This document shows, piece by piece, positions 1 to 64,000 of a stretch of DNA of 64,000 bases. A program made the translations under genes and the position numbers. Location: assembly GCF_988243305.1 (NCBI RefSeq), contig NZ_OZ547136.1, one strand, 5' to 3'. The notes below the pieces were generated by a model. It was not told where the DNA came from, ran no database searches, and was given only the letters and a program-made list of their open reading frames with translations. Each line of letters starts with the position of its first letter. Positions within the stretch are counted from its first letter, which is position 1.

Positions 1-352
1 CCTGACGCTGTGTCGCCCTAACCGCACCGGCGATATCATGACTATTGGCGGTAATCGGCTGGTGCTGTTTCTCTCATTCTGTCGGATTAACGATCTGGAT
101 ACCGCGTTGAATCATATTTTCCCATTGCCGACTGGCGACATTTTCTCAAACCGTATGGTCTGGTTTGAAGATGATCAAATCAGTGCCGAGCTGGTGCAGA
201 TGCGCCTGCTTGCCCCAGAACAATGGGGCATGCCGCTGCCTTTAACGCAAAATTCTAAACCGGTCATTAATGCCGAGCACGATGGTCGCCACTGGCGACG
301 AATACCAGAACCAATGCGACTGTTAGATGATGCTGTGGAGCGCTCATCATGA
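1..352 (+). CDS. bcsE: Cellulose biosynthesis protein BcsE, C-terminal part (gene starts upstream of window)
   Basis: Open frame from position 2 with no stop, ending at 352 and overlapping the bcsF start by 4 bp; assignment by synteny upstream of bcsF/bcsG, not by recognising the sequence itself. Confidence 0.7.
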
Positions 353-540
353 TGACCATCAGCGATATCATTGAAATTATTGTCGTTTGCGCACTGATAT
401 TTTTCCCGCTGGGCTATCTGGCGCGGCACTCTTTGCGACGCATTCGCGACACCTTACGTTTGTTCTTTGCTAAACCTCGTTATGTTAAACCGGCCGGGAC
501 GTTACGCCGCACGGAAAAAGCCAGGGCAACCAAAAAATGA
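349..540 (+). CDS. bcsF: Cellulose biosynthesis small membrane protein BcsF (63 aa)
   Basis: 63-aa [27 protein letters not shown]... with one hydrophobic helix; 4-bp overlaps with both neighbours. Confidence 0.85.
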
Positions 541-2216
541 CTCAATTTACGCAAAATACCGCCATGCCTTCTTCCCTCTGGCAATACTGGCGCGGCCTTT
601 CCGGCTGGAACTTCTATTTTCTGGTTAAGTTCGGCCTGTTGTGGGCGGGATATCTTAACTTCCATCCGCTCCTCAATCTGGTGTTTGCCGCGTTTCTGCT
701 GATGCCCATTCCGCGCTACAGCCTGCATCGCTTACGCCACTGGATTGCCCTGCCGATCGGCTTTGCTTTGTTCTGGCATGACACCTGGTTACCTGGCCCG
801 GAAAGCATAATGAGCCAGGGTTCGCAGGTGGCGGGGTTCAGTACCGATTATTTAATCGACCTTGTCACACGCTTTATTAACTGGCAGATGATTGGGGCCA
901 TTTTTGTTTTATTAGTGGCCTGGTTATTCCTGTCACAATGGATTCGCATTACCGTTTTTGTGGTTGCCATTCTGCTATGGCTGAACGTACTTACCCTGGC
1001 GGGACCAAGTTTCTCCTTGTGGCCAGCCGGTCAACCGACGACCACTGTAACAACGACGGGTGGTAACGCAGCGGCAACCGTTGCGGCGACGGGTGGCGCA
1101 CCGGTAGTGGGTGATATGCCCGCACAAACTGCACCGCCAACAACGGCGAACCTTAACGCCTGGCTGAATAATTTCTATAACGCGGAGGCGAAACGTAAAT
1201 CGACCTTCCCGTCTTCGCTGCCCGCTGATGCTCAGCCATTTGAACTACTGGTGATTAATATCTGTTCGCTTTCCTGGTCGGATATAGAAGCCGCCGGGTT
1301 GATGTCGCATCCGCTGTGGTCGCATTTCGATATTGAGTTCAAGAACTTTAACTCCGCCACCTCCTACAGTGGCCCGGCGGCGATCCGTTTACTGCGCGCC
1401 AGCTGCGGGCAGACTTCGCACACTAATCTGTATCAACCGGCAAATAATGACTGCTATCTGTTTGATAACCTGTCGAAACTGGGCTTTACCCAGCACCTGA
1501 TGATGGGACATAACGGCCAGTTCGGCGGTTTTTTGAAAGAAGTTCGCGAAAATGGCGGCATGCAGACCGAATTGATGGATCAAACAAATTTGCCGGTTAT
1601 TTTGCTGGGCTTTGATGGTTCGCCGGTTTATGACGATACCGCCGTGCTTAACCGCTGGCTGGACGTTACCGAAAAAGATAAAAACAGCCGTAGTGCCACG
1701 TTCTACAACACGCTTCCACTGCATGACGGCAACCATTATCCGGGCGTCAGCAAAACAGCGGATTACAAAGCGCGGGCGCAGAAATTCTTTGATGAACTGG
1801 ACGCCTTCTTTACTGAACTGGAGAAATCGGGTCGTAAAGTGATGGTGGTCGTGGTGCCGGAACACGGTGGCGCGCTGAAGGGCGACAGAATGCAGGTATC
1901 TGGCCTACGTGATATCCCTAGCCCGTCTATCACAGACGTCCCCGTTGGGGTGAAATTCTTCGGCATGAAGGCACCACATCAGGGGGCACCGATTGTCATC
2001 GACCAACCGAGCAGCTTCCTGGCTATCTCCGATCTGGTGGTTCGCGTTCTTGATGGCAAGATTTTCTCCGAAGACAATGTTGACTGGAAAAAACTCACCA
2101 GTGGGTTGCCACAAACAGCACCGGTCTCAGAGAACTCAAATGCAGTAGTTATTCAATACCAGGATAAACCGTACGTTCGCCTGAACGGCGGCGACTGGGT
2201 GCCTTACCCGCAATAA
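537..2216 (+). CDS. bcsG: Cellulose phosphoethanolamine transferase BcsG (559 aa)
   Basis: 559-aa ORF with N-terminal membrane helices, T/A/G/P-rich linker and C-terminal alkaline-phosphatase-like domain; length matches BcsG. Confidence 0.92.
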
Positions 2217-2302
2217 GAACGAAAAAGGCCGCAGAGTTTCACCCCTGCGGCCTGGTCCGGGCGCAAATTGCCATTACGGCAGCCTGACGCCCGCATGACA
2301 CG

Positions 2303-2410
2303 TTACTTCCGCTTATTCAGCGAGTTCACGATCAGACTGGCAAGAATGCCAGCAATGACCGGAGCCGCTAAATCATGCCAGAAGGCCATGCCCAGTTCTG
2401 CGAGCGTCAT
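2303..2410 (-). CDS. Ldr-family type I toxin, 35 aa (copy 1, Trp->Ser variant near C-terminus)
   Basis: MTLAELGMAFWHDLAAPVIAGILASLIVNSLNKRK; ATG at 2408-2410 on minus strand; matches LdrD-type peptide as remembered. Confidence 0.8.
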   Translation of the reverse strand: MTLAELGMAFWHDLAAPVIAGILASLIVNSLNKRK

Positions 2411-2457
2411 ATAGCCGCCTCTGTTGTAATGACAACGTTTCGCGGCTATTCTTGAGT

Positions 2458-2524
2458 TGTTTGGGTTCAAGATTAGCCCCCGTGATGTTGTCAGGTGCAT
2501 ACCTGCAATATGCGGGGGTTTTCT
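2458..2524 (+). ncRNA. Rdl-type antisense sRNA (copy 1), ends in GC hairpin plus U-run
   Basis: cccccg...cggggg stem followed by ttttctctc; lies antisense to the ldr 5' leader; exact 5' end not determinable from sequence. Confidence 0.45.
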
Positions 2525-2785
2525 CTCTCCAGCAACCAATGCCACTAGGGATTAAGCCCCCGCAACATTGCGCCTCACCGGAACCCTTCCGGCTTGCCGC
2601 TGATTCTACGGCCATTTTTGTTCGTCGAAATCCATCACTTCTTCACTCTGTGCTGCGCATTCCGCAGAATATTATCCGCTTGCAACCGTTGCATTTTTCT
2701 TACGAAAAAGGCCGCAGAGTTTTATCCCTGCGGCCTGATCCGGGCGCAAATTGCCATTACGGCAGCCTGACGCCCGTCTGACACG

Positions 2786-2893
2786 TTACTTCCGCTTGTT
2801 CAGCCAGTTCACGATCAGACTGGCAAGAATGCCAGCAATGACCGGAGCCGCTAAATCATGCCAGAAGGCCATGCCCAGCTCTGCGAGCGTCAT
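2786..2893 (-). CDS. Ldr-family type I toxin, 35 aa (copy 2)
   Basis: MTLAELGMAFWHDLAAPVIAGILASLIVNWLNKRK; ATG at 2891-2893 on minus strand. Confidence 0.85.
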   Translation of the reverse strand: MTLAELGMAFWHDLAAPVIAGILASLIVNWLNKRK

Positions 2894-2940
2894 ATAGCCG
2901 CCTGAGTTGTAATGACAACGTTTCGCGGCTATTCTTGTAT

Positions 2941-3007
2941 TGTTTGGATGCAAGAATGGCCCCCGTGGTGTTGTCAGGTGCATACCTGCAACGTGCGGGG
3001 GTTTTCT
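2941..3007 (+). ncRNA. Rdl-type antisense sRNA (copy 2)
   Basis: Same hairpin plus U-run terminator as copy 1, offset by one repeat period. Confidence 0.45.
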
Positions 3008-3268
3008 CTCTCCAGCAACCAATGCCACCAGGGATAAAGCCCCCGCAACATTGCGCCTCACCGGAACCTTTCCGGCTTGCCGCTGATTCTACGACTGTTT
3101 TTCTGCTCCGGAATCCGTCACTTCTTCACTCTGTGCTGTGCATTCCGCAGAATATTATCCGCTTGCAACCGTTGCATTTTTCTTACGAAAAAGGCCGCAG
3201 AGTTTTATCCCTGCGGCCTGATCCGGACGCAACTTGCCATTACGGCAGCCTGACGCCCGTCTGACACG

Positions 3269-3376
3269 TTACTTCCGCTTATTCAGCCAATTCACGATCA
3301 TGCTGGCAAGAATGCCAGCAATGACCGGAGCCGCTAAATCATGCCAGAAGGCCATGCCCAGTTCTGCGAGCGTCAT
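3269..3376 (-). CDS. ldrD: Ldr-family type I toxin, 35 aa (copy 3, closest to the K-12 LdrD sequence as I recall it)
   Basis: MTLAELGMAFWHDLAAPVIAGILASMIVNWLNKRK; ATG at 3374-3376 on minus strand. Confidence 0.85.
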   Translation of the reverse strand: MTLAELGMAFWHDLAAPVIAGILASMIVNWLNKRK

Positions 3377-3425
3377 ATAGCCGCCTGTGTTGTAATGACA
3401 ACGTTTCGCGGCTATTCTTGAGTGG

Positions 3426-3492
3426 TCTAGGTTCAAGATTAGCCCCCGTGATGTTGTCAGGTGCATACCTGCAACGTGCGGGGGTTTTCTCT
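3426..3492 (+). ncRNA. Rdl-type antisense sRNA (copy 3)
   Basis: Hairpin cccccgtgatg...cgtgcggggg followed by ttttctctctcc. Confidence 0.45.
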
Positions 3493-3851
3493 CTCCAGCA
3501 ACCAATGCCACCAGGGATTAAGCCCCCGCAACATTGCGCCTCACCGGAACCTTTCCGGCTTGCCGCTGATTTTACGATTGCTTTTTACCGTCAGCACCCG
3601 GCAATCTTCCTCATTGCGCGATGCCTTCCAGCTTAATTTCTTTATTTGCAATAGTTGCAGTTCATATCCGAGCTGACTCCAGACTGGTAGTGAAATGCGC
3701 AATTTTGTAGAATTGCGCCTCCTCGCGACCTCCCCAGTGAATCTGTTGCCTCATTTTTTACATACTGCGTATTCGACTTCTCCACCTGTTGCGCAAGAGA
3801 AACTGGGTTTATTCATTTTTGCGAGGCCGACTTCTTTCTGGACAGGACTTT

Positions 3852-5123
3852 ATGCAGCACAACACACTACCGAAACACAATCAGAAATTGCCGTTTACAC
3901 GCTACGACTTCGGCTGGGTTTTATTATGCATAGGCATGGCGATTGGTGCCGGAACCGTGCTGATGCCAGTACAAATTGGCTTGAAGGGAATTTGGGTATT
4001 TATTACCGCAGCGATCATTGCTTATCCTGCCACCTGGGTAGTGCAGGACATTTATTTAAAAACCCTTTCTGAAAGCGATTCCTGTAATGACTACACCGAT
4101 ATTATCAGTCATTACCTGGGGAAGAACTGGGGAATTTTCCTCGGGGTTATCTACTTTTTGATGATTATCCACGGGATTTTTATCTACTCTCTCTCCGTGG
4201 TTTTCGACAGCGCCTCGTACCTGAAAACCTTCGGTTTAACCGATGCCGATCTTTCACAATCTCTACTTTATAAAGTCGCCATTTTCGCCGTACTGGTGGC
4301 AATTGCGTCTGGTGGTGAACGATTACTGTTTAAGATTTCCGGGCCAATGGTGGTGGTCAAAGTAGGGATTATCGTCGTGTTCGGTTTTGCGATGATCCCG
4401 CACTGGAATTTCGCCAATATAACCGCCTTCCCGCAAGCCTCCGTCTTTTTCCGCGATGTCCTGCTTACCATTCCCTTTTGCTTCTTTTCTGCGGTATTTA
4501 TTCAGGTACTTAACCCAATGAATATTGCCTATCGTAAACGGGAAGCGGATAAAGTACTGGCAACCCGGCTCGCGCTGCGTACCCACCGAATTAGTTATAT
4601 CACGCTCATTGCGGTGATCCTGTTTTTTGCCTTTTCGTTTACCTTCTCAATTAGCCACGAAGAAGCCGTTTCTGCCTTTGAACAAAATATCTCGGCACTG
4701 GCACTGGCCGCGCAGGTGATCCCTGGGCATATCATTCATATCACCTCTACGGTGCTGAATATCTTTGCCGTACTGACCGCATTCTTTGGCATTTATCTCG
4801 GTTTCCACGAGGCCATTAAAGGCATTATTCTCAATCTGTTAAGCCGAATTATTGATACCAAGAAAATTAACTCACGCATGCTGACTCTGGCGATCTGCGC
4901 TTTTATCGTCATTACGTTGACGATTTGGGTTTCGTTTCGTGTATCGGTGCTGGTGTTCTTTCAGTTGGGAAGCCCGTTATATGGCATTGTGTCGTGCCTC
5001 ATTCCGTTTTTCCTGATCTATAAAGTCGCACAACTGGAAAAACTTCGCGGGTTTAAAGCCTGGCTGATTCTGCTGTACGGCATTTTGTTATGCTTGTCGC
5101 CACTGTTGAAGCTGATTGAGTAA
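3852..5123 (+). CDS. yhjV: Inner-membrane amino-acid transporter family protein YhjV (423 aa)
   Basis: Multi-helix membrane protein starting [34 protein letters not shown]; start taken at the internal Met to match 423 aa. Confidence 0.88.
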
Positions 5124-5152
5124 ACCGGAGCGCATGGCCCCGGTTTTGTGAG

Positions 5153-6157
5153 TTACCGCTGCGGATTTTCATCCTGATCAACAGCAAAACAAGCTACCAG
5201 TTGACCGCCGTAGTCTTTTAGCTGCGGCTGCAACTGGGTGCAGGGGCCGAAGCGCCGACGACAGCGGGCGTTAAACGCGCAGCCCGGCGGTGGATTGAGC
5301 GGGCTTGGCAGTTCACCGGTGAGCTTGATGCGCTCGCGGCGATCGTCCGGGTTCAGGCGCGGCGTCGCGGAGAGTAGCGCCTGAGTGTACGGATGACGCG
5401 GATTATTGAAGATTTGGTCCTTCGTTCCCTTCTCCACGCAGCGGCCCAGGTACATCACCATCACTTCATCGGCAATGTGCTCAACCACTGACAGGTCGTG
5501 CGAGATAAAGACATAAGACAGCCCCAACTCCTGCTGCAAATCCATCATCAGATTCAGCACCTGCGCACGCACTGAAACGTCCAGCGCAGAAACCGGTTCA
5601 TCGGCAATCACCACATCCGGGTCGAGCATCAGACCACGGGCAATGGCGATACGCTGACGCTGACCGCCGGAGAACATATGCGGATAGCGGTCGTAATGCT
5701 CGGTTTTCAGGCCGACTTTCGCCATCATCGACAGGGCTTTTTCCCGACGCTGTTCTTTGCTTAAGCTGGTATTAATAAGCAGCGGCTCTTCAAGAATTTG
5801 CCCAACTTTTTTACGCGGATTTAGCGAACCATAGGGATTCTGAAAGACGATCTGGATTTTCTGCCGACGCAACTTCTGCGCCTGCGGATCGTGCTTGAGC
5901 AGATCCTGCCCCTGGTAATACAGCTCACCACCGGTGGGCATTTCGATCATCGTCAGCAACCGACCGAGGGTCGATTTACCGCAGCCAGATTCACCTACTA
6001 CTGCCAGCGTTTTGCCACGTTCAAGGTTAAACGAAACGCCGTCCAGCGCCTTCACCAGACGTTCCGGCGCGAACATACCTTTCTTCACCGGATAATGTTT
6101 TTTCAGGTCGATAGCCTGCAACAGCGGTTGTTGCGAGGTGGCCTCATGCGTACTCAT
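5153..6157 (-). CDS. dppF: Dipeptide ABC transporter ATP-binding protein DppF
   Basis: 334 aa with Walker [13 protein letters not shown] signature SGGQRQR and oligopeptide C-terminal domain; 4-bp overlap with dppD. Confidence 0.95.
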
Positions 6158-7137
6158 AGTGTCGGCCTCCCGGCATCATCAAGTGGGTAATGGCATTTGG
6201 ACTGACGCCCGTCAGCGAGCATATTCAGCGCCGGTTCTTCAGCGCGACATCTGTCAGTGGCATAGGGGCAGCGCGGGTTAAGCAGGCAGCCGTTCGGGCG
6301 GTCATACTTGCCGGGAACAACACCTGGCAACGACGCCAGACGTTCTTTGTCCTGAGCAAATTCCGGCAGCGCACGCAGCAATGCCTGAGTATATGGATGA
6401 CGCGGCGCATGGAAGATGGCGTGGGCATCGCCCGTTTCCACCACCTGGCCTGCATACATCACGATGATTTTATGTGCCGCTTCCGCCACCAGCGCCAGGT
6501 CATGGGTAATTAACACCAGCGCCATGTTCTCTTTCTGCTGTAGCTCCAGCAGTAGTTCAATGATTTGCGCCTGAATGGTCACGTCCAGCGCGGTGGTCGG
6601 CTCATCGGCAATCAGCAGCTTTGGCCGACAGGCAATCGCCATGGCGATCATCACGCGCTGGCTCATGCCGCCGGAAAGCTGATGCGGGTAAACATCCAGA
6701 CGCGAAGCCGGATCGGGAATACCGACCTGATTCAGCAGGTCAATCGCCCGCTGACGGCGGGTACTTTTGTTGCCGCCCTGATGCACCTTAATCGCTTCCA
6801 TAATCTGGAAACCCACGGTGTAGCACGGGTTAAGGCTGGTCATCGGGTCCTGGAAGATCATCGCCACTTCGGCACCCACCAGGTTGCGGCGCTCTTTTTC
6901 TGAGATACGCTGTAAATCCTGACCGTTAAACTCCAGCTTTTCCGCCATTACGCGGCCCGGATAATCAATCAGCCCCATAATCGCCAGCGAACTGACCGAT
7001 TTACCAGAGCCGGACTCACCCACAATCCCGACCACTTCGCCCTGTTTTACGCTGTAGCTGATGCGGTCTACGGCGCGGAACGGTGCGCTTTCGTCGCCGA
7101 AATGCACCGATAATTTATCTACATTTAATAACGCCAT
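6154..7137 (-). CDS. dppD: Dipeptide ABC transporter ATP-binding protein DppD
   Basis: 327 aa with Walker A GESGSGKS and signature LSGGMSQR. Confidence 0.95.
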
Positions 7138-7147
7138 CTCGAACCTC

Positions 7148-8050
7148 TTACTGCTTCAGTTTGGGATCGAGCGCGTCACGCAGACCGTCACCCATCAGGT
7201 TAAATGCCAGCACCGTCAGCAGGATCGCCAGACCCGGGAAGGTCACGACCCACCAGGCGCTTTGCGCGAACTGCAACACGTCGGAGAGCATGGTGCCCCA
7301 CTCCGGCGTTGGCGGCTGCGCCCCCATGCCGAGGAAACCAAGAGCAGCCATATCGAGAATGGCGTTAGAGAAACCGAGCGACGCCTGAACAATCAGAGGC
7401 GCAAGGCAGTTCGGGAAGATGTTAATAAACATCTGACGCATCGCCCCGGCACCTGCCACGCGAGACGCGGTAACGTAATCGCGATTCACCTCCACCAGCA
7501 CGGCGGCGCGGGTTAAGCGCACATAGTGCGGCAAGGCAACGAAGGTCAATGCCAGCGCGGCGTTACCAATCGACGGGCCGAAAATTGCCACCAGCACCAG
7601 TGCCAACAGCAAACTTGGCAGCGCCAGCATGATATCGACCACGCGCATGATGATGTTATCGACCAGGCCTCCGAAGTAACCGGCGATCAGGCCGAGAATA
7701 ACGCCCATAATCAGCGATAACACAACTACCAGACAGCCAACCAGCAGTGACAATCGCGCACCGTACATCAGACGCGACAGCACATCACGGCCTACGTCAT
7801 CGGTGCCCAGCAAGTGCGCCATGCTGCCGCCTTCCTGCCAGGCTGGCGGGGCGAGCAGTGCATCGCGGAACTGTTCCGCCGGGTTATAGGGTGCAATCCA
7901 GTTGGCAAAGATCGCGATAAACAGCACGATGACGACGTAAACCAGCCCGACGACCGCGCCTTTGTTGCGTTTAAAATAGTGCCAGAACTCCTGTAACGGG
8001 GTCATCGGCACCGGTGCGCTAATCACTTTATTTTCAGTAACCTGTGACAT
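7148..8050 (-). CDS. dppC: Dipeptide ABC transporter permease DppC
   Basis: 300-aa integral membrane permease in operon position. Confidence 0.95.
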
Positions 8051-8059
8051 GATGTCCCC

Positions 8060-9079
8060 TTACTTCTTATGACGAATACGCGGGTTCACCACGCCGTACA
8101 GCAGATCGACCAGCAAGTTGACGAGGATAATCATCGTCGCCACCAGCAATACGCCGCCCTGCACTACCGGATAGTCGCGGCGTTGCAGTGCGTCAATCAA
8201 CCAGCGCCCCAGACCGGGCCACGAGAAGATGGTTTCGGTCAGAATCGCCCCCGCCAGCAATGTTCCCACCTGGAGGCCGATAACGGTCACTACCGGCAGC
8301 ATCGCGTTACGCAGCGCATGGACGATAATCACCCGCATGCGGGTCAACCCTTTGGCGCGCGCGGTGCGGATATAATCTTCACCCAGCACTTCCAGCATCG
8401 AGGAGCGTGTCATACGCACAATGACCGCCAGCGGGATAGTACCCAGCACAATGGCGGGCAAGATCATATGGGCGACGGCATCGATAAAGTTACCGTCTTC
8501 ACCCCAGATGGCGGTGTCGATCAGCATAAAACCGGTTAACGGATTGGAATCATCGAGGAACACCATGTCGCTCACGCGACCGGAGACGGGCGTCAGGTTC
8601 CAGTGCACCGAAACCAGCATGATCAGCATCATGCCCCACCAGAAGATAGGCATTGAATAACCTGTCAGCGCCAGGCCAACCGCCGTGTGATCGAAAATGG
8701 AACCGCGTTTAACCGCAGCCAGCACACCAACCGGAATGCCGACCGCCGTCGCAAAAATCATCGCGCAGACACCAAGCTCCAGCGTGGCCTGAAAGCGCGG
8801 CACGAACTCTTCCCAAACCGGGATGCGGCTTTTCATTGAAATGCCTAGATCGCCATGCATAACGCCCCAAATGTAATGGAGATACTGCTGCCACATCGGT
8901 TTATCTAAGCCGAGTTCAGCCAGCAGCTGCGCGTGACGCTCTGGGGAGATCCCACGCTCGCCCGCCATGATCATCACCGGATCGCCCGGGATCATGTGGA
9001 CAAAGGCAAATGTGAGAAGGGTAATACCGATAAACGTGGGGATGACGAGTCCCAAACGTCGGAGAATAAACTGCAACAT
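8060..9079 (-). CDS. dppB: Dipeptide ABC transporter permease DppB (339 aa)
   Basis: Start placed at MLQFILRRLGLVIPTFIGITLL to give 339 aa; the ORF track's 42-codon upstream extension rejected. Confidence 0.9.
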   Translation of the reverse strand: MLQFILRRLGLVIPTFIGITLLTFAFVHMIPGDPVMIMAGERGISPERHAQLLAELGLDKPMWQQYLHYIWGVMHGDLGISMKSRIPVWEEFVPRFQATLELGVCAMIFATAVGIPVGVLAAVKRGSIFDHTAVGLALTGYSMPIFWWGMMLIMLVSVHWNLTPVSGRVSDMVFLDDSNPLTGFMLIDTAIWGEDGNFIDAVAHMILPAIVLGTIPLAVIVRMTRSSMLEVLGEDYIRTARAKGLTRMRVIIVHALRNAMLPVVTVIGLQVGTLLAGAILTETIFSWPGLGRWLIDALQRRDYPVVQGGVLLVATMIILVNLLVDLLYGVVNPRIRHKK

Positions 9080-9229
9080 AACCCGGATTCTCTGTAGTGA
9101 CCCGCAGCCTGGAACTGCGTGTCTGTATTGCTCACAAATCAATTCCCGCCCAGGTCGGGCAGGGAATGAAGTATTGCTGCCGGATGGCGCTGCACGCAGA
9201 GGCACAGCGCCACCGGGTATGGCTTTTAA

Positions 9230-10837
9230 TTATTCGATAGAGACGTTTTCGAAGTGATGTTTGCCTAATGGATCAACCACATAGCCTTTAACTTCTTTGC
9301 GTACCGGTTCAAACACGGTGGAGTGAGCGATGATCAGTGCCGGAGCCTGATCGTGCATCACCACCTGCGCTTGCTTGTACAGTTCAACGCGTTTGTTATG
9401 GTCGTCGGTAGCACGCGCCGGTTGAATCAGATCTTCAAACGGTTTGTAGCACCATTTTGAGTAGTTGGAGCCTTGTTCAGAGGCGGCGCAGCTGAACAGG
9501 GTGGCGAAGAAGTTATCCGGATCCCCGTTGTCGCCAGTCCAGCCCATCATTACCGTCTGATGCTCGCCATCTTTCGCACGCTTGAGATACTCACCCCATT
9601 CGTAGGTGACAATTTTGGCCTGCACGCCCACTTTCGCCCAGTCTGCCTGAATCATCTCTGCCATGCGGCGAGCATTCGGGTTATACGGACGTTGTACCGG
9701 CATTGCCCACAGGTCGATGGAGAAGCCTTTTTCCAGGCCCGCTTCTTTCAGCAAGGCTTTCGCTTTTTCGGGATCGTAGGTGTAGTCCTGAACGTCGTCG
9801 TTATAGCCCCACATGGTTGGCGGGATCAGGTTTTTCGCTGCCACGCCCGCGCCCTGATAAACCGCTTTGATGATCGCGTCTTTGTTCACCGCGTAGGTCA
9901 GAGCCTGGCGAACTTTCACATCATCGAGTGGTTTTTTCTGCACGTTATATGAAAGATAGCCGACGTTCAGCCCCGGCATTTCCATCAGGTTGATGGATTT
10001 ATCCTGCTTCATGCGAGCGATGTCTGCCGGGTTCGGGTACGGCATCACCTGGCATTCATTCTTCTGCAATTTCGCGTAACGCACGGAAGCATCAGGGGTA
10101 ATAGAGAAAACCAGCGTATCGATCTGCGGTTTGGTGCCCCAGTAGCCATCAAACGCTTTGTAGCGGATACGGGAATCTTTTTGGTACTGCTGTAACTGGA
10201 ACGGACCGGTGCCGATTGGGTTGAGGTCCAGTTTTTCCGGTGTACCGGCTTTCATCATCGCGTCAGCATATTCTTTTGACAGAATAGAGGCGAAGTCCAT
10301 TGCCAGATCCGCGAGGAACGGCGCTTCCGGGCGAGTCAGCACGAACTGAACGGTGTTATCGTCCACCTTTTTCACTTCGCTGATCAGCTCCGGCAAGCCC
10401 ATGCCTTCGAAGTATTCGTAGCTGCCGCCAGAGACTTTATGGTACGGGTTTTGCGCGTTTTTCTGACGATCGAACGAGAACACCACGTCATCGGCGTTCA
10501 GTTCGCGCGTCGGTTTGAATTCTTTGTTGTCGTGCCACTTCACACCTTTACGCAGATGGAAGGTATAGGTTTTTCCGTCTTCGCTGACTTCCCACTTTTC
10601 AGCGAGGCCCGGGATTACTTCGGTGGTGCCGATTTTAAATTCAACCAGGCGGTTATAAAGCGGCACGGAAGAGGCGTCATAGGTGGTACCGGAGGTAAAC
10701 AGCTGCGGGTTAAACCCTTCCGGAGATCCTTCTGAGCAATAAACCAGAGTTTTAGCCTGAACACTTGCTGCGACGGTCATAGCCACCAGGCTGAGACCAA
10801 GCTTCAGCATCCCTGACTTTTTCAAGGAAATACGCAT
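9230..10837 (-). CDS. dppA: Periplasmic dipeptide-binding protein DppA (535 aa, signal peptide)
   Basis: MRISLKKSGMLKLGLSLVAMTVAASVQA signal peptide followed by family-5 solute-binding domain. Confidence 0.95.
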   Translation of the reverse strand: MRISLKKSGMLKLGLSLVAMTVAASVQAKTLVYCSEGSPEGFNPQLFTSGTTYDASSVPLYNRLVEFKIGTTEVIPGLAEKWEVSEDGKTYTFHLRKGVKWHDNKEFKPTRELNADDVVFSFDRQKNAQNPYHKVSGGSYEYFEGMGLPELISEVKKVDDNTVQFVLTRPEAPFLADLAMDFASILSKEYADAMMKAGTPEKLDLNPIGTGPFQLQQYQKDSRIRYKAFDGYWGTKPQIDTLVFSITPDASVRYAKLQKNECQVMPYPNPADIARMKQDKSINLMEMPGLNVGYLSYNVQKKPLDDVKVRQALTYAVNKDAIIKAVYQGAGVAAKNLIPPTMWGYNDDVQDYTYDPEKAKALLKEAGLEKGFSIDLWAMPVQRPYNPNARRMAEMIQADWAKVGVQAKIVTYEWGEYLKRAKDGEHQTVMMGWTGDNGDPDNFFATLFSCAASEQGSNYSKWCYKPFEDLIQPARATDDHNKRVELYKQAQVVMHDQAPALIIAHSTVFEPVRKEVKGYVVDPLGKHHFENVSIE

Positions 10838-11060
10838 TATTCTGCTCCAATTGTGATGTTTGTTGTTTTAACCCTTTGCAGTGGGTTGTCGCTGCCTGAC
10901 CTTTTTTGTTTTTTGCCCGGTCGGGTCAACGTTATGAGGTGGGGATGCCGTACTAATTAACATCAGTGTAACAGTGCGGATCCTCCATAAAATGCCCCTC
11001 GTGACCTACAATCTGTCAACAGAATGTGAAAACGTCAATACAGCCAACCGGGATTTACAC
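10838..11060 (-). promoter_or_regulatory. dppA leader and promoter region (long 5' UTR, known GcvB sRNA target in E. coli)
   Basis: Position upstream of dppA plus established knowledge; transcription start not pinned from sequence. Confidence 0.4.
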
Positions 11061-11596
11061 CAACGGTGAGAATCCACAAACAAAGATTAAAAAAACTTCA
11101 AACAGCTATTTGCAGCAGAGAAATTTGTGCTACTCCAACATGACCAGAACAATCAGCTTAATATTTAGCAACAATTGGTGATTAAGTTTTATGCATTTTG
11201 TGAAAAAAATCTGAGGAAAAGGTGGATATCTGAGCGATTAATACCATGAACGCTAAAACGCACAGCGGAAAATGCCAGCGCCAGTCATAAGTAACGCAAA
11301 AAAAGATTTAAGCAAATATAAAAAAAGACAATGGTTTCTGTCACAAATCCGTTAATGGATAGTGAGATATGGGGCGCAAATTTGGCAGGGAAATGTGTGG
11401 TGTGTTGCCGTTTAGATCGGATAAGACGGATACGCTGTATCCCACAATGAGTGCGGTGCCGAATTTGGTCGGTGCCAGAGGATTACTCGCCACTTCGTGG
11501 CTCGCCCTGCGGGCCGTTGCTGGCGCAACGTTCTCTCGCTTCGCTCGAGTCGAACCTCCCTGCCCCCGGAGGTTCTCATCCTCATAGGCTACAAAT

Positions 11597-11624
11597 GCAA
11601 AAAAGCCTGCTCGTTGAGCAGGCT
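11597..11624 (-). terminator. Rho-independent terminator downstream of proK
   Basis: Hairpin agcctgctcgttgagcaggct flanked by A-run on plus strand (U-run on minus). Confidence 0.75.
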
Positions 11625-11633
11625 TTTCGAATT

Positions 11634-11710
<77 letters not shown>

Positions 11711-11801
11711 AATGCGGGGCGCATCTTACTGCGCAGATACGCCCTCGTCAATCCCTTAATAGCAAAATGCCTTTTGATCGGCGAGAAAGTCAGCAGGCCT
11801 C

Positions 11802-13493
11802 TTAGTTAGCCGCCGCCTCTCTTGCCTGCGGGATGTGGCACCAGTTGTTGTTTTCGTTAATTCCACCATCCGGTGAAGTATAGCCAAGACAACCCATGAT
11901 GGTGTCGTACAGCTCTACATGACGGCGTGGCACTTTCATGTCGGCTTCTTTTTTCAGCTGCGCAAATGCCTGCGCATTGGCCGGATTTTCTAGATATTTA
12001 TCTGACATCCAGACCATCATCGGCACACGGAACTGCTCCGGCGGTGCCAGTTCACGCGGTGTGCCGTGCAGGTGCTCGCGTTCATTAATTGACTCACCGT
12101 GGTCAGCTGCGTAGAACACAATCGCTTTCTTATCGCGAACCTGATCAATCACGCTGGAGATAAAGTGATCCACATAGGTCACCGAGTTGTCATAGGAGTT
12201 GATCATCTGCGCTTTGGTACAGCCGCTATCAACACCAATACATTCCGGCTTCCACTGCGCAAAGCTGCGCGGGTAACGCTGGGTGTAGTTAAAGTGCGAA
12301 CCTTTGGTATGCAAAATGATCAGATGCTTGCCATCCGGGTTGCGCCCCAGCGATTGCTGCATTTCGTCTACCAGCAACATATCATCTACCGGCTTGCCAC
12401 GGTTACGTGGCTCCGCACCAATCTGCTCACGATAAGCAATGTTGTCTGCCATCGTGTTGCTGTAGAACCACATTTCGCTTTGCATAGCGTAGAGATCAGA
12501 ACTGAATCCTAACTGCTTCAGCACCGCGAAAATGTTCTGTTCTTTTAATGTGCGCTGCGGATTATCTTCCGCGCCCCCCTGACGTACAAACATGCAACGC
12601 AGTGAGAGTTTAGTTGCGGTATCACAGGAGTAACCACGGAACGCTGCCAGATTTTTCTCCTGGGCCAGCTTCGGCGTGGTATTACGCTCATAGCCAAAAA
12701 TGCCCATATGGTCCCAACGCGTGGTTTCACCGATGATAAACACGACATAAGTGTCATCAACGTTTTGCGGTGCCTGATAAGTGAATTTCTTCGCCGGGTT
12801 AAGCAATGAATTATTATCGGAAGATTCATCGACCCGCGCCCAGGCATACAGCCCCAACGCAGAAAGCCAGTTTGATGGCAGATAAGAGTTCGCTACGACA
12901 CCGCCATAGCTGGGCAAATCAACACCGGTCGCCCTCTCCACTTTCTTCTGCTGGATATCCAGCAAACGAATCGGTGCCCAAACCATAATACCCGCCAGTA
13001 CGACGACCGCCAGGCTGCGAATACGCTGCCCTGGGGTTCGCAGTTGTCGGAGCAAGGTGTAGCGACAGCGGTTATTCCAGATAAGGATAAGAGGCAATGC
13101 GCTAACGGCGATTAACCAGAGAATAAAGTTCAGACCAACAACTTCTTTTGACAGGTCGATATCGGTGGTCATGACGGAAGCGATGATGCCATAACCAATG
13201 ACCACATTAAGGAAGGTCATGTAATAGCTGGCACCTGCGGAAAAGAGCACCACCAGCGACGCCAGAATACGCCAGCTACGGCGGCCAAACAGCGAAAGAA
13301 GACGTAGTAAAAAGAAGGTCACCAGTACGGTGGCGGCCAGTTCAACAACAGCAGAAATGCCTTTCCAGACGGTAAAATCGTGCGCATAGCTGCCGAAGCG
13401 GCGGTAAAAAACCGCGCCATTCATAAAAAGGCCAATATAGATTGCAAGCAAAAAGCTCAGCTTCTGCTGTGTAATCGATTTGATGTATCTCAT
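11802..13493 (-). CDS. eptB: Kdo2-lipid A phosphoethanolamine transferase EptB (563 aa)
   Basis: N-terminal membrane helices plus sulfatase-like domain; start taken at [21 protein letters not shown]. Confidence 0.9.
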
Positions 13494-13711
13494 GCAAACA
13501 AACCCTGGACAAACAGGTGATAACACCCTGCTTAATGGCTTTTCAGGCCAGGCAGGGGAAAAGTGCGGAGGTAGTCAGATAAGTAAAATCTACACGCGCG
13601 AATAAGTAGACCACAGCAAAGGGAAAAAGTGTGGGGAAAGAGTGTGCACGAAGCACAAATTTACAAAAATGCAAGTTTGAAAAGAGACTTTAGCGTTACA
13701 AAAAGCAGTAA

Positions 13712-13745
13712 AAAGGGCCAGTTAACTGGCCCAAATTTTACGCGT
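13712..13745 (-). terminator. Rho-independent terminator downstream of yhjX
   Basis: Hairpin gggccagttaactggccc with U-run on minus strand. Confidence 0.6.
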
Positions 13746-13816
13746 CATTGTTTATACATTGCGTTGAAGCGTTTGATTCACACTAAGGCTAAAGCCCAGT
13801 AGCTCGCGGCAGATGA

Positions 13817-15025
13817 TTAAAGGGAGCCATGCGCCTCACGCAACATTTTCTGCTCTGGCTGACGAATCGTCGTAGAGAGCGCCAGTGACAGAATCAGCAG
13901 GGCGAAAATCACGTAGAAGGTCACATAGAAGCCGCCAAACAGTGAGGCGATAATCGACCCACAAATGCTGCCGATACCGAAACCGAGATAAATCACACCG
14001 TAGTTTTTCGCCAGGTTATTGAGGCCGAAGAACTCACTGACCAGTGACGGGAACACCGTGATAGTGCCGCCAAAGTTAAACGCCACGCAGGCAATCGCTG
14101 CAAAGAACGTCACTGCATTCAATGGTGCAAACAGCAGGGCCGCCATACCCACCAGCGAAATCACCTGACCAATGGTGATAACACGGATTCGGGCGATTTT
14201 GTCAGACAGTATCCCCAGAACCAGACGACCTGAAAGGTTGGCGATGGAAATAACAGTGACTGCATTGGCTGCGGAAACCACATCAAGGTGTGCCAGACTT
14301 TGGGCGATATCTTTCGCTACCCCAATCACGTACAGGCCGCTCATGCAGGCAGTCAGGAACATTACCGCTAACATCCAGTACTGCGGTTTACGCATCGACT
14401 CTGCCAGCGTGTAATCTTTCTCCACGACACCATTGCTGGTTTTCACTTCCTGTTTTGGTGCGTCTTTCATTAACGTTGCGCCGAAAACAATCATCACCAG
14501 CGCAATCGCTCCCCAAATCACAAATGTTTTTTCCAGACCCACCGTTTCCAGCAGCTGCGTGTCGATAAATTTGAAACCCAGGCTACCCAGACCATAAGAA
14601 CCGATAGCGAACGCGGAGATCAGACCTTTACGCTCCGGAAACCACTTCACGCAGTTAGAGAGCGTCAGCAGGTAACCCGCGCCATCCGCCAGACCGACCA
14701 GCACACCGGCGCTTAACCACAGCATCATCAGGTTGTCAGAATGCGCTGTCAGGAAGAAGCCTAATCCCAGCAAAATGCCGGAAGCCATAGTGACGCGTTT
14801 AACGCCAAAACGTTCCTGTAATTTCCCCGCAACAGAAGATGAAATTGCCAGCCCCAGACTTAACAAGCCGAAAGAGAAAGCGACCTGGCTTACCGGCGCA
14901 TCCAGCTTGGCAGAAAGCGCGCCGTTAAACAGGCTCCAGGTATAAACCGACCCCAGCGCAAACTGGGTAATGATAGTACCGATGAGTGTCAACCAGCGGG
15001 TACGCTGATAATTTGAAGGTGTCAT
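13817..15025 (-). CDS. yhjX: MFS transporter YhjX (putative pyruvate/oxalate-formate antiporter family, 402 aa)
   Basis: 12-helix MFS protein starting MTPSNYQRTRWLTLIGTIITQF. Confidence 0.9.
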   Translation of the reverse strand: MTPSNYQRTRWLTLIGTIITQFALGSVYTWSLFNGALSAKLDAPVSQVAFSFGLLSLGLAISSSVAGKLQERFGVKRVTMASGILLGLGFFLTAHSDNLMMLWLSAGVLVGLADGAGYLLTLSNCVKWFPERKGLISAFAIGSYGLGSLGFKFIDTQLLETVGLEKTFVIWGAIALVMIVFGATLMKDAPKQEVKTSNGVVEKDYTLAESMRKPQYWMLAVMFLTACMSGLYVIGVAKDIAQSLAHLDVVSAANAVTVISIANLSGRLVLGILSDKIARIRVITIGQVISLVGMAALLFAPLNAVTFFAAIACVAFNFGGTITVFPSLVSEFFGLNNLAKNYGVIYLGFGIGSICGSIIASLFGGFYVTFYVIFALLILSLALSTTIRQPEQKMLREAHGSL

Positions 15026-15108
15026 GGCAGTATTCCTGCAGTAATAAAAAGGAAAAATCTCTGCTGACAACCATAACGAAGTGCACTTTATGCCTGGGGA
15101 AAAACGGC

Positions 15109-15139
15109 ATGAAATGCCATCAGAACGGAATGAAATGCA
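15109..15139 (-). promoter_or_regulatory. Direct-repeat response-regulator site in the yhjX promoter (YpdB/PyrR-type boxes)
   Basis: Two copies of GGCATTTCAT / TGCATTTCAT (read on minus strand) separated by exactly 11 bp, upstream of yhjX; matches the published YpdB motif as remembered. Confidence 0.6.
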
Positions 15140-15253
15140 TTAGTTCAGGAATGAATGACTCGACAATTATTCACTAAATTTATTATTTAGTAAGTTAGCA
15201 CCCACTATCGCCACAACTGTTGTTATCCAATGGTTTCAATTGTATCTATAACG

Positions 15254-15958
15254 TTAAAATCTGGCACTAACCCCCATCGTATACAGATAGTCGCTATTGT
15301 TAGTGGTATTTTCTGCCTGAGATAGCGCAGCATAGGCAGCAATATTTTGATTGAGCAACATATCAGCGCCTACGGTGACATCCAGCCAGTTGCCGTTCTG
15401 GTTTGTCGCCGTCATCCGGCTCAGGCCTGATTGCGCCTTCCAGATATTCTCGCCAAATTGCTGGTTATAGCTGATTTGCGCCCAGGGTCGGAGATCGCCA
15501 AGCCGGGAGTCAACACGCCAGCCTAAGGTACTCACGCTGGCATGCCATAACGGATCGGCCAGCGTGGTAGTACTGTCGCCAAACTCGTTATACATCGAGG
15601 TGGTTGTGCCATCGTAATGTAATGCCGCGACCGGGCCGGTTGTAACCTGCTCATATAAAGGAAAATTCCAGCCCATACTCATACTGCTGGTCACATCCAC
15701 AGGAGTTTCTTCCGCCAGATTGACTTCCAGTCCCAGCGCCCTTTGGCTACTTTGAATACGTTGCGACAAAATATCGTTGTAATCAGGTTGGTGATCACTA
15801 TCCCAGGTGTAACGCTCTGTGGAATGTCCGGGTTGCGTATCAACGATATATTCTTGTTGCCAGGCGTAAGCTGTGTTGAGAAAAAAGGCACTGATTACCA
15901 CACTCGCCAGCAGGCTTAGCTGCCAGCGACCACCGCTTTTTTTTATGATCATTAACAC
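15254..15958 (-). CDS. yhjY: Conserved protein YhjY (predicted outer-membrane beta-barrel/autotransporter-like, signal peptide)
   Basis: About 232-aa ORF with N-terminal signal peptide and C-terminal aromatic residue; start uncertain by 2 codons. Confidence 0.8.
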   Translation of the reverse strand: MLMIIKKSGGRWQLSLLASVVISAFFLNTAYAWQQEYIVDTQPGHSTERYTWDSDHQPDYNDILSQRIQSSQRALGLEVNLAEETPVDVTSSMSMGWNFPLYEQVTTGPVAALHYDGTTTSMYNEFGDSTTTLADPLWHASVSTLGWRVDSRLGDLRPWAQISYNQQFGENIWKAQSGLSRMTATNQNGNWLDVTVGADMLLNQNIAAYAALSQAENTTNNSDYLYTMGVSARF

Positions 15959-16109
15959 GACTCCAGGGAAGAGCCGAATTCGGCAATATTATTGTCATTG
16001 TATGAAGGATATCGGGCATAGTAGCCCTGTATTAAATATTGACTTTTTCACCGATGCGTCAAGAAAAGCGGCTGAAATTTTTACGATCGGGTACATAGCG
16101 AGGGAAAGT

Positions 16110-16673
16110 ATGGAACGTTGCGGCTGGGTGAGTCAGGACCCGCTTTATATTGCCTACCATGATAATGAGTGGGGCGTGCCTGAAACTGACAGTAAAAAAC
16201 TGTTCGAAATGATCTGCCTTGAAGGGCAGCAGGCTGGATTATCGTGGATCACCGTCCTCAAAAAACGCGAAAACTATCGCGCCAGCTTTCATCAGTTCGA
16301 TCCGGTGAAGGTGGCTGCAATGCAGGAAGAGGATGTCGAAAGACTGGTACAGTACGCCGGGATTATCCGCCATCGCGGGAAAATTCAGGCAATTATTGGT
16401 AATGCGCGGGCGTACCTGCAAATGGAACAGAACGGCGAACCGTTTGCCGACTTTGTCTGGTCGTTTGTCAATCATCAACCACAGGTGACACAAGCCACAA
16501 CGTTGAGCGAAATCCCTACATCTACGCCCGCCTCCGACGCTCTATCTAAAGCCCTGAAAAAGCGTGGTTTTAAGTTTGTTGGTACCACAATCTGTTACTC
16601 CTTTATGCAGGCATGTGGGCTGGTGAATGATCATGTGGTTGGCTGCTGTTGCTATCCGGGAAATAAACCATGA
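16110..16673 (+). CDS. tag: DNA-3-methyladenine glycosylase I (Tag, 187 aa)
   Basis: MERCGWVSQDPLYIAYHDNEWGVPETDSKKLFEMICLEGQQAGLSWITVLKKRENYRA...; start at internal ATG 16110. Confidence 0.93.
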   Translation: MERCGWVSQDPLYIAYHDNEWGVPETDSKKLFEMICLEGQQAGLSWITVLKKRENYRASFHQFDPVKVAAMQEEDVERLVQYAGIIRHRGKIQAIIGNARAYLQMEQNGEPFADFVWSFVNHQPQVTQATTLSEIPTSTPASDALSKALKKRGFKFVGTTICYSFMQACGLVNDHVVGCCCYPGNKP

Positions 16674-17110
16674 TTCGGGAAGCGCAACGTTCAGAACTCC
16701 CCGCGATCCTCGAACTGTGGCTGGAAAGTACAACCTGGGGGCATCCCTTTATAAAAGCGAATTACTGGCGTGATTGCATTCCGCTGGTGCGGGATGCCTA
16801 TCTTGCCAACGCGCAAAACTGGGTCTGGGAAGAAGACGGTAAGCTTCTCGGTTTTGTCAGCATTATGGAAGGCCGATTTCTGGCTGCAATGTTTGTCGCA
16901 CCGAAGGCCGTCAGACGCGGTATTGGTAAGGCGCTAATGCAGTATGTGCAGCAGCGCCATCCCCATCTGATGCTGGAGGTTTATCAAAAAAATCAACCGG
17001 CGATAGATTTTTACCATGCGCAAGGTTTTCACATTGTCGACTGCGCATGGCAGGATGAAACCCAACTACCCACCTGGATTATGAGCTGGCCGGTGGTTCA
17101 AACGCTGTAA
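16670..17110 (+). CDS. yiaC: GNAT-family N-acetyltransferase YiaC
   Basis: 146-aa ORF with acetyl-CoA binding motif [10 protein letters not shown]; 4-bp overlap with tag. Confidence 0.85.
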
Positions 17111-19412
17111 GTGTCAGTTCCGGACCGTTGTATTTTTCCAGCCATGCCAGCGCCGTATTACCCGCACAGCCATTCCCTAGCCGCGAGCTGGGGAGATCTT
17201 TGGTCAGAACGTTCACCGCGCCGTTTTTACAAATACCGTCAGCGGTTAAATCCAGATCCGGCCATGCCCCTTCATGAATACAAATCACGCCAGGTTTAAT
17301 TCCCTCGCTAATGACCGCTCCGGCAAGAATTTGCCCGCGTGCGTTCCACAACCGAACAATATCGCCATCTTGTATGCCGCGCGCCTGGGCATCGTCAGGA
17401 TGAATGGTAACAGGCTCACGATTTGCCACCGCGTACAATTCGCGCAGAGAACTGTAATTCAGCTGGCTGTGCAGACGATGTGCCGGATGAGCAGAAAGTA
17501 CCTGCAACTGTTCCGGTTCGGCATTGCCCTGCCATTCGTCCGGTTCCAGCCACATTGGATGCCCAGGGCAATCCGGATAAGCGTAATCGGCAATACGCTG
17601 CGAGAAGATTTCAATCTTGCCGCTGGCGGTTTTTAATGGATGCGCCTGCGGATCGCGGCGAAAATCGGCGAAGCGAATAAACCGCTCGCTGTCCGGGTTT
17701 TCCGGTATCTCAATTAACTGGTTGGCTTGCCAGAACTCAGCAAATGGCGGCAATTCAACCTGCTGGCTTGCCCCGCGCTGCCGGGCAACGTTATAAAACG
17801 TTTCCAGCCATTGCAGCTCACTTTTTCCTTCCGTAAACCGCGCATAGCCGCCCTTCTCCCAACGTTCACTCAACTCGGCAAAGACATCAAAATCATTACG
17901 CGCTTCATAACGTGGCGGCACCACTTGTTTCATCGGCACCAGATGCTGATTGCTGTAATCGCCGGTCATGGTGAGATCATTACGCTCAAACGAAGTGGTC
18001 GCAGGCAGAACGATATCCGCGTGTTTCGCCGCCGCCGTCCAGAAGCATTCAGAGATCACCACCAGCTCCGGTTTTTGCCAGGCACGGATCAGGCGATTGG
18101 TATCCTGATGATGAGTAAAGTTGGCACCGCCCGCCCACCAGATAAAACGAATATCCGGGAAATGTCGGTTCATACCGTTGTGTTGATATGCGCCACCAGG
18201 GTTTTCCAGTGCTTCAACAATGCGGGCAACAGGGATTTTATCTACCGCATCGGTGCAGCCAGGCAAGCTGCCCTGCATGGAAGAGAGCACCGCAGCGCGG
18301 CGCGTGGGGTTACCACCATTGGCAAAATGGTAAGAAAGTCCAAAACCGCCGCCGGGTGTGCCGATTTGCCCCAACATTGCCGCCAGCGTGACGATCATCC
18401 AATGTTTTTGCTCACCAAACTGTTGACGCTGCATTCCCCAGCCAGCCATCAGCATGGTCGTGTTTTGGTGGAAAAGAGCCGCCAGCTCGCGGATTTTCTC
18501 TGCGTTAACCCCACAAATCCCTGCCGCCCATTCGGCGGTTTTGGCTATTCCGTCACTCTCGCCCAGCAAATAAGAGGCGAAGACGGCATAACCGGTGGTG
18601 CAACGCGCCAGAAACGCTTCGTCGTGCCAACCATTTTCCACCAGCGTATGGGCGATCCCCAGCATCAGCGCAACATCGGTGCCCATGTGCGGTGCCACCC
18701 ACTCCATTTTATCGCCAAAGAACTCAACGGTTTCCGATCGCATTGGATCAATGCAGATCAGCTTTTTCCCGCTGTCACGCAGTGCAGAAAAGTAAGAAAG
18801 CCCCTGCTCATCGGATGCATTCCACGCAATTTTCAGCGTATTGAGTGGGTTAGCACTCCACAGCACCACGACATCGCTATGTTCCAGCACCAACGGCCAA
18901 CTGGTTTGCTGTTGATAAACTTCGCTGCCACCCACGACATACGGCATGATCGCCTGTGCCGCGCCGGTCGAATAATCCCCCAGATGCCCGGTATAACCGC
19001 CTGCCAGCGCCATATAGCGTTGTAATAATGTCGAGGCCTTATGCAGCACGCCGTTTGAACGCCAGCCGTAGGAACCAGCAAAAATCGATGCCGGACCATA
19101 AGCCTCACGAATGCGTTTATGTTGTTGGTGAATAAGCTCCAGCGCCTCATCCCAACTCACACGAACAAATTCATCCTGCCCGCGAATGCCTTGCGGTTTT
19201 TCCGGTGACGCGAGAAAGCCTTTGCGCACCATTGGAAATCGTACCCGCGTATTGCTGTGAACCTGGTCGCGAACCGCGCTCTGCAAGGAGTTTTCCATTC
19301 CTGTGGTTAACGCGCCACGCGAGCTAAGCACGGTTTCGCCGTCAGTTTCAACCAGCATGGGCCCCCAGTGGGCGGCAGTCAGAACGGAATATCGTGAGGA
19401 TGAGTTGGCCAA
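17079..19412 (-). CDS. bisC: Biotin sulfoxide reductase BisC (molybdopterin oxidoreductase, 777 aa)
   Basis: 777-aa DMSO-reductase-family protein lacking a signal peptide (cytoplasmic), in expected position. Confidence 0.92.
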
Positions 19413-19564
19413 ACCGAAGACTCCTGAAAGGTTAGATGTATTGAGCAGTTAAATATTACTTACAAATTTCCGAGTATTCCCAGGAATAATCTTCATGTTC
19501 ACGCGGCATAATCTCCCGCCACGGAACCCGTGGCAAAGAATAAAAAGGTTATTAAGGATTAACA

Positions 19565-20224
19565 ATGAAGAAACGTGTTTATCTTATTGCCGCCGTAGTG
19601 AGTGGCGCTCTGGCGGTATCTGGCTGCACAACTAACCCTTACACCGGCGAACGCGAAGCAGGTAAATCTGCTATCGGCGCAGGTCTGGGCTCTCTCGTTG
19701 GCGCGGGTATTGGTGCGCTCTCTTCTTCGAAGAAAGATCGCGGTAAAGGCGCGCTGATTGGCGCAGCAGCAGGCGCAGCTTTGGGCGGCGGCGTGGGTTA
19801 TTACATGGATGTGCAGGAAGCGAAGCTACGTGACAAAATGCGCGGCACTGGTGTTAGCGTAACCCGCAGCGGGGATAACATTATCCTCAATATGCCGAAC
19901 AATGTGACCTTCGACAGCAGCAGCGCGACCCTGAAACCGGCAGGCGCTAACACCCTGACCGGCGTGGCAATGGTGCTGAAAGAGTATCCGAAAACGGCGG
20001 TTAACGTGATTGGTTATACCGACAGCACGGGTGGTCACGACCTGAACATGCGTCTCTCCCAGCAGCGTGCGGATTCCGTTGCCAGCGCGTTGATCACCCA
20101 GGGCGTGGACGCCAGCCGCATCCGTACTCAGGGCCTTGGCCCGGCTAACCCAATCGCCAGCAACAGCACTGCAGAAGGTAAGGCGCAAAACCGCCGTGTA
20201 GAAATTACCTTAAGCCCGCTGTAA
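19565..20224 (+). CDS. yiaD: OmpA-family outer-membrane lipoprotein YiaD
   Basis: Lipobox LAVSGC, Gly-rich segment, C-terminal OmpA-like domain ending NRRVEITLSPL. Confidence 0.88.
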   Translation: MKKRVYLIAAVVSGALAVSGCTTNPYTGEREAGKSAIGAGLGSLVGAGIGALSSSKKDRGKGALIGAAAGAALGGGVGYYMDVQEAKLRDKMRGTGVSVTRSGDNIILNMPNNVTFDSSSATLKPAGANTLTGVAMVLKEYPKTAVNVIGYTDSTGGHDLNMRLSQQRADSVASALITQGVDASRIRTQGLGPANPIASNSTAEGKAQNRRVEITLSPL

Positions 20225-20327
20225 TCCCTTTCATGCCAGGTGATGCAGAAATCACCTGGCATTCTTCAGTTTTCCTTCATCATATTTCAGGCTAAGGTGA
20301 TCGCCTTATCAGTGAATGGAGAGAAGC

Positions 20328-21302
20328 ATGAAGCCGTCCGTTATCCTCTACAAAGCCTTACCTGATGATTTACTGCAACGCCTGCAAGAGCATTTCACCG
20401 TTCACCAGGTGGCAAACCTCAGCCCACAAACCGTCGAACAAAATGCAGCAATTTTTGCCGAAGCTGAAGGTTTACTGGGTTCAAACGAGAATGTTGATGC
20501 CGCATTGCTGGAAAAAATGCCGAAACTGCGTGCCACATCAACGATCTCCGTCGGCTATGACAATTTTGATGTCGATGCGCTTACCGCCCGAAAAATTCTG
20601 CTGATGCACACGCCAACCGTATTAACAGAAACCGTCGCCGATACGCTGATGGCGCTGGTGTTGTCTACCGCTCGTCGGGTTGTGGAGGTAGCAGAACGGG
20701 TAAAAGCAGGCGAATGGACCGCGAGCATAGGCCCGGACTGGTACGGCACTGACGTTCACCATAAAACACTGGGCATTGTCGGGATGGGACGGATCGGTAT
20801 GGCGCTGGCACAACGTGCGCACTTTGGTTTCAACATGCCCATCCTCTATAACGCGCGCCGCCACCATAAAGAAGCAGAAGAACGCTTCAACGCCCGCTAC
20901 TGCGATTTGGATACACTGTTACAAGAGTCAGATTTCGTTTGCCTGATCCTGCCGTTAACTGATGAAACGCATCATCTGTTTGGCGCAGAACAATTCGCCA
21001 AAATGAAATCCTCCGCCATATTCATTAATGCCGGACGTGGCCCGGTGGTTGATGAAAATGCACTGATTGCTGCATTGCAGAAAGGGAAAATTCACGCTGC
21101 CGGGCTGGATGTCTTCGAACAAGAGCCACTGTCCGTAGATTCGCCGTTGCTCTCAATGGCCAACGTCGTCGCAGTACCGCATATTGGATCTGCCACCCAT
21201 GAGACGCGTTATGGCATGGCCGCCTGTGCCGTGGATAATTTGATTGATGCGTTACAAGGAAAGGTTGAGAAGAACTGTGTGAATCCGCACGTCGCGGACT
21301 AA
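20328..21302 (+). CDS. ghrB: Glyoxylate/hydroxypyruvate reductase B (GhrB/TkrA, 324 aa)
   Basis: D-2-hydroxyacid dehydrogenase fold with NAD-binding GIVGMGRIG; start at [12 protein letters not shown]. Confidence 0.9.
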
Positions 21303-21351
21303 GCCGCGACTGCGTGGAGTAAAGCCCGATAATCGCTCGGGCTTTTACTCT

Positions 21352-22062
21352 TTATTGGGTTGCAGTAACTGCTGTAGTCCAGGCCTGATTAAACGCCTGA
21401 TGCTGTGCCGGTAATGGCGCAATCAGTTTGTTATATTCACTTGCCTGTTGTGACGTCGGGAACTGGATGCCATTTGCGACAAAGCTCACCTGAGTACCTT
21501 GCTGAGCAATGTAGTCTCCAACCATCACCAGTTGTTGCGTGAAAGTTTGTGCCGCCGGAATCAACGGTTGCAATGCATCAGCTGGCGTCGTTACCACTTT
21601 GGTGAATGCCTGATCGAAGACCGGTTTCAGGTCATCGCTCTGTTTTAGCGCAGAGTGCGCAGCATCGGCCTGCAACTTCGCATTTTGCAGCTGTTGCGCC
21701 AGTACGCCCAGAGAACCGTTCATTTCACGCAGTGGGCCGCTTTGCGTAACGTAATCCTGCGGTACGCGAATTGCGTTAACGCTGTCTACGACCGGGCGCA
21801 GACCGGAATCCATCGCCTGATTCACCTGCTGAGAATAACCATACAGAATCGCGTAATCAGAGACAAAAGGACCAAACTGTTTTTTCTGATCGGCAGTCAG
21901 GGTTGGTAGACGTTCACCGCTACGCATCACTGTATTCTGCAGGAAGTCGATAAACGCTTTACGCTGATCGCCTTCTTTATCAAAACACCCACTCAGGCTA
22001 ACTACCATTAATAACGCCGCAAGAGGCGCAAACCAGCGAGAGCAGGACTTTCCTGTCGCCAT
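21352..22062 (-). CDS. yiaF: Putative lipoprotein YiaF (236 aa)
   Basis: Signal peptide with lipobox LSGC; start at MATGKSCSRWFAPLAALLMVV; longer ORF-track start rejected. Confidence 0.8.
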   Translation of the reverse strand: MATGKSCSRWFAPLAALLMVVSLSGCFDKEGDQRKAFIDFLQNTVMRSGERLPTLTADQKKQFGPFVSDYAILYGYSQQVNQAMDSGLRPVVDSVNAIRVPQDYVTQSGPLREMNGSLGVLAQQLQNAKLQADAAHSALKQSDDLKPVFDQAFTKVVTTPADALQPLIPAAQTFTQQLVMVGDYIAQQGTQVSFVANGIQFPTSQQASEYNKLIAPLPAQHQAFNQAWTTAVTATQ

Positions 22063-22495
22063 TTTCTTACTCCTTTCACCCAAAAAAAGCGCACAACGAC
22101 ACACGCGTGTCTGACGTGACAAGGATAGTCCAGGACAGGCTTGCAGGATACCCTTTCTACGTAATCTTCCTGGTAAAATCATGGAGAAAATGAAACAAGG
22201 TTAATTTGTTGTTTCATTGTTAAAAAATGATAGTGCCGTTGCTTTTTTTGTAGCCCGAGATTTACGCCTTCTCAGAACGTTAGATTTTCGAAATCTTTAC
22301 AAACCGGGAGTGGTAAGAGATATATCGGCATTTATCAGATCGTTAGGTGGCTATAAGTCACGCTAAATGACTGGCTGAATCGAATCATAGCCAGAGCATG
22401 CCCTGACTTCACCCCGCTGTGTCTGCTTTTCCCGACTATTCTTAATGAGCTTCGATGCAATTCACGATCCCGCAGTGTGATTTGAGGAGTTTTCA

Positions 22496-22786
22496 ATGGA
22501 ATATAAAGATCCAATGCATGAGCTGTTGAGCAGCCTGGAACAGATTGTTTTTAAAGATGAAACGCAGAAAATTACCCTGACGCACAGAACAACATCCTGT
22601 ACCGAAATTGAGCAGTTACGAAAAGGGACAGGATTAAAAATCGATGATTTCGCCCGGGTTTTGGGCGTATCAGTCGCCATGGTAAAGGAATGGGAATCCA
22701 GACGCGTGAAGCCTTCAAGTGCCGAACTAAAATTGATGCGTTTGATTCAAGCCAACCCGGCATTAAGTAAGCAGTTGATGGAATAG
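22496..22786 (+). CDS. yiaG: XRE-family HTH transcriptional regulator YiaG
   Basis: 96-aa ORF with C-terminal HTH (LRKGTGLKIDDFARVLGVSVAMVKEWE). Confidence 0.8.
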   Translation: MEYKDPMHELLSSLEQIVFKDETQKITLTHRTTSCTEIEQLRKGTGLKIDDFARVLGVSVAMVKEWESRRVKPSSAELKLMRLIQANPALSKQLME

Positions 22787-22870
22787 ACTTTTATCCACTT
22801 TATTGCTGTTTACGGTCCTGATGACAGGACCGTTTTCCAACCGATTAATCATAAATATGAAAAATAATTG

Positions 22871-22899
22871 TTGCATCACCCGCCAATGCGTGGCTTAAT
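22871..22899 (+). promoter_or_regulatory. cspA promoter (-35 TTGCAT, 17-bp spacer, -10 CTTAAT) preceded by AT-rich UP element
   Basis: Hexamers read directly at 22871-22876 and 22894-22899; matches the known cspA promoter. Confidence 0.8.
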
Positions 22900-22907
22900 G
22901 CACATCA

Positions 22908-23066
22908 ACGGTTTGACGTACAGACCATTAAAGCAGTGTAGTAAGGCAAGTCCCTTCAAGAGTTATCGTTGATACCCCTCGTAGTGCACATTCCTTTAAC
23001 GCTTCAAAATCTGTAAAGCACGCCATATCGCCGAAAGGCACACTTAATTATTAAAGGTAATACACT
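22908..23066 (+). promoter_or_regulatory. cspA 159-nt 5' UTR (cold-box / RNA thermosensor leader)
   Basis: Leader beginning ACGGTTTGACGTACAGACC... runs to the ATG at 23067; established cspA biology. Confidence 0.8.
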
Positions 23067-23279
23067 ATGTCCGGTAAAATGACTGGTATCGTAAAATGGT
23101 TCAACGCTGACAAAGGCTTCGGCTTCATCACTCCTGACGATGGCTCTAAAGACGTGTTCGTACACTTCTCTGCTATCCAGAACGATGGTTACAAATCTCT
23201 GGACGAAGGTCAGAAAGTGTCCTTCACCATCGAAAGCGGCGCTAAAGGCCCGGCAGCTGGTAACGTAACCAGCCTGTAA
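23067..23279 (+). CDS. cspA: Major cold-shock protein CspA (70 aa)
   Basis: [70 protein letters not shown]. Confidence 0.98.
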
Positions 23280-23306
23280 TCTCTGCTTAAAAGCACAGAA
23301 TCTAAG

Positions 23307-23337
23307 ATCCCTGCCATTTGGCGGGGATTTTTTTATT
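23307..23337 (+). terminator. cspA rho-independent terminator
   Basis: Hairpin tccctgcc-attt-ggcgggga followed by tttttttatttg. Confidence 0.8.
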
Positions 23338-23466
23338 TGTTTTTCAGGAAATAAATAATCGATCGCGTAATAAAATCTATTATTATTTTTGTGAAAAATA
23401 AATTTGGGTGCAATGAGAATGCGCAACGCCGTAAGAAAGGCGGGAATAACTTCCCGCCGAAGACTC

Positions 23467-23619
23467 TTACTCTTTCAAATTGCAGGCTAAAAATGCCGCC
23501 AGCTCATAACTCCCCTGTTTAATATGCAATTCACACAGTGAATCTCTTATCATCCAGGTGAAAAATAAAAGCGTGCAACAAATCACTATTAAAGAAAGTA
23601 ATCTATATTTCTGCGGCAT
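23467..23619 (-). CDS. hokA: Hok-family type I toxin HokA (50 aa)
   Basis: MPQKYRLLSLIVICCTLLFFTWMIRDSLCELHIKQGSYELAAFLACNLKE; an in-frame 20-codon upstream extension exists in the ORF track. Confidence 0.85.
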   Translation of the reverse strand: MPQKYRLLSLIVICCTLLFFTWMIRDSLCELHIKQGSYELAAFLACNLKE

Positions 23620-23896
23620 TCCCAGCCTCCTGTGTTGATTTCCAACGAGTAAGAGGCTAACCTTATGGTGTTCAGGCATAGGGTAGCCTCACTTTGATTT
23701 ATAGTCAGGTGGGGCTTTTCTCTGTCTGCCTTTCGGTGAATACCTGAGACAAACAGTCTCAAGCACCCGCAGCTATTCTAGCTTAATAAGTTCGTTTCTT
23801 CTCCTTGATATAATCCTAAAAAAATCTCATAAAATTAATATATGAGACAATCTTTATTCAGCAGAAGATTATTAAAGGTTGCTCTATTATTTAGCG

Positions 23897-23922
23897 ATAA
23901 AAAAGCCTGCCAGATGGCAGGC
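23897..23922 (-). terminator. glyS rho-independent terminator
   Basis: Hairpin agcctgcc-agat-ggcaggct with flanking A/T runs just after the glyS stop. Confidence 0.8.
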
Positions 23923-23940
23923 TTTTTAATAACGGCGTTA

Positions 23941-26010
23941 TTACTGCAACAGCGAAATATCCGCAACGCGCAGGAACAGTTCGCGCAGTTTCTCCAGCAT
24001 GGTCAAACGGTTAATACGCAATTCTTTGTCATCAACCATGACCATCACTTTATCGAAGAAGGCATCAACCGGTTCACGCAATTCAGCCAGTTCGACCAGC
24101 GCGTCCTGGTAACGACCTTCGGCGAAGTACGGCTCCAGTTTATCGCGCAGCACAACCACCTGCATCGCCAGTTTAATTTCTTCCGGCTCTTTCAGAGTAG
24201 AAGCATTCACGCGATCGCTCAGCACTTCGTCAGACTTCGCCAGAATGTTAGATACACGCTTGTTCGCCGCCGCCAGTGCTGCAGCTGCTTCCAGGGTACG
24301 GAAGTGCGATACCGCTTTCATTCGGGCATCGAAATCAGCCGGACGCGTCGGACGACGTGCCAGTACCGCCTGGATGGTGTCAACGGTGTAACCTTCGTCC
24401 TGATACCAGGCGCGGAAGCGACCGAGCATAAAGTCGATAACATCATCAACCACGTTGGCATTAGTCAGCTTATCGCCATACAGACGCACTGCTTCTTCGG
24501 TCAGCGTTTGCAGATCAAGGTTGAGGTTCTTCTCAACGATAATGCGCAGCACGCCAAGTGCGGCACGACGCAGCGCAAACGGGTCTTTATCGCCTTTCGG
24601 ATGCTGACCGATACCGAAAATACCCGCCAGGGTGTCCATCTTGTCAGCAATCGCCAGCGCACAAGCCACTGGGTTAGACGGCAGGTCATCACCGGCAAAA
24701 CGCGGCTGATACTGCTCGTTCAGCGCCACTGCCACATCTTCCGCTTCGCCATCGTGACGCGCGTAGTGCATCCCCATAACGCCCTGGGTGTCGGTGAACT
24801 CGAAGACCATGTTGGTCATCAGGTCACACTTAGACAGCAGGCCCGCACGGGTTGCGTGGTTAACGTCAGCGCCAATCTGTTCAGCAATCCAGCCAGCCAG
24901 CGCCTGGATGCGGTCAGTTTTGTCGCGCAGTGTACCCAGCTGTTGCTGAAACAACACGGTTTGCAGGCGCGGCAGGTTATCTTCCAGACGTTTTTTACGG
25001 TCGGTGTTGAAGAAGAACTCGGCATCCGCCAGACGTGGACGAACGACTTTCTCGTTACCAGAGATAATTTGCTGCGGATCTTTCGATTCGATGTTGGCAA
25101 CGAAGATAAAGTTCGGCAGCAGTTTGCCGTCGTTCGCATACACCGGGAAGTATTTCTGGTCACCTTTCATGGTGTAAACCAGCGCTTCAGACGGCACCGC
25201 GAGGAATTTCTCTTCGAATTTTGCGGTCAGCACAACCGGCCATTCCACCAGCGAAGCCACTTCTTCCAACAGGCTTTCGCTTAAGTCAGCGTTACCGCCA
25301 ATCTTACGTGCTGCTTCTTCGGCATCGGCTTTAATCTTCGCCTTACGTTCTTCGTAATCGGCGATGACTTTCCCGCGCTCACGCAGAATTTCCGGATACT
25401 GATCGGCGTTATCGATGGTGAATTCCGGCTCGCCCATAAAGCGGTGGCCGCGAATCACGCGATCGGACTGAATGCCCAGAATGGTAGCCGGAATAACTTT
25501 GTCGCCCAGCAGCAGGGTCACGGTGTGCACCGGACGCACGAAGTGCACGTCGCTTGCACCCCAGCGCATCAGTTTCGGGATCGGCAGTTTCGCCAGCGAA
25601 GTTGCAACCATATTCGGCAGCAGTGCTTCGGTGCTTTCGCCCTTCACGTGGGCGCGATACAGCAGCCATTCGCCTTTATCGGTAGTCAGACGCTCAGCCT
25701 GGTCAACGGTAATACCGCAACCACGCGCCCAACCTTCTGCCGCTTTGCTCGGTTTGCCTTCAGCGTCGAACGCCTGGGCAATCGCCGGGCCGCGTTTTTC
25801 GATTTCACGATCCGGTTGCGCTTCCGCCAGGTTAGCTACTTTCAGCGCCAGACGACGCGGAGCAGCAAACCATTGAACGGTGCCGTGTGCGAGGCCAGCG
25901 TTATCCAGCTCCACAGTAAAGTTCGCAGCAAAGGACTCAGCCAGGCTGCGCAGTGCTTTTGGTGGCAGCTCTTCAGTGCCGATTTCCACCAGAAAAGTTT
26001 TCTCAGACAT
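23941..26010 (-). CDS. glyS: Glycine--tRNA ligase beta subunit (689 aa)
   Basis: 689-aa [23 protein letters not shown]..., immediately downstream of glyQ. Confidence 0.97.
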
Positions 26011-26019
26011 AGCCGCCTC

Positions 26020-26931
26020 TTACTTATCTTTGTTGCACATCGGGAAGCCGAGGGCTTCACGGGAAGCGTAGTATGCTTCTGCCACTGCTTTGGTCAGGGT
26101 GCGAATGCGCAGAATGTAGCGCTGACGCTCAGTGACGGAGATGGCTTTACGCGCATCCAGCAGGTTGAAGCTGTGGGCGGCTTTCAGAATACGCTCGTAG
26201 GCTGGCAGCGGCAGCGGATTTTCCAGCGCCAGCAACTGCTGCGCTTCTTTCTCGTACTGCTCGAAGCAGGTGAACAGGAAGTCCACGTCCGCGTATTCGA
26301 AGTTGTAAGTGGACTGCTCCACTTCGTTCTGATGGAACACGTCGCCGTAGGTGGTTTTACCCAGCGGGCCGTCGCTCCAGACCAGGTCGTAAACGCTGTC
26401 TACGCCCTGAATGTACATGGCCAGACGTTCCAGACCGTAGGTGATCTCGCCGGTAACCGGTTTACACTCCAGACCACCAACCTGCTGGAAGTAAGTGAAC
26501 TGCGTCACTTCCATGCCGTTTAGCCACACTTCCCAGCCCAGTCCCCAGGCACCCAACGTCGGGTTTTCCCAGTTATCTTCCACGAAACGGATATCGTGGA
26601 TAGTCGGGTCCATGCCCAGCTCTTTCAGAGAACCAAGGTACAGCTCCTGAATATTGTCCGGCGATGGCTTAATGACCACCTGGAACTGATAGTAGTGCTG
26701 TAAACGGTTGGGGTTTTCGCCGTAGCGACCATCGGTCGGGCGACGAGAAGGCTGAACATAAGCAGCCGCCATCGGTTCTGGCCCCAGCGCGCGCAGACAG
26801 GTCATTGGGTGAGAGGTTCCCGCGCCGACTTCCATGTCCAATGGTTGAACAATGGTGCAGCCCTGGCGAGCCCAGTAATCCTGTAAGGTCAGGATCAAGC
26901 CCTGGAAGGTCCTGGTATCAAACTTTTGCAT
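26020..26931 (-). CDS. glyQ: Glycine--tRNA ligase alpha subunit (303 aa)
   Basis: 303-aa [45 protein letters not shown]... Confidence 0.97.
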
Positions 26932-27025
26932 ATTATTTCGTGCTGGATACGTGTGGATTTAAAGGAAGGGATCAGTATACCCGCTGGATGGAAGATATAC
27001 AGTACGAAACGGGAAAAAGCAGGGC

Positions 27026-27334
27026 TTAACGCATGGAAAGATGCAAAAAATGGCCATCTGCGTCAAAAGAACAGACAAACTGCTCTTTACGGAAGGTATA
27101 ACCGCGCATTTCGTAGCTCCCCTGGAACTGTTCAAATGCGGTGACGTCGATTTTTTGCGCACCTGTATTATAGCGTTTTGCCGCCTGATCTTTGCATAGC
27201 CCTTCCATATTCAACGAACGCTGAGGATCAACCTTTACCCGTTGTGCTTTCTGCACGGGTGGCGGTGTAGAACAACCCACTAGCGCCATAAGCACCATAA
27301 GTGCCATTGCCGGAAAGAAAGAGTTCATCATCAT
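27026..27334 (-). CDS. ysaB: Small lipoprotein YsaB
   Basis: About 100-aa ORF with signal peptide and lipobox LVGC; which of three consecutive Met codons starts it is uncertain. Confidence 0.75.
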   Translation of the reverse strand: MMMNSFFPAMALMVLMALVGCSTPPPVQKAQRVKVDPQRSLNMEGLCKDQAAKRYNTGAQKIDVTAFEQFQGSYEMRGYTFRKEQFVCSFDADGHFLHLSMR

Positions 27335-27508
27335 TAAATTACCGTCTGGTTTGCAGGTGAGTCTTATTATTTATATCGGTATAGTGGCTGATATCTTACG
27401 AATTTCCTTAAGCCTCTATAAGCTGTAGTGATAAAACTCAGATTATTCCAGTGCGCCAACCGAATGATTTATCGGTCAGACTTTTTTTAACCAGATACAG
27501 AGACACAG

Positions 27509-28504
27509 ATGCAGCCCAAAATTTACTGGATTGATAACCTGCGAGGGATAGCGTGTTTAATGGTGGTGATGATTCACACCACTACCTGGTATGTGACCAA
27601 TGCTCATAGTGTTAGCCCCGTCACATGGGATATCGCCAATGTTCTGAATTCTGCCTCTCGTGTCAGCGTGCCGCTATTTTTCATGATTTCCGGCTATCTC
27701 TTTTTTGGCGAACGCAGCGCCCAGCCGCGCCATTTCTTGCGTATCGGCTTATGTCTGCTTTTTTATAGCGCAATCGCACTGCTCTACATTGCGCTGTTTA
27801 CCTCCATCAATATGGAGTTAGCGCTGAAAAACCTGCTGCAAAAGCCAGTGTTTTACCACTTGTGGTTTTTCTTCGCGATTGCGGTGATTTATCTGGTTTC
27901 ACCACTGATTCAGGTGAAGAACGTCGGCGGAAAAATGTTGCTGGTGCTAATGGTGGTGATTGGTATTATCGCTAACCCAAACACAGTGCCGCAGAAAATT
28001 GACGGTTTTGAATGGCTGCCAATTAACTTATATATCAATGGCGATACTTTTTACTACATCCTTTATGGCATGTTGGGCCGCGCTATAGGGATGATGGACA
28101 CACAGCATAAAGCACTGTCGTGGGGGAGCGCCGCACTGTTTGCGACGGGGGTTTTTATTATCTCTCGCGGGACATTATATGAATTGCAGTGGCGCGGAAA
28201 TTTTGCCGATACCTGGTATCTTTACTGTGGGCCGATGGTTTTTATCTGCGCAATCACGCTATTGACTCTGGTTAAAAACACGCTGGATACGCGTACCGTT
28301 CGCGGACTTGGCTTAATCTCCCGCCATTCGTTGGGTATATACGGATTCCACGCCTTGATTATCCATGCACTGCGCACCCGGGGGATTGAGCTTAAAAACT
28401 GGCCAATACTCGATATTATTTGGATCTTTTGCGCGACGTTGGCAGCGAGTTTGTTACTTTCTATGCTGGTACAACGAATCGACAGAAACAGACTAGTGAG
28501 TTAA
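27509..28504 (+). CDS. wecH: O-acetyltransferase WecH (YiaH), acyltransferase-3 family membrane protein
   Basis: 331-aa polytopic membrane protein [24 protein letters not shown]... Confidence 0.85.
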
Positions 28505-28545
28505 ATAAAGGCCCGGTCACATTGGACTGACCGGGCTTATGTGAA

Positions 28546-28986
28546 TTATTCGCTGTATTCTTCCTGGGTAACCTGTGTTTCTTTTGGTGGGTTTATTCCG
28601 GCATCACGAATATTCTTCTGCACCGCTACTGCACCAAACAAGCTTAAGAAGAAAGCTAGTCCATAAAAACCTTTCTCGCTGAGTAATAATGTCGCATTCC
28701 ACAGACCTACCATCAGTAATGCAACAGAGATAATAAAGACAGTCAGGCAGGTCATATAATAAATGGAAGTGGTCGGTATGCCTTCATACTTGTCCCGAAC
28801 GGTCTTTTGATAAGACGCCGCAGAAAACAGTCCTAATACCAGTACGGCAAAATAATATCCTTTTTCATTTAACTGCATCTCTGCATTCCATAGCCCTAAC
28901 AGATAGGTAACGATACCACCAACGAGAGCTATCCATGACACAATACTGAATGCCGGAGAATAGGTTGATATTTTGTTGTCCATCAC
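28546..28986 (-). CDS. yiaA: Inner membrane protein YiaA
   Basis: 146-aa ORF with four hydrophobic helices; paralogous to adjacent yiaB. Confidence 0.85.
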
Positions 28987-29028
28987 AGTATTCCTTTCAT
29001 TCCTGAATGTGTAAGAGTTTTATGTTGC

Positions 29029-29370
29029 TCATGCCGGGCGAAACAAACGCATTTGACCAAACAAGCAGACAAAAAAGGCGATAGGGTAGATCACCATTTC
29101 ATAAGCATTGATAGGTGCGTTTAAAACACCGATAAACAAGAGACCGATAGTGATTAACGCAACTAACTGGCAGATGTGGGTAAAAAAATCATCCAGTTGC
29201 CCGAGTTTTTCTGCGCGAAGATATGCATAGTTGCCAAAAGTTGCCGTCATTAACACGCCAAGAAAATAGCCTTTTCCACTTAACAATGGGCATGAGATCC
29301 ATAGCCCAAGCAGATAAACCAGCGCCCCGACAACAAATAATATTTTTGCCACAGTCTTTGAGGTTTTCAT
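29029..29370 (-). CDS. yiaB: Inner membrane protein YiaB (113 aa)
   Basis: Start placed at MKTSKTVAKILFVVGALVYL; upstream 14 codons of the ORF track rejected. Confidence 0.82.
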   Translation of the reverse strand: MKTSKTVAKILFVVGALVYLLGLWISCPLLSGKGYFLGVLMTATFGNYAYLRAEKLGQLDDFFTHICQLVALITIGLLFIGVLNAPINAYEMVIYPIAFFVCLFGQMRLFRPA

Positions 29371-29537
29371 AACGAGCTCCATATCTACCAGTGATACATT
29401 ACGAGTAACCAACGAAAGACAAAACTGAAAAATGCCATTAACAAATGATTTCAGAATAAATTCATACTAAATATTAATTAATTACTGATATATATAGATG
29501 TGAATTATCCCCCACCCGGTCAGGCAGGGGATAACGT

Positions 29538-30992
29538 TTACGCCATTAATGGCAGAAGTTGCTGATAGAGGCGACGGAACGTTTCTCGTCGTGGCTGATA
29601 AGCGGCATAACGCTGCGCATCTGGTAGATGCGACTGTTCTAACGGCAGTTGCGGCAACAACTCAATGAGCGATTTCTCTGGATTCGCCGCAATCTGCGCC
29701 AGCCTTGCTGCGCCCAGTGCTGGCCCCACATCCCCCCCCGTACGGTAATCGAGCCGCTGACCGCTGATATCCGCCAGCATCTGACGCCAGTACTCACTAC
29801 GCGCCCCGCCACCAATCAACGTAACACTTTGCGGTTTAATGCCGCAGGCATGCACGACATCCATGCCATCTGCCAGCGCATAACCCACGCCTTCCAGCAC
29901 TGCTCGCGCCAGTTCCTTGGGACCATGTTGATGAGTCAAACCAAAGAAAACCCCCTTCGCCTGGGGATTATTGTGTGGTGTACGCTCGCCGGAAAGATAA
30001 GGCAGAAACCAAACTGGCTCGGCACTTTCATCAGCCTGTTGAGCAGCCGCGATTAAAGCTGGGACATTGTTCAGGCCCGTTAATTTCGCAGCCCAATCCA
30101 GACACGACGCTGCACTCAGCATCACAGACATTAAATGCCAACGCTGCGGTAGCGCATGGCAAAAGCTGTGTACGGCGCTTTCTGGCTTGCTTAAGAACCC
30201 TTCGCTGACAGCAAAATAGACCCCCGACGTCCCCAGCGATAACATTGCCTGATTAGCATCAACCATTCCTACACCAACCGCACCAGCTGCATTATCACCA
30301 CCGCCTGCGACAACTGGCACCGCCGCCATACCCCACGCTTTCGCAACTTCAGGTAACAAAGCACCAGTAATTTCGCTGCCTTCGTATAATGCGGGCATCT
30401 GGTCACGAGATAAGTGGCAAGCCTGCAGCATGACGTCACTCCAGTCACGCTTTGCGACATCCAGCCACATGGTGCCAGCTGCGTCAGACATATCGCTGGC
30501 AAACTCCCCCGTCATACGCAGACGCAAGTAATCTTTCGGTAACAATACTTTGTCGATTTGACGGAATATCTCCGGCTCATGCCGCTGAACCCATAGCAAT
30601 TTAGGCGCAGTAAATCCGGGCATCATCAGGTTACCGGTAATCACCCGCGATTGCGGAACTCGCGCTTCCAGCAAAGCGCACTCTTGCGCACAGCGCCCGT
30701 CGTTCCACAAAATGGCAGGGCGTAATAACCGTTGCTGGGCATCCAGTAAGGTTGCACCGTGCATCTGGCCGGCAATACCCAATGCTTTAACGTCCTGCAG
30801 AGAATGCTGATCGCCCAGGGCTTTCATTGCGCGATCAGTTGCCTGCCACCACTGTTCCGGGTCTTGTTCCGACCAGAGTGGATGCGGGCGCGAAACGGTC
30901 AGCTTTTCCGTTTGCGAAGCAACCACCTCGCCCTGCTCGTTGAGCAAAATAACTTTTACGCCCGAGGTGCCAAGATCTATCCCGATATACAT
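29538..30992 (-). CDS. xylB: Xylulokinase XylB (484 aa)
   Basis: FGGY-family kinase MYIGIDLGTSGVKVILLNEQGEVV... Confidence 0.95.
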   Translation of the reverse strand: MYIGIDLGTSGVKVILLNEQGEVVASQTEKLTVSRPHPLWSEQDPEQWWQATDRAMKALGDQHSLQDVKALGIAGQMHGATLLDAQQRLLRPAILWNDGRCAQECALLEARVPQSRVITGNLMMPGFTAPKLLWVQRHEPEIFRQIDKVLLPKDYLRLRMTGEFASDMSDAAGTMWLDVAKRDWSDVMLQACHLSRDQMPALYEGSEITGALLPEVAKAWGMAAVPVVAGGGDNAAGAVGVGMVDANQAMLSLGTSGVYFAVSEGFLSKPESAVHSFCHALPQRWHLMSVMLSAASCLDWAAKLTGLNNVPALIAAAQQADESAEPVWFLPYLSGERTPHNNPQAKGVFFGLTHQHGPKELARAVLEGVGYALADGMDVVHACGIKPQSVTLIGGGARSEYWRQMLADISGQRLDYRTGGDVGPALGAARLAQIAANPEKSLIELLPQLPLEQSHLPDAQRYAAYQPRRETFRRLYQQLLPLMA

Positions 30993-31063
30993 ATCGATCG
31001 TTCCTTAAAAAAATGCCCGGTATCGCTACCGATAACCGGGCCAACGGACTGCACAGTTAGCCG

Positions 31064-32386
31064 TTATTTGTCGAACAGATAATGGTTTACCAGATTTTCC
31101 AGTTGCTCCTGGCGACCACTCTGATGCACCGGAGACAAATTGTGTTCCTGAGCATATTTGGCTAAATCTGCCAGTGACATTTGGCCTTTCAGGATTTGCT
31201 GGCCTAATTCGCTATTCCAGCCGGAATAACGCTGCGCGATGCGTTTATCCAGCTCACCATCTTCAATCATGCGTGCTGCAATTTTCAGCGCCAACGCCAT
31301 CGTATCCATCGCGCCGATATGACCGTAAAACAGATCATATTTATCAGTACTTTGACGACGTACTTTGGCATCGAAGTTCAGACCGCCGGTGGTGAAACCG
31401 CCTGCTTTGAGAATTTCATACATCACCAGCGCATTCTCTTCCACACTGTTCGGGAACTGGTCGGTATCCCAGCCCAGTTGTGCATCGCCACGGTTAGCGT
31501 CGACAGAACCGAACAGGCCAAGCGCAATGGCGGTGGCTATTTCATGATGGAAAGAGTGACCTGCCAGCGTCGCGTGGTTAGCTTCAATGTTCAGTTTAAT
31601 CTCTTTTTCCAGACCAAACTGTTTCAGGAAGCCATAGACTGTCGCAGCATCGTAATCATATTGATGTTTGGTCGGTTCTTGCGGTTTCGGTTCGATAAGC
31701 AACGTACCCTGGAAGCCGATTTTATGTTTATGCTCAACCACCATCTGCATAAAGCGGCCCAGTTGTTCACGCTCCTGACGCAGGTCGGTATTTAACAGCG
31801 TTTCGTAACCTTCACGACCGCCCCACAGGACATAGTTTTCACCACCCAATTTATGGGTTGCTTCCATCGCTGTAACAACTTGCGTTGCCGCCCAGCTGAA
31901 GACTTCAGGATCTGGGTTCGTCGCAGCACCCGCACCGTAGCGAGGGTTTGTAAAGCAGTTAGCGGTTCCCCACAGCAGCTTCACGCCGCTCTCTTCTTGC
32001 TTGCCTGCCAGGACATCAACCATTTGCGCAAAATTATTGATGTACTCTTTTAACGACGCGCCCTCAGGGGAAACATCCACATCGTGGAAGCAATAAAATG
32101 GCACATGTAACTTGTGGAAAAACTCAAATGCGACATCTGCTTTACGCTTCGCCAACGCCAGTGCCTCACCAGGCTGCTGCCACGGACGATTAAACGCCCC
32201 CACACCAAACATGTCCGCCCCGTTCCAGCAGAAGGTGTGCCAGTAGCAGGCGGCAAAACGCAAGTGCTCTTCCATACGCTTGCCCAACACCAGTTCGTCG
32301 GGATTATAGTGATGGAATGCTAACGGGTTAGAGGATTTTGAGCCTTCATAACGAACGCGATCGAGCTGGTCAAAATAGGCTTGCAT
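31064..32386 (-). CDS. xylA: Xylose isomerase XylA (440 aa)
   Basis: Start at [24 protein letters not shown]; 4-codon upstream extension rejected. Confidence 0.95.
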
Positions 32387-32751
32387 ATTGAACTCCATAA
32401 TCAGGTAATGCCGCGGGTGATGGATGATGTCGTAATATTGGGCACTCCCTTTCAGTTGCTCAATTATGTTATTTCACACTGCTATTGAGATAATTCACAA
32501 GTGTGCGCTCGCTCGCAAAATAAAATGGAATGAGGAAACTGGGTAATTCCTCGAAGAGAAAAATGCAATAAGTACAATTGCGCAACAAAAGTAAGATCTC
32601 GGTCATAAATCAAGAAATAAACCAAAAATCGTAATCGAAAGATAAAAATCTGTAATTGTTTTCCCCTGTTTAGTTGCTAAAAATTGGTTACGTTTATCGC
32701 GGTGATTGTTACTTATTAAAGCTGTCCTCTACCTACAGAAGGCCCTACACC
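32387..32751. promoter_or_regulatory. Divergent xylA / xylF promoter region (XylR and CRP-cAMP control in E. coli)
   Basis: AT-rich intergenic region between the divergent xylAB and xylFGHR operons; assignment from established knowledge, individual sites not mapped. Confidence 0.6.
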
Positions 32752-33744
32752 ATGAAAATAAAGAACATTCTACTCACCCTTTGCACCTCACTTCTGCTTA
32801 CCAACGTTGCGGCACACGCCAAAGAAGTCAAAATAGGTATGGCGATTGATGATCTCCGTCTTGAACGCTGGCAAAAAGATCGAGATATTTTTGTGAAAAA
32901 GGCAGAATCTCTCGGCGCGAAAGTATTTGTACAGTCTGCAAATGGCAATGAAGAAACACAAATGTCGCAGATTGAAAACATGATTAACCGGGGCGTCGAT
33001 GTTCTTGTCATTATTCCGTATAACGGTCAGGTATTAAGTAACGTTGTAAAAGAAGCCAAACAAGAAGGTATTAAAGTATTAGCTTACGACCGTATGATTA
33101 ACGATGCGGATATCGATTTTTATATTTCTTTCGATAACGAAAAAGTCGGTGAACTGCAGGCAAAAGCCCTGGTCGATATTGTTCCGCAAGGTAATTACTT
33201 CCTGATGGGCGGCTCGCCGGTAGATAACAACGCCAAGCTGTTCCGCGCCGGGCAAATGAAAGTGTTAAAACCTTACGTTGATTCCGGAAAAATTAAAGTC
33301 GTTGGTGACCAATGGGTTGATGGCTGGTTACCGGAAAACGCATTGAAAATTATGGAAAACGCGCTAACCGCCAATAATAACAAAATTGATGCTGTAGTTG
33401 CCTCAAACGATGCCACCGCAGGTGGGGCAATTCAGGCATTAAGTGCGCAAGGTTTATCAGGGAAAGTAGCAATTTCCGGCCAGGATGCGGATCTCGCAGG
33501 TATTAAACGTATTGCTGCCGGTACGCAAACTATGACGGTGTATAAACCTATTACATTGTTGGCAAATACTGCCGCAGAAATTGCCGTTGAGTTGGGCAAT
33601 GGTCAGGAACCAAAAGCAGATACCACTCTGAATAATGGTCTGAAAGATGTTCCCTCCCGCCTGCTGACACCGATCGATGTGAATAAAAACAACATCAAAG
33701 AAACGGTAGTTAAAGACGGATTCCACAAAGAGAGCGAGCTGTAA
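32752..33744 (+). CDS. xylF: D-xylose ABC transporter periplasmic binding protein XylF (330 aa)
   Basis: Start at MKIKNILLTLCTSLLLTNVAAHA signal peptide. Confidence 0.93.
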   Translation: MKIKNILLTLCTSLLLTNVAAHAKEVKIGMAIDDLRLERWQKDRDIFVKKAESLGAKVFVQSANGNEETQMSQIENMINRGVDVLVIIPYNGQVLSNVVKEAKQEGIKVLAYDRMINDADIDFYISFDNEKVGELQAKALVDIVPQGNYFLMGGSPVDNNAKLFRAGQMKVLKPYVDSGKIKVVGDQWVDGWLPENALKIMENALTANNNKIDAVVASNDATAGGAIQALSAQGLSGKVAISGQDADLAGIKRIAAGTQTMTVYKPITLLANTAAEIAVELGNGQEPKADTTLNNGLKDVPSRLLTPIDVNKNNIKETVVKDGFHKESEL

Positions 33745-33821
33745 GCGTTACGCCCCGGCGGGGAGCGGGGGCGTGATTTCTCTCCATGCCGCGTGAATGA
33801 ATTGGCTTAGGTGGAGTCGTT

Positions 33822-35363
33822 ATGCCTTATCTACTTGAAATGAAGAACATTACCAAAACCTTCGGCAGTGTGAAGGCGATTGATAACGTCAGCTTGCGGT
33901 TGAATGCTGGCGAAATCGTCTCACTCTGTGGGGAAAATGGGTCTGGTAAATCAACGCTGATGAAAGTGCTGTGTGGTATTTATCCCCATGGCTCCTACGA
34001 AGGCGAAATTATTTTTGCGGGAGAAGAGATTCAGGCGAGTCACATCCGCGATACCGAACGCAAAGGTATCGCCATCATTCACCAGGAATTGGCCCTGGTG
34101 AAAGAATTGACTGTGCTGGAAAATATCTTCCTGGGTAACGAAATAACCCACAATGGCATTATGGATTATGACCTGATGACACTACGCTGTCAGAAGCTGC
34201 TCGCACAGGTCAGTTTATCCATTTCACCCGATACCCGCGTTGGCGATTTAGGGCTTGGGCAACAACAACTGGTTGAAATTGCCAAGGCACTTAATAAACA
34301 GGTGCGTTTGTTAATTCTCGATGAACCGACAGCCTCATTAACTGAGCAGGAAACGTCGGTTTTACTGGATATTATTCGCGATCTGCAACAGCACGGTATC
34401 GCCTGTATTTATATTTCGCACAAACTCAACGAAGTCAAAGCGATTTCCGATACGATTTGCGTTATTCGCGACGGTCAGCACATTGGTACGCGTGATGCTG
34501 CCGGAATGAGTGAAGACGATATTATCACCATGATGGTCGGGCGAGAGTTAACCGCGCTTTACCCTAATGAACCACATACCACCGGAGATGAAATATTACG
34601 TATTGAACATCTGACGGCATGGCATCCGGTTAATCGTCATATTAAACGAGTTAATGATGTCTCGTTTTCCCTGAAACGTGGCGAAATACTGGGTATTGCC
34701 GGACTCGTTGGTGCCGGACGTACAGAGACCATTCAGTGCCTGTTTGGCGTGTGGCCCGGACAATGGGAAGGAAAAATTTATATTGATGGCAAACAGGTAG
34801 ATATTCGTAATTGTCAGCAAGCCATCGCCCAGGGGATTGCGATGGTCCCCGAAGACAGAAAGCGCGACGGTATCGTTCCGGTAATGGCGGTTGGTAAAAA
34901 TATTACCCTCGCCGCACTCAATAAATTTACCGGCGGTATTAGCCAGCTTGATGACGCGGCAGAGCAAAAATGTATTCTGGAATCAATCCAGCAACTCAAA
35001 GTTAAAACGTCGTCCCCCGACCTTGCTATTGGACGTTTGAGCGGCGGTAATCAGCAAAAAGCGATCCTCGCTCGCTGCCTGTTACTCAACCCGCGCATTC
35101 TCATTCTTGATGAGCCTACCAGGGGTATCGATATTGGCGCGAAATACGAGATCTACAAATTAATTAACCAACTCGTCCAGCAGGGTATTGCCGTTATTGT
35201 CATCTCTTCCGAATTACCTGAAGTGCTCGGCCTTAGCGATCGTGTACTGGTGATGCATGAAGGGAAACTAAAAGCCAACCTGATAAATCATAACCTGACT
35301 CAGGAGCAGGTGATGGAAGCCGCATTGAGGAGCGAACATCATGTCGAAAAGCAATCCGTCTGA
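33822..35363 (+). CDS. xylG: D-xylose ABC transporter ATP-binding protein XylG (513 aa, duplicated ABC domains)
   Basis: Two Walker A motifs (GENGSGKST and GLVGAGRTE) and two ABC signatures. Confidence 0.95.
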
Positions 35364-36522
35364 AGTGAAATTGGCCGTACCGACATCCGGTGACTTTTCC
35401 GGGCTGAAGTCACTGAATTTGCAGGTCTTCGTGATGATTGCAGCTATCATCGCAATCATGCTGTTCTTTACCTGGACCACCGATGGTGCCTACTTAAGCG
35501 CCCGTAACGTCTCCAACCTGTTACGCCAGACCGCGATTACCGGCATCCTCGCAGTAGGAATGGTGTTCGTCATAATTTCTGCTGAAATCGACCTTTCCGT
35601 CGGCTCAATGATGGGGCTGTTAGGTGGCGTCGCGGCGATTTGTGACGTCTGGTTAGGCTGGCCTTTGCCACTGACCATCATTGTAACGCTGGTTCTGGGA
35701 CTGCTTCTCGGTGCCTGGAACGGATGGTGGGTCGCGTACCGTAAAGTCCCTTCATTTATTGTCACTCTCGCGGGCATGTTGGCATTTCGCGGCATACTCA
35801 TTGGCATCACCAACGGCACGACTGTTTCCCCCACCAGCGCCGCGATGTCACAAATCGGGCAAAGCTATCTACCCGCCAGCACCGGCTTCATCATTGGCGC
35901 GCTTGGCTTAATGGCTTTTGTTGGCTGGCAATGGCGCGGAAGAATGCGCCGTCAGGCTTTGGGTTTGCAGTCTCCGGCCTCTACCGCAGTTGTCGGTCGC
36001 CAGGCATTAACGGCGATTATCGTCTTAGGCGCAATCTGGCTGTTGAACGATTACCGTGGCGTTCCCACTCCTGTTCTGCTGCTGACGTTGCTGTTACTCG
36101 GCGGAATGTTTATGGCAACGCGGACGGCATTTGGACGACGCATTTATGCCATCGGCGGCAATCTGGAAGCAGCACGGCTCTCCGGGATTAACGTTGAACG
36201 CACCAAACTTGCCGTGTTCGCAATTAACGGATTAATGGTAGCCATCGCCGGATTAATCCTCAGTTCTCGACTTGGCGCTGGTTCACCTTCTGCGGGGAAT
36301 ATCGCCGAGCTGGACGCAATTGCAGCATGCGTGATTGGCGGCACCAGTCTGGCAGGCGGCGTCGGGAGCGTGGCCGGAGCGGTAATGGGGGCATTCATCA
36401 TGGCTTCACTGGATAACGGCATGAGTATGATGGATGTACCGACCTTCTGGCAGTATATCGTTAAAGGTGCGATTCTGTTGCTGGCAGTATGGATGGACTC
36501 CGCAACCAAACGCCGTTCTTGA
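35341..36522 (+). CDS. xylH: D-xylose ABC transporter permease XylH (393 aa)
   Basis: Polytopic permease; 23-bp overlap with xylG. Confidence 0.95.
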
Positions 36523-36599
36523 TTTTGATAAAAATTTTCTCAAAGCCGGTAACGTATTACCGGTTTTGAGTTTTTGCATGATTCAGCAGGAAAAGAACC

Positions 36600-37778
36600 A
36601 TGTTTACTAAACGTCACCGCATCACATTACTGTTCAATGCCAATAAAGCCTATGACCGGCAGGTAGTAGAAGGCGTAGGGGAATATTTACAGGCGTCACA
36701 ATCGGAATGGGATATTTTCATTGAAGAAGATTTCCGCGCCCGCATTGATAAAATCAAGGACTGGTTAGGAGATGGCGTCATTGCCGACTTCGACGACAAA
36801 CAAATCGAGCAAGCGCTGGCTGATGTCGACGTCCCCATTGTTGGGGTTGGCGGCTCGTATCACCTTGCAGAAAGTTACCCACCCGTTCATTACATTGCCA
36901 CCGATAACTATGCGCTGGTTGAAAGCGCATTTTTGCATTTAAAAGAGAAAGGCGTTAACCGCTTTGCTTTTTATGGTCTTCCGGAATCAAGCGGTAAACG
37001 TTGGGCCACTGAACGCGAATATGCATTTCGTCAGCTTGTCGCCGAAGAAAAGTATCGCGGAGTGGTTTATCAGGGATTAGAAACCGCGCCAGAGAACTGG
37101 CAACACGCGCAAAATCGGCTGGCAGACTGGCTACAAACGCTGCCACCGCAAACCGGGATTATTGCCGTTACTGACGCCCGGGCGCGGCATATTCTGCAAG
37201 TATGTGAACATCTACATATTCCCGTACCGGAAAAATTATGCGTGATTGGCATCGATAACGAAGAACTGACCCGCTATCTGTCGCGTGTCGCCCTTTCTTC
37301 GGTCGCTCAGGGCGCGCGGCAAATGGGCTATCAGGCGGCAAAACTGTTGCATCGATTATTAGATAAAGAAGAAATGCCGCTACAGCGGATTTTGGTCCCA
37401 CCAGTTCGCGTCATTGAACGGCGCTCAACAGATTACCGCTCGCTGACCGATCCCGCCGTTATTCAGGCCATGCATTACATTCGTAATCACGCCTGTAAAG
37501 GGATTAAAGTGGATCAGGTACTCGATGCGGTCGGGATCTCGCGCTCCAATCTTGAGAAGCGTTTTAAAGAAGAGGTGGGTGAAACCATCCATGCCATGAT
37601 TCATGCCGAGAAGCTGGAGAAAGCGCGCAGTCTGCTGATTTCAACCACCTTGTCGATCAATGAGATATCGCAAATGTGCGGTTATCCATCGCTGCAATAT
37701 TTCTACTCTGTTTTTAAAAAAGCATATGACACGACGCCAAAAGAGTATCGCGATGTAAATAGCGAGGTCATGTTGTAG
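36600..37778 (+). CDS. xylR: Xylose operon transcriptional activator XylR (AraC family, 392 aa)
   Basis: N-terminal periplasmic-binding-like sensor domain plus C-terminal AraC HTH. Confidence 0.93.
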   Translation: MFTKRHRITLLFNANKAYDRQVVEGVGEYLQASQSEWDIFIEEDFRARIDKIKDWLGDGVIADFDDKQIEQALADVDVPIVGVGGSYHLAESYPPVHYIATDNYALVESAFLHLKEKGVNRFAFYGLPESSGKRWATEREYAFRQLVAEEKYRGVVYQGLETAPENWQHAQNRLADWLQTLPPQTGIIAVTDARARHILQVCEHLHIPVPEKLCVIGIDNEELTRYLSRVALSSVAQGARQMGYQAAKLLHRLLDKEEMPLQRILVPPVRVIERRSTDYRSLTDPAVIQAMHYIRNHACKGIKVDQVLDAVGISRSNLEKRFKEEVGETIHAMIHAEKLEKARSLLISTTLSINEISQMCGYPSLQYFYSVFKKAYDTTPKEYRDVNSEVML

Positions 37779-37842
37779 CGATGATGAGAATTGTCGGCGT
37801 CACATCAGGTAACCCAGCACAACCACCTGATACGAGCAAAAG

Positions 37843-37870
37843 CCTTATCCGACTGACAAGTCGGATAAGG
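37843..37870 (-). terminator. Hairpin between convergent xylR and bax (probable bax terminator)
   Basis: ccttatccga-ctgacaag-tcggataagg with partial U-run on minus strand. Confidence 0.5.
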
Positions 37871-37885
37871 CTCGAGGAAATGCAA

Positions 37886-38710
37886 TTACATATGTGCCGC
37901 GATTAACCGTTGGTTATCCTGGTACATTGCGAACAGGTAGTTGTTATAACTCTTCCCTTTGGTCGAGTAGCCCTTCAGCTTGTGAATCATCGCTGTGGCA
38001 GTCACTTCCTGATCCGCTTTACGCAGCTGTGCACGCGATTTACGGAACGAAGAGTAAGCCGGGTGAGTATTCAGGTTAGTGACATAGGCGCTCACCGATT
38101 CTTTGACAGAACTAAACTGTGAGTACCCCTTCACTTTACCCGGCGCATTAGTACAACGTCCTTTCATGCATTTCATGCCGAACAGGTTGTTGTTGTTGCG
38201 CGCCAGCTTCGACGTTCCCCAACCGCTTTCTGCTGCAGCCATCGTCGCCACCATACTAGTGGGGATAATGTCTACGCGTTCAAGCAAGGTATTCCACGGG
38301 ATTTTGCGCGTATTACCAGACCACTTCACCTTGTAGCGTTTGGCGATGTCTTTCAGACGCGCACGCTCAGCAGGTGACCATTGGCCCTGATACTGTTTTG
38401 AAATGAGCCAGTTACGTTCCGCAGTAATGGCCGCATTTTGGCTGGTAATGTAAGGCATTACAGTCCGGAGAAACGCCTTTTTCCTTGGTGTTCCGGAAGG
38501 GTATTTTCGCAAATCAGGAAGTGAACTACTCTTTGCACTATTGCGAGAATACTCTTGTTTACTGCTTACCTGTTTATTACTAGCTTTAGTTAAGTGGGAC
38601 TTTTGACTCGCTGTTGTTGTGTGCGTCTTCGCTAACACCTCACTCGAAAACACCAGAGTGAGTAACATAAGAATCATCGCCCCATATCGTCGTATGGGAG
38701 TCAAAATCAT
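37886..38710 (-). CDS. bax: Bax protein (putative glucosaminidase-domain protein, 274 aa)
   Basis: 274-aa ORF with signal peptide, recognised by sequence and position. Confidence 0.85.
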   Translation of the reverse strand: MILTPIRRYGAMILMLLTLVFSSEVLAKTHTTTASQKSHLTKASNKQVSSKQEYSRNSAKSSSLPDLRKYPSGTPRKKAFLRTVMPYITSQNAAITAERNWLISKQYQGQWSPAERARLKDIAKRYKVKWSGNTRKIPWNTLLERVDIIPTSMVATMAAAESGWGTSKLARNNNNLFGMKCMKGRCTNAPGKVKGYSQFSSVKESVSAYVTNLNTHPAYSSFRKSRAQLRKADQEVTATAMIHKLKGYSTKGKSYNNYLFAMYQDNQRLIAAHM

Positions 38711-38938
38711 CAGGTCTCCTGGTCGGATTTAATCATTCCAACACCTTATATTTTTCACAAATTTGAGAGTTGAATCTCAAATCATATCAAAAATAGCTGT
38801 CAAGAGCACCCCAAGGAATAGTCCAAATCTGAAACTATGTCACGAGTTAACGATTCAGATTGGCGCTAAATCGCAGAAAATGTGGGGTTTATCGCAAAAT
38901 TCAGCCGTTTTTTGCGCGCGATCGCTCACCCTTGCTTC

Positions 38939-38968
38939 TCATCCTGTGGACTTACCGCTCAGGGATGA
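38939..38968 (+). promoter_or_regulatory. Candidate MalT boxes in the malS promoter
   Basis: GGATGA-type hexamers at 38939-38944 (inverted) and 38963-38968, about 60-90 bp upstream of malS; malS is MalT-dependent in E. coli. Confidence 0.4.
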
Positions 38969-39029
38969 GTTTTGTCTGGCTTATCGCTGGCAAACTGTCT
39001 GAAATCGCAGCAATAAGGACTCATCCGCC

Positions 39030-41060
39030 ATGAAACTCGCCGTCTGTTTTCTGACACTCCTTCCTGGCTTCGCCGTTGCCGCCAGCTGGACTTCTCCGGG
39101 ATTCCCTGCCTTTAGCGAACAGGGGACGGGAACATTTGTCAGCCACGCGCAGTTGCCCAAAGGTACGCGTCCACTAACGCTAAATTTTGACCAACAGTGC
39201 TGGCAGCCTGCGGATGCGATAAAACTCAATCAGATGCTTTCCCTGCAACCTTGTAGCAACACGCCGCCTCAATGGCGATTGTTCAGGGACGGCGAATATA
39301 CGCTGCAACTAGACACCCGCTCCGGTACACCAACATTGATGATTTCCATCCAGAACGCCGTCGAACCGGTAGCAAGCCTGGTCCGTGAATGCCCGAAATG
39401 GGATGGATTACCGCTCACACTGGATGTCAGCGCCACTTTTCCGGAGGGAGCCGCTGTCCGGGATTATTACAGCCAGCAAATTGCGATAGTGAAGAACGGT
39501 CAAATAACGTTACAACCCGCTGCCACCAGCAACGGTTTACTCCTGCTGGAACGGGCAGAAACTGACACATCCGCCCCTTTCGACTGGCATAACGCCACGG
39601 TTTACTTTGTGCTGACAGATCGTTTCGAAAACGGCGATCCCAATAATGACCAGAGTTACGGACGTCATAAAGACGGTATGGCAGAAATTGGCACTTTTCA
39701 CGGCGGCGATTTACGCGGCCTGACCAACAAACTGGATTACCTCCAGCAGCTGGGCGTCAATGCTTTATGGATAAGTGCCCCATTTGAGCAAATTCACGGC
39801 TGGGTCGGCGGCGGTACAAAAGGCGATTTCCCGCATTATGCCTACCACGGTTATTACACACAGGACTGGACGAATCTTGATGCCAATATGGGCAGTGAAG
39901 CCGATCTACGGACACTGGTTGATAGCGCGCATCAGCGCGGTATTCGTATTCTCTTTGATGTCGTGATGAACCACACCGGCTATGCCACACTGGCGGATAT
40001 GCAGGAGTATCAGTTTGGCGCGTTATATCTTTCTGGTGACGAAGTGAAAAAAACGTTGGGTGAACGCTGGAGCGACTGGAAACCTGCCGCCGGGCAAACC
40101 TGGCATAGCTTTAACGATTACATTAATTTCAGCGACAAAACAGGCTGGGATAAATGGTGGGGAAAAAACTGGATCAGAACCGATATCGGCGATTACGACA
40201 ATCCTGGATTCGACGATCTCACCATGTCGCTGGCCTTTTTGCCGGATATCAAAACAGAATCCACCACCGCCTCTGGCCTGCCTGTATTCTATCAAAACAA
40301 GTCAGATACCCACGCCAAAGCCATTGACGGCTATACGCCGCGCGATTACTTAACCCACTGGTTAAGCCAATGGGTCCGCGACTACGGTATTGATGGTTTT
40401 CGGGTCGATACCGCCAAACATGTTGAGTTGCCCGCCTGGCAGCAACTGAAAACTCAGGCCAGCGCCGCACTTCGCGAATGGAAAAAAGCTAACCCCGAGA
40501 AAGCATTAGATGACAAACCTTTCTGGATGACCGGTGAAGCCTGGGGCCACGGCGTGATGCAAAGTGACTACTATCGCCACGGCTTCGATGCGATGATCAA
40601 TTTCGATTATCAGGAGCAGGCGGCTAAAGCAGTCGATTGTCTGGCGCAGATGGATACGACCTGGCAGCAAATGGCGGAGAAATTGCAGGATTTCAACGTG
40701 TTGAGCTACCTCTCGTCGCATGATACCCGCCTGTTCCGTGAAGGGGGCGACAAAGCAGCAGAGTTATTATTATTAGCGCCAGGCGCGGTACAAATCTTTT
40801 ATGGTGATGAATCCTCGCGTCCGTTCGGCCCCACCGGTTCGGATCCGCTGCAAGGTACGCGTTCGGATATGAACTGGCAGGATGTTAGCGGTAAATCTGC
40901 CGCCAGCGTCGCGCACTGGCAGAAAATCAGCCAGTTCCGCGCCCGCCATCCCGCAATTGGCGAGGGCAAACAAACGACACTTTCGCTGAAGCAGGGCTAC
41001 GGCTTTGTTCGTGAGCATGGCGACGATAAAGTGCTGGTCATCTGGGCTGGGCAACAGTGA
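39030..41060 (+). CDS. malS: Periplasmic alpha-amylase MalS (676 aa)
   Basis: Signal peptide plus GH13 motifs (DVVMNH, GFRVDTAKH). Confidence 0.93.
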   Translation: MKLAVCFLTLLPGFAVAASWTSPGFPAFSEQGTGTFVSHAQLPKGTRPLTLNFDQQCWQPADAIKLNQMLSLQPCSNTPPQWRLFRDGEYTLQLDTRSGTPTLMISIQNAVEPVASLVRECPKWDGLPLTLDVSATFPEGAAVRDYYSQQIAIVKNGQITLQPAATSNGLLLLERAETDTSAPFDWHNATVYFVLTDRFENGDPNNDQSYGRHKDGMAEIGTFHGGDLRGLTNKLDYLQQLGVNALWISAPFEQIHGWVGGGTKGDFPHYAYHGYYTQDWTNLDANMGSEADLRTLVDSAHQRGIRILFDVVMNHTGYATLADMQEYQFGALYLSGDEVKKTLGERWSDWKPAAGQTWHSFNDYINFSDKTGWDKWWGKNWIRTDIGDYDNPGFDDLTMSLAFLPDIKTESTTASGLPVFYQNKSDTHAKAIDGYTPRDYLTHWLSQWVRDYGIDGFRVDTAKHVELPAWQQLKTQASAALREWKKANPEKALDDKPFWMTGEAWGHGVMQSDYYRHGFDAMINFDYQEQAAKAVDCLAQMDTTWQQMAEKLQDFNVLSYLSSHDTRLFREGGDKAAELLLLAPGAVQIFYGDESSRPFGPTGSDPLQGTRSDMNWQDVSGKSAASVAHWQKISQFRARHPAIGEGKQTTLSLKQGYGFVREHGDDKVLVIWAGQQ

Positions 41061-41237
41061 CTTTTCCGGCTTCCCGTTCGTCAGTACCTCGGGAAGCCGC
41101 CAACCAGGATAAAATGTCAGCTCTAATCAGCGTTGCAGGATAAAGCACCGCTCCCTCTTCAACAGAGCGATTTGCACCCCAGCAAATGTAGCGTTATTGT
41201 TACCTTCCTTGCTACAGAGTTCGACAGATATCCCGCT

Positions 41238-42491
41238 ATGACATTCTCCCTTTTTGGTGACAAATTTACCCGCCACTCCGGCATTACGCTGCTGATGGAA
41301 GATCTGAACGACGGTTTACGCACGCCTGGCGCGATTATGCTCGGCGGCGGTAATCCAGCGCAGATCCCGGAAATGCAGGACTACTTCCAGACGCTACTGA
41401 CCGACATGCTGGAAAGTGGCAAAGCGACTGATGCACTGTGCAATTACGACGGTCCACAGGGGAAAACGGAGCTACTCACACTGCTTGCCGGAATGCTGCG
41501 CGAGAAGTTGGGTTGGGATATCGAACCACAGAATATTGCACTAACAAACGGCAGCCAGAGCGCGTTTTTCTACTTATTTAATCTGTTTGCCGGACGCCGT
41601 GCCGATGGTCGGGTCAAAAAAGTGCTGTTCCCGCTGGCACCTGAATATATTGGCTACGCTGACGCCGGACTGGAAGAAGATCTGTTTGTCTCTGCGCGTC
41701 CGAATATTGAACTGCTGCCGGAAGGCCAGTTTAAATACCACGTCGATTTTGAGCATCTGCATATTGGCGAAGAAACCGGGATGATTTGCGTCTCCCGGCC
41801 GACGAATCCAACAGGCAATGTGATTACTGACGAAGAGTTGCTGAAGCTTGACGCGCTGGCGAATCAACACGGCATTCCGCTGGTGATTGATAACGCTTAT
41901 GGCGTCCCGTTCCCGGGTATCATCTTCAGCGAAGCGCGCCCGCTGTGGAATCCGAATATCGTACTGTGCATGAGTCTTTCCAAGCTGGGGCTACCTGGCT
42001 CCCGCTGCGGCATTATCATCGCCAATGAAAAAATCATCACCGCCATCACCAATATGAACGGCATTATCAGCCTGGCACCTGGCGGTATTGGTCCGGCGAT
42101 GATGTGTGAAATGATTAAGCGTAACGATCTGCTGCGCCTGTCTGAAACAGTCATCAAACCGTTTTACTACCAGCGTGTTCAGGAAACTATCGCCATCATT
42201 CGCCGCTATTTACCGGAAGATCGCTGCCTGATTCATAAACCGGAAGGAGCCATTTTCCTCTGGCTATGGTTTAAGGATTTGCCCATTACGACCGAGCAGC
42301 TCTATCAGCGCCTGAAAGCACGCGGCGTGCTGATGGTGCCGGGGCACAACTTCTTCCCAGGGCTGGATAAACCGTGGCCACATACACATCAATGTATGCG
42401 CATGAACTACGTGCCGGAGCCGGATAAAATTGAGGCGGGTGTGAAGATTCTGGCAGAAGAGATAGAAAGAGCCTGGGCTGAAAGTCACTAA
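41238..42491 (+). CDS. avtA: Valine--pyruvate aminotransferase AvtA (417 aa)
   Basis: Start at MTFSLFGDKFTRHSGITLLMEDLNDG; 35-codon upstream extension rejected. Confidence 0.9.
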   Translation: MTFSLFGDKFTRHSGITLLMEDLNDGLRTPGAIMLGGGNPAQIPEMQDYFQTLLTDMLESGKATDALCNYDGPQGKTELLTLLAGMLREKLGWDIEPQNIALTNGSQSAFFYLFNLFAGRRADGRVKKVLFPLAPEYIGYADAGLEEDLFVSARPNIELLPEGQFKYHVDFEHLHIGEETGMICVSRPTNPTGNVITDEELLKLDALANQHGIPLVIDNAYGVPFPGIIFSEARPLWNPNIVLCMSLSKLGLPGSRCGIIIANEKIITAITNMNGIISLAPGGIGPAMMCEMIKRNDLLRLSETVIKPFYYQRVQETIAIIRRYLPEDRCLIHKPEGAIFLWLWFKDLPITTEQLYQRLKARGVLMVPGHNFFPGLDKPWPHTHQCMRMNYVPEPDKIEAGVKILAEEIERAWAESH

Positions 42492-42496
42492 AAATT

Positions 42497-42595
42497 GCCT
42501 GATGCGCTACGCTTATCAGGCCTACATGATTTCTGCAATATATTGAATTTGGTAGAATTTGTAGGCCGGATAAGGCGTTTTAGCCGCATCCGGCA
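42497..42595. repeat. BIME: two REP palindromes in inverted orientation
   Basis: gcctgatgcgctacgcttatcaggcctac (42497-42525) and gtaggccggataaggcgttttagccgcatccggca (42561-42595). Confidence 0.8.
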
Positions 42596-42641
42596 TAAAC
42601 AAAGCGCACTATTCCGGCGTTGAGAAACGCCGGAAAACGTT

Positions 42642-43115
42642 TCAAACAGGCTGCTGCCGTAGCCGATGCCGCTGCACTTTCTCGACATCCATGCACTGCA
42701 ACGCCTTTGTCGGGCAGGCTTCAACACAGGCCGGCCCCGTCTCCCGATGCCAGCACAGATCGCACTTAATCGCCCTCGCCTTTTTGCGCGAAGAAACGAC
42801 CTCCATCGCACCAAACGGGCAAGCCAGCATACAGCTTTTACACCCAATGCAACGTGATTGTTCAACGAAAATATGCCCATGTTCGCGGCTTATCGCGTCA
42901 ACAGGGCAGACATTCGCGCACGGTGCATCTTCACACTGATGGCAGGCTACAGCCGTGGTCCATGTGTGGTCTTTAATGACACGAATACGGGAAATAAACT
43001 CGTCTGGTGACAACGCAGCGCAATCCTGATTCTCCTGATGCGACACTGCGCAAGCCACTTCACAGGTACGGCAACCGATACATTTCGTCGCATCCGCAAT
43101 AATAAACCGGTTCAT
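42642..43115 (-). CDS. ysaA: Ferredoxin-like 4Fe-4S cluster protein YsaA
   Basis: Multiple CxxCxxCxxxCP motifs (CIGCRTCEVAC, CIGCKSCMLACP); start between 43115 and 43121. Confidence 0.8.
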   Translation of the reverse strand: MNRFIIADATKCIGCRTCEVACAVSHQENQDCAALSPDEFISRIRVIKDHTWTTAVACHQCEDAPCANVCPVDAISREHGHIFVEQSRCIGCKSCMLACPFGAMEVVSSRKKARAIKCDLCWHRETGPACVEACPTKALQCMDVEKVQRHRLRQQPV

Positions 43116-43216
43116 GATCACTCCTTTGCACTAAAACAGCAGAGTGCCAGAGAGCGCGTCTCTACTGCTTTGATCCAACGAAGGAAATGTTAAAGTTTTG
43201 GCACTTGTCCAAAGGG

Positions 43217-44065
43217 TTATGTGATCGCGCCCTGGTCGTCCCTGACAGTAAATCCCAGTTCATTAGAAATAGCCTGCGCGGTTTCACGCAGTGGTTTCAG
43301 GAGATTTTTCTCCCCCACCTGTTTCAGACGTGATGTCGAAAGCGAAATCGACACGGCGTACGGCACCCGCCCATGAATATCAAACACCGGAACAGCAATA
43401 CAGGAGACGCCGAGTTCGTTTTCTTCTCTGTCCATCGCCGCTCCGCTTTCACGAATGTGCGCCAGTTCGTCGAACATCGCGGGCAGCTCGGTAATGGTAT
43501 TGCGGGTTAACGGCTGGATCTCATGTTGATGGCTTTTCCAGTATGACTTCACGTAGTCCGGGTGACCAAACGCCATGTAGATCTTGCCCATTGCGGAACA
43601 GTAGAGCGGCATATGCTGGCCTATATAGGCACGGGTTCGCAGCATCCCGGTTGTGGGTTCCAGCTTATAAATCAAAATAGCGTGATCGTCTTCGCGGCTG
43701 GAGAAGTTAATGGTTTCACCAGTGGCGATGTTCAGTGCCTCAAGATGCGGAGCGGCGATATGAATGATATTCAGCGAAGACAGCGCCTTCTGCCCGACGG
43801 CAATAAATTTGGTAGTCAGGCGGTAACTCCCTGCGGCGGGCGCGGTGGTCACATAGCCGCAGGATTGTAATCCCTGCAATAAGCGATGGACGGTACTCTT
43901 ATTTAAACCAGCCAGCTCCGAAAGATGCGCCAACGGACAACCGTTTGGATAGTTGCTCAAAATCTCAATCAGCATCAACCCGCGAAACAGACTCTGGCTT
44001 CCGGCTGGACGCTCTTTTTCCTGCGCCATCTCGTTCTCTTTTTTTCCCATCACTTCTTTCCCCAT
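43217..44065 (-). CDS. yiaJ: IclR-family transcriptional repressor YiaJ
   Basis: N-terminal winged HTH plus IclR effector domain; divergent from yiaK. Confidence 0.85.
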   Translation of the reverse strand: MGKEVMGKKENEMAQEKERPAGSQSLFRGLMLIEILSNYPNGCPLAHLSELAGLNKSTVHRLLQGLQSCGYVTTAPAAGSYRLTTKFIAVGQKALSSLNIIHIAAPHLEALNIATGETINFSSREDDHAILIYKLEPTTGMLRTRAYIGQHMPLYCSAMGKIYMAFGHPDYVKSYWKSHQHEIQPLTRNTITELPAMFDELAHIRESGAAMDREENELGVSCIAVPVFDIHGRVPYAVSISLSTSRLKQVGEKNLLKPLRETAQAISNELGFTVRDDQGAIT

Positions 44066-44265
44066 TTTGTCGCGTCCTGATGGTAGCGCAAAGTGTGTCG
44101 TAGTTCACGATCTCGACAGATAATTTATAACCACTTGATTTTTAAGTTTTTTGAAATTCATCAATCAGATTGCTTTGTTAAAAAGCGATCGATATATTTG
44201 AAATCAGATTTCGCATATTGAAATTTTAAGCCAAAAAAGCGATCAAAAAAACAAGGAAGCCAGGG

Positions 44266-45264
44266 ATGAAAGTGACATTTGAGCAGTTAAAAGCAGCCTT
44301 TAATCGAGTCTTAATTTCACGCGGCGTTGACAGCGAAACGGCTGATGCCTGTGCCGAAATGTTCGCCCGCACCACCGAATCCGGCGTTTATTCTCACGGC
44401 GTCAACCGTTTCCCTCGTTTCATTCAACAACTGGAAAACGGCGATATCATTCCTGATGCCCAACCCAAACGTATAACCAGCCTCGGCGCAATTGAACAGT
44501 GGGACGCCCAGCGTTCGATCGGTAACCTGACAGCGAAAAAGATGATGGATCGCGCCATCGAACTGGCTGCCGATCATGGTATTGGTCTGGTGGCACTACG
44601 TAATGCCAACCACTGGATGCGCGGCGGCAGCTACGGCTGGCAGGCGGCGGAAAAAGGCTATATTGGCATTTGCTGGACCAACTCCATCGCCGTAATGCCG
44701 CCGTGGGGCGCAAAAGAGTGTCGCATCGGCACCAACCCGCTGATCGTCGCCATTCCTTCTACCCCAATCACCATGGTCGATATGTCGATGTCGATGTTCT
44801 CTTACGGCATGTTAGAAGTTAACCGTCTGGCAGGCCGTCAGCTCCCGGTCGATGGTGGCTTTGATGATGAGGGCAATTTGACCAAAGAACCTGGCGTTAT
44901 CGAGAAGAATCGCCGCATTTTACCGATGGGCTACTGGAAAGGTTCTGGCATGTCGATTGTGCTGGATATGATCGCCACTCTCCTTTCCGACGGCGCATCG
45001 GTTGCCGAAGTCACCCAGGACAACAGCGACGAATACGGCGTTTCGCAAATCTTTATCGCCATCGAAGTGGATAAATTGATCGACGGCCCCACCCGCGATG
45101 CCAAGCTGCAACGCATCATGGATTACGTTACTACAGCTGAACGCGCTGACGAAAACCAGGCCATCCGCTTACCCGGCCACGAATTTACTACCCTGCTGGC
45201 CGAAAACCGCCGTAACGGCATCACCGTTGATGACAGCGTGTGGGCCAAAATCCAGGCGTTATGA
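44266..45264 (+). CDS. yiaK: 2,3-diketo-L-gulonate reductase YiaK
   Basis: 332-aa Ldh/Mdh-2 family protein, first gene of the yiaK-S operon. Confidence 0.9.
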
Positions 45265-45272
45265 GGAGATAA

Positions 45273-45743
<471 letters not shown>

Positions 45744-45860
45744 TCGAATAATCGTCTACGCCAGAACGCCTGGGTAATGTTATTGCTCTAACTATATTAA
45801 TAATTCAGGTTGCTGCACATGCAACTTGAATTATGACAGACATAGCCTCAAGGAATAGCT

Positions 45861-46334
45861 ATGAAAAAAATACTTGAAGCAATACTGGCGATTAATCTCG
45901 CCGTACTTTCCTGTATTGTGTTTATAAACATTATTTTAAGATATGGTTTTCAGACAAGCATTTTATCTGTAGATGAATTGTCACGTTATTTATTTGTCTG
46001 GTTAACATTTATTGGCGCAATTGTGGCTTTTATGGATAACGCCCACGTTCAGGTCACCTTTCTGGTGGAGAAACTCTCCCCCGCATGGCAGCGACGAGTC
46101 GCTCTGGTTACCCATTCCTTAATCTTATTTATTTGTGGCGCACTGGCCTGGGGCGCAACGCTAAAAACAATTCAGGACTGGAGCGATTATTCACCGATCC
46201 TCGGTTTGCCCATCGGCCTGATGTATGCCGCTTGTCTGCCCACCAGCCTCGTTATCGCATTCTTTGAACTGCGTCATTTATATCAACTCATCACGCGTAG
46301 CAATTCTCTAACGTCGCCACCGCAAGGAGCTTAA
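45861..46334 (+). CDS. yiaM: TRAP transporter small permease YiaM
   Basis: 157-aa four-helix DctQ-like protein. Confidence 0.88.
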
Positions 46335-46336
46335 TC

Positions 46337-47614
46337 ATGGCTGTGCTGATTTTTCTGGGCTGTCTGTTGGGTGGTATTGCTATCGGTTTGCCTATTGCCT
46401 GGGCACTGTTGTTGTGCGGGGCGGCGTTAATGTTCTGGCTGGAGATGTTTGATGTCCAGATCATGGCACAAACGCTGGTGAACGGAGCCGACAGCTTCTC
46501 CCTGCTGGCGATTCCGTTCTTTGTGCTGGCGGGTGAAATCATGAATGCGGGCGGCTTGTCAAAACGCATTGTTGACCTGCCGATGAAACTGGTGGGGCAT
46601 AAACCAGGCGGGCTGGGCTACGTCGGCGTGCTGGCGGCTATGATTATGGCAAGCCTTTCTGGTTCTGCCGTTGCGGATACCGCCGCCGTTGCCGCTCTAC
46701 TGGTGCCGATGATGCGCAGCGCCAACTACCCGGTCAACCGGGCGGCGGGGCTGATTGCCTCTGGCGGCATTATCGCGCCAATTATTCCCCCTTCCATTCC
46801 GTTTATTATTTTCGGCGTTTCCAGCGGATTATCCATCAGTAAGCTGTTTATGGCGGGCATTGCCCCTGGCATGATGATGGGCGCAACGCTGATGCTTACC
46901 TGGTGGTGGCAGGCCAGTCGCCTTAATTTACCCCGCCAGCAAAAAGCAACGATGCAGGAAATCTGGCACTCTTTTGTCTCCGGTATCTGGGCGCTGTTTC
47001 TTCCAGTCATCATTATTGGCGGGTTTCGCTCCGGTCTGTTTACCCCTACCGAAGCCGGGGCCGTTGCTGCTTTCTATGCGCTGTTTGTCGCCACAGTTAT
47101 TTACCGTGAAATGACCTTCGCCACACTTTGGCATGTGCTCATTGGCGCAGCGAAAACGACCTCAGTGGTGATGTTTCTGGTGGCCTCGGCACAAGTTTCC
47201 GCCTGGCTGATAACCATTGCTGAACTGCCGATGATGGTTTCTGATTTACTGCAACCGCTGGTCGATTCACCGCGTCTGCTGTTTATCGTCATTATGGTGG
47301 CTATCCTGATTGTCGGCATGGTCATGGATTTAACGCCGACGGTATTAATTCTTACCCCGGTATTAATGCCTTTAGTTAAAGAGGCAGGAATCGATCCGAT
47401 TTATTTCGGTGTCATGTTTATCATTAACTGCTCAATCGGCTTAATTACACCGCCTATCGGTAATGTGCTTAACGTTATTTCAGGGGTGGCAAAACTCAAA
47501 TTCGATGATGCAGTCAGAGGCGTTTTCCCTTACGTCCTGGTTTTATATTCATTATTAGTCGTATTTGTTTTTATTCCCGATCTCATCATCCTCCCTTTGA
47601 AATGGATTAATTAA
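46337..47614 (+). CDS. yiaN: TRAP transporter large permease YiaN
   Basis: 425-aa DctM-like polytopic membrane protein. Confidence 0.9.
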   Translation: MAVLIFLGCLLGGIAIGLPIAWALLLCGAALMFWLEMFDVQIMAQTLVNGADSFSLLAIPFFVLAGEIMNAGGLSKRIVDLPMKLVGHKPGGLGYVGVLAAMIMASLSGSAVADTAAVAALLVPMMRSANYPVNRAAGLIASGGIIAPIIPPSIPFIIFGVSSGLSISKLFMAGIAPGMMMGATLMLTWWWQASRLNLPRQQKATMQEIWHSFVSGIWALFLPVIIIGGFRSGLFTPTEAGAVAAFYALFVATVIYREMTFATLWHVLIGAAKTTSVVMFLVASAQVSAWLITIAELPMMVSDLLQPLVDSPRLLFIVIMVAILIVGMVMDLTPTVLILTPVLMPLVKEAGIDPIYFGVMFIINCSIGLITPPIGNVLNVISGVAKLKFDDAVRGVFPYVLVLYSLLVVFVFIPDLIILPLKWIN

Positions 47615-47626
47615 AAGGAAAATATT

Positions 47627-48613
47627 ATGAAATTACGCTCTGTAACCTACGCATTATTCATTGCTGGCCTGACTGCATTCAGCACATCTTCTCTGGCGGC
47701 ACAATCTTTACGTTTCGGTTATGAAACCTCACAAACCGACTCGCAACATATTGCGGCGAAAAAATTCAATGAATTATTACAGGAAAAAACCAAAGGCGAA
47801 CTGAAATTAAAATTGTTTCCGGATAGCACCCTCGGTAATGCGCAGGCGATGATCAGCGGCGTGCGTGGCGGCACTATTGATATGGAGATGTCTGGCTCTA
47901 ACAACTTTACGGGGCTCTCGCCCGTCATCAACCTGCTCGACGTCCCTTTCCTGTTCCGCGATACCGCTCACGCGCATAAAACGCTCGACGGCAAAGTCGG
48001 TGATGATCTGAAAGCCTCACTTGAAGGTAAGGGACTGAAAGTACTGGCCTACTGGGAAAACGGCTGGCGCGATGTCACCAACTCGCGCGCACCGGTTAAA
48101 ACCCCCGCCGACCTGAAAGGGCTGAAAATTCGCACCAACAATAGCCCGATGAATATCGCCGCATTCAAAGTCTTTGGCGCTAACCCGATCCCGATGCCGT
48201 TTGCCGAAGTCTATACCGGGCTGGAAACGCGCACTATCGACGCTCAGGAACACCCGATCAACGTCGTCTGGTCAGCAAAATTTTTCGAAGTACAGAAGTA
48301 CCTTTCTCTGACGCACCACGCCTATTCGCCACTTCTGGTGGTGATCAACAAAGCGAAGTTTGATGGCTTAAGCCCGGAATTCCAGCAGGCGCTGATCTCA
48401 TCTGCGCAGGAAGCGGGTAACTACCAGCGCAAACTGGTTGCTGAAGATCAGCAAAAAATCATCGATGGCATGAAAGAAGCGGGCGTGGAAGTCATCACCG
48501 ATCTCGACCGCAAAGCCTTTAGCGACGCGCTGGGTACTCAGGTCCGCGACATGTTTGTAAAAGATGTTCCGCAGGGCGCTGACCTGCTGAAAGCCGTGGA
48601 TGAGGTGCAATAA
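47627..48613 (+). CDS. yiaO: TRAP transporter periplasmic solute-binding protein YiaO
   Basis: 328-aa DctP-like protein with signal peptide. Confidence 0.9.
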   Translation: MKLRSVTYALFIAGLTAFSTSSLAAQSLRFGYETSQTDSQHIAAKKFNELLQEKTKGELKLKLFPDSTLGNAQAMISGVRGGTIDMEMSGSNNFTGLSPVINLLDVPFLFRDTAHAHKTLDGKVGDDLKASLEGKGLKVLAYWENGWRDVTNSRAPVKTPADLKGLKIRTNNSPMNIAAFKVFGANPIPMPFAEVYTGLETRTIDAQEHPINVVWSAKFFEVQKYLSLTHHAYSPLLVVINKAKFDGLSPEFQQALISSAQEAGNYQRKLVAEDQQKIIDGMKEAGVEVITDLDRKAFSDALGTQVRDMFVKDVPQGADLLKAVDEVQ

Positions 48614-48616
48614 ACC

Positions 48617-50113
48617 ATGACGCAATACTGGCTGGGGTTAGATTGTGGCGGTAGCTGGCTGAAAGCCGGGCTGTATGACCGCGAAGGCCGGGAGGCAGGC
48701 GTGCAGCGCCTGCCGCTGTGCGCATTAAGCCCGCAGCTAGGTTGGGCAGAGCGCGATATGGCAGAACTGTGGCAATGCTGCATGGCTGTCATTCGCGCCC
48801 TGCTTACTCATACTGGCGTTAGCGGGGAACAAATAGTGGGTATCGGCATCTCCGCACAGGGAAAGGGCTTGTTTTTGCTGGATAAAAACGACAAGCCGCT
48901 CGGTAACGCCATTTTGTCCTCGGATCGCCGGGCGATGGAAATCGTTCGTCGCTGGCAGGAAGATGGCATCCCGGAAAAACTCTACCCGCTGACGCGACAA
49001 ACCTTGTGGACCGGGCATCCGGTGTCGCTGTTACGCTGGCTGAAAGAGCACGAACCGGAACGCTACGCGCAAATTGGCTGCGTGATGATGACGCACGACT
49101 ACCTGCGCTGGTGTTTAACCGGCGTCAAAGGTTGCGAAGAGAGCAATATTTCTGAGTCCAATCTCTACAACATGAGTCTTGGGGAATATGACCCGTGCCT
49201 CACCGACTGGCTGGGGATCGCTGAAATCAACCACGCCCTGCCGCCTGTTGTCGGATCTGCCGAAATCTGCGGGGAAATCACCGCTCAGACAGCCGCACTG
49301 ACCGGTCTGAAAGCGGGTACGCCCGTTGTCGGCGGCCTGTTTGATGTGGTTTCCACCGCACTCTGTGCCGGGATCGAAGACGAATTTACCCTTAATGCGG
49401 TGATGGGCACCTGGGCGGTGACCAGCGGAATAACCCGTGGTTTACGTGACGGTGAAGCGCATCCGTATGTCTATGGTCGCTACGTTAACGATGGTCAATT
49501 TATCGTTCACGAAGCCAGCCCCACCTCTTCCGGCAACCTCGAATGGTTTACCGCACAGTGGGGAGAAATCTCGTTTGATGAGATTAACCAGGCCGTTGCC
49601 AGCTTGCCAAAGGCCGGGGGCGATCTCTTTTTCCTGCCGTTCCTGTACGGCAGCAACGCCGGACTCGAGATGACCAGCGGTTTCTACGGGATGCAGGCCA
49701 TTCACACCCGCGCACACCTGTTGCAGGCCATTTATGAAGGCGTGGTGTTCAGCCATATGACCCATCTCAACCGGATGCGCGAACGTTTTACTGATGTGCA
49801 CACCCTGCGCGTCACTGGCGGCCCGGCGCATTCCGATGTCTGGATGCAAATGCTGGCGGACGTCAGCGGGCTGCGTATCGAACTGCCGCAGGTGGAAGAA
49901 ACCGGCTGCTTTGGTGCGGCACTTGCCGCCCGCGTCGGCACCGGAGTTTATCGCGATTTCAGCGAAGCCCAACGTGATTTACAGCACCCGGTACGCACCC
50001 TGCTGCCGGATATGACCGCCCATCAGCTTTACCAACAAAAATACCAACGCTATCAGCATCTCATTGCCGCACTTCAGGGCTTTCACGCCCGCATCAAGGA
50101 GCACACATTATGA
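48617..50113 (+). CDS. lyxK: L-xylulose/3-keto-L-gulonate kinase LyxK
   Basis: 498-aa FGGY-family kinase. Confidence 0.9.
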   Translation: MTQYWLGLDCGGSWLKAGLYDREGREAGVQRLPLCALSPQLGWAERDMAELWQCCMAVIRALLTHTGVSGEQIVGIGISAQGKGLFLLDKNDKPLGNAILSSDRRAMEIVRRWQEDGIPEKLYPLTRQTLWTGHPVSLLRWLKEHEPERYAQIGCVMMTHDYLRWCLTGVKGCEESNISESNLYNMSLGEYDPCLTDWLGIAEINHALPPVVGSAEICGEITAQTAALTGLKAGTPVVGGLFDVVSTALCAGIEDEFTLNAVMGTWAVTSGITRGLRDGEAHPYVYGRYVNDGQFIVHEASPTSSGNLEWFTAQWGEISFDEINQAVASLPKAGGDLFFLPFLYGSNAGLEMTSGFYGMQAIHTRAHLLQAIYEGVVFSHMTHLNRMRERFTDVHTLRVTGGPAHSDVWMQMLADVSGLRIELPQVEETGCFGAALAARVGTGVYRDFSEAQRDLQHPVRTLLPDMTAHQLYQQKYQRYQHLIAALQGFHARIKEHTL

Positions 50114-50772
50114 GCCGACCACTTCTGCAACTGGCCCTCGACCACTCATCACTTGAAGACGCACAGCGCGACGTGATGCTGTTAAAAGACAGCGTCGATA
50201 TCGTCGAAGCGGGCACCATTCTCTGTTTAAACGAAGGGCTTGGCGCAGTGAAAGCCTTGCGCGAACAGTGCCCGAACAAAATCATCGTCGCTGACTGGAA
50301 GGTCGCCGATGCCGGTGAAACGCTCGCGCAACAGGCGTTTGGCGCAGGCGCTAACTGGATGACCATCATCTGCGCCGCACCGCTCGCGACGGTAGAAAAA
50401 GGTCACACAATGGCGCAACGCTGCGGTGGTGAAATCCAGATCGAGCTGTTCGGTAACTGGACGCTGGACGACGCCCGCGACTGGCATCGTATTGGCGTGC
50501 GGCAGGCGATTTATCATCGTGGTCGTGATGCACAGGCCAGCGGGCAACAGTGGGGCGAAGCCGATCTGGCACGCATGAAGGCGCTTTCCGATATCGGCCT
50601 TGAGCTTTCCATTACCGGCGGTATTACTCCTGCTGATCTGCCACTGTTTAAAGATATTCGCGTGAAAGCGTTTATTGCCGGGCGAGCACTGGCAGGCGCG
50701 GCAAATCCGGCACAGGTGGCAGGCGATTTCCATGCGCAAATCGACGCTATCTGGGGAGGCGCGCGTGCGTAA
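50110..50772 (+). CDS. sgbH: 3-keto-L-gulonate-6-phosphate decarboxylase SgbH
   Basis: 220-aa OMP-decarboxylase-like ORF; 4-bp overlap with lyxK. Confidence 0.9.
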
Positions 50773-51625
50773 TCATCCGTTAGGGATTTATGAAAAAGCG
50801 CTGGCGAAAGATCTCTCCTGGCCGGAGCGGCTGGTGCTGGCAAAAAGCTGCGGCTTTGATTTTGTCGAAATGTCGGTGGATGAAACTGACGAGCGTCTGT
50901 CACGCCTTGACTGGAGCGCCACACAAAGGACTTCGCTGGTTGCCGCGATGATCGAAACGGGTGTTGCCATTCCGTCAATGTGCCTGTCCGCACATCGTCG
51001 CTTTCCCTTTGGTAGCCGTGACGACGCGGTACGCCAGAGAGCACGGGAGATCATGAGTAAAGCGATTCGCCTGGCGCGCGATCTCGGCATTCGTACTATT
51101 CAACTGGCAGGTTACGACGTCTATTACGAAGACCACGACGAAGGCACCCAGCAACGTTTTGCTGAAGGGCTGGCGTGGGCGGTCGAACAGGCGGCGGCAT
51201 CACAAGTCATGCTGGCAGTGGAGATTATGGATACCGCGTTTATGAACTCCATCAGCAAATGGAAAAAATGGGACGAGATGCTCGCCTCGCCGTGGTTCAC
51301 CGTCTACCCGGACGTCGGCAACCTCAGCGCCTGGGGCAATGATGTTCCCGCCGAACTGAAACTGGGCATTGATCGTATCGCCGCGATCCACCTGAAAGAC
51401 ACCCAGCCAGTCACCGAGCAAAGCCCCGGACAGTTCCGCGACGTGCCGTTTGGCGAAGGCTGCGTCGATTTCGTTGGCATCTTCAAAACGCTGCATGAAC
51501 TGAACTATCGCGGTTCTTTCCTGATTGAGATGTGGACCGAAAAAGCCAAAGAGCCGGTGCTGGAGATTATTCAGGCGCGGCGCTGGATTGAAGCGCGTAT
51601 GCAGGAGGCTGGATTTATATGTTAG
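50765..51625 (+). CDS. sgbU: L-xylulose-5-phosphate 3-epimerase SgbU (286 aa, GTG start)
   Basis: GTG at 50765 gives 286 aa starting (M)[22 protein letters not shown]; overlaps sgbH stop. Confidence 0.88.
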
Positions 51626-52314
51626 AGCAACTGAAAGCCGACGTGCTGGCGGCAAATCTGGCACTTCCCGCTCACCATCTGGTGACGTTCACCTGGGGCA
51701 ATGTCAGCGCGGTAGACGAAGCGCGGCAATGGATGGTAATCAAACCTTCCGGCGTCGAGTACGACGTGATGACCGCCGACGATATGGTGGTGGTTGAGAT
51801 AGCCAGCGGTAAGGTGGTAGAAGGCAGTAAAAAGCCCTCGTCCGACACGCCAACGCATCTGGCGCTTTACCGTCGCTATGCCGAAATCGGTGGCATTGTG
51901 CATACCCACTCGCGCCACGCCACCATCTGGTCGCAGGCTGGGCTGGATCTCCCCGCCTGGGGCACCACGCACGCTGATTATTTCTATGGTGCCATCCCCT
52001 GCACGCGACAGATGACCGTAGAGGAGATTAACGGCGAATATGAATATCAGACCGGCGAAGTGATCATTGAAACTTTCGAAGAACGCAGCAGGAGTCCGGC
52101 ACAAATCCCGGCGGTACTGGTACATTCTCACGGCCCGTTCGCCTGGGGAAAAAATGCCGCCGATGCGGTGCATAACGCCGTGGTGCTGGAAGAGTGTGCC
52201 TATATGGGCCTGTTCTCGCGCCAGCTTGCGCCGCAGCTCCCTGCGATGCAAAACGAACTGTTAGATAAGCACTACCTGCGTAAGCATGGGGCCAATGCCT
52301 ATTACGGGCAGTAA
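51619..52314 (+). CDS. sgbE: L-ribulose-5-phosphate 4-epimerase SgbE
   Basis: 231-aa class II aldolase/AraD-like ORF; 7-bp overlap with sgbU. Confidence 0.9.
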
Positions 52315-52345
52315 TCCCTCACGCCGGGGCTTCATTGCCCCGGCA

Positions 52346-53161
52346 CTACGAATTGATATGTTCCTTGCTGTAACGTCGCTTCCACGCAGCTGGCGTTAAA
52401 CCGGTGTGTTTGCGAAAAATCTGCCGGAAATAGCCAACGTCATTAAACCCGCACAACGCCGCCACTTCAGTGAGCGATCGCGCTTCGCTAATTAACAGCT
52501 TTTCGGCTTCGCGCACTCGCTGGCGATGAATTGCTTCTGTTAACGTCAGATGAAACACCCGCCGATAGACGCGCCCAAGATAATCGGCATTGCAGTACAG
52601 CTCGCGGGCTAAAAGCGCCGTGGAAAGCGGGCGATGATATTGCGTGCGGATCAGTTTCTGCGCTTTCCAGGCAAGCGTGGTACCTGCGGCATCGGCCTGT
52701 TCATCAAGACGCGCGTCACGGGTGAGTTGCTGCAAAATCAGCAGCACAATAAACTCCAGCGCCGGAGTGCGTTGATGCTTTTCCTGTTCGCTTAAGAACT
52801 GGCGAAACAGGGCCACCAGCGCCTGCGGATCGGCAACCTTCGTTTGTTGCGGCACGCTAAGATGAGTGAGCCAGCGCGGGTCGCTATCCGGCGCTTTAAC
52901 CTCAAAATGCAGCCAGTAAAATTTGAGATCGGCGGGAAAATCCTCTACCCCAACATGCTGTCGGTTCGGCCAGAGTAATAAACTCTCTCCCGCATCGACC
53001 AGAAATATCCGCTCTTCTTCCTGAATCGCTAATCGACCTTTTTCGACAAAGATAATTTCCCATGACTCCAGCCGCCTTGCCGGATGCCTCCCTACGCCAC
53101 GGGAAATAAATAATCCACCATTTTGCACTTTAATCGGTAACGTTATGGATAATTCGAGCAT
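52346..53161 (-). CDS. AraC-family transcriptional regulator (cupin-like sensor domain plus C-terminal double HTH)
   Basis: 271-aa ORF; C-terminal AraC signature region ...LSTALLARELYCNADYLGRVYRRVFHLTLTEAIHRQRVREAEKLL...GFNDVGYFRQIFRKHTGLTPAAWKRR; divergent from transporter gene. Confidence 0.85.
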   Translation of the reverse strand: MLELSITLPIKVQNGGLFISRGVGRHPARRLESWEIIFVEKGRLAIQEEERIFLVDAGESLLLWPNRQHVGVEDFPADLKFYWLHFEVKAPDSDPRWLTHLSVPQQTKVADPQALVALFRQFLSEQEKHQRTPALEFIVLLILQQLTRDARLDEQADAAGTTLAWKAQKLIRTQYHRPLSTALLARELYCNADYLGRVYRRVFHLTLTEAIHRQRVREAEKLLISEARSLTEVAALCGFNDVGYFRQIFRKHTGLTPAAWKRRYSKEHINS

Positions 53162-53386
53162 TGATATGTAATTTCCCGCTTATTCATTAATGATTAAACA
53201 CATTACCTTTTGATTATGAATCAAAAACATTAATTTCACCTGATCCAATTCACACTTTTAAATTCAGGTCGGAATCGTCACCTTTTTTTACTCTTTTCTC
53301 GCCTTGTTGATATTCCCGTTCACGGCAGAATTAATCATGTCATTGCAATAAAACTAAAAATTGCTCCCTATTCACGAGGAATATCT

Positions 53387-54787
53387 ATGACCTCTACACC
53401 GATTACTGCCGCTGATATCGCTAAAGGTAAAATTGACGATGCGTTATCTGTACGGGAAAAAATAGGCTACGGCCTGGGTGACGCAGGCGGCACCGTAATA
53501 ACTTGCCTGATCATGAACTTTCTCACCTTTTTCTACACCGACGTTTTTGGCTTAACTCCGGCGCTGGTCGGCACGCTGTTTATTGCACTGCGCGTGTTTG
53601 ATGCCATCTCCGACCCGGTGATGGGCGTCATTGCCGACCGGACGCAAAGTCGCTGGGGGCGCTTTCGTCCGTGGCAGTTATGGATTGCCATTCCCATCGG
53701 CATTATCGGCATCCTGACGTTCACCGTGCCAGATGCCAGCATGGGAGTAAAAATCGCCTGGGCGTTCGGCACTTACCTGCTCCTTTCAGTCGGTTATACC
53801 GCCATCAACGTGCCGTACTGCGCGCTGATCAACACCATGACCACCCGCCACAATGAAGTGATCTCCTGCCAGTCCTGGCGATTCGTTCTCTGCGGCGTAG
53901 CGGGATTTCTGGTTTCGGTAGGCTTACCGTGGATGGTAGATCTCTTCGGTCAGGGTAATGCCGCGCGCGGCTATCAACTGGGCGTCGGCGTGCTGTGCGC
54001 CATCGCTGTGGTGATGTTCCTGTGCTGTTTCTTCTGGGTTCGTGAACGGGTGCCACTCTCCACAATGGGGAAATTTACCCTGCGCGAACATCTTGCCGGG
54101 CTGCGAAACAACGACCAACTACTGCTGATGCTGGTCATGTCTTTCCTGCTGATTAACGTCTTTAACATTCGCGGCGGTGGGTATATGTACTTCATTACCT
54201 ACGTCTTACAAGGCAGTACGGGCTACACGTCGCTGTTCTTCACCATGGTCACCTTCGCCTCCATTATCGGCTCGGTGATTGTCAGCCCGTTAACGCGGCG
54301 TTTCGATACCGTCAAAATTTATTACTACACCAACCTGCTCCTCGCTGCGCTGGCGGTGTTGATGTGGTTCCTGCCCTCCGGCCCGGCTTATCAAACGCTG
54401 TGGCTGGCGGTGATCCTCGGTAATGGCGTGATTCTTGGCTTCACATTGCCACTGCACTTCTCATTGATGGCCTTTGCCGATGACTACGGCGAGTGGAAAA
54501 CCCGCGTACGTTCTTCCGGCATGAACTTCGCCTTCAATCTGTTTTTCATCAAACTGGCCTGGGCCTCCAGCGCCGGGATCATCAGCCTGCTGTTTATTTT
54601 TGTCGCCTACCAGCCAGGCGTGGAAAACCAGACCACCAGTTCGCTTGGCGGGATCACGGCGATGGAAACATTACTGCCTGCGCTATTCCACCTGCTGCTG
54701 GCAGGGGCGATCCGCTTTTGCAAACTCAATAACCCTATGATGTCACGCATTGCTACCGACCTGCGTCAGCGTCATGTACAGCCTTAA
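53387..54787 (+). CDS. GPH-family (MelB-like) glycoside:cation symporter
   Basis: 466-aa 12-helix protein with GPH N-terminal signature GYGLGDAGG...[17 protein letters not shown]...[28 protein letters not shown]. Confidence 0.88.
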
Positions 54788-54797
54788 GGAGCACAAG

Positions 54798-56762
54798 ATG
54801 AACATTTCGGAAGTCGATCTGCATAAACTGACGGTCAGCGATCCGTTCCTCGGTCAGTACCAACAACTGGTCCGCGATGTGGTGATTCCTTATCAGTGGG
54901 ACGCCTTGAACGATCGTATCCCAGAAGCGGAACCCAGCCATGCGATTGAAAACTTTCGCATTGCCGCAGGACTGCAAGACGGTGAATTTTACGGGATGGT
55001 GTTTCAGGACAGCGACGTCGCCAAATGGCTGGAAGCGGTAGCCTGGTCGCTGTGCCAGAAGCCGGATGCCGAACTGGAAAAAACCGCTGACGAGGTAATC
55101 GAACTGGTCGCTTCCGCCCAGTGCGAAGATGGCTATCTCAATACTTACTTTACGGTAAAAGCGCCCGAAGAACGCTGGAGCAATCTGGCGGAGTGTCATG
55201 AACTTTACTGCGCCGGTCATCTGATTGAAGCCGGAGTCGCCTTCTTCCAGGCCACGGGCAAGCGGCGCTTGCTGGAAGTGGTTTGCCGTCTGGCCGATCA
55301 TATCGACAGCGTATTTGGTCCAGGTGAAAGTAAGTTACACGGTTATCCTGGTCACCCGGAAATTGAACTGGCGCTAATGCGCCTGTATGAAGTGACCGAA
55401 GAGCCGCGCTACCTGGCGCTGACGAACTATTTTGTCGAACAGCGTGGTGCGCAACCGCACTATTACGACCAGGAATATGAAAAGCGCGGGCAGACCTCGC
55501 ACTGGCACACCTACGGCCCGGCGTGGATGGTGAAAGATAAAGCCTACAGCCAGGCGCATTTGCCCATCGCACAGCAACAAACCGCCATCGGACATGCAGT
55601 ACGCTTTGTATATCTGATGACTGGCGTCGCACATCTGGCGCGTTTAAGTCACGATGAAAGCAAGCGTCAGGATTGCCTGCGGCTGTGGAACAATATGGCC
55701 CAGCGTCAGTTATATATTACCGGCGGCATTGGCTCACAAAGCAGCGGCGAAGCGTTCAGCAGCGATTACGATCTGCCGAATGACACGGTTTACGCCGAAA
55801 GCTGTGCTTCCATCGGCCTGATGATGTTCGCCCGGCGAATGCTGGAAATGGAAGGCGACAGTCAATATGCCGATGTGATGGAGCGCGCACTGTACAACAC
55901 CGTGCTCGGCGGCATGGCGCTGGATGGCAAACATTTCTTCTATGTGAATCCGCTGGAAGTACATCCAAAATCGCTGAAATTCAACCATATCTACGATCAC
56001 GTTAAGCCGATCCGCCAGCGTTGGTTTGGTTGCGCTTGTTGTCCGCCAAATATCGCCCGCGTGCTGACCTCGATTGGTCATTATCTCTACACGCCGCGTG
56101 AAGATGCGTTGTATATCAACATCTACGCAGGAAACAGCATGGAAGTGCCGGTAGAAAATGGCACGTTGCGCCTGCGGGTTAGCGGGAACTATCCGTGGCA
56201 GGAACAGGTGACAATTGCGGTTGAATCGCCCCAGCCGGTGCGTCATACGCTGGCTTTACGTCTGCCGGACTGGTGCACACAGCCGCAGATCATATTGAAT
56301 GGGGAAGAGGTCGGGCAGGATATTCGTAAAGGGTATTTGCACATTACCCGCGAATGGCAGGAGGGCGACACACTGAATCTGACTTTGCCAATGCCGGTAC
56401 GTCGCGTTTACGGTAACCCTCTGGTGCGTCACGTCGCCGGAAAAGTGGCGATTCAGCGCGGCCCGCTGGTGTATTGCCTGGAACAGGCCGACAACGGCGA
56501 GTCACTGCATAACCTGTGGCTGCCTACCGATGCGCCATTTACGACCTTTGACGGCAAGGGATTGTTCCGCCATAAGATCTTAATCCAGGCACCGGGTTAC
56601 CGGTATGAACAGAGCAATCCAGAGCAGCAACCGCTGTGGCATTACGACAGCGCGCCAGCCAAACGCCAGCCGCAAACCCTGACCTTTATCCCGTGGTTTA
56701 GCTGGGCCAACCGGGGTGAAGGCGAAATGCGGATCTGGGTGAATGAGGAAACCAGCGCATGA
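54798..56762 (+). CDS. Glycoside hydrolase family 127-like protein (DUF1680; predicted beta-L-arabinofuranosidase)
   Basis: 654-aa ORF from ATG 54798 with SD aaggag 11 bp upstream; contains ESC and CACC motifs matching my recollection of the GH127 Glu-x-Cys / Cys-Cys zinc and nucleophile site. Confidence 0.72.
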   Translation: MNISEVDLHKLTVSDPFLGQYQQLVRDVVIPYQWDALNDRIPEAEPSHAIENFRIAAGLQDGEFYGMVFQDSDVAKWLEAVAWSLCQKPDAELEKTADEVIELVASAQCEDGYLNTYFTVKAPEERWSNLAECHELYCAGHLIEAGVAFFQATGKRRLLEVVCRLADHIDSVFGPGESKLHGYPGHPEIELALMRLYEVTEEPRYLALTNYFVEQRGAQPHYYDQEYEKRGQTSHWHTYGPAWMVKDKAYSQAHLPIAQQQTAIGHAVRFVYLMTGVAHLARLSHDESKRQDCLRLWNNMAQRQLYITGGIGSQSSGEAFSSDYDLPNDTVYAESCASIGLMMFARRMLEMEGDSQYADVMERALYNTVLGGMALDGKHFFYVNPLEVHPKSLKFNHIYDHVKPIRQRWFGCACCPPNIARVLTSIGHYLYTPREDALYINIYAGNSMEVPVENGTLRLRVSGNYPWQEQVTIAVESPQPVRHTLALRLPDWCTQPQIILNGEEVGQDIRKGYLHITREWQEGDTLNLTLPMPVRRVYGNPLVRHVAGKVAIQRGPLVYCLEQADNGESLHNLWLPTDAPFTTFDGKGLFRHKILIQAPGYRYEQSNPEQQPLWHYDSAPAKRQPQTLTFIPWFSWANRGEGEMRIWVNEETSA

Positions 56763-56786
56763 TGCGACGCTTAACGCGTCTTATCA
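56762..56786. repeat. REP-like imperfect palindrome at the 3' end of the GH127 gene
   Basis: gatgcgacgc-ttaa-cgcgtcttatc. Confidence 0.4.
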
Positions 56787-56833
56787 GTATCAACATATCG
56801 GTGCGGTTGCCCGCCAACCATCGAAACGCGAGA

Positions 56834-57244
56834 TTAAACGCCCGGCAATACACGCCGGGCAGCTTCCGCCAGAAACGCACTTCTGTTGGCATAGTCTGGG
56901 TTATTGCGCACGTAGGTATCAATCTTGTTCAGTAATCTTTTTGGCATCGTAATATTGATACGTTCAGCCCGACCTTCGAACTGATTCATATTGATATCCA
57001 CCAGCAACCATTGCCCGCCAATAAAGTCCTGCGCACGCTGGACCAGATGTGTTTCCACAGAGCCTGGAAGCGGCAACTCTTCATTCATCTCGCATAAGGT
57101 TTCGAAGTGCGCGACCAGTGCACTTCGCGCATCCTGGAAAGCGTAGTCCAGCGTATCACCAGCAAAATAACAGCCTGGAACATCAGGGAAAAAACCGCTG
57201 GCACTGCCGTCAGGATCACTGTGGATATAGGCGGGATAAAACAT
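56834..57244 (-). CDS. hicB: HicB-family antitoxin (N-terminal HicB fold plus C-terminal ribbon-helix-helix)
   Basis: 136-aa ORF MFYPAYIHSDPDGSASGFFPDVPGCYFAGDTLDYAFQDARSALVAHFE... with C-terminal RHH-like NRSAFLAEAARRVL; strong SD aggagg upstream. Confidence 0.8.
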   Translation of the reverse strand: MFYPAYIHSDPDGSASGFFPDVPGCYFAGDTLDYAFQDARSALVAHFETLCEMNEELPLPGSVETHLVQRAQDFIGGQWLLVDINMNQFEGRAERINITMPKRLLNKIDTYVRNNPDYANRSAFLAEAARRVLPGV

Positions 57245-57260
57245 ATTGCCTCCTGAAATT

Positions 57261-57446
57261 TTAAAATGTTAAACCAGCCTGACGCCCAATTTGCGCCAGC
57301 GTACCGGGCTTAATATCTTTTTTAGGGTGCGGAACCGTCACCAGACCCGGATGAACAGGGTGGCGGAACTGATGATGACTGCCACGGGTTCGAATATGTT
57401 CCCAGCCATGCTGCTTCAGGATGGCGATCACGTCTGCACTTTTCAC
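57261..57446 (-). CDS. hicA: HicA-family toxin (YcfA-like mRNA interferase, 61 aa, GTG start)
   Basis: (M)KSADVIAILKQHGWEHIRTRGSHHQFRHPVHPGLVTVPHPKKDIKPGTLAQIGRQAGLTF; conserved GSH...H and VTVPHP..D motifs; 16 bp upstream of hicB. Confidence 0.8.
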   Translation of the reverse strand: MKSADVIAILKQHGWEHIRTRGSHHQFRHPVHPGLVTVPHPKKDIKPGTLAQIGRQAGLTF

Positions 57447-57671
57447 ATCCCTGCCCTTCCATGATTATACACACGATACACACACAATTAGCGATAACAA
57501 TCACGATAGCGCGATTTATATGGGCCGTCAGGGGGATAAAGTTGACTCGCTCGGAAGGAGAATAACGGTGTGCAGTAACTTGTTGAAAAGATGCGAGGAG
57601 ACTCGTAATTAAGTTCAATCAATATTCAGTCATTCAAGACGTAGACATTTGAATTGGTAAAACGCGCAAAC

Positions 57672-57702
57672 GTCGCATCAGGCAATGAATACCCGATGCG
57701 AC
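57672..57702. repeat. REP-like palindrome between hicA promoter region and aldB 3' end
   Basis: gtcgcatc-aggcaatgaataccc-gatgcgac. Confidence 0.45.
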
Positions 57703-57714
57703 CAGCTTCTTACA

Positions 57715-59253
57715 TCAGAACAGCCCCAACGGTTTATCCGAGTAGCTCACCAGCAGGCACTTGGTTTGCTGGTAATGCTCAAGCATCATCTTATGGGTTT
57801 CGCGTCCGATGCCCGACTGTTTGTAGCCGCCAAACGCTGCGTGTGCCGGGTAGGCATGATAACAGTTGGTCCACACGCGCCCAGCCTGAATGCCGCGCCC
57901 CATCTTATAGGCCAGATTACCGTTGCGGCTCCAGACACCCGCGCCCAGGCCATATTGCGTGTCGTTCGCCAGCTCCAGCGCTTCTTCCATCGTTTTGAAG
58001 GTGGTCACCGCCAGCACCGGACCAAAAATTTCTTCCTGGAACACGCGCATATTATTCTGACCAAACAGAATCGTCGGTTCGAGGTAGTAGCCGTCTTTCA
58101 GTTCGCCTTCCAGCAGCTTGCGCCGCCCGCCGGTGAGCACGTCTGCGCCCTCTTTTTTACCGATATCAATGTAGTTGAGGATGGTTTCCAGTTGCCCGTG
58201 AGAAACCTGCGCCCCCATTTGCGTCACGCTGTCGAGCGGGTTACCGCTGCGAATGCTTTCGACACGGCGGATGGCGCGTTCCATAAAGCGTTCGTAGATA
58301 GACTCCTGCACTAAAGCACGGCTTGGACAGGTGCAAACTTCGCCCTGGTTAAAGGCAAACAGTGCAAAGCCTTCCAGCGCTTTATCGAAAAAGGCATCTT
58401 CTTCATCCATCACATCAGCAAAGAAGATATTTGGGGATTTGCCGCCCAGCTCCAGCGTCACCGGAATAATGTTTTGCGTGGCGTACTGCATAATTTGTTG
58501 GCCCACTTCCGTTGAGCCGGTAAACGCCACTTTGGCGATGCGTTTCGAGGTCGCCAGATATTCGCCAATTTCCCCACCAGCGCCGTTAACCACGTTCACC
58601 ACGCCCGGCGGCAGTAAATCACCGACGAGTTCCATTAGCAGCAGTACAGAAAGCGGGGTAAGACGTGCGGGTTTCAGCACCACACAGTTGCCCGCCGCCA
58701 GCGCGGGAGCCATTTTCCAGCTCGCCATCAGCAGCGGGAAGTTCCACGGAATAATCTGCCCCACCACGCCTAACGGTTCGTGGAAGTGATAAGCCACAGT
58801 TTCGCTATCCACTTCACTAATACCGCCTTCCTGCGCCCGAATACACGAGGCAAAATAGCGAAAATGGTCAATCGCCAGCGGCACATCAGCAGCACTGGTT
58901 TCGCGAATGGGTTTGCCGTTATCCCAGGTTTCAGCGGTCGCTAACAGTTCGAGGTTCTGCTCCATCCGATCGGCAATCTTAAACAGAATCGCCGCGCGAT
59001 CCTGCACCGAGGTATGCGCCCATTTATCTTTCACTTTGTGCGCAGCATCCAGCGCCAGATCGATATCTCGTTTGCCCGAAGACGCCACTTCGCACAGCAG
59101 CTGCCCGGTCACCGGCGTCAGGTTCTGGTAATACTCGCCGTCGGCAGGGGCTACCCATTCGCCGCCAATAAAGTTGTCGTAGCGGGCTTTTAACTTGAGG
59201 GGGAAACCATACTCGCCGGGCTTAATCTGTGCTGAAGGGGGATTATTGGTCAT
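57715..59253 (-). CDS. aldB: Aldehyde dehydrogenase B (AldB, 512 aa)
   Basis: Start at [36 protein letters not shown]; ALDH motifs (ELGGKSP, catalytic Cys in [11 protein letters not shown]). Confidence 0.93.
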
Positions 59254-59453
59254 GATCGTCTCCTTGCGGTGTGAGGTATAACAAGGGTAGACGTGACTGG
59301 CGAAATCTTCGCCAGTCGGTAACAGCTTTACGACGGCTATCACGAATTTACGGGCAAGGACTACAGAGATAACTAAAACTCTCTCAAAAATCGCAAATTT
59401 TGAGAGAGTTTAAAAAATGGCTGACAATTAGCCAGCCATTGGGGGAATGATGA

Positions 59454-60605
59454 TTACATCGCAGCGCGATAAATTGCCACAATCTCTTCGTGAGTTGCCT
59501 GAATCGGGTTAGTAAACCCACACGCATCTTTCAGGGCATTGGTGGCCAGTACCGCGAAATCCTCTTCTTTCACGTTCAGGTCACGCAGGCCTGCCGGGAT
59601 ATTCACTTTCTTCGCCAGTTCACGGATGGCATTGATGCACGCTTCTGCGCCTTCCGCGTCATTTTTGCCTGTCACGTTAACGCCCATGGCAGCAGCACAG
59701 TCACGCAGACGCGCAGCAGCGACTTTGCTGTTGAACACCTGAACGTGTGGCAGCAGAACGGCATTACATACACCATGTGGCAGGTTGTAGAAACCGCCCA
59801 GCTGGTGCGCCATCGCATGAACATAACCAAGAGATGCGTTGTTGAATGCCATGCCAGCGAGGAACTGGGCATAAGCCATTGCTTCACGCGCTTTAGCATT
59901 GCTGCCATCTTCAACGGCTAACGGCAGATTTTCGGCAATCATGGTCACCGCTTTCAGTGCGCAAGCGTCAGTGATCGGCGTTGCAGCAATTGAAACATAC
60001 GCTTCAATAGCGTGTGTTAAGGCATCCATACCGGTTGCGGCGGTCAGTGACTTCGGCATACCGATCATCAGAGAGGAGTCATTGACAGAAAGCAGCGGAG
60101 TCACGTGCTTATCAACAATCGCCATTTTGATGTGACGCGCTTCGTCAGTGATGATGCAGAAACGGGTCATTTCAGAGGCCGTACCCGCCGTGGTATTGAT
60201 GGCGATCATCGGCAGCTGCGGTTTTGCAGAGCAGTCAACGCCTTCATAATCGCGAATATCGCCACCATTGGCCGCCACCAGCGCAATACCTTTTGCGCAG
60301 TCGTGTGGAGAACCACCGCCTAAGGAAATCACGCTATCGCAATTATTTTCTTTAAGTAATTTCAAACCTGCAGCGACGTTTTCCGTGGTGGGGTTAGGTT
60401 GGGTGCCATCATAAATAACACTAAAAATATTGCGTTCTTCCAGTGCTTTTTGCACATCACCCGCCATACCCAATTTCGTTAACATATTGTCAGTGACAAT
60501 TAAGGTACGGGTAAATCCATAATCTGCCATCATATTCATTGCATCATTCAATGAATCAGCACCAATAACATTCACGGAAGGAATAAAAAAGGTTGAAGCT
60601 GCCAT
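59454..60605 (-). CDS. yiaY: Iron-containing (group III) alcohol dehydrogenase YiaY
   Basis: 383-aa ORF with Fe-ADH metal-binding His motifs. Confidence 0.9.
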
Positions 60606-60700
60606 AACACACTCCTGAAAGTGTAAAAAAGGGCGGGCAGCTTACTGAGGATTTTCATTTGAAAATATGATCAGTATTATTGATTATCAAAATTAATCTA

Positions 60701-60741
60701 ATAAAAAGCACATTGTATTCATTAAACAATGTGCTTTTTTT
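60701..60741 (-). terminator. Rho-independent terminator downstream of selB (hairpin flanked by A/T runs on both sides)
   Basis: aagcacattgt-attcattaa-acaatgtgctt flanked by aaaaa and ttttttt. Confidence 0.7.
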
Positions 60742-60794
60742 AAATTCATAAGAATTTTGTATTAATTTATTTTAAAACTTAATTAATCATTTCC

Positions 60795-62639
60795 TTATTT
60801 TTCCGGAAATAATAATGCGTCGCGCAATAAATGATCATTTCCACGACGACGCGTAAAGCCAATGCGGTCAAAATATTCCAAAATCTGAATTGCCAGCTTT
60901 CGGCCTACACCTAAGCGATCGCGGAAATCCGCCGCGCAGGTTGAACCACACTCCTGATCGAGATCGCGGATCATATTGGCAAACTCGACAATCCGATCGT
61001 TACGGTAATAACGATCTTTAACGATCGCGGTAATTATCCCCTGCTGCGCCGCCTGGCGTAGCGTCAGGCGCATTGCCTGCTCGTCGGTTCCCGTCTCTTT
61101 TGCCAGGTCACGCACCCACCACGGTTCGTCACCAAACAGCGGCTCTGCTTTTTGCCAGATGACCTGCTGCTCTTCGCTGAAGCCCGCTTTATGATCCGGC
61201 AGATGCAGCCAACCGTGATGACTGAGGATGTCGCCGCTTTCGCGCATCTTTTCAATCAGCAACAGTACCAGCGCTTCATCTTCCATTGGCAACGCCATAC
61301 GTCGCAGACGTTCGCGCCCAGGACCAGGTTCATCGCGATGTTGCTCATGATAAGTCGCTAATGTGTCGAGAATTTTCCGCTGCCAGCGGGCGGCAACCGG
61401 CGCATTCAACAAGCTATAACCAGCCTGAATATAGCCAGGCTGTTGCAGCAGTTCGCGCATCCCTTCGCCGTTGAGCTGCCGTGCCCAGGCGAAATCCGCA
61501 AGGTTAACCGCTCCGCATTCCAGATGAACAGATAACGCATCGGCATCACTCTGCGCCCGTGCAAGAGACGCCAGCCATTGCAGATATTCCGGCTTACGCT
61601 TACCGCGACGCGGCGGGTTAAGCATCACCACACGCGCCCCCGCCAGCGTGTTGCGGGCCGAGATATCGCGCAGCACCAGGCGATCGTTATCCGCCAGCCA
61701 TAGCGGCGTGTCGAACACCAGCTCGGCAAGGTTATCTTCCAGCAGCGAAACGCGTCCCGTGACGTGGCTGGCGGCGTGGTGAATATGCAGCGGCTGCCAC
61801 TGGGTCAGCGGTGTATGGGTTTGAAGCTCGACAATCACCCGTGTGAAAGGCTCCGGCGGCGCATCGGCAAGCAGCCAGTCACCACGGTGAATCTGCTCTT
61901 TTTCCGCATCACCCGCGATGTTAAGCGCGATACGCTGACCGGCATGGGCAGTTTCTGTTGGCTGATTTTGCGCATGCAGCGCACGCACGCGCATCGGTTT
62001 ATTTACACCAGTCAGCCATAGTGAATCGCCTACCTTCACTTCCCCGCTTAACGCCGTACCGGTGACGACCAGCCCGGCACCTTTTACGGTAAATGCACGG
62101 TCGATCGCGAGGCGGAAACTATGTTGGCTGGCGTGTTCACGTTCTGGTAACTGAAGCAAATGCTCGCGCAGGGCATCAATTCCCCGACCTTCGGTTGCTG
62201 CGGTGATAAACAGTTTTGCCTCAGCAAAACCGTATTCCCGCAGCACCTCCTTTACCTGGCGTTCAACCTCATCAACACGCGCTTCGTCCACGCGATCGGC
62301 TTTGGTCAGCGCCACTGTCAGCATCGGGTTACCGGTCAGCTGCAAAATCGCCAGATGCTCACGGGTCTGTTCCATCACGCCGTCATCGCACGCCACCACC
62401 AACAGCGCGTGATCGATACCACCAACGCCAGCCAGCATGTTGGAAAGAAACTTTTCATGACCGGGTACGTCGATAAAACCAGGCACGCGGCCATCCGGCT
62501 GCGGCCAGTAGGCATAACCGAGATCGATGGTCATGCCGCGCTTTTTTTCTTCCGGCAGACGATCGGCATTTACGCCAGTAATCGCCTGCAATAAGGTTGT
62601 TTTGCCGTGGTCAACGTGTCCGGCAGTCGCAATAATCAT
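60795..62639 (-). CDS. selB: Selenocysteine-specific elongation factor SelB (614 aa)
   Basis: N-terminal GTPase motifs [20 protein letters not shown]; 4-bp overlap with selA. Confidence 0.95.
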
Positions 62640-64000
62640 TTCAACAACATCTCCAAAAACCGTTGCTCATCTTCAAGGCAGCGTAAATCCAGCCACAATC
62701 GTCCGTCATAAATACGACCAATCACCGGCACTGGCAATTCACGCCAGCGGGCGGCTAATGACTCAAGGTGGCTACCGCGTCCATCATGGGGTGTAAACGT
62801 TAATGCCGCGCTCGGCAGGCGATCAACCGGCAGCGAACCACTGCCAATCTGCGAAAGACATGGCATAACCTGTACCGCAAACTCCGCGCCGTAATGTGCG
62901 GCAAGGGGAGCCTGTAAACGTTGTGCCTGGATTTGAATGACCTCTGCGCTGCGGGTAAGCAGGCGCAGGGTCGGTAATTTTTCACTCAGAGCTTCAGGGT
63001 GTAAATAAAGACGCAACGTGGCTTCCAGCGCCGCGAGGGTCATTTTATCCGCGCGTAATGCACGCTTCAGCGGGTGGCTTTGCAGGCGGGCGATCATCTC
63101 TTTTTTACCAACGATAATCCCTGCCTGCGGCCCGCCTAACAACTTGTCGCCGGAGAAACTCACCAGACTGACGCCCGCCGCAATCAACTCCTGCGGCATT
63201 GGCTCTTTCGGCAAACCGTACTGGCTAAGATCGACCAGCGAGCCACTGCCTAAATCAGTCACCACGGGAATATCCAGTTCTTTGCCAAGCGCCACCAGTT
63301 CAGCTTCGTCTATCGCTTTGGTGAACCCCTGAATGCTGTAGTTACTGGTATGTACTTTCATCAACAGTGCGGTATTTTCATTCACCGCCTGACGATAATC
63401 ATTCGCGTGCGTGCGGTTGGTGGTCCCTACTTCGTGTAGGGTGCAGCCTGCCTGACGCATGACATCAGGAATACGAAACGCGCCGCCAATCTCCACCAGT
63501 TCGCCGCGAGAAACCACCACCTCTTTCCCGCTAGCAGTGGCCGCCAACATCAATAACACCGCCGCCGCATTGTTATTAACGATACAGGCATCTTCCGCCC
63601 CCGTAATACGGCACAGCAGCTGCGCCAGCGCCCGATCGCGATGTCCGCGTCCGGCGTCGTCCAGATCGTACTCGAGGGTCACTGGCGAACGCATAGCCTG
63701 CGCAACGGCTTCCACCGCGGCTTCCGCCTGTAAAGCTCGACCAAGGTTGGTATGCAGCACGGTTCCCGTCAGGTTGATCACCGGACGCAGCGCGCTCTGC
63801 GCCTCCTTCGTCAGTCGGGCATCGACTTCTTGCGCCCAGTTTTCACACCATGCGGGCAGCGTCTGGCTGTCACGAATCACTTCTCGCGCTTCGTCAAGCA
63901 TCTGACGCAGCAATTCCACCACGCGGGTGTGACCATAAGTATCACGCAAAGAAAGGAAGGAGCTATCGCGCAATAAGCGATCAATAGCCGGAAGTTGACT
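62636..64000 (-). CDS. selA: L-seryl-tRNA(Sec) selenium transferase SelA, 3' portion (N-terminus beyond window end)
   Basis: 445 codons visible of a 463-aa protein, ending ...[21 protein letters not shown]; PLP-lysine region present. Confidence 0.93.

Follow-up and report, generated by a model that had tools for sequence, protein, structure and literature searches.

The region of the window (the whole 64-kb stretch of DNA that was analysed) that is flanked by cspA, which converges on it, and by the end of glyS is very probably the chromosomal hokA-mokA-sokA locus, a type I toxin-antitoxin system of E. coli, in its ancestral, IS-free state. The same high confidence attaches to the identity and the architecture of the hokA/sokA locus. 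The reading frames, their homology, the alternative RNA pairings with their covariation, the absence of an insertion sequence (IS) and the comparison with K-12 were all established directly. An uninterrupted hokA/sokA, the disruption of the K-12 copy by IS150 and the hok/sok mechanism are already known and belong to textbook type I toxin-antitoxin biology; the IS-free form in E. coli has been known since 1999, and RefSeq already annotates hokA of this kind in thousands of genomes.

Organization of the hokA locus

The gene order of the E. coli chromosome in the window is yiaF-yiaG-cspA-hokA-glyS. On the left, cspA and its thermoregulator RNA (22907-23334, plus strand, 501 bits) run convergently towards hokA; on the right, the glyS stop codon (23941) is followed by a terminator palindrome that marks the boundary of the locus (Table 1). 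A leader region in front of this terminator had been proposed in the first-pass annotation with a length of about 260 bp; the region is present, and the distance from the hokA ATG to the terminator was measured as about 280 bp. Apart from mokA, the ORF list holds no ORF of at least 60 aa between hokA and glyS, and one ORF of 57 aa on the hokA strand overlaps the leader.

The complete 50-aa Hok ORF noticed at first pass was confirmed. Its product matches the Pfam family HOK_GEF (PF01848) with 78.1 bits (E = 3.8e-22) against a gathering score of 22 bits, which places it in the Hok/Gef family. It is identical to RefSeq HokA WP_001135727.1, which is annotated in colinear genomes and, among the compared loci, in the records behind two (L002 and L005), and it differs from K-12 HokA at three residues (F15C, E36G, K47N). 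HokA is a 50-aa membrane peptide, toxic in the case of K-12 HokA if over-expressed, and its Cys46 is encoded in the DNA and is not made by RNA editing (bioRxiv 10.1101/2025.08.07.668861; PMC12214031).

The in-frame extension upstream of hokA, which had been described as possibly mok-like, turned out to be what RefSeq annotates as mokA in K-12. The 70-aa frame here is the counterpart of the truncated mokA pseudogene of K-12 and ends in common with hokA, and the ATG codons of mokA and hokA are 60 nt apart. As in hok/sok systems, the mok frame thus begins upstream of hok and overlaps it.

The hok/sok leader model of Rfam (RF01794) matches the minus strand at 23617-23768 over its full length (model positions 1-157) with 124 bits (E = 3.7e-29; gathering score 59). 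The match covers 152 nt including the hokA AUG, the leader upstream of hokA being 149 nt. Since the match lies on the hok-sense strand and stops at the hokA AUG, the model describes the leader of the hok mRNA and not the antisense RNA itself. The other Rfam matches between 22000 and 25000 (leader peptides, istR, rnk and others; E = 0.05-0.8) coincide in every case with the terminator hairpins and were rejected as chance matches.

Table 1. Features of the hokA locus in window coordinates, with the R1-type plasmid counterpart where one was aligned, and the annotated K-12 features in NC_000913.3 coordinates. The putative R1-type promoter boxes and mRNA 5' end were read from the aligned plasmid sequence, anchored on the published transcript ends.
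Feature	Position	Strand	Sequence or length	R1-type counterpart	Remarks
Predicted full-length hokA mRNA	23405..23768	-	about 364 nt		both ends putative
fbi	23406..23418	-	UCUCAUUGCACCC		mRNA 3' end; full-length fold
GC-rich hairpin, hokA 3' UTR	23439..23458	-			terminator-like site; folds; conserved with compensatory changes (helix 18)
hokA CDS	23467..23619	-	50 aa + stop, MPQKYRLLSLIVICCTLLFFTWMIRDSLCELHIKQGSYELAAFLACNLKE		ORF list, Pfam
mokA ORF	23467..23679	-	70 aa		in frame with hokA; ATG at 23679
hokA Shine-Dalgarno (SD)	23626..23631	-	AGGAGG		read from sequence
sokA promoter	23635..23663	+			
sokA -35	23635-23640	+	TTGATT	TTGCGC	
sokA spacer		+	17 bp	17 bp	
sokA -10	23658-23663	+	TAACCT	TATCCT	
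Segment missing in K-12	23652..23690		39 bp		BLAST and junction sequences
dcb side of Sok-target hairpin	23653..23662	-	GGUUAGCCUC		isolated-leader fold
dcb motif			AGCCUCUUAC, present	present	
Predicted sokA RNA	23669..23724	+	about 55 nt		putative ends; homologous to R1 Sok
mokA SD	23687..23690	-	GAGG		read from sequence; 7 nt before ATG 23679
mok SD and start			present	present	
Unoccupied IS150 target	23690..23694	.	CACTT		duplicated in the second natural hokA::IS150 allele (L003)
ucb	23709..23717	-	AAGCCCCAC		pairs with mokA SD (full-length) or tac (trimmed)
tac	23757..23768	-	GGGUGCUUGAGA		mRNA 5' end; pairs with fbi (full-length) or ucb (3'-trimmed)
mRNA 5' end			GGGUGCUUGAG	GGCGCUUGAGG	
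hokA promoter -10	23775..23780	-	TAGAAT	TATGAT	6 nt upstream of putative start
glyS terminator palindrome	23900..23927	-			locus boundary; fold -20.6 kcal/mol, z = -4.6
K-12 hokA	3720448-3720600				NC_000913.3 annotation
K-12 mokA pseudogene					shares hokA end; NC_000913.3 annotation
K-12 IS150 (insJ, insK)	3720633-3722075				NC_000913.3 annotation
K-12 sokA pseudogene			35 nt		between IS150 and glyS; NC_000913.3 annotation

Predicted transcripts and alternative folds

The 5' end of the hokA mRNA was placed at G23768 on the basis of homology to R1 hok and of the RF01794 match, which starts there, and the 3' end was placed just after fbi. The putative -10 box has no good -35 box in front of it. 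It is kept as TAGAAT, TAGAGT or TATACT in nearly all HokA-like loci. The putative sokA promoter occupies positions homologous to those of the putative R1-type plasmid sok promoter, which was itself placed with the published 5' end of Sok; only three of the six positions of its -10 box match the consensus. A strict scan for the sigma-70 consensus across 23280-23960 missed both promoters, hok as well as sok; its single hit, inside the glyS terminator, was no better than expected from shuffled sequence. Therefore, the assignment of the two promoters rests on homology and conservation.

The RNA folding that had been suggested as a check for tac/fbi was carried out. In the full-length RNA (23768 to about 23405; minimum free energy -138.9 kcal/mol, z = -8.65 against shuffles) the first 12 nt pair with fbi at the 3' end, so that tac/fbi closes the predicted fold, and the ucb bases GCCCCAC cover the mokA SD. 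When about 30 nt are removed from the 3' end, tac is predicted to pair with the ucb bases AAGCCCC, and in the isolated leader the mokA SD forms a hairpin with dcb. The predicted folds thus contain the 5'-3' closure by tac/fbi and the alternative pairings ucb/mok SD, tac/ucb and mok SD/dcb that characterize hok/sok, with the mokA SD pairing alternately with ucb and dcb. A YUNR-type CUGA lies in the loop (CCUGAACAC) of the Sok-target hairpin. By analogy to R1, the GC-rich hairpin of the 3' UTR would be the stop point for 3' trimming.

The predicted SokA RNA starts with about 10 unpaired nt as a 5' tail, continues into a hairpin and a U-rich end (UUUUCUCUG), and folds with -19.7 kcal/mol (z = -3.1). 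Its putative 3' end coincides with the end of the sokA pseudogene remnant in K-12.

Conservation in HokA-like loci

A scan of one genome per species yielded 38 HokA-like loci, from Escherichia, Pseudocitrobacter, Kluyvera, Citrobacter, Phytobacter, Enterobacter, Lelliottia, Huaxiibacter, Edaphovirga, Rahnella and Rouxiella. Complete mRNA regions of 34 loci, from about 12 genera, were aligned for covariation analysis. The outer tac/fbi helix (helix 1) is paired in 98.0% and the inner helix (helix 2) in 97.6%, and tac cells are paired in 98-99% in both folds; because the window sequence was the source of the structure, these percentages are inflated relative to the slid controls. Compensatory changes occur in four of the five pairs of helix 2, for example at columns 12/422 (GC 19, AU 13). 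The covariation score was reached by none of 500 column shuffles, and the true register scores about twice as high as any slid register.

The alternative pairings change together. The ucb/mok SD columns 77/107 are CG in 22 loci and UA in 11, and the mok SD/dcb columns 107/144 are GC in 21 and AU in 11, while at the tac/ucb columns 5/77 (GC 22, GU 11) pairing is kept through G-U. The change of ucb column 77 from C to U is accordingly coupled with G to A at mok SD column 107 and C to U at dcb column 144 (22:11, 22:11 and 21:11, respectively). Such three-way coupling is the signature expected if the same bases serve two alternative structures. In the putative sok promoter, all 34 loci have the -35 TTG and the -10 bases T1, A2 and T6 in common.

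The toxin ORF is intact in 32 of the 34 loci, and with the window as reference its dN/dS against other genera is 0.1-0.35 wherever dS is unsaturated. An in-frame 70-aa mokA is found in eight of the 11 aligned loci of the Escherichia/Pseudocitrobacter/Kluyvera/Citrobacter/Phytobacter clade, the exceptions being a frameshift (L010), a stop codon (L016) and a Phytobacter locus with no ATG-started ORF (L018); outside this clade mokA has no ATG or lies in another frame. hokA adjoins glyS in Escherichia, Pseudocitrobacter, Kluyvera, Citrobacter sedlakii and Phytobacter, and no IS150 was found in the HokA-like loci of other genera. The adjacency in five genera indicates that the locus is old and vertically inherited, and that the empty IS150 site is ancestral.

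The K-12 allele and the frequency of IS150 insertions

As the first-pass annotation had it, no IS lies between hokA and glyS: a blastn search with IS150 found no match in the entire 64-kb window, the hokA-glyS gap included. It had also placed an inactivating IS150 at this locus in K-12, and the alignment with K-12 bore this out. In K-12 MG1655 (RefSeq NC_000913.3; b4455, b4647, b4614 and insJ-insK) the same locus, with common flanks 97-98% identical to the window, carries an IS150 of 1,443 bp between hokA and glyS. The BLAST matches of the K-12 flanks extend up to 23651 on the left and resume at 23691 on the right, which revealed a further loss of 39 bp that had gone unmentioned. The missing segment holds the -10 box and 5' end of sokA as well as the SD and start codon of mokA, and the junction sequences of the K-12 IS150 show no target-site duplication. 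The K-12 lesion is therefore larger than a simple insertion. Because of the IS150 and the 39-bp loss, mokA and sokA are pseudogenes in K-12 and the hokA promoter and tac lie 1.4 kb from the ORF. Our search of the literature on hokA or hokB with IS150 found nothing directly on the K-12 allele. Two reports that follow Pedersen & Gerdes 1999 describe hokA, hokC and hokE of K-12 as inactivated by insertion elements (PMC12214031, PMC7232551).

The locus is present in 5,425 of 5,426 complete E. coli genomes and is uninterrupted, that is, colinear over at least 80% of 23280-23960, in 2,830 of the 5,425 (52%). Junction-specific queries assigned the K-12-type allele to 1,659 genomes by the left junction and to 1,643 by the right. 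A second hokA::IS150 allele, found in 1,129 genomes by its right junction, carries IS150 in the opposite orientation as a simple insertion, with duplication of the 5-bp target. Since the counts for the three classes add up to about 5,610, so that about 3% of genomes (about 185) were counted twice, the proportions are approximate: about half intact, about 30% of the K-12 type and about 20% of the second type. The window is colinear with the uninterrupted genomes and belongs to neither of the disrupted alleles. K-12, which also lacks the 39 bp, is the exception and not the rule at hokA. The earlier interpretation was right about K-12 and about the intactness of the locus; the function that it allowed for is about as likely as not, and an uninterrupted locus is not unusual.

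Comparison with E. coli C and plasmid R1

An IS-free hokA/sokA is reported to have been characterized from E. coli C (PMC3562002, bioRxiv 10.1101/2025.08.07.668861; after Pedersen & Gerdes 1999, Mol Microbiol 32:1090), and hokA of AIEC NRG857c is intact as well (PMC7232551). The E. coli C locus is likewise uninterrupted and has the same position (cspA-hokA-glyS), length and order of elements as that of the window, to which it is 97.7% identical over 681 bp, with 16 differences. Among these, the hokA SD is AGGAGG in the window and AGGGGG in E. coli C (position 23628), and residue 15 of HokA is Cys in the window and Phe in E. coli C. Between fbi and the 3' hairpin there are a 1-nt indel and a substitution (23423/23424), and the stretch from the -10 box to the start site has two differing bases (23770/23771).

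The hok/sok (parB) system of plasmid R1 has the same architecture: mok, tac/fbi and ucb/dcb are common to both, as are a hok promoter that is weak and a 3' UTR with a GC hairpin, and the putative promoter of antisense Sok lies here, as in R1, inside the mok-hok region. The Hok peptides are about 38% identical. Alignment with the R1-type plasmid gave an element-by-element correspondence (Table 1). The two systems differ in that the present locus is chromosomal whereas R1 hok/sok is plasmid-borne, and that the 3' UTR of hokA is shorter than that of R1. In addition, the mok and hok ATG codons of the published R1 sequence are 58 nt apart, which would put R1 mok out of frame with hok, unlike mokA here.

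Proposed mechanism and activity

In R1, the mRNA is inert at full length; its slow trimming from the 3' end switches on mok-coupled translation of hok, a step that Sok blocks by binding at the mok start (PMC9841398). The mechanism proposed for the present locus follows this system, and we infer for it the transcript ends, the promoter activity, the 3' processing and any activity of the module in the source strain. A weak promoter with the -10 box TAGAAT would produce a hokA mRNA of about 364 nt, in which tac is paired with fbi and ucb lies over the mokA ribosome-binding site, so that the full-length RNA would be neither translated nor bound by Sok. Slow trimming from the 3' end to the GC hairpin would remove fbi; tac could then pair anew with ucb, and the mokA SD would enter the dcb hairpin. 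The trimmed form would allow translation of mokA and, coupled to it, of hokA. SokA, a putative RNA of about 55 nt expressed from the opposite strand (-35 TTGATT, -10 TAACCT), would pair with the mokA start region and block translation.

We rate physiological activity of the module, of whatever kind, as roughly an even chance. The first-pass suggestion of a possibly functional locus stands insofar as every regulatory element is present, the sokA promoter and hairpin as candidates. Against it, post-segregational killing (PSK), which has been shown for R1, is reported to be absent for the IS-free hokA of E. coli C, the closest allele to have been tested, as is activation by rifampicin, in a report citing Pedersen & Gerdes 1999 (bioRxiv 10.1101/2025.08.07.668861). 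Judging from the sequences, this negative result may not transfer to the window allele, because the two differ at 16 positions, including one in the hokA SD; it is still the best available evidence and argues for caution.

The strongest rival, with a probability only a little below even, is that the locus is structurally intact and physiologically silent, a relic that is at most weakly transcribed and processed and never kills, like other chromosomal hok loci judged inactive. Low mutation pressure would then account for its conservation, or else selection acting on sokA and ysaE, which overlap it, or on the terminators nearby. Besides the E. coli C result, the weak match of both promoters to the consensus is consistent with such a relic, as are the decayed copies in relatives, the IS150-disrupted alleles carried by roughly half of E. 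coli with no evident cost, and the recurrence of IS150 knock-outs of hok loci in experimental evolution (PMC5419217). Loss of the locus is evidently tolerated, since IS150 has disrupted it in about half of the E. coli genomes and frameshifts or stops occur in some relatives. However, the low dN/dS of the toxin ORF across genera, the compensatory and three-way coupled changes that keep both alternative RNA folds, and the adjacency to glyS kept in several genera all speak against silence, and so does the hokA SD, in which the window allele departs from the allele tested in E. coli C. Keeping every regulatory element together with a canonical hokA SD, the window allele would be a reasonable choice for asking if any chromosomal hok locus can be active at all.

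It is improbable that the main product is the 70-aa in-frame ORF and the toxin an N-terminally extended Hok. Translation from the mokA ATG would indeed yield an extended HokA, since mokA is in frame, and mokA has its own SD. However, the 50-aa ORF is the unit that every clade conserves, and a strong SD (AGGAGG) of its own precedes it; relatives in Enterobacter, Rahnella and Edaphovirga either lack the mok start or have it in another frame; and the 50-aa HokA of K-12 is toxic upon over-expression by itself (bioRxiv 10.1101/2025.08.07.668861).

Clustered IS150 insertions in hok loci

Precise excision of a former IS150 as the origin of the empty site, conceivable in that IS150 repeatedly targets exactly this position, was rejected as very improbable, because the window has a single CACTT without duplication or footprint and its surroundings (AAAGTGAGGC...) are colinear with the Pseudocitrobacter, Kluyvera and Citrobacter orthologues, all without IS150 sequence.

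For the ancestral empty site, we tentatively suggest, at rather less than an even chance, that IS150 is near site-specific for one spot in the hok/sok leader (23690-23694 in the window), the GCCUC-N3-4 found at the mok SD, a segment that also forms the 5' arm of the Sok hairpin. On this view hok modules would be 'disarmed' in nature again and again, with the empty site as the target, and an intact allele with a canonical hokA SD might still be active, unlike the allele of E. coli C.

Repeated hits of IS150 on hok loci are already documented. In an evolution experiment with E. coli B, IS150 inserted at position 16,972 in hokC/nhaA in three lineages, and further IS150 insertions occurred near hokE and mokB (PMC5419217). 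Position 16,972 of REL606 aligns to window position 23691, to which the right junction of the K-12 allele also maps. In an IncF plasmid with a hok/sok identical to that of R1, IS150 lies at GCCTCGTGG^TGG with a 3-bp duplication, a position homologous to GCCTCACTT^TG in hokA. A limited literature search found no statement that these hits share one nucleotide-level target, and we claim no novelty for it. The independent IS150 insertions of the two hokA alleles, the plasmid hok and hokC cluster at one homologous site, within about 3 nt, and this clustering across hok loci merits a target-site study.

IS150 target site and the K-12 allele

The IS150 insertions in hok/sok leaders are gathered at one homologous site (window 23690-23694), GCCTC-N3-4, at the mok SD and the 5' arm of the Sok hairpin. 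Two natural hokA::IS150 alleles and an R1-type plasmid hok carry the element (see table). In addition, IS150 has been found in hokC in three experimental lineages (PMC5419217), and our alignment places that hokC insertion point, REL606 16,972, at window 23691.

The K-12 hokA::IS150 allele is more than a simple insertion. Relative to the window, 39 bp (23652-23690) are absent at its junctions (L001:1633/3077, L001 being the K-12 locus), and no target-site duplication was found at these junctions. The loss of the 39 bp together with the lack of a duplication suggests that the allele arose either by an IS-adjacent deletion or by recombination between two IS150 copies. In the counts over complete E. 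coli genomes, the hokA allele classes total approximately 5,610 versus 5,425 genomes, meaning that approximately 185 genomes were counted twice; IS150 copies with internal deletions, or a locus present in duplicate, could account for this.

hokA-like loci of relatives

In the alignment of HokA-like loci, the mok position of Enterobacter, Lelliottia and Huaxiibacter (L020-L042) is occupied by ACA or ACT without an ATG (columns ~118-121). The covariation of mok SD, ucb and dcb is retained in the Enterobacter clade despite the missing mok ATG; mok translation may use another start there, or may be dispensable. According to the same alignment, Cys46 of HokA is DNA-encoded (TGC/TGT; window 23482-23484) in the syntenic glyS-linked group, namely Escherichia, Pseudocitrobacter, Kluyvera, Citrobacter sedlakii and Phytobacter. 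Codon 46 of the Enterobacter, Rahnella and Edaphovirga relatives is TAC followed by G, a sequence context that fits the A-to-I editing reported for Hok homologues (PMC12214031). The hokA copies of several relatives are decayed (see table).

Coordinates of features within and outside the window
Feature	Location	Strand	Remark
Second natural hokA::IS150 allele	L003:3416-4858		IS150
R1-type plasmid hok::IS150	L006:2247-3689		target-site duplication TGG
Escherichia sp. E1V33 hokA	L010:1027-1393		+1 A frameshift
Kluyvera genomosp. 3 hokA	L016:1051-1415		stop at codon 19
Kluyvera sichuanensis hokA	L019:947-1372		repeat element breaks ORF after ~codon 8
E. albertii hokA	L008:1-20		contig ends 15 nt upstream of ATG
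cspA-hokA insert	L005:654-1025; also L007		~400 bp
23-aa ORF MRNAVRKAGITSRRRLLLFQIAG	window 23419-23490	+	antisense to hokA stop and 3' UTR
STnc370 match	window 23867-23933	+	overlaps glyS terminator palindrome, opposite strand
yiaG	window 22496-22786	+	96 aa, HTH_3

Sequences flanking hokA

In some strains, the GTDB E. coli representative among them, extra sequence separates the hokA 3' end from the cspA terminator. This insert contains an ORF annotated 'yidD' and may lie close to fbi and change the 3' end of the hokA mRNA. The 23-aa ORF is the counterpart of ysaE (b4793), annotated in K-12; other RefSeq genomes list its product as a 'hypothetical protein'.

On the glyS side, the Rfam match to STnc370, an enterobacterial sRNA, is sub-threshold (46.3 bits, E=9e-5; gathering score 54); it could represent a genuine small RNA sharing the bidirectional terminator, or just the terminator itself. 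The Pfam match of yiaG to the MqsA antitoxin domain is weak and also stays below its threshold (26 bits, cut-off 30).

Follow-up and report, generated by a model that had tools for sequence, protein, structure and literature searches.

The trpE-trpD and trpB-trpA pairs of the trp operon, where coupling was shown genetically, are the classical cases of translational coupling. Native E. coli pairs that overlap by four nucleotides (-4) and are coupled by termination-reinitiation include hyfH-hyfI, astD-astB, ydbH-ynbE and menD-menH (Huber et al. 2019, 2023). Coupling was seen in 4 of the 5 native -4 pairs tested, and removal of the Shine-Dalgarno sequence (SD) lowered reinitiation in 4 of the 5 (PMC6728339). 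Moreover, coupling efficiency dropped strongly as the distance between the genes increased (PMC10666635). The E. coli ula (sga) operon, with ulaD-ulaE-ulaF, encodes enzymes homologous to SgbH, SgbU and SgbE in the same order and at very short spacing. Here we examine the lyxK-sgbH-sgbU-sgbE genes within a window of 64,000 nucleotides (assembly GCF_988243305.1, contig NZ_OZ547136.1), where an initial annotation had read a chain of overlapping start and stop codons as tight translational coupling.

Operon identity and overlap geometry

The gene order and orientation in the ORF map (yiaJ<->yiaK-L-M-N-O-lyxK-sgbH-sgbU-sgbE) are those of the E. coli yiaK-S operon. The window is syntenic with annotated regions of E. 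coli GMF065 and K-12 MG1655, and a match was found in 5287 of 5426 complete E. coli genomes. NCBIfam profiles assign SgbH, SgbU and SgbE end to end to the KGPDC, L-ribulose-5-P 3-epimerase and L-ribulose-5-P 4-epimerase families. SgbH matched NF009831 (residues 1-220 on profile positions 1-220; 447.6 bits, cut-off 294), SgbU matched TIGR00542 (522.8 bits, cut-off 272) and NF009689 (1-285 of 286 positions), and SgbE matched NF009002 (1-231 of 231 positions; 508.5 bits, cut-off 386). LyxK is an FGGY kinase whose NCBIfam FGGY matches, XylB among them, lie under the cut-off, and PGAP names it L-xylulokinase. The nine yiaK-S genes are treated as one co-regulated operon, derepressed jointly in a yiaJ deletion (PMC6237786; PMC6958661). 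No promoter-like site was found on the plus strand within 48.6-52.3 kb, promoter-like sites being no more frequent than in shuffles. Similarly, terminator-like sites in the sgb region showed no excess over shuffles and no Rfam family was found there. Under laboratory conditions the operon is repressed.

Direct reading bore out the overlaps of 4, 8 and 7 bases that had been described, together with the GTG start of sgbU (Table 1). The same overlap coordinates occur in the PGAP annotation of the closest RefSeq genome and in K-12 MG1655, and all four distances, including that of xylG/xylH, are already present in the genome-wide K-12 table in the supplement of Huber et al. (2023). End-to-start overlaps of the sgb genes are an ordinary, already known feature of compact bacterial operons, and statistically the pattern across the four genes does not stand out. 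Of the 19 co-directional junctions less than 50 nt apart that PGAP annotates in the syntenic 64 kb, 9 are overlaps. Spacings of -8 to +6 nt account for 707 of the 2,987 unidirectional pairs of E. coli K-12, the commonest overlaps being -4, -1 and -8 (PMC10666635). Arithmetic from the published K-12 totals, assuming independence, leads us to expect dozens of runs of three such junctions per genome.

Table 1. Genes, overlaps and SDs of the sgb and xyl junctions (SD energies are for pairing with the 16S 3' end).
Feature	Position	Strand	Details	Basis
lyxK (L-xylulokinase) CDS	48617..50113	+	498 aa; stop TGA 50111-50113	ORF/translation, PGAP, K-12 annotation
sgbH (3-keto-L-gulonate-6-phosphate decarboxylase) CDS	50110..50772	+	220 aa; start ATG 50110; stop TAA 50770-50772	
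sgbU (L-ribulose/L-xylulose-5-phosphate 3-epimerase) CDS	50765..51625	+	286 aa; start GTG 50765; stop TAG 51623-51625	
sgbE (L-ribulose-5-phosphate 4-epimerase) CDS	51619..52314	+	231 aa; start ATG 51619	
lyxK/sgbH overlap	50110..50113	+	4 nt, ATGA	Direct sequence reading
sgbH/sgbU overlap	50765..50772	+	8 nt, GTGCGTAA	Direct sequence reading
sgbU/sgbE overlap	51619..51625	+	7 nt, ATGTTAG	Direct sequence reading
SD for sgbH	50096..50101	+	AAGGAG; lyxK codons Lys-Glu; 8 nt before ATG; -7.7 kcal/mol	
SD for sgbU	50753..50759	+	GGGGAGG; SgbH codons Trp-Gly-Gly; 5 nt before GTG; -11.3 kcal/mol	
SD for sgbE	51603..51608	+	AGGAGG; SgbU codons Gln-Glu-Ala; 10 nt before ATG; -11.0 kcal/mol	
xylG CDS	33822-35363			Direct sequence reading
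xylH CDS	35341-36522			Direct sequence reading
xylG/xylH overlap	35341..35363	+	23 nt; SD GAGGAG at 35327-35332	

Start codons of the overlapping genes

The overlaps would be artefacts if at least one start codon were wrongly annotated, for instance if sgbU began at another codon upstream or downstream. Every in-frame ATG, GTG and TTG near each start was enumerated. An in-frame ATG at 50732 would give an SgbU of 297 aa and an overlap of 41 nt; a few database entries have this length (P0003), and the K-12 protein record stands at version NP_418039.2, which suggests an earlier revision. However, the SD of this ATG is badly spaced (-7.0 kcal/mol, ending at -13) and the ATG itself consists of SgbH His-Ala codons (CAT GCG) read in another frame. 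Moreover, an in-frame start upstream of sgbU is lacking in 46 of 81 loci, and SgbU orthologues are overwhelmingly 286 aa long with a common N-terminus. This ATG, the sole serious alternative, was rejected because its SD spacing is poor, orthologues have a different length and most species lack it.

The next in-frame starts downstream are at codon 21 of sgbH, codon 23 of sgbU and codon 8 of sgbE. All have weak SDs, and their use would cost N-terminal residues that are aligned in homologues: SgbH residues 1-216 align with residues 1-216 of UlaD (PDB 1kv8), and SgbE residues 1-231 with residues 1-231 of AraD (PDB 1jdi). The predicted N-termini are M-S-R-P (SgbH), M-R-N-H (SgbU) and M-L-E-Q (SgbE). 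In other species the start offset of orthologues relative to E. coli is 0 in nearly all of 80 loci, and in other genera the sgbU start codon is an ATG at the identical position. By SD, orthologue, profile and PDB comparison, no credible downstream start removes any of the overlaps, and an error in the start codons is extremely unlikely.

Within E. coli the sgbH/sgbU junction is polymorphic, only 84 genomes being identical over 61 nt. The GTG start of sgbU is kept in 3 of 4 sampled junction variants; an allele with GCG in place of GTG has an exact match in one genome.

Embedded SDs and conservation of the junctions

The SDs of sgbH, sgbU and sgbE all lie within the preceding gene (Table 1), and the mean duplex energies in orthologues are -8.5, -7.7 and -11.2 kcal/mol, respectively. 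AAGGAG is kept in most Enterobacterales loci for sgbH, 'tgggga' is conserved across loci for sgbU, and GAAGGAGG is conserved in other genera for sgbE. Synonymous codons at the ends of the upstream genes are also skewed towards those that form SDs. Counted over orthologous loci, uncorrected for phylogenetic relatedness, Lys is AAG at 37/37 and Glu is GAG at 41/44 positions in the SD zone of lyxK (gene-body values 27% and 40%), whilst Gly is GGA at 41/61 positions in that of sgbH (gene-body value 12%) and at 88/143 in that of sgbU (gene-body value 8%). The terminal codons of lyxK, sgbH and sgbU would be under dual constraint, and conservation there is not to be attributed to the protein alone.

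Only two junctions conserve the exact overlap length: lyxK/sgbH, which is -4 in 52 of 62 orthologous loci, and sgbU/sgbE, which is -7 (ATGYTAR) in 58 of 76, including those of Pasteurellaceae, Tolumonas and Cardiobacterium. This conservation is partly trivial, given that only an insertion can undo an overlap. The sgbH/sgbU distance is -8 in 15 of 63 loci and otherwise -4, -1, +1, +2 or +3, rarely +14 or +21; what is conserved here is therefore a near-zero distance with an SD and not the exact overlap. Among the 60 loci having all three junctions, 56 hold every one of them within -8 to +3 nt and in 33 all three overlap.

Among overlaps the -8 class ranks third in frequency, and -7 lies outside the enriched classes (PMC12548453). 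Since the sgbU/sgbE overlap is nevertheless kept so widely, AUGYUAR may have been selected specifically as a reinitiation element that sets the SgbU:SgbE ratio, an idea we regard as unlikely. Were it correct, the Cys present almost universally at the SgbU C-terminus would result from the overlapping start codon and would not be a functional residue. The second codon of SgbE, Leu (always TTA or CTA), was considered as proof of selection, on the grounds that it is forced by the overlapping TAG/TAA stop. This was dropped, as araD, which does not overlap its upstream gene, also begins ATG TTA GAA; the TTA that makes the sgbU stop was therefore already present in the family, and the overlap does not impose it.

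Rare database ORFs join the products across these junctions: P0005 and P0008 combine PF00215 with PF01261, and P0007 and P0120 combine PF01261 with PF00596. Such ORFs could be taken as a sign of programmed frameshifting or read-through yielding SgbH-SgbU or SgbU-SgbE fusions. However, each is a metagenomic cluster with a single member, as faulty assembly or mutation could produce; no slippery heptamer was seen by eye at either junction, nor an Rfam element in the region. Programmed fusion is therefore scarcely credible.

Probable coupling and comparison with known systems

The sgb junctions share two features of coupled pairs, namely distances of -4, -8 and -7 and a downstream SD within the upstream coding sequence. 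A ribosome ending lyxK, sgbH or sgbU would be held by the embedded SD and reinitiate at the adjoining start, so that synthesis of the four sequential enzymes from one mRNA would be linked in amount, while some ribosomes would also initiate independently at these SDs. From the anatomy of the junctions and by analogy with the E. coli pairs tested elsewhere, we consider that SD-assisted termination-reinitiation probably couples translation from lyxK to sgbE. A literature search for sgbH together with translational coupling found no paper linking them.

The other of the two accepted models of coupling (PMC12548453) is RNA unfolding, in which secondary structure hides the ribosome-binding site of the downstream gene and only a ribosome translating the upstream gene can open it. 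Local 101-nt windows around the four starts (the three sgb starts and that of xylH) were folded and compared with 200 dinucleotide shuffles. The minimum free energy z-scores were +0.86, +0.65 and +0.45 at the three sgb junctions and +0.77 at xylG/xylH, with 133 to 161 of the 200 shuffles folding at least as well, and the SDs were unpaired in the centroid structures. Unfolding is thus very unlikely as the mechanism, although it is the more plausible of the two models for the longer xylG/xylH overlap.

That overlap had been mentioned alongside those of the sgb genes. Its length of 23 nt is exact, an identical overlap occurs in Leclercia, Cedecea, Franconibacter and one record labelled Aeromonas, and the XylH N-terminus MSKSNPSE is conserved. 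However, coupling efficiency decreases with longer overlaps and none is seen at -25 nt (PMC12548453). An extension of coupling to xylG/xylH is thus the weakest part of the claim, and coupling is less likely there than at the sgb junctions.

The overlaps could also be neutral by-products of operon compaction, arising where an upstream frame continues until the first stop that it meets close to or beyond the next start, with each gene translated solely from its own SD. All three SDs are strong and well spaced and the RNA at the junctions folds no more strongly than the shuffled controls, so that initiation de novo is equally possible at each start. Moreover, the position of the sgbH stop varies between species from -8 to +3 about a fixed SD-to-start module. 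SgbH residues 1-216 account for all of UlaD, so the last four residues (GARA), which form the overlap, are a non-homologous tail extending past the UlaD C-terminus. In the paralogous ulaD/ulaE pair the gap is +9 with the SD in the spacer, araD has the identical ATGTTAGA start without any overlap, and among the five -4 pairs studied, bioBF was initiated de novo (PMC6728339). Against this reading, the other four of those pairs are coupled. The 56 of 60 loci that hold all junctions within -8 to +3 nt avoid the peak at +9 to +12, which Huber et al. (2023) attribute to E. coli pairs with independent initiation or long-range coupling. Furthermore, a terminating ribosome covers the SD and start region, which makes some interaction hard to avoid. 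Independent initiation alone is therefore a serious but somewhat unlikely account of the overlaps.

Taken together, co-directional genes, overlaps of 4-8 nt and a strong SD in each upstream gene fit a coupled unit, as initially proposed. The word 'tight', by contrast, went beyond what was read from the junctions, given the strong SDs, the unremarkable folding, the drifting sgbH/sgbU distance and the ula spacings of +9 and -1. If real, coupling would help to hold the kinase, the decarboxylase and both epimerases of the L-ascorbate / 2,3-diketo-L-gulonate branch in fixed proportions, possibly with less build-up of sugar-phosphate intermediates. Re-engineering of the operon or single-gene knock-outs should keep the embedded SDs and overlaps, as polar effects on translation may otherwise follow. 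Beyond correct annotation the finding is of little importance.

The sgb junctions resemble hyfH-hyfI-type pairs in being co-directional and probably on one mRNA, with an overlap of a few nucleotides and the SD in the upstream gene, and lyxK/sgbH has the same ATGA. They differ in that two of the three are -8 and -7 and not -4, and coupling at sgb is predicted from sequence. Moreover, the sgb products act in sequence as monomeric or homomeric enzymes and are not subunits of one complex; the table of Huber et al. (2023) marks them 'CMPLX not'. Much the same holds for trpE-trpD and trpB-trpA, which share overlapping or abutting stop and start codons, enzymes of one pathway and an SD in the upstream gene, whereas their products are subunits of heteromeric enzymes, those of sgb are not, and only for the trp pairs does coupling go beyond prediction. 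The sgbE homologue araD, of araBAD, has the same first codons and a GAAGGAG SD, but lies 284 nt downstream of araA. The SDs of the ula operon (TAAGGAG, GGAGG) also fall within the upstream gene or at its end. However, ulaD and ulaE are separated and ulaE/ulaF overlap by 1 nt, and UlaD ends in Trp-Gly, whereas SgbH continues for four more codons across the sgbU start.

Overlapping genes of the sgb region

Stop and start codons overlap along lyxK-sgbH-sgbU-sgbE, the last four genes of the yiaK-S operon. The overlap lengths claimed by the initial annotation, that of xylG/xylH included, and the GTG start of sgbU can all be read in the sequence, and the four lengths are equal in the PGAP annotation and in K-12. 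Its gene names are likewise those used by PGAP for the best-matching genome and in K-12 MG1655. This confirms both the overlaps and the annotation. Huber et al. 2023 already list the four distances in a supplementary table (lyxK/sgbH -4, sgbH/sgbU -8, sgbU/sgbE -7 and xylG/xylH -23, negative values being overlaps in nt), and overlaps of this kind are well known.

Genes, overlaps and Shine-Dalgarno (SD) sequences, as read from the sequence
Gene	Coordinates	Start codon	Overlap with next gene	SD (location; pairing energy, kcal/mol)
lyxK	48617-50113		ATGA, 50110-50113, 4 nt	
sgbH	50110-50772		GTGCGTAA, 50765-50772, 8 nt	AAGGAG, 50096-50101 (inside lyxK; -7.7)
sgbU	50765-51625	GTG	ATGTTAG, 51619-51625, 7 nt	GGGGAGG, 50753-50759 (inside sgbH; -11.3)
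sgbE	51619-52314	ATG	last gene	AGGAGG, 51603-51608 (inside sgbU; -11.0)
xylG	33822-35363		23 nt	
xylH	35341-36522			

In frequency terms there is nothing unusual in this chain. Nine of the 19 co-directional junctions less than 50 nt apart in the syntenic annotation overlap: bcsE/F, bcsF/G, dppD/F, tag/yiaC, xylG/H, selA/B and the three sgb junctions. Across the E. coli genome the distance seen most often is -4, then -1 and -8; 707 of 2,987 unidirectional pairs fall in the range -8 to +6 (PMC10666635). Arithmetic on these figures gives an expectation of dozens of runs of three successive junctions of the -8 to +6 class per genome, even if junctions are independent.

The window is a stretch of the E. 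coli chromosome with the gene order bcsG - dpp - xyl - malS - yiaJ - yiaKLMNO-lyxK-sgbHUE - aldB - selBA. A 5-kb query (48000-53000) found matches in 5287 of 5426 complete E. coli genomes, and the closest complete RefSeq genome is just 98.8% identical, so this lineage is sparsely represented among complete genomes. From lyxK to sgbE (48617-52314) identity to K-12 is 95.6% at equal length. Genes for an AraC-family regulator, an MFS transporter, a GH127 glycoside hydrolase and hicB/hicA lie 3′ of sgbE (52346-57446), whereas in K-12 this place holds just the pseudogene remnants ysaC and ysaD, followed by yiaT-yiaU-yiaV-yiaW. Between sgbE and the convergent AraC-family gene, which are 31 nt apart, lies a GC-rich inverted repeat, GCCGGGGC ttcatt GCCCCGGC (52323-52344), likely the stem of a bidirectional terminator; as it lacks a T-run, the terminator scan did not flag it. 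Elsewhere in the window (2459-3490, 11466-11710, 22907-23768 and 42518-42560), Rfam matches comprise three rdlD antitoxin RNAs, RtT with a tRNA, a cspA thermoregulator, a sok antitoxin and the ES036 sRNA.

Start codons

Downstream starts that would abolish the overlaps were sought by enumerating all in-frame ATG, GTG and TTG codons. The next candidates, at sgbH codon 21, sgbU codon 23 and sgbE codon 8, were rejected: each has a weak SD, and starting there would cut off N-terminal residues that are aligned in homologues. The annotated proteins match NCBIfam models end to end (SgbH 1-220/220, SgbU 1-285/286, SgbE 1-231/231). Moreover, SgbE 1-231 aligns with AraD 1jdi 1-231, SgbH 1-216 with UlaD 1kv8 1-216, and SgbU 3-285 with UlaE 3cqh.

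Upstream, some database entries start sgbU at the in-frame ATG 50732, 11 codons 5′ of the GTG, a choice that would lengthen the protein to 297 aa and the overlap to 41 nt. Its SD is badly spaced and the ATG is a side product of SgbH His-Ala codons; nor can this start be conserved, given that 46 of 81 loci lack any in-frame sgbU start upstream. The great majority of SgbU orthologues are 286 aa long and share an N-terminus; the start is ATG at the same codon in most other genera and GTG in both Escherichia loci and a few scattered others. The K-12 SgbU record stands at version 2, which suggests a past revision of the start. SgbU residue 5 (50777-50779) is Pro in the window, invariant among 15 aligned genera, and Gln in K-12 and in an E. 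coli protein cluster of 2349 members (P0004).

Leclercia, Cedecea, Franconibacter and a record labelled Aeromonas all conserve the 23-nt xylG/xylH overlap, its GAGGAG SD and MSKSNPSE as the N-terminus of XylH. In the window, xylH codon 9 is GTG (35365-35367), 1 nt past the xylG stop and without an SD. In orthologues it encodes Leu, Met, Val or Ile, and is therefore a potential second start in some species that would abolish the overlap.

Junctions within E. coli and across species

E. coli genomes vary over the 61 nt that surround the sgbH/sgbU junction (84 are identical, 3071 at 95-99%), with the GTG and 8-nt overlap retained in three of four sampled variants. E. coli 2012C-4502 carries GCG for the sgbU GTG (locus L086 1229-1231, window 50765-50767), and PGAP calls an ATG 21 nt upstream instead, giving 293 aa and a 29-nt overlap; this exact allele occurs in 1 of 5426 genomes.

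An alignment of 15 SgbU orthologues served to fetch 80 loci from other species, in which the four genes were placed by tblastn and their stops and starts derived. The lyxK/sgbH distance (62 loci) is -4 in 52 and -1 in three, with gaps of 3 to 33 nt in seven. That of sgbH/sgbU (63 loci) varies: -8 (15), -4 (9), -1 (12), +1 (9), +2 (14), +3 (2), +14 (1) and +21 (1). At sgbU/sgbE (76 loci) it is -7 in 58, including Pasteurellaceae, Tolumonas and Cardiobacterium, -4 in 15 (the Pantoea/Erwinia group), -8 in one and +26 in two. Among the 60 loci with all three junctions, 33 overlap at every one and 56 lie within -8 to +3 throughout; ten match the -4/-8/-7 pattern exactly. Purifying selection on both proteins would alone preserve an overlap, since undoing one is hard without an insertion. 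The invariably TTA or CTA Leu2 codon of SgbE was rejected as proof of an overlapping-stop constraint: araD, separated by 284 nt from its upstream neighbour, likewise opens with ATG TTA GAA. The sgbU stop may simply exploit an ancestral codon.

Pasteurellaceae loci (L063-L084) keep the 7-nt sgbU/sgbE overlap with no lyxK/sgbH homologue directly upstream and a gene order unlike the enterobacterial operon. Escherichia albertii NBRC 107761 (L006 1742-3508) has one 588-aa ORF joining LyxK 1 to ~389 in frame with SgbH 8-220, a ~390-nt deletion having taken out the junction; what is left encodes a fusion protein or is a gene in decay. Rare database ORFs (P0005, P0008, P0007, P0120, P0026 and P0027) are SgbH-SgbU or SgbU-SgbE fusions, or SgbU extended to 343 aa in the wrong frame across sgbE, and probably result from frameshift mutations or misassembly at the overlaps.

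Coupling and embedded ribosome-binding sites

The tight translational coupling proposed in the initial annotation is plausible overall as a mechanism at the sgb junctions. Coupling efficiency drops steeply with growing stop-start distance (PMC10666635), and a review places it best at -4 to +3, weaker with longer overlap and absent at -25 nt (PMC12548453); four of five native E. coli -4 pairs show SD dependence (PMC6728339). By analogy, lyxK and sgbH are very likely coupled, sgbH-sgbU and sgbU-sgbE probably so, and, given the distance of -23 nt, xylG-xylH coupling is doubtful, at least via reinitiation. Our literature search found no paper tying sgbH to translational coupling. Predicted folding of the junction RNAs is no stronger than that of shuffled sequences (z +0.45 to +0.86), which counts against an RNA-unfolding model and leaves the strong SDs free for independent initiation. 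There is no Rfam family in the sgb region, and predicted promoter-like and terminator-like sites in 44.0-53.5 kb are not above shuffled controls; the literature handles yiaK-S as a single YiaJ/PlaR-repressed unit.

The three SD motifs recur in loci of other species, and synonymous codons in the -18 to -4 zone are skewed to SD-forming ones, in counts that ignore shared ancestry. On such counts, with the gene-body share in brackets, AAG makes up 37/37 Lys codons of the lyxK tail (27%) and GAG 41/44 Glu codons (40%); GGA makes up 41/61 Gly codons of the sgbH tail (12%) and 88/143 of the sgbU tail (8%). The SgbH residues GARA (217-220), source of the 8-nt overlap, extend beyond the point where the homologous UlaD fold ends. 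The paralogous ula operon has a 9-nt spacer with the SD at the corresponding place, and its ulaE/ulaF genes overlap by 1 nt. What is conserved is therefore a unit of SD, short spacer and start, the upstream stop falling within a few nucleotides.

Follow-up and report, generated by a model that had tools for sequence, protein, structure and literature searches.

A conserved divergent control region, probably of the araC-pBAD type, between an AraC-family regulator gene and a symporter-GH127 operon in Escherichia coli

In a gene cassette of Escherichia coli that presumably serves the uptake of a plant sugar (a beta-L-arabinofuranoside), an AraC-family regulator gene stands back to back with an operon for a GPH-family symporter and a GH127 protein. 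Judged from its sequence across the Enterobacterales, the spacer between them is a strongly constrained divergent control region for the regulator and the adjacent operon. The region is probably a compact, back-to-back arrangement of the araC-pBAD type, in which the operon promoter would need an activator and be co-activated by CRP, and a single CRP site would be common to both promoters. We infer the assignment of proteins to sites, the transcription starts, and activation rather than repression. The switch is of an ordinary kind (pBAD/AraC-CRP) and holds no surprise for specialists in bacterial gene regulation.

The Cassette and Its Genomic Setting

The window, a 64,000-nucleotide stretch of contig NZ_OZ547136.1 (RefSeq assembly GCF_988243305.1), is the part of the E. 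coli chromosome surrounding the yiaK-S (yiaMNO-lyxK-sgbHUE) operon. The cassette consists of the following features:

52346-53161, minus strand: AraC-family regulator gene, 271 aa (Pfam AraC_binding, HTH_18 and HTH_AraC)
53162-53386, no strand assigned: divergent AT-rich spacer, 225 bp
53387-54787, plus strand: GPH-family (MFS_2) glycoside:cation symporter gene, 466 aa (TIGR00792 above cutoff; Pfam MFS_2)
54798-56762, plus strand: GH127 beta-L-arabinofuranosidase-like gene (three Pfam GH127 domains)

The limits given for the spacer in the original prediction, from the regulator start codon to the symporter ATG, are exact. By Pfam, the regulator is built from an N-terminal AraC_binding cupin and a C-terminal double helix-turn-helix (HTH). 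Its top NCBIfam match is the AraC equivalog, at 61 bits and under the cutoff of 208, and E. coli AraC aligns with it over the whole length (residues 9-270, both domains) at 23% identity (E 8e-11). The operon is accordingly flanked by what a pBAD-type system has, an adjacent divergent regulator of the AraC/XylS family with a ligand-binding cupin and a double HTH. The GH127 gene begins 10 nt 3' of the symporter gene, at the RefSeq start of 54798, and its product matches solved beta-L-arabinofuranosidases (PDB 4QJY, E 1e-235; HypBA1, 3WKW, E 1e-152). Further along, a hicB/hicA toxin-antitoxin pair (56834-57700, minus strand) lies between the GH127 gene and aldB, where K-12 has yiaT-yiaU-yiaV-yiaW.

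About 43% of complete E. coli genomes (2313/5426), BL21 and O157:H7 among them, have an intact spacer, and some piece of the cassette is retained in 4785/5426. In K-12 MG1655, the spacer and the symporter gene are deleted, and the interval between sgbE and yiaT holds only the pseudogene remnants ysaC (the 3' end of the regulator gene) and ysaD (the 3' end of the GH127 gene). A search of the literature on the cassette in E. coli or Enterobacteriaceae found nothing relevant; the K-12 deletion probably explains why the cassette has gone unstudied.

Conservation of the Spacer Across Enterobacterales

E. coli alone is uninformative, because the spacer is 97.7-100% identical over the genomes that carry it. 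A profile built from the regulator and homologous proteins yielded 80 loci from other Enterobacterales. The divergent regulator-symporter layout is found in 78 of these, with GH127 next in nearly all, and the orthologous spacers of the 78 loci are 215-261 bp long, a few outliers aside. Over the same loci, identity is 80-97% for the symporter and 58-94% for the regulator. Individual cassettes show rearrangements of their own: the spacer of Buttiauxella izardii measures 383 bp owing to an insertion, an internal deletion in B. massiliensis fuses the symporter and GH127 genes, Kosakonia arachidis has the symporter and no GH127 match, and the cassette genes are partial in Kluyvera genomosp. 3.

Seventy-six distinct spacers from other Enterobacterales were aligned with MAFFT. 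Unconstrained columns carry about 0 bits, meaning that divergence is saturated, and the conserved blocks therefore reflect selection. These blocks lie at 53210-53217, at 53242-53245 (GATC), at 53250-53258 (TCACA-N-TTT), at 53264-53309, at 53324-53337 and at the ribosome-binding site. They make up five modules: a minus-strand ATAAT element, GATC-N4-TCACA-N-TTT, a 46-bp block, a -10-like hexamer and the ribosome-binding site. The modules stand at constant distances of 30, 8, 18 and 35 nt, followed by an unconserved stretch of 16 nt from TTGTTG to CAGAAT. Counted over 77 spacers, the 30 nt from the regulator -10 element to GATC recur in 57, the 8 nt from GATC to TCACA in 73, the 18 nt from TCACA to GTCGGAAT in 73, and the 35 nt from GTCGGAAT to CTTGTTG in all 77. 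Variation in spacer length is confined to the symporter leader, and the eight polymorphisms seen within E. coli all fall in columns that are unconserved between genera. The presumed DNA site of the regulator is near-invariant even in Hafnia, where the regulator is 58% identical.

A short GC hairpin, (A)GCCCGC-N6-GCGGG, that E. coli lacks is found in the symporter leaders of orthologues from Klebsiella, Raoultella, Citrobacter, Pantoea and Kosakonia; the strict motif occurs in at least 15/77 spacers and its fold is no better than that of shuffles, as holds for the leader folds in general. Neither the spacer nor the leaders have an Rfam match at E up to 1. A small open reading frame was likewise rejected as an explanation: the spacer has a single one, of 22 codons with a TTG start, on the minus strand and over unconserved columns.

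A Predicted Two-Part Operator and Weak Rightward Promoter

The candidate site of the regulator is predicted to be the near-invariant 46-bp block at 53264-53309, which is absent from the original prediction. It holds GTCGGAAT-N7-TTTTT-N-TACT and CCTTGTTG. The former is exact in 74/82 loci, with one copy per locus, and unique in the window; in the spacer alignment GTCGGAAT is invariant. The following features are assigned on the rightward side:

53268-53284, plus strand: predicted regulator half-site 1 (araI1 position), GTCGGAATCGTCACCTT, starting 18 nt after TCACA
53289-53305, plus strand: predicted regulator half-site 2 (araI2 position), TACTCTTTTCTCGCCTT, starting 21 nt after the start of half-site 1
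53304-53309, plus strand: -35-like hexamer TTGTTG, 3/6 matches to consensus, at the same position in 67/77 spacers
53326-53331, plus strand: -10-like hexamer CAGAAT, 76 nt after TCACA, within the conserved GCAGAATTAAT
53376-53380, plus strand: Shine-Dalgarno sequence GAGGA of the symporter gene, 6 nt before the ATG, with GAGG 80-99% conserved

Conservation of half-site 1 begins slightly upstream, at about 53264. In half-site 2, which overlaps the -35 region, TACT and CCTT are near-invariant. Among the direct repeats of the conservation profile, the 21-nt offset between the two scores highest (TCAyCTTTTT / TycCCTTGTT), short of significance by column permutation (P about 0.07), and the half-sites share 8/17 positions. 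A distal copy of either half-site, of the kind represented by araO2, was sought from -900 to +700 in 74 loci and none is conserved, in a search that weak sites could escape. Because no distal copy was found, the looping part of the AraC mechanism is unsupported at this cassette.

Downstream of TTGTTG, the 16-nt spacer is constant in length and unconserved in sequence. The -10 position reads CAGAAT in 50/77 spacers and CAAAAT in 23/77, with A2 and T6 kept in 75/77, and the rightward start is predicted at 53337-53340. With 7/12 consensus matches, TTGTTG-N16-CAGAAT is a weak core promoter. A consensus promoter scan of 52900-53700 found no strong sigma-70 promoter or terminator, and the lack of a strong sigma-70 promoter fits activator-dependent promoters. 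The strain of the window has T at 53338, in the predicted rightward start, where four other E. coli strains compared have G.

The sequence GGAATCGTCA bears a likeness to operators of the Cra or LacI family. This likeness was set aside: it lacks the key T, its right half is mismatched, and the cassette is without a LacI-family gene. E. coli ETEC4071 has an IS1 junction within the predicted activator site (about 53288), with a deletion from there to selB that leaves the regulator gene alone.

A CRP-Like Site Between Two Predicted Promoters

Upstream of the candidate operator, the conserved element GATC-N4-TCACA-N-TTT (53242-53258) is present in 73/77 spacers. It belongs to the first of two features assigned on this side of the operator:

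53236-53257, no strand assigned: CRP-like site with core CCTGA-TCCAAT-TCACA (53239-53254), put forward on conservation, register and pBAD geometry
53213-53218, minus strand: predicted regulator -10 hexamer CATAAT (AATAAT in most E. coli and in other genera), with a predicted start at about 53206

All 11 strongly conserved columns agree, over 22 bp and in a single register, with the CRP consensus, AAATGTGATCTAGATCACATTT. The right half, together with its TTT flank, is invariant and fits the consensus at every base. Against TGTGA-N6-TCACA the core scores 8/10, a two-mismatch level that amounts to chance in the window, where 28 such cores were found and 24.5 are expected. The core match was rejected as evidence by itself; since it stands at chance level, the case for CRP is made by conservation, register and the pBAD geometry.

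CRP acts at positions in workable helical phase with RNA polymerase, at about -41.5, -61.5, -71.5 and -92.5. Relative to the predicted rightward start, the centre of the CRP-like site (53246.5) is at -91.5 to -93.5, and relative to the predicted leftward start it is at -40.5 to -41.5, so that the site would be in workable phase with both, each start being a prediction.

The same element could instead be a third site of the regulator, or a site of some other factor, which overlaps the regulator -35 and serves autoregulation in the manner of araO1. We consider this unlikely, although several features suggest it. TCACAyTTT (53250) resembles the TCAyCTTTTT of half-site 1 and, at an offset of 28, ranks second among the direct repeats of the profile. 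The left half never comes near TGTGA, which occurs in 0/77 species, only G7, A8, T9 and C10 being kept; of these, T9 and C10, and with them the GATC, are conserved beyond what the CRP consensus requires. To this may be added the chance level of the core match. Against a third regulator site stand the fit of every strongly conserved column to a 22-bp CRP consensus and the agreement of the element with the pBAD CRP site in sequence (TCACACTTT), in orientation and in distance to half-site 1. The 28-bp offset does not share the helical phase of the 21-bp pair, a half-site 1 matrix gives the element no score, and the fifth base consistently differs, being A in the element and C in half-site 1. A CRP site remains the preferred reading.

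On the leftward side, plus-strand TTGATTAT (53210-53217) is 70-90% conserved and reads ATAATCAA on the minus strand; ATTATT stands at this position in 59/77 spacers. From this pattern, 53213-53218 would be the -10 of the regulator promoter. The spacer alignment has no conserved -35 for it, and the ATAAT element is absent from the deep clade of Buttiauxella, Cedecea, Atlantibacter, Hafnia and Mangrovibacter. The strain of the window has a G at 53218, unseen in four other E. coli strains, which turns AATAAT into CATAAT and breaks the perfect palindrome TTGATTATTAATCAA. The palindrome TTGATTATGAATCAA (53210-53224) was considered as an operator and rejected, as only its left arm, TTGATTAT, is conserved and a minus-strand -10 fits better; nor is it an FNR site, its spacing being N5 where FNR needs N4. 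Just upstream of the regulator start codon, AATTTCCCGC (53173-53180) and GATAT (53163-53167) are moderately conserved. The minus strand there reads GCGGGAAATT...ATATC-ATG, with 12 nt between GGGA and the ATG, a long distance for a Shine-Dalgarno sequence.

Base Composition and Repeated Words

The spacer is, as originally described, far more AT-rich than its flanks: its GC content is 32.4%, compared with 55-58% in the flanking genes and 51.4% in the window, and just 0.3% of 225-bp windows are equally AT-rich. This composition could mark a horizontally acquired accessory cassette as a target of H-NS-type silencing, with its short repeated words a mere by-product of AT-richness. The contrast of 32% with 51% GC favours such an origin, as do the chance level of word repetition (see below) and the variable presence of the cassette, intact in fewer than half of the complete genomes and deleted in K-12. 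We nevertheless hold it improbable as an account of the region, for it leaves unexplained the blocks of 8-10 invariant bases at constant spacing in more than 70 species, and the GC content of the conserved block is relatively high (GGTCGGAATCGTCACC). An H-NS layer is compatible with the araC-pBAD-type model as an addition to it, and would not replace it.

The original prediction had singled out reiterated cattaa and attcac words as direct-repeat half-sites of the AraC-type regulator. The four strings that it quoted were all located, aattcacac at 53247-53255, attcacgag at 53370-53378 and two longer motifs as follows:

53182-53195, no strand assigned: attcattaatgatt, holding the palindrome TCATTAATGA; E. 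coli-specific, in the predicted 5' leader of the regulator gene, about 0 bits
53227-53240, no strand assigned: acattaatttcacc; unconserved, between the regulator -10 and the CRP-like site, about 0 bits

The chosen words are singly enriched relative to dinucleotide shuffles of the spacer, at P 0.004-0.02 (for instance, CATTAA at 3 copies against 0.35, P 0.007, and ATTCAC at 2 against 0.22, P 0.019), and a repeat search gives a 23-nt direct pair of 74% identity (53183-53205 and 53210-53232). The enrichment vanishes once the choice of words is taken into account: because they were picked after looking, and because 92% of shuffles of the same spacer carry some 6-mer at three or more copies, the reiteration is not beyond chance. 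The spacer has three such 6-mers and the shuffles have 2.8 on average (P 0.51).

Nor is the reiteration shared with other genera. Of the 76 orthologous spacers, one has two or more copies of CATTAA and two have two or more of ATTCAC, while attcattaatgatt, acattaatttcacc and the palindrome TCATTAATGA occur in none. The columns of the two long motifs carry about 0 bits, and the alignment of motifs over orthologous loci, proposed with the original prediction as its check, turned out in the way that it had itself named as refuting it, so far as these motifs go. Conservation in aattcacac is limited to the TCACA core (53250-53254), which is the strong half of the CRP-like site instead of an AraC half-site; in attcacgag, it is limited to the overlap with the Shine-Dalgarno GAGGA. 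The palindrome TCATTAATGA (53184-53193), being specific to E. coli, was also rejected as an operator. The HTH region of the regulator is conserved, as is another block, of 46 bp, and it is scarcely credible that the cattaa/attcac words are the half-sites. What stands of the original prediction is the type of the region, the presence of candidate half-sites and two divergent promoters; the motifs that it named for these roles do not. Its description of the spacer as the sensing point of the cassette holds insofar as the inducing signal and catabolite control would be combined there, the sensing of the ligand belonging rather to the cupin domain of the regulator.

Relation to Known Regulatory Systems

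The closest likeness is to araC-pBAD. In the published scheme of pBAD, direct-repeat half-sites lie 4 bp apart and overlap the -35, with CRP bound upstream (PMC11983282). The spacer shares with it a divergent regulator of two-domain build and two adjacent predicted 17-bp elements, the second of which overlaps a weak -35. The offsets from TCACA are identical. In E. coli K-12 pBAD, araI1 begins at +18, araI2 at +39 and the -10 (TACTGT) at +76; in the spacer, GTCGGAAT is at +18, TACT at +39 and CAGAAT at +76, the last of these having been assigned before the comparison with pBAD was made. All nine bases of the strong half of the pBAD CRP site and its flank, TCACACTTT, recur in the spacer without change of orientation, facing the operon.

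The two systems also differ in several respects. The half-sites of the spacer are unrelated to AraC's TAGC-N7-TCCATA. On the regulator side, the distance from ATG to TCACA is 89 nt, compared with 224 nt in ara. ara has araO1 and araO2, whose equivalents were not found at the cassette in the half-site search. The CRP-like site would lie at about -41 of the cassette regulator's promoter, unlike in araC-pBAD, and the genes of the operon are those for a GPH symporter and a GH127 protein rather than araBAD.

Another related arrangement is rhaSR-rhaBAD (pRha), in which two activator half-sites overlap the -35 and have CRP upstream of them (PMC11983282). The cassette has this order in common with it. 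The RhaS half-sites, in contrast, are inverted repeats 16 bp apart, whereas the best internal similarity in the cassette is direct and spans 21 bp, the geometry of pBAD.

In gene content, the cassette recalls melR-melAB, in which an AraC-family activator is divergent from an operon for a glycosidase (melA) and a GPH symporter (melB). The melR promoter is CRP-dependent, with CRP centred at -41.5, and at melAB the activator works together with a weak CRP site. This class II geometry on the regulator promoter resembles that proposed for the leftward promoter of the cassette. MelR has several sites of 18 bp among which CRP sits, the spacer is longer, and the glycosidase gene precedes that of the symporter; in each of these points the cassette differs.

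Proposed Mechanism and Significance

The half-sites at 53268-53284 and 53289-53305 and the CRP site at 53236-53257 are read as such because of their offsets, the shared TCACACTTT, the alignment of the regulator with AraC and the published pBAD scheme (PMC11983282). In the mechanism that we propose, the rightward promoter would be intrinsically weak and would drive the symporter-GH127 operon. A sugar-loaded dimer of the regulator would occupy the two 17-bp half-sites, arranged directly and 21 bp apart, and turn this promoter on. cAMP-CRP, centred at 53246.5, would add catabolite control to the operon. From the same site, about 40.5-41.5 bp upstream of the leftward start, it would drive the regulator gene in a class II manner. 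A beta-L-arabinofuranoside, or a product of one, is the probable inducer.

A further-reaching interpretation, which we offer tentatively, is that the cassette has a pBAD-like switch of its own that works without the repression loop. Such a switch would respond to a beta-L-arabinofuranoside (e.g., beta-Ara2 from plant extensins or arabinans) and not to free L-arabinose; its operator would have been kept near-invariant in more than 70 species of Enterobacterales, and the switch would have been lost from K-12. In a smaller variant of the same idea, the conserved GATC inside the CRP-like site may make the switch sensitive to Dam methylation.

The analysis provides a base-resolution model, with two promoters, one common CRP site and a two-part operator, for the unstudied regulator of a GH127 cassette. 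The exact match to the pBAD layout, with unrelated operator sequences, would show how rigidly one arrangement of AraC dimer, CRP and RNA polymerase is reused. The rightward promoter is a possible orthogonal inducible promoter. If the loop-less, glycoside-responsive reading is true, the cassette would offer a ready-made orthogonal inducible system, and it would imply that many E. coli lineages forage plant glycans.

Follow-up and report, generated by a model that had tools for sequence, protein, structure and literature searches.

Known HicAB Systems and Their Relation to the Pair at aldB

The HicAB system of Burkholderia pseudomallei (6G26, 6G1N, 4C26) has hicA placed before hicB, and residues Gly22 and His24 are required for the toxicity of its HicA (PMC3969222). 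In the outline given by a review, its HicB occupies a palindrome that overlaps the -10 box, and HicA brings about derepression. The pair analysed here lies within 64,000 nucleotides of an E. coli chromosome (contig NZ_OZ547136.1; this whole stretch is referred to as the window) and shares with the B. pseudomallei system the gene order, the Gly22/His24 loop of HicA, a HicB with 34-36% identity from end to end, RHH domain included, and a hicA promoter in which a TGTGTATAAT core overlaps the -10 box. The two systems differ in the operator, which is an inverted repeat (TGTGTA-TAAT-TACACA) in B. pseudomallei and consists of direct tandem repeats in the window, in the start of hicA (ATG with a ~20-nt leader versus GTG), and in the hicA-hicB spacer (43 nt versus 16 nt). 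HicB3 of Yersinia pestis (4P78, 4P7D) is also of the RHH type and aligns full-length with the window HicB at ~35% identity, while HicA3 is a distant match to the window HicA (E 1e-4) and the hicA3-hicB3 spacer measures 174 bp against the 16 nt of the window. HicB3 is summarised in a review as binding two operators that flank the promoter, the principal one covering the -10 box, a layout which, as far as that summary goes, resembles the core and upstream repeat of the window. The window operon belongs to the RHH class of HicAB, like B. pseudomallei HicAB and Y. pestis HicA3B3.

The HicAB of E. coli K-12 (hicA/yncN-hicB/ydcQ; 6HPB) is of the same family and has the same gene order, and a review describes its regulation from two promoters. 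However, the C-terminus of K-12 HicB is an HTH domain, whereas that of the window HicB is an RHH domain. Assignment of the window pair to the K-12 type (HTH class) was rejected, as HicB aligned only over the N-terminal domain (33% identity over 66 residues, 1-66) and HicA showed no significant similarity (BLASTP E 0.011), in agreement with the original prediction that the pair differs from the K-12 hicAB. The K-12-type locus is found at yncJ-ydcR in 4253 of 5426 genomes (78%), compared with 9% for the window pair. Another toxin-first operon is the HicAB of IncI2 plasmids, where it acts as an addiction module (PMC11878559); its HicB has an RHH tail ~44% identical to that of the window HicB, the tail alone being alignable. 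This system is plasmid-borne and possesses an internal terminator, whereas the window pair is chromosomal and shows no G+C-rich hairpin with a U tract upstream of hicB. In addition, a biofilm study of hicAB in ExPEC PPECC42, which may concern this or another hicAB locus, is cited in a review.

Organisation of the Operon and Its Encoded Proteins

Both genes are located on the minus strand, in the order hicA (57446-57261), a 16-nt spacer, and hicB (57244-56834), as read from the ORF list and the sequence, and RefSeq already names them hicA and hicB at coordinates identical to the ORF calls. The 61-aa HicA toxin (57261..57446; GTG start at 57446-57444, TAA stop at 57263-57261; WP_000833473.1) matched HicA_toxin PF07927 with an E of 2e-23, residues 4-59 covering model positions 2-58 of 58, and the 136-aa HicB antitoxin (56834..57244; ATG start; WP_000499746.1) matched HicB_lk_antitox PF15919 with an E of 4e-35, residues 3-129 covering model positions 1-123 of 123. 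These full-length profile matches confirm the toxin-first HicA-HicB pair, 16 bp apart, that had been proposed from the sequence alone. NCBIfam contained no model matching the HicA or the HicB of the window, PADLOC no defence-system model matching the pair, and Rfam no RNA family matching within 56400-58000, even at E <=1. The neighbouring genes are metabolic, with no defence-island genes among them, and the GC content of hicAB (~50%) is like that of its flanks, so that the composition is not anomalous. The pair is very likely a real and intact HicA toxin/HicB antitoxin operon, that is, a chromosomal type II TA system. It is also an ordinary one, already known and annotated in public databases, and finding hicAB here matters very little in itself, since the family is well studied and the operon is annotated and can be lost without harm.

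The window HicA and B. pseudomallei HicA (4C26/6G26, E 1e-16) share 52-54% identity in an ungapped alignment that conserves Gly22-Ser23-His24, Pro39, His40, Pro41, Asp44, and Gly48, and among 26 HicA homologues H24 was invariant and G22 nearly invariant. The AlphaFold model of the window HicA (pLDDT 93) has the topology H-E-E-E-H and matched the HicA of 6G26 in Foldseek with a TM of 0.91 and an rmsd of 0.8 Å; as modelled, the fold is dsRBD-like (alpha-beta-beta-beta-alpha). No amino-acid difference in HicA separates the five E. coli genomes that were compared (window, AF40, PEC148, M160133, and ST69), and the 871-bp locus diverges among them by up to 3.7%. Comparison between genera gave dN values of 0.16-0.2 with dS saturated and, judging from these substitution estimates, the selection acting on hicAB between genera is strongly purifying.

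HicB aligned over its full length with B. pseudomallei HicB 6G1N (E 1e-24, residues 2-133) and with Y. pestis HicB3 4P78 (E 5e-21, residues 1-132), and both alignments include the RHH segment ERINITMPKRLLNKID...NRSAFLAEAARRVL, corroborating the RHH tail noted at the outset. The protein has two domains: a partial RNase-H-like domain at the N-terminus (~residues 1-90) and, at the C-terminus, an RHH domain of the DNA-binding type (~93-133). Its model (pLDDT 90) contains strands at residues 2-9, 15-18, 26-29, and 78-83 and helices at 32-52, 102-114, and 121-132; the RHH beta-strand is not seen as a strand in this monomer, as expected, because it forms in the dimer. The best structural matches of the model were 6G26_A and 4P7D over 133 columns, with K-12 HicB matching in the N-domain only. 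By alignment and model, the N-terminal domain corresponds to the HicA-binding domain of the solved complexes and the C-terminal RHH to their DNA-binding domain.

Start Codons, Shine-Dalgarno Sites, and Spacer

The hicA frame carries a TAA seven codons upstream of the GTG, and no in-frame ATG was found upstream of this codon or inside the ORF when the sequence was read, so the GTG start assigned in the original prediction stands. An SD-like GGAAGG (57455..57460, minus strand) lies 8 nt before the GTG, and a purine-rich AAGG/GGAG is kept at this position in orthologues. The hicA-hicB spacer (57245..57260, minus strand; 16 nt) contains the hicB SD AGGAGG (57254-57249), which ends 4 nt short of the ATG. 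The predicted anti-SD duplexes amount to -8.0 kcal/mol for hicA and -10.3 kcal/mol for hicB; the hicA site, which had been called weak, is weaker than that of hicB but not very weak, and the energies of the two genes are approximately equal in other genera. The hicA GTG (TTG in Yersinia) and the hicB ATG with CAGGAG are conserved across eight enterobacterial genera. Thus, the idea of a lower translation of toxin than of antitoxin survives in part: the non-ATG start may limit toxin translation, for which its cross-genus conservation provides indirect support, but the SD energies differ little and back translational control of the toxin/antitoxin ratio only weakly.

An out-of-frame AUG-UGA start-stop (57443..57448, minus strand), read directly from the sequence, overlaps the hicA GUG; the corresponding ATGTGA is kept in five enteric genera but not in Serratia or Yersinia. 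The spacer upstream of hicB contained no terminator-like site and its folding was no stronger than that of shuffled sequences (z 0.09), and the hicA leader showed no structure above expectation (z 0.3).

Predicted Promoter and Candidate Operator

The predicted core promoter and HicB operator (57464..57482, minus strand) has the form TGTGTAT-NN-TGTGTATAAT, in which two tandem TGTGTAT repeats (57482-57476 and 57473-67) are combined with the -10 box TATAAT (57469-57464), and from which we infer a transcription start of hicA near 57457. A sigma-70 consensus scan found no full promoter on either strand, the -35 region being poor (GCTAAT), so that the hicA promoter was called from conservation instead of a consensus score. 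The core block does not vary among E. coli haplotypes, Enterobacter, Pseudescherichia, Trabulsiella, and Y. enterocolitica despite saturated synonymous sites; within the five E. coli genomes examined, it is invariant across four, and it occurs once in the 64-kb window. Exact matches to the core in species genomes lay directly upstream of hicA in 63 of 120 cases, and when 67 hicAB loci were chosen without regard to the motif, 25 matched (<=4 mismatches), compared with 0 of 66 controls. In many phyla the core reappears directly 5' of hicA, whose ATG is then often leaderless, and the B. pseudomallei locus, whose sequence was read here, has the same TGTGTATAAT core within the TGTGTA-TAAT-TACACA palindrome of its hicA promoter. 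By analogy with that system, the conserved core fits HicB autorepression at the -10 box; the repeats are direct in E. coli and inverted in B. pseudomallei, and the geometry of binding may therefore differ.

A degenerate operator-like repeat, TATCGTGATTGTTATC (57493..57508, minus strand), is a direct repeat located 30 bp upstream of the core and represents a candidate second HicB site. The block GCGCTAnnGTGAT of this upstream repeat is conserved in enteric orthologues, and distant loci often have a second TGTGTA copy, direct or inverted, upstream of the -35. A possible CRP class II site (CGTGA-N6-TCGCT, centred near -41) was also considered and was dropped, since other genera retain only its left half-site, TGTGA; CRP-S sites have been reported for the hicAB of K-12 and of B. 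pseudomallei.

The hicA AUG is found 3-8 nt past the -10 box in many phyla, an arrangement that would give a leaderless toxin mRNA. We tentatively suggest that RHH-type hicAB may travel with a deeply conserved, self-contained promoter-operator cassette, (TTGACA)-N3-TGTGTAT-NN-TGTG-TATAAT, and that the enterobacterial clade may have kept the operator and swapped the leaderless AUG for a GUG behind a ~10-nt leader overlapped by the out-of-frame AUG-UGA, as an evolved reset of toxin translation; this remains a speculative proposal, somewhat more doubtful than probable. A literature search for the motif string, with the Y. pestis HicA3B3 and B. pseudomallei HicB-DNA papers lying outside its range, retrieved nothing related to hicAB and no general operator rule. 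The cross-phylum TGTGTA-type operator, together with the comparison of leaderless and GUG-leadered hicA, could guide work on the toxin/antitoxin ratio in toxin-first operons, and the precisely predicted position of the promoter and operator makes 5' RACE and binding work easy to design.

3' End of the Operon and Flanking Elements

A terminator-like G+C-rich hairpin (56839..56861, minus strand) covers the end of the hicB coding sequence, stop codon included; its stem consists of 9 pairs (7 G-C) with TTTAATCT as the tail, and RNA folding of the 3' region likewise produces it. Downstream of hicB, a REP element (56761..56785, plus strand) overlaps the GH127 stop codon (56760-56762) and shows 0 mismatches to GATGCGRCGY-N5-RCGYCTTATC, which we take to be the REP consensus, with 0 chance matches expected and none in 100 shuffles. 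This element is an inverted copy of the REP beside aldB. Immediately 3' of aldB, a degenerate REP with a hairpin (57655..57712, minus strand), whose arms (57672-57682 and 57692-57702) form an inverted repeat, is in the opposite orientation to the exact element and is 93% identical to the aldB-adjacent REP of JJ1887 and K-12. The pair is thus bracketed by REP-like palindromes, as originally described. On the same side as the exact REP lies the remnant of a convergent small membrane-protein ORF (56805..56837, plus strand; approximately the last 10 codons plus stop). This ORF is complete in Escherichia sp. L014 and carries an internal deletion in K-12, and its remnant marks the left edge of the sequence common to genomes with the yiaW-hicB arrangement.

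Distribution and History of the Locus

Intact hicAB was found in 505 of 5426 complete E. coli genomes (~9%), always at the aldB chromosomal site, and the carriers include strains labelled ST38 and ST69; all 505 retain at least 80% of the locus, and both genes are annotated in every record sampled. The GH127-hicB junction is identical in 489 of these 505 copies. The GH127 gene itself is present in 2314 genomes, of which ~22% have hicAB and 78% do not. Approximately 3800 genomes keep just a fragment of the hicB 3' end, and a ~110-bp remnant of this end adjoins aldB in K-12, O157, B1-type, and many other genomes. Such remnants are also found beside aldB in genomes that lack GH127 or have yiaTUVW between the remnant and GH127. 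In the B2 strain JJ1887, GH127 adjoins aldB with REPs alone between them. Outside E. coli, hicAB occupies the same aldB/selB/GH127 neighbourhood in Enterobacter, Trabulsiella, Pseudescherichia, and a non-coli Escherichia, and a frameshifted hicA stands beside an intact hicB in a non-coli Escherichia, where the operator block has one mismatch. The K-12 pseudogenes ysaC and ysaD were considered as the hicB remnant and ruled out, as they are located between yiaS and yiaT and not beside aldB. A plasmid origin was likewise ruled out: the record with >99% identity listed in the plasmid collection measures 4.9 Mb and is apparently a chromosome, and the best true plasmid relative of the pair is 43% identical.

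The mismatch with GH127, the state of JJ1887, the remnants, the cross-genus synteny, and the unremarkable GC together argue for an old resident that is being lost and not for an insertion. These comparisons indicate that hicAB is an ancestral, decaying, and often-lost resident of the aldB-GH127 neighbourhood in Enterobacteriaceae. The original view of an acquired additional copy wedged between GH127 and aldB was therefore abandoned. In the window lineage, a yiaT-yiaW deletion brought hicB beside GH127; in JJ1887-like genomes hicAB has been cleanly deleted, and in K-12-like genomes reduced to the ~110-bp remnant. The operon is dispensable, given its loss in ~90% of E. coli genomes and the frameshift of hicA in a non-coli Escherichia. 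A single locus thereby offers a natural series (intact, toxin frameshifted, antitoxin remnant, deleted) for the study of chromosomal TA decay.

Proposed Regulation and Alternative Explanations

We propose that hicA and hicB are co-transcribed from one promoter, the -10 box of which is embedded in the tandem TGTGTAT repeats, and that the hairpin at the hicB stop codon, together with the REP that follows, would terminate the transcript. As in the characterised systems, HicB oligomers would bind the TGTGTAT repeats, and probably also the degenerate copy 30 bp upstream, leading to repression, and an excess of free HicA would pull HicB off the DNA. When HicB is depleted, free HicA would be expected to cleave RNA and arrest growth. 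The toxin output is predicted to be low, with a GUG start behind a ~10-nt leader, compared with the AUG and consensus SD of hicB.

A silent or decaying relic, with ORFs that are intact but no longer expressed or toxic and that are heading to the remnant state of K-12, would agree with the loss of hicAB from most E. coli genomes (~3800 keeping the hicB 3' fragment alone), with the frameshifted hicA and mismatched operator of a non-coli Escherichia, and with the poor -35 and the lack of a consensus promoter. This explanation appears quite improbable, since the 505 carriers all retain at least 80% of the locus with both genes annotated in every sampled record, five E. coli genomes have the same HicA and four of them the same promoter core, purifying selection between genera is apparently strong, and the catalytic residues of HicA are intact. 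Even less credible is a horizontally gained additional hicAB copy between REPs, serving as an addiction module that stabilises an AraC-MFS-GH127 cassette, as the original prediction had suggested for the neighbouring genes. The inverted orientation of the flanking REPs, the common GH127-hicB junction of 489 of the 505 intact copies, and the addiction module on IncI2 plasmids (PMC11878559) could be read in this way. However, with hicAB in 505 genomes and GH127 in 2314, 78% of the genomes with GH127 lack the pair; hicB remnants stand at aldB even where yiaTUVW intervenes or GH127 is absent; other genera preserve the synteny with aldB, selB, and GH127; the composition is not anomalous; and no close plasmid relative exists among the matches, the best being 43% identical.

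The preferred reading of an autoregulated operon is compatible, in its molecular mechanism, with a role in anti-phage defence by abortive infection instead of the control of stress or persistence. We regard this role as unlikely, although less so than the other two alternatives, as PADLOC gave no match and the window copy has metabolic genes, not defence-island genes, as neighbours. On the other side, a comparative study proposed a defence function for HicA domains (PMC10865869), PHROG families match the toxin and HicB-like proteins, 330 confirmed relatives are located on viral or prophage contigs (IMG/VR), and a gene for an HSDR_N restriction-endonuclease-like protein is a recurrent neighbour in relatives.

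Identity and Anatomy of the hicAB Pair

Family membership, folds, catalytic residues and operon anatomy of the two minus-strand genes between the GH127 gene and aldB were established computationally, as were the conservation of the start codons and of the promoter block and the distribution of the locus. The 61-codon hicA runs from a GTG at 57446 to a TAA at 57261, and the 136-codon hicB from an ATG at 57244 to a TAA at 56834, with a spacer of 16 nt between them. In the HMM search, HicA matched the whole Pfam HicA_toxin domain (E = 2e-23), and it aligned without gaps to Burkholderia pseudomallei HicA (4C26, 6G26; 52–54% identity, E = 1e-16). Gly22 and His24 are required for the toxicity of B. 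pseudomallei HicA (PMC3969222); the window protein keeps both, together with Ser23, Pro39, His40, Pro41, Asp44 and Gly48, and His24 is invariant among 26 aligned HicA homologues. The predicted HicA structure (pLDDT 93) has an alpha-beta-beta-beta-alpha, dsRBD-like topology and superimposes on the HicA of 6G26 with a TM score of 0.91 and an rmsd of 0.8 Å. HicB matched Pfam HicB_lk_antitox over its full length (E = 4e-35), and its alignments with B. pseudomallei HicB (E = 1e-24) and Yersinia pestis HicB3 (E = 5e-21) both run from one end to the other and take in the C-terminal ribbon-helix-helix (RHH) segment; its model (pLDDT 90) matches the HicB structures of these two species across about 133 columns. 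PHROGs gave matches under “toxin” and “HicB-like”, and NCBIfam and PADLOC held no matching model for either protein. These full-length matches, folds and catalytic residues bear out the original prediction of a hicA-hicB pair, and the toxin is intact. The pair is already annotated in RefSeq, with identical coordinates and start codons (WP_000833473.1 for hicA, WP_000499746.1 for hicB), and is a member of a well-known class.

The predicted difference from K-12 hicAB also held, as direct comparison gave no significant similarity between the two HicA proteins, and K-12 HicB shares 33% identity limited to the first 66 residues, the window HicB model matching only the N-terminal domain of the K-12 HicB structure. 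By analogy with the B. pseudomallei, Y. pestis and K-12 systems, HicA would be an RNase arresting growth, and HicB would neutralise it via its N-terminal domain. Characterised relatives further suggest that HicB may repress the promoter through RHH dimers and that surplus HicA may derepress it. A role in defence is possible.

An exact match to the E. coli REP consensus (GATGCGRCGY-N5-RCGYCTTATC) lies at 56761-56785, with 0 expected by chance, and overlaps the GH127 stop codon; a degenerate REP with a hairpin, in the opposite orientation, lies at 57655-57712, directly past the aldB stop. AGGAGG stands 4 nt ahead of the hicB ATG and GGAAGG 8 nt ahead of the hicA GTG. The ORF, start, Shine-Dalgarno (SD) and REP checks thus agree with the earlier description of the sequence. 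The GH127 stop codon sits within the REP (window 56755-56762; JJ1887 locus L002, 9050-9070), so the C-terminus varies by haplotype, ending in NEETSA in the window and in NEETSAIRR in JJ1887, where the annotation treats GH127 as a frameshifted pseudogene. The mechanical ORFs of GH127 (54750-56762, TTG start; 670 aa against 654 aa in RefSeq) and aldB (57715-59343, GTG start; 542 aa against 512 aa) likely begin in truth at internal ATGs, giving MNISEVDL... and MTNNPPSAQ..., respectively.

Translation Signals

The hicA frame has a TAA 7 codons 5′ of the GTG and no in-frame ATG, upstream or internal, which leaves GTG as the sole possible full-length start. Seven enterobacterial genera share the GTG start of hicA, and Y. 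enterocolitica uses TTG instead; in all of them hicB starts at ATG with CAGGAG ahead. Weak hicA and strong hicB signals had been predicted; the conserved non-ATG start upholds this in part, but the contrast in predicted SD/anti-SD energy is modest in E. coli (−8.0 kcal/mol for hicA, −10.3 for hicB), and in other genera the energies are about equal, so the asymmetry that is robust lies in the start codon rather than in the SD. The hicA GUG is overlapped by an AUG-UGA start-stop in another reading frame (57443-57448, minus strand), which might divert or couple ribosomes; E. coli, Enterobacter, Pseudescherichia, Trabulsiella and Metakosakonia all retain the ATGTGA, which Serratia and Yersinia lack. 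RNA folding found no structured hicA leader, and no Rfam family was matched at the locus.

A Conserved, Proposed Promoter-Operator Block

A consensus scan found no full sigma-70 promoter. Nevertheless, the block GTGTGTAT-NN-TGTGTATAAT (57482-57464) does not vary among E. coli haplotypes, Enterobacter, Pseudescherichia, Trabulsiella and Y. enterocolitica, with 1–2 mismatches in three further genera, and the in-frame stop upstream of hicA falls within its TATAAT. If TATAAT serves as the −10 box, transcription would begin near 57457 and yield a leader of about 10 nt opening at the SD-like AAGG. According to a review, the −10 predicted in B. pseudomallei is overlapped by a palindrome to which HicB binds, a binding that HicA disrupts, and Y. 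pestis HicB3 binds two operators on either side of the promoter, of which the main one covers the −10. The B. pseudomallei hicA promoter, gggTGTGTATAATTACACACaag, has a core in common with the E. coli block but is palindromic around the −10 box. By homology, HicB would repress the E. coli operon at the candidate operator 57464-57482, and a degenerate repeat copy 30 bp upstream (57493-57508) is a possible second HicB site. At the other end, a G+C-rich hairpin (56861-56839) overlaps the hicB stop, with the REP farther on; unlike IncI2-plasmid hicAB, the window pair has no internal terminator.

The motif TGTGTATNNTGTGTATAAT lies directly 5′ of hicA in many phyla (loci L017-L136 on genome contigs and L142-L221 on viral contigs). 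When prokaryotic genomes, one per species, were scanned for the exact pattern, at least 120 matches were obtained; among the 120 listed, 63 have a same-strand HicA homologue whose start lies between a few and about 30 nt downstream, usually followed by HicB. Among these listed matches, HicA identity is 37–76%, the hosts include Legionella, Coxiellaceae, Chloroflexi, Geobacter, Burkholderiales, Chlamydiae, Bacteroidota and Firmicutes, many loci carry TTGACA 17 nt 5′ of TATAAT, and the hicA ATG lies 3–8 nt past TATAAT in about 27 of 61 loci, implying a leaderless mRNA. In a motif-independent set of 67 non-redundant hicAB loci on viral contigs, found via protein similarity, the motif occurred with at most 4 mismatches in the 100 nt upstream of hicA at 25 loci (0 of 66 controls). 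The remaining loci show the same architecture with another repeat unit, such as GTGGTTATAATAACCAC or GGGGTTATAGTAACCCC, and the variant units TGGTTAT and GGGTTAT at other hicAB loci are likewise centred on the −10 box. This variation within one −10-centred architecture suggests that operator and RHH domain vary together. No description of such wide TGTGTA-type conservation with leaderless or GUG-leadered hicA was found in the accessible literature, and its breadth is a modest by-product worth recording.

Distribution and History of the Locus

The hicAB locus (at least 80% coverage) is present in 505 of 5426 complete E. coli genomes, including strains labelled ST38 and ST69, always chromosomal and single-copy, and 489 of the carriers have the window-type GH127-hicB junction. 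JJ1887 has nothing but a REP cluster between GH127 and aldB, its homology to the window stopping at 56755/56756 and restarting at 57654/57655. About 3800 further genomes match a short hicB 3′-end piece only. In K-12, O157:H7 and B1-type genomes this remnant of about 110 bp, equivalent to window 56808-56917 with a 12-bp deletion inside, lies between yiaW and aldB (K-12 locus L003, 5699-5910, and also L004-L006, the counterpart of window 56805-56917); the O157:H7 order is aldB, hicB remnant, yiaWVUT, GH127, MFS, AraC. In other genera the order is aldB-yiaU-yiaT-hicA-hicB-HSDR_N-GH127 (Enterobacter), selB-hicA-hicB-HSDR_N-GH127 (Trabulsiella) or aldB-hicA-hicB (Pseudescherichia). A non-coli Escherichia carries aldB, HSDR_N fragments, a frameshifted hicA, an intact hicB, a 127-aa membrane ORF and yiaW-yiaV-yiaU; its hicA region (L014 2291-2484), with one mismatch in the operator block, reads as a decay stage with an orphan antitoxin, the toxin having gone first.

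The original prediction saw in hicAB an apparent additional chromosomal copy that possibly stabilises the neighbouring cassette. However, the GH127 gene occurs in 2314 genomes, about 78% of which are without hicAB, so the pair does not always accompany the cassette, and the remnants and cross-genus synteny likewise leave that proposal unsupported. The GC content of hicAB is about 50%, as in its flanks, and no close plasmid relative was found. On the simplest reading, hicAB has been in the aldB-GH127 neighbourhood since ancient times: in the window lineage a deletion running from yiaT across most of the small membrane ORF would have brought hicB beside GH127, K-12-like lineages would have shed hicA together with the 5′ part of hicB, and JJ1887-like lineages the entire GH127-to-aldB stretch. 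Such a history contradicts both an insertion and a cassette-stabilising role. Where retained, both genes are under purifying selection: four E. coli haplotypes (871-bp locus, divergence up to 3.7%) show zero nucleotide differences in hicA and 4–8 in hicB, the latter with dN/dS well below 1, and between genera dN is 0.16–0.2 for both genes, with synonymous sites saturated. No description of this decay series was found in the accessible literature; it is a modest by-product worth recording.

Several neighbouring features also vary. A gene with an HSDR_N domain, “type I restriction endonuclease” by annotation (comparison loci L007 4221-5300, L008 2912-3988, L012 2920-3999 and L014 730-1983), lies in the hicA/aldB gap in E. 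coli PEC148 and in the hicB/GH127 gap in Enterobacter and Trabulsiella, is fragmented in the non-coli Escherichia, and is missing from the window. The convergent 47-aa “hypothetical protein” WP_001066080.1 (RefSeq), which ends at the hicB remnant, is an internally deleted copy of the 127-aa membrane-like ORF, which Escherichia sp. keeps intact (L014 2908-3291) and of which the window retains only about the last 10 codons. In O157:H7 DEC4E (L016 9439-10971), an IclR-family fragment and ysaA directly follow AraC-MFS-GH127, so the yiaK-S/sgb operon, which lies upstream of the cassette in the window, is absent. Finally, JJ1887 (L002 10895-12190) and O157:H7 (L004 4869-6072) have a gene for a Fic family protein between aldB and yiaY; the corresponding interval of the window (59344-59453) is only about 110 bp long, which marks another presence/absence polymorphism of the same neighbourhood.
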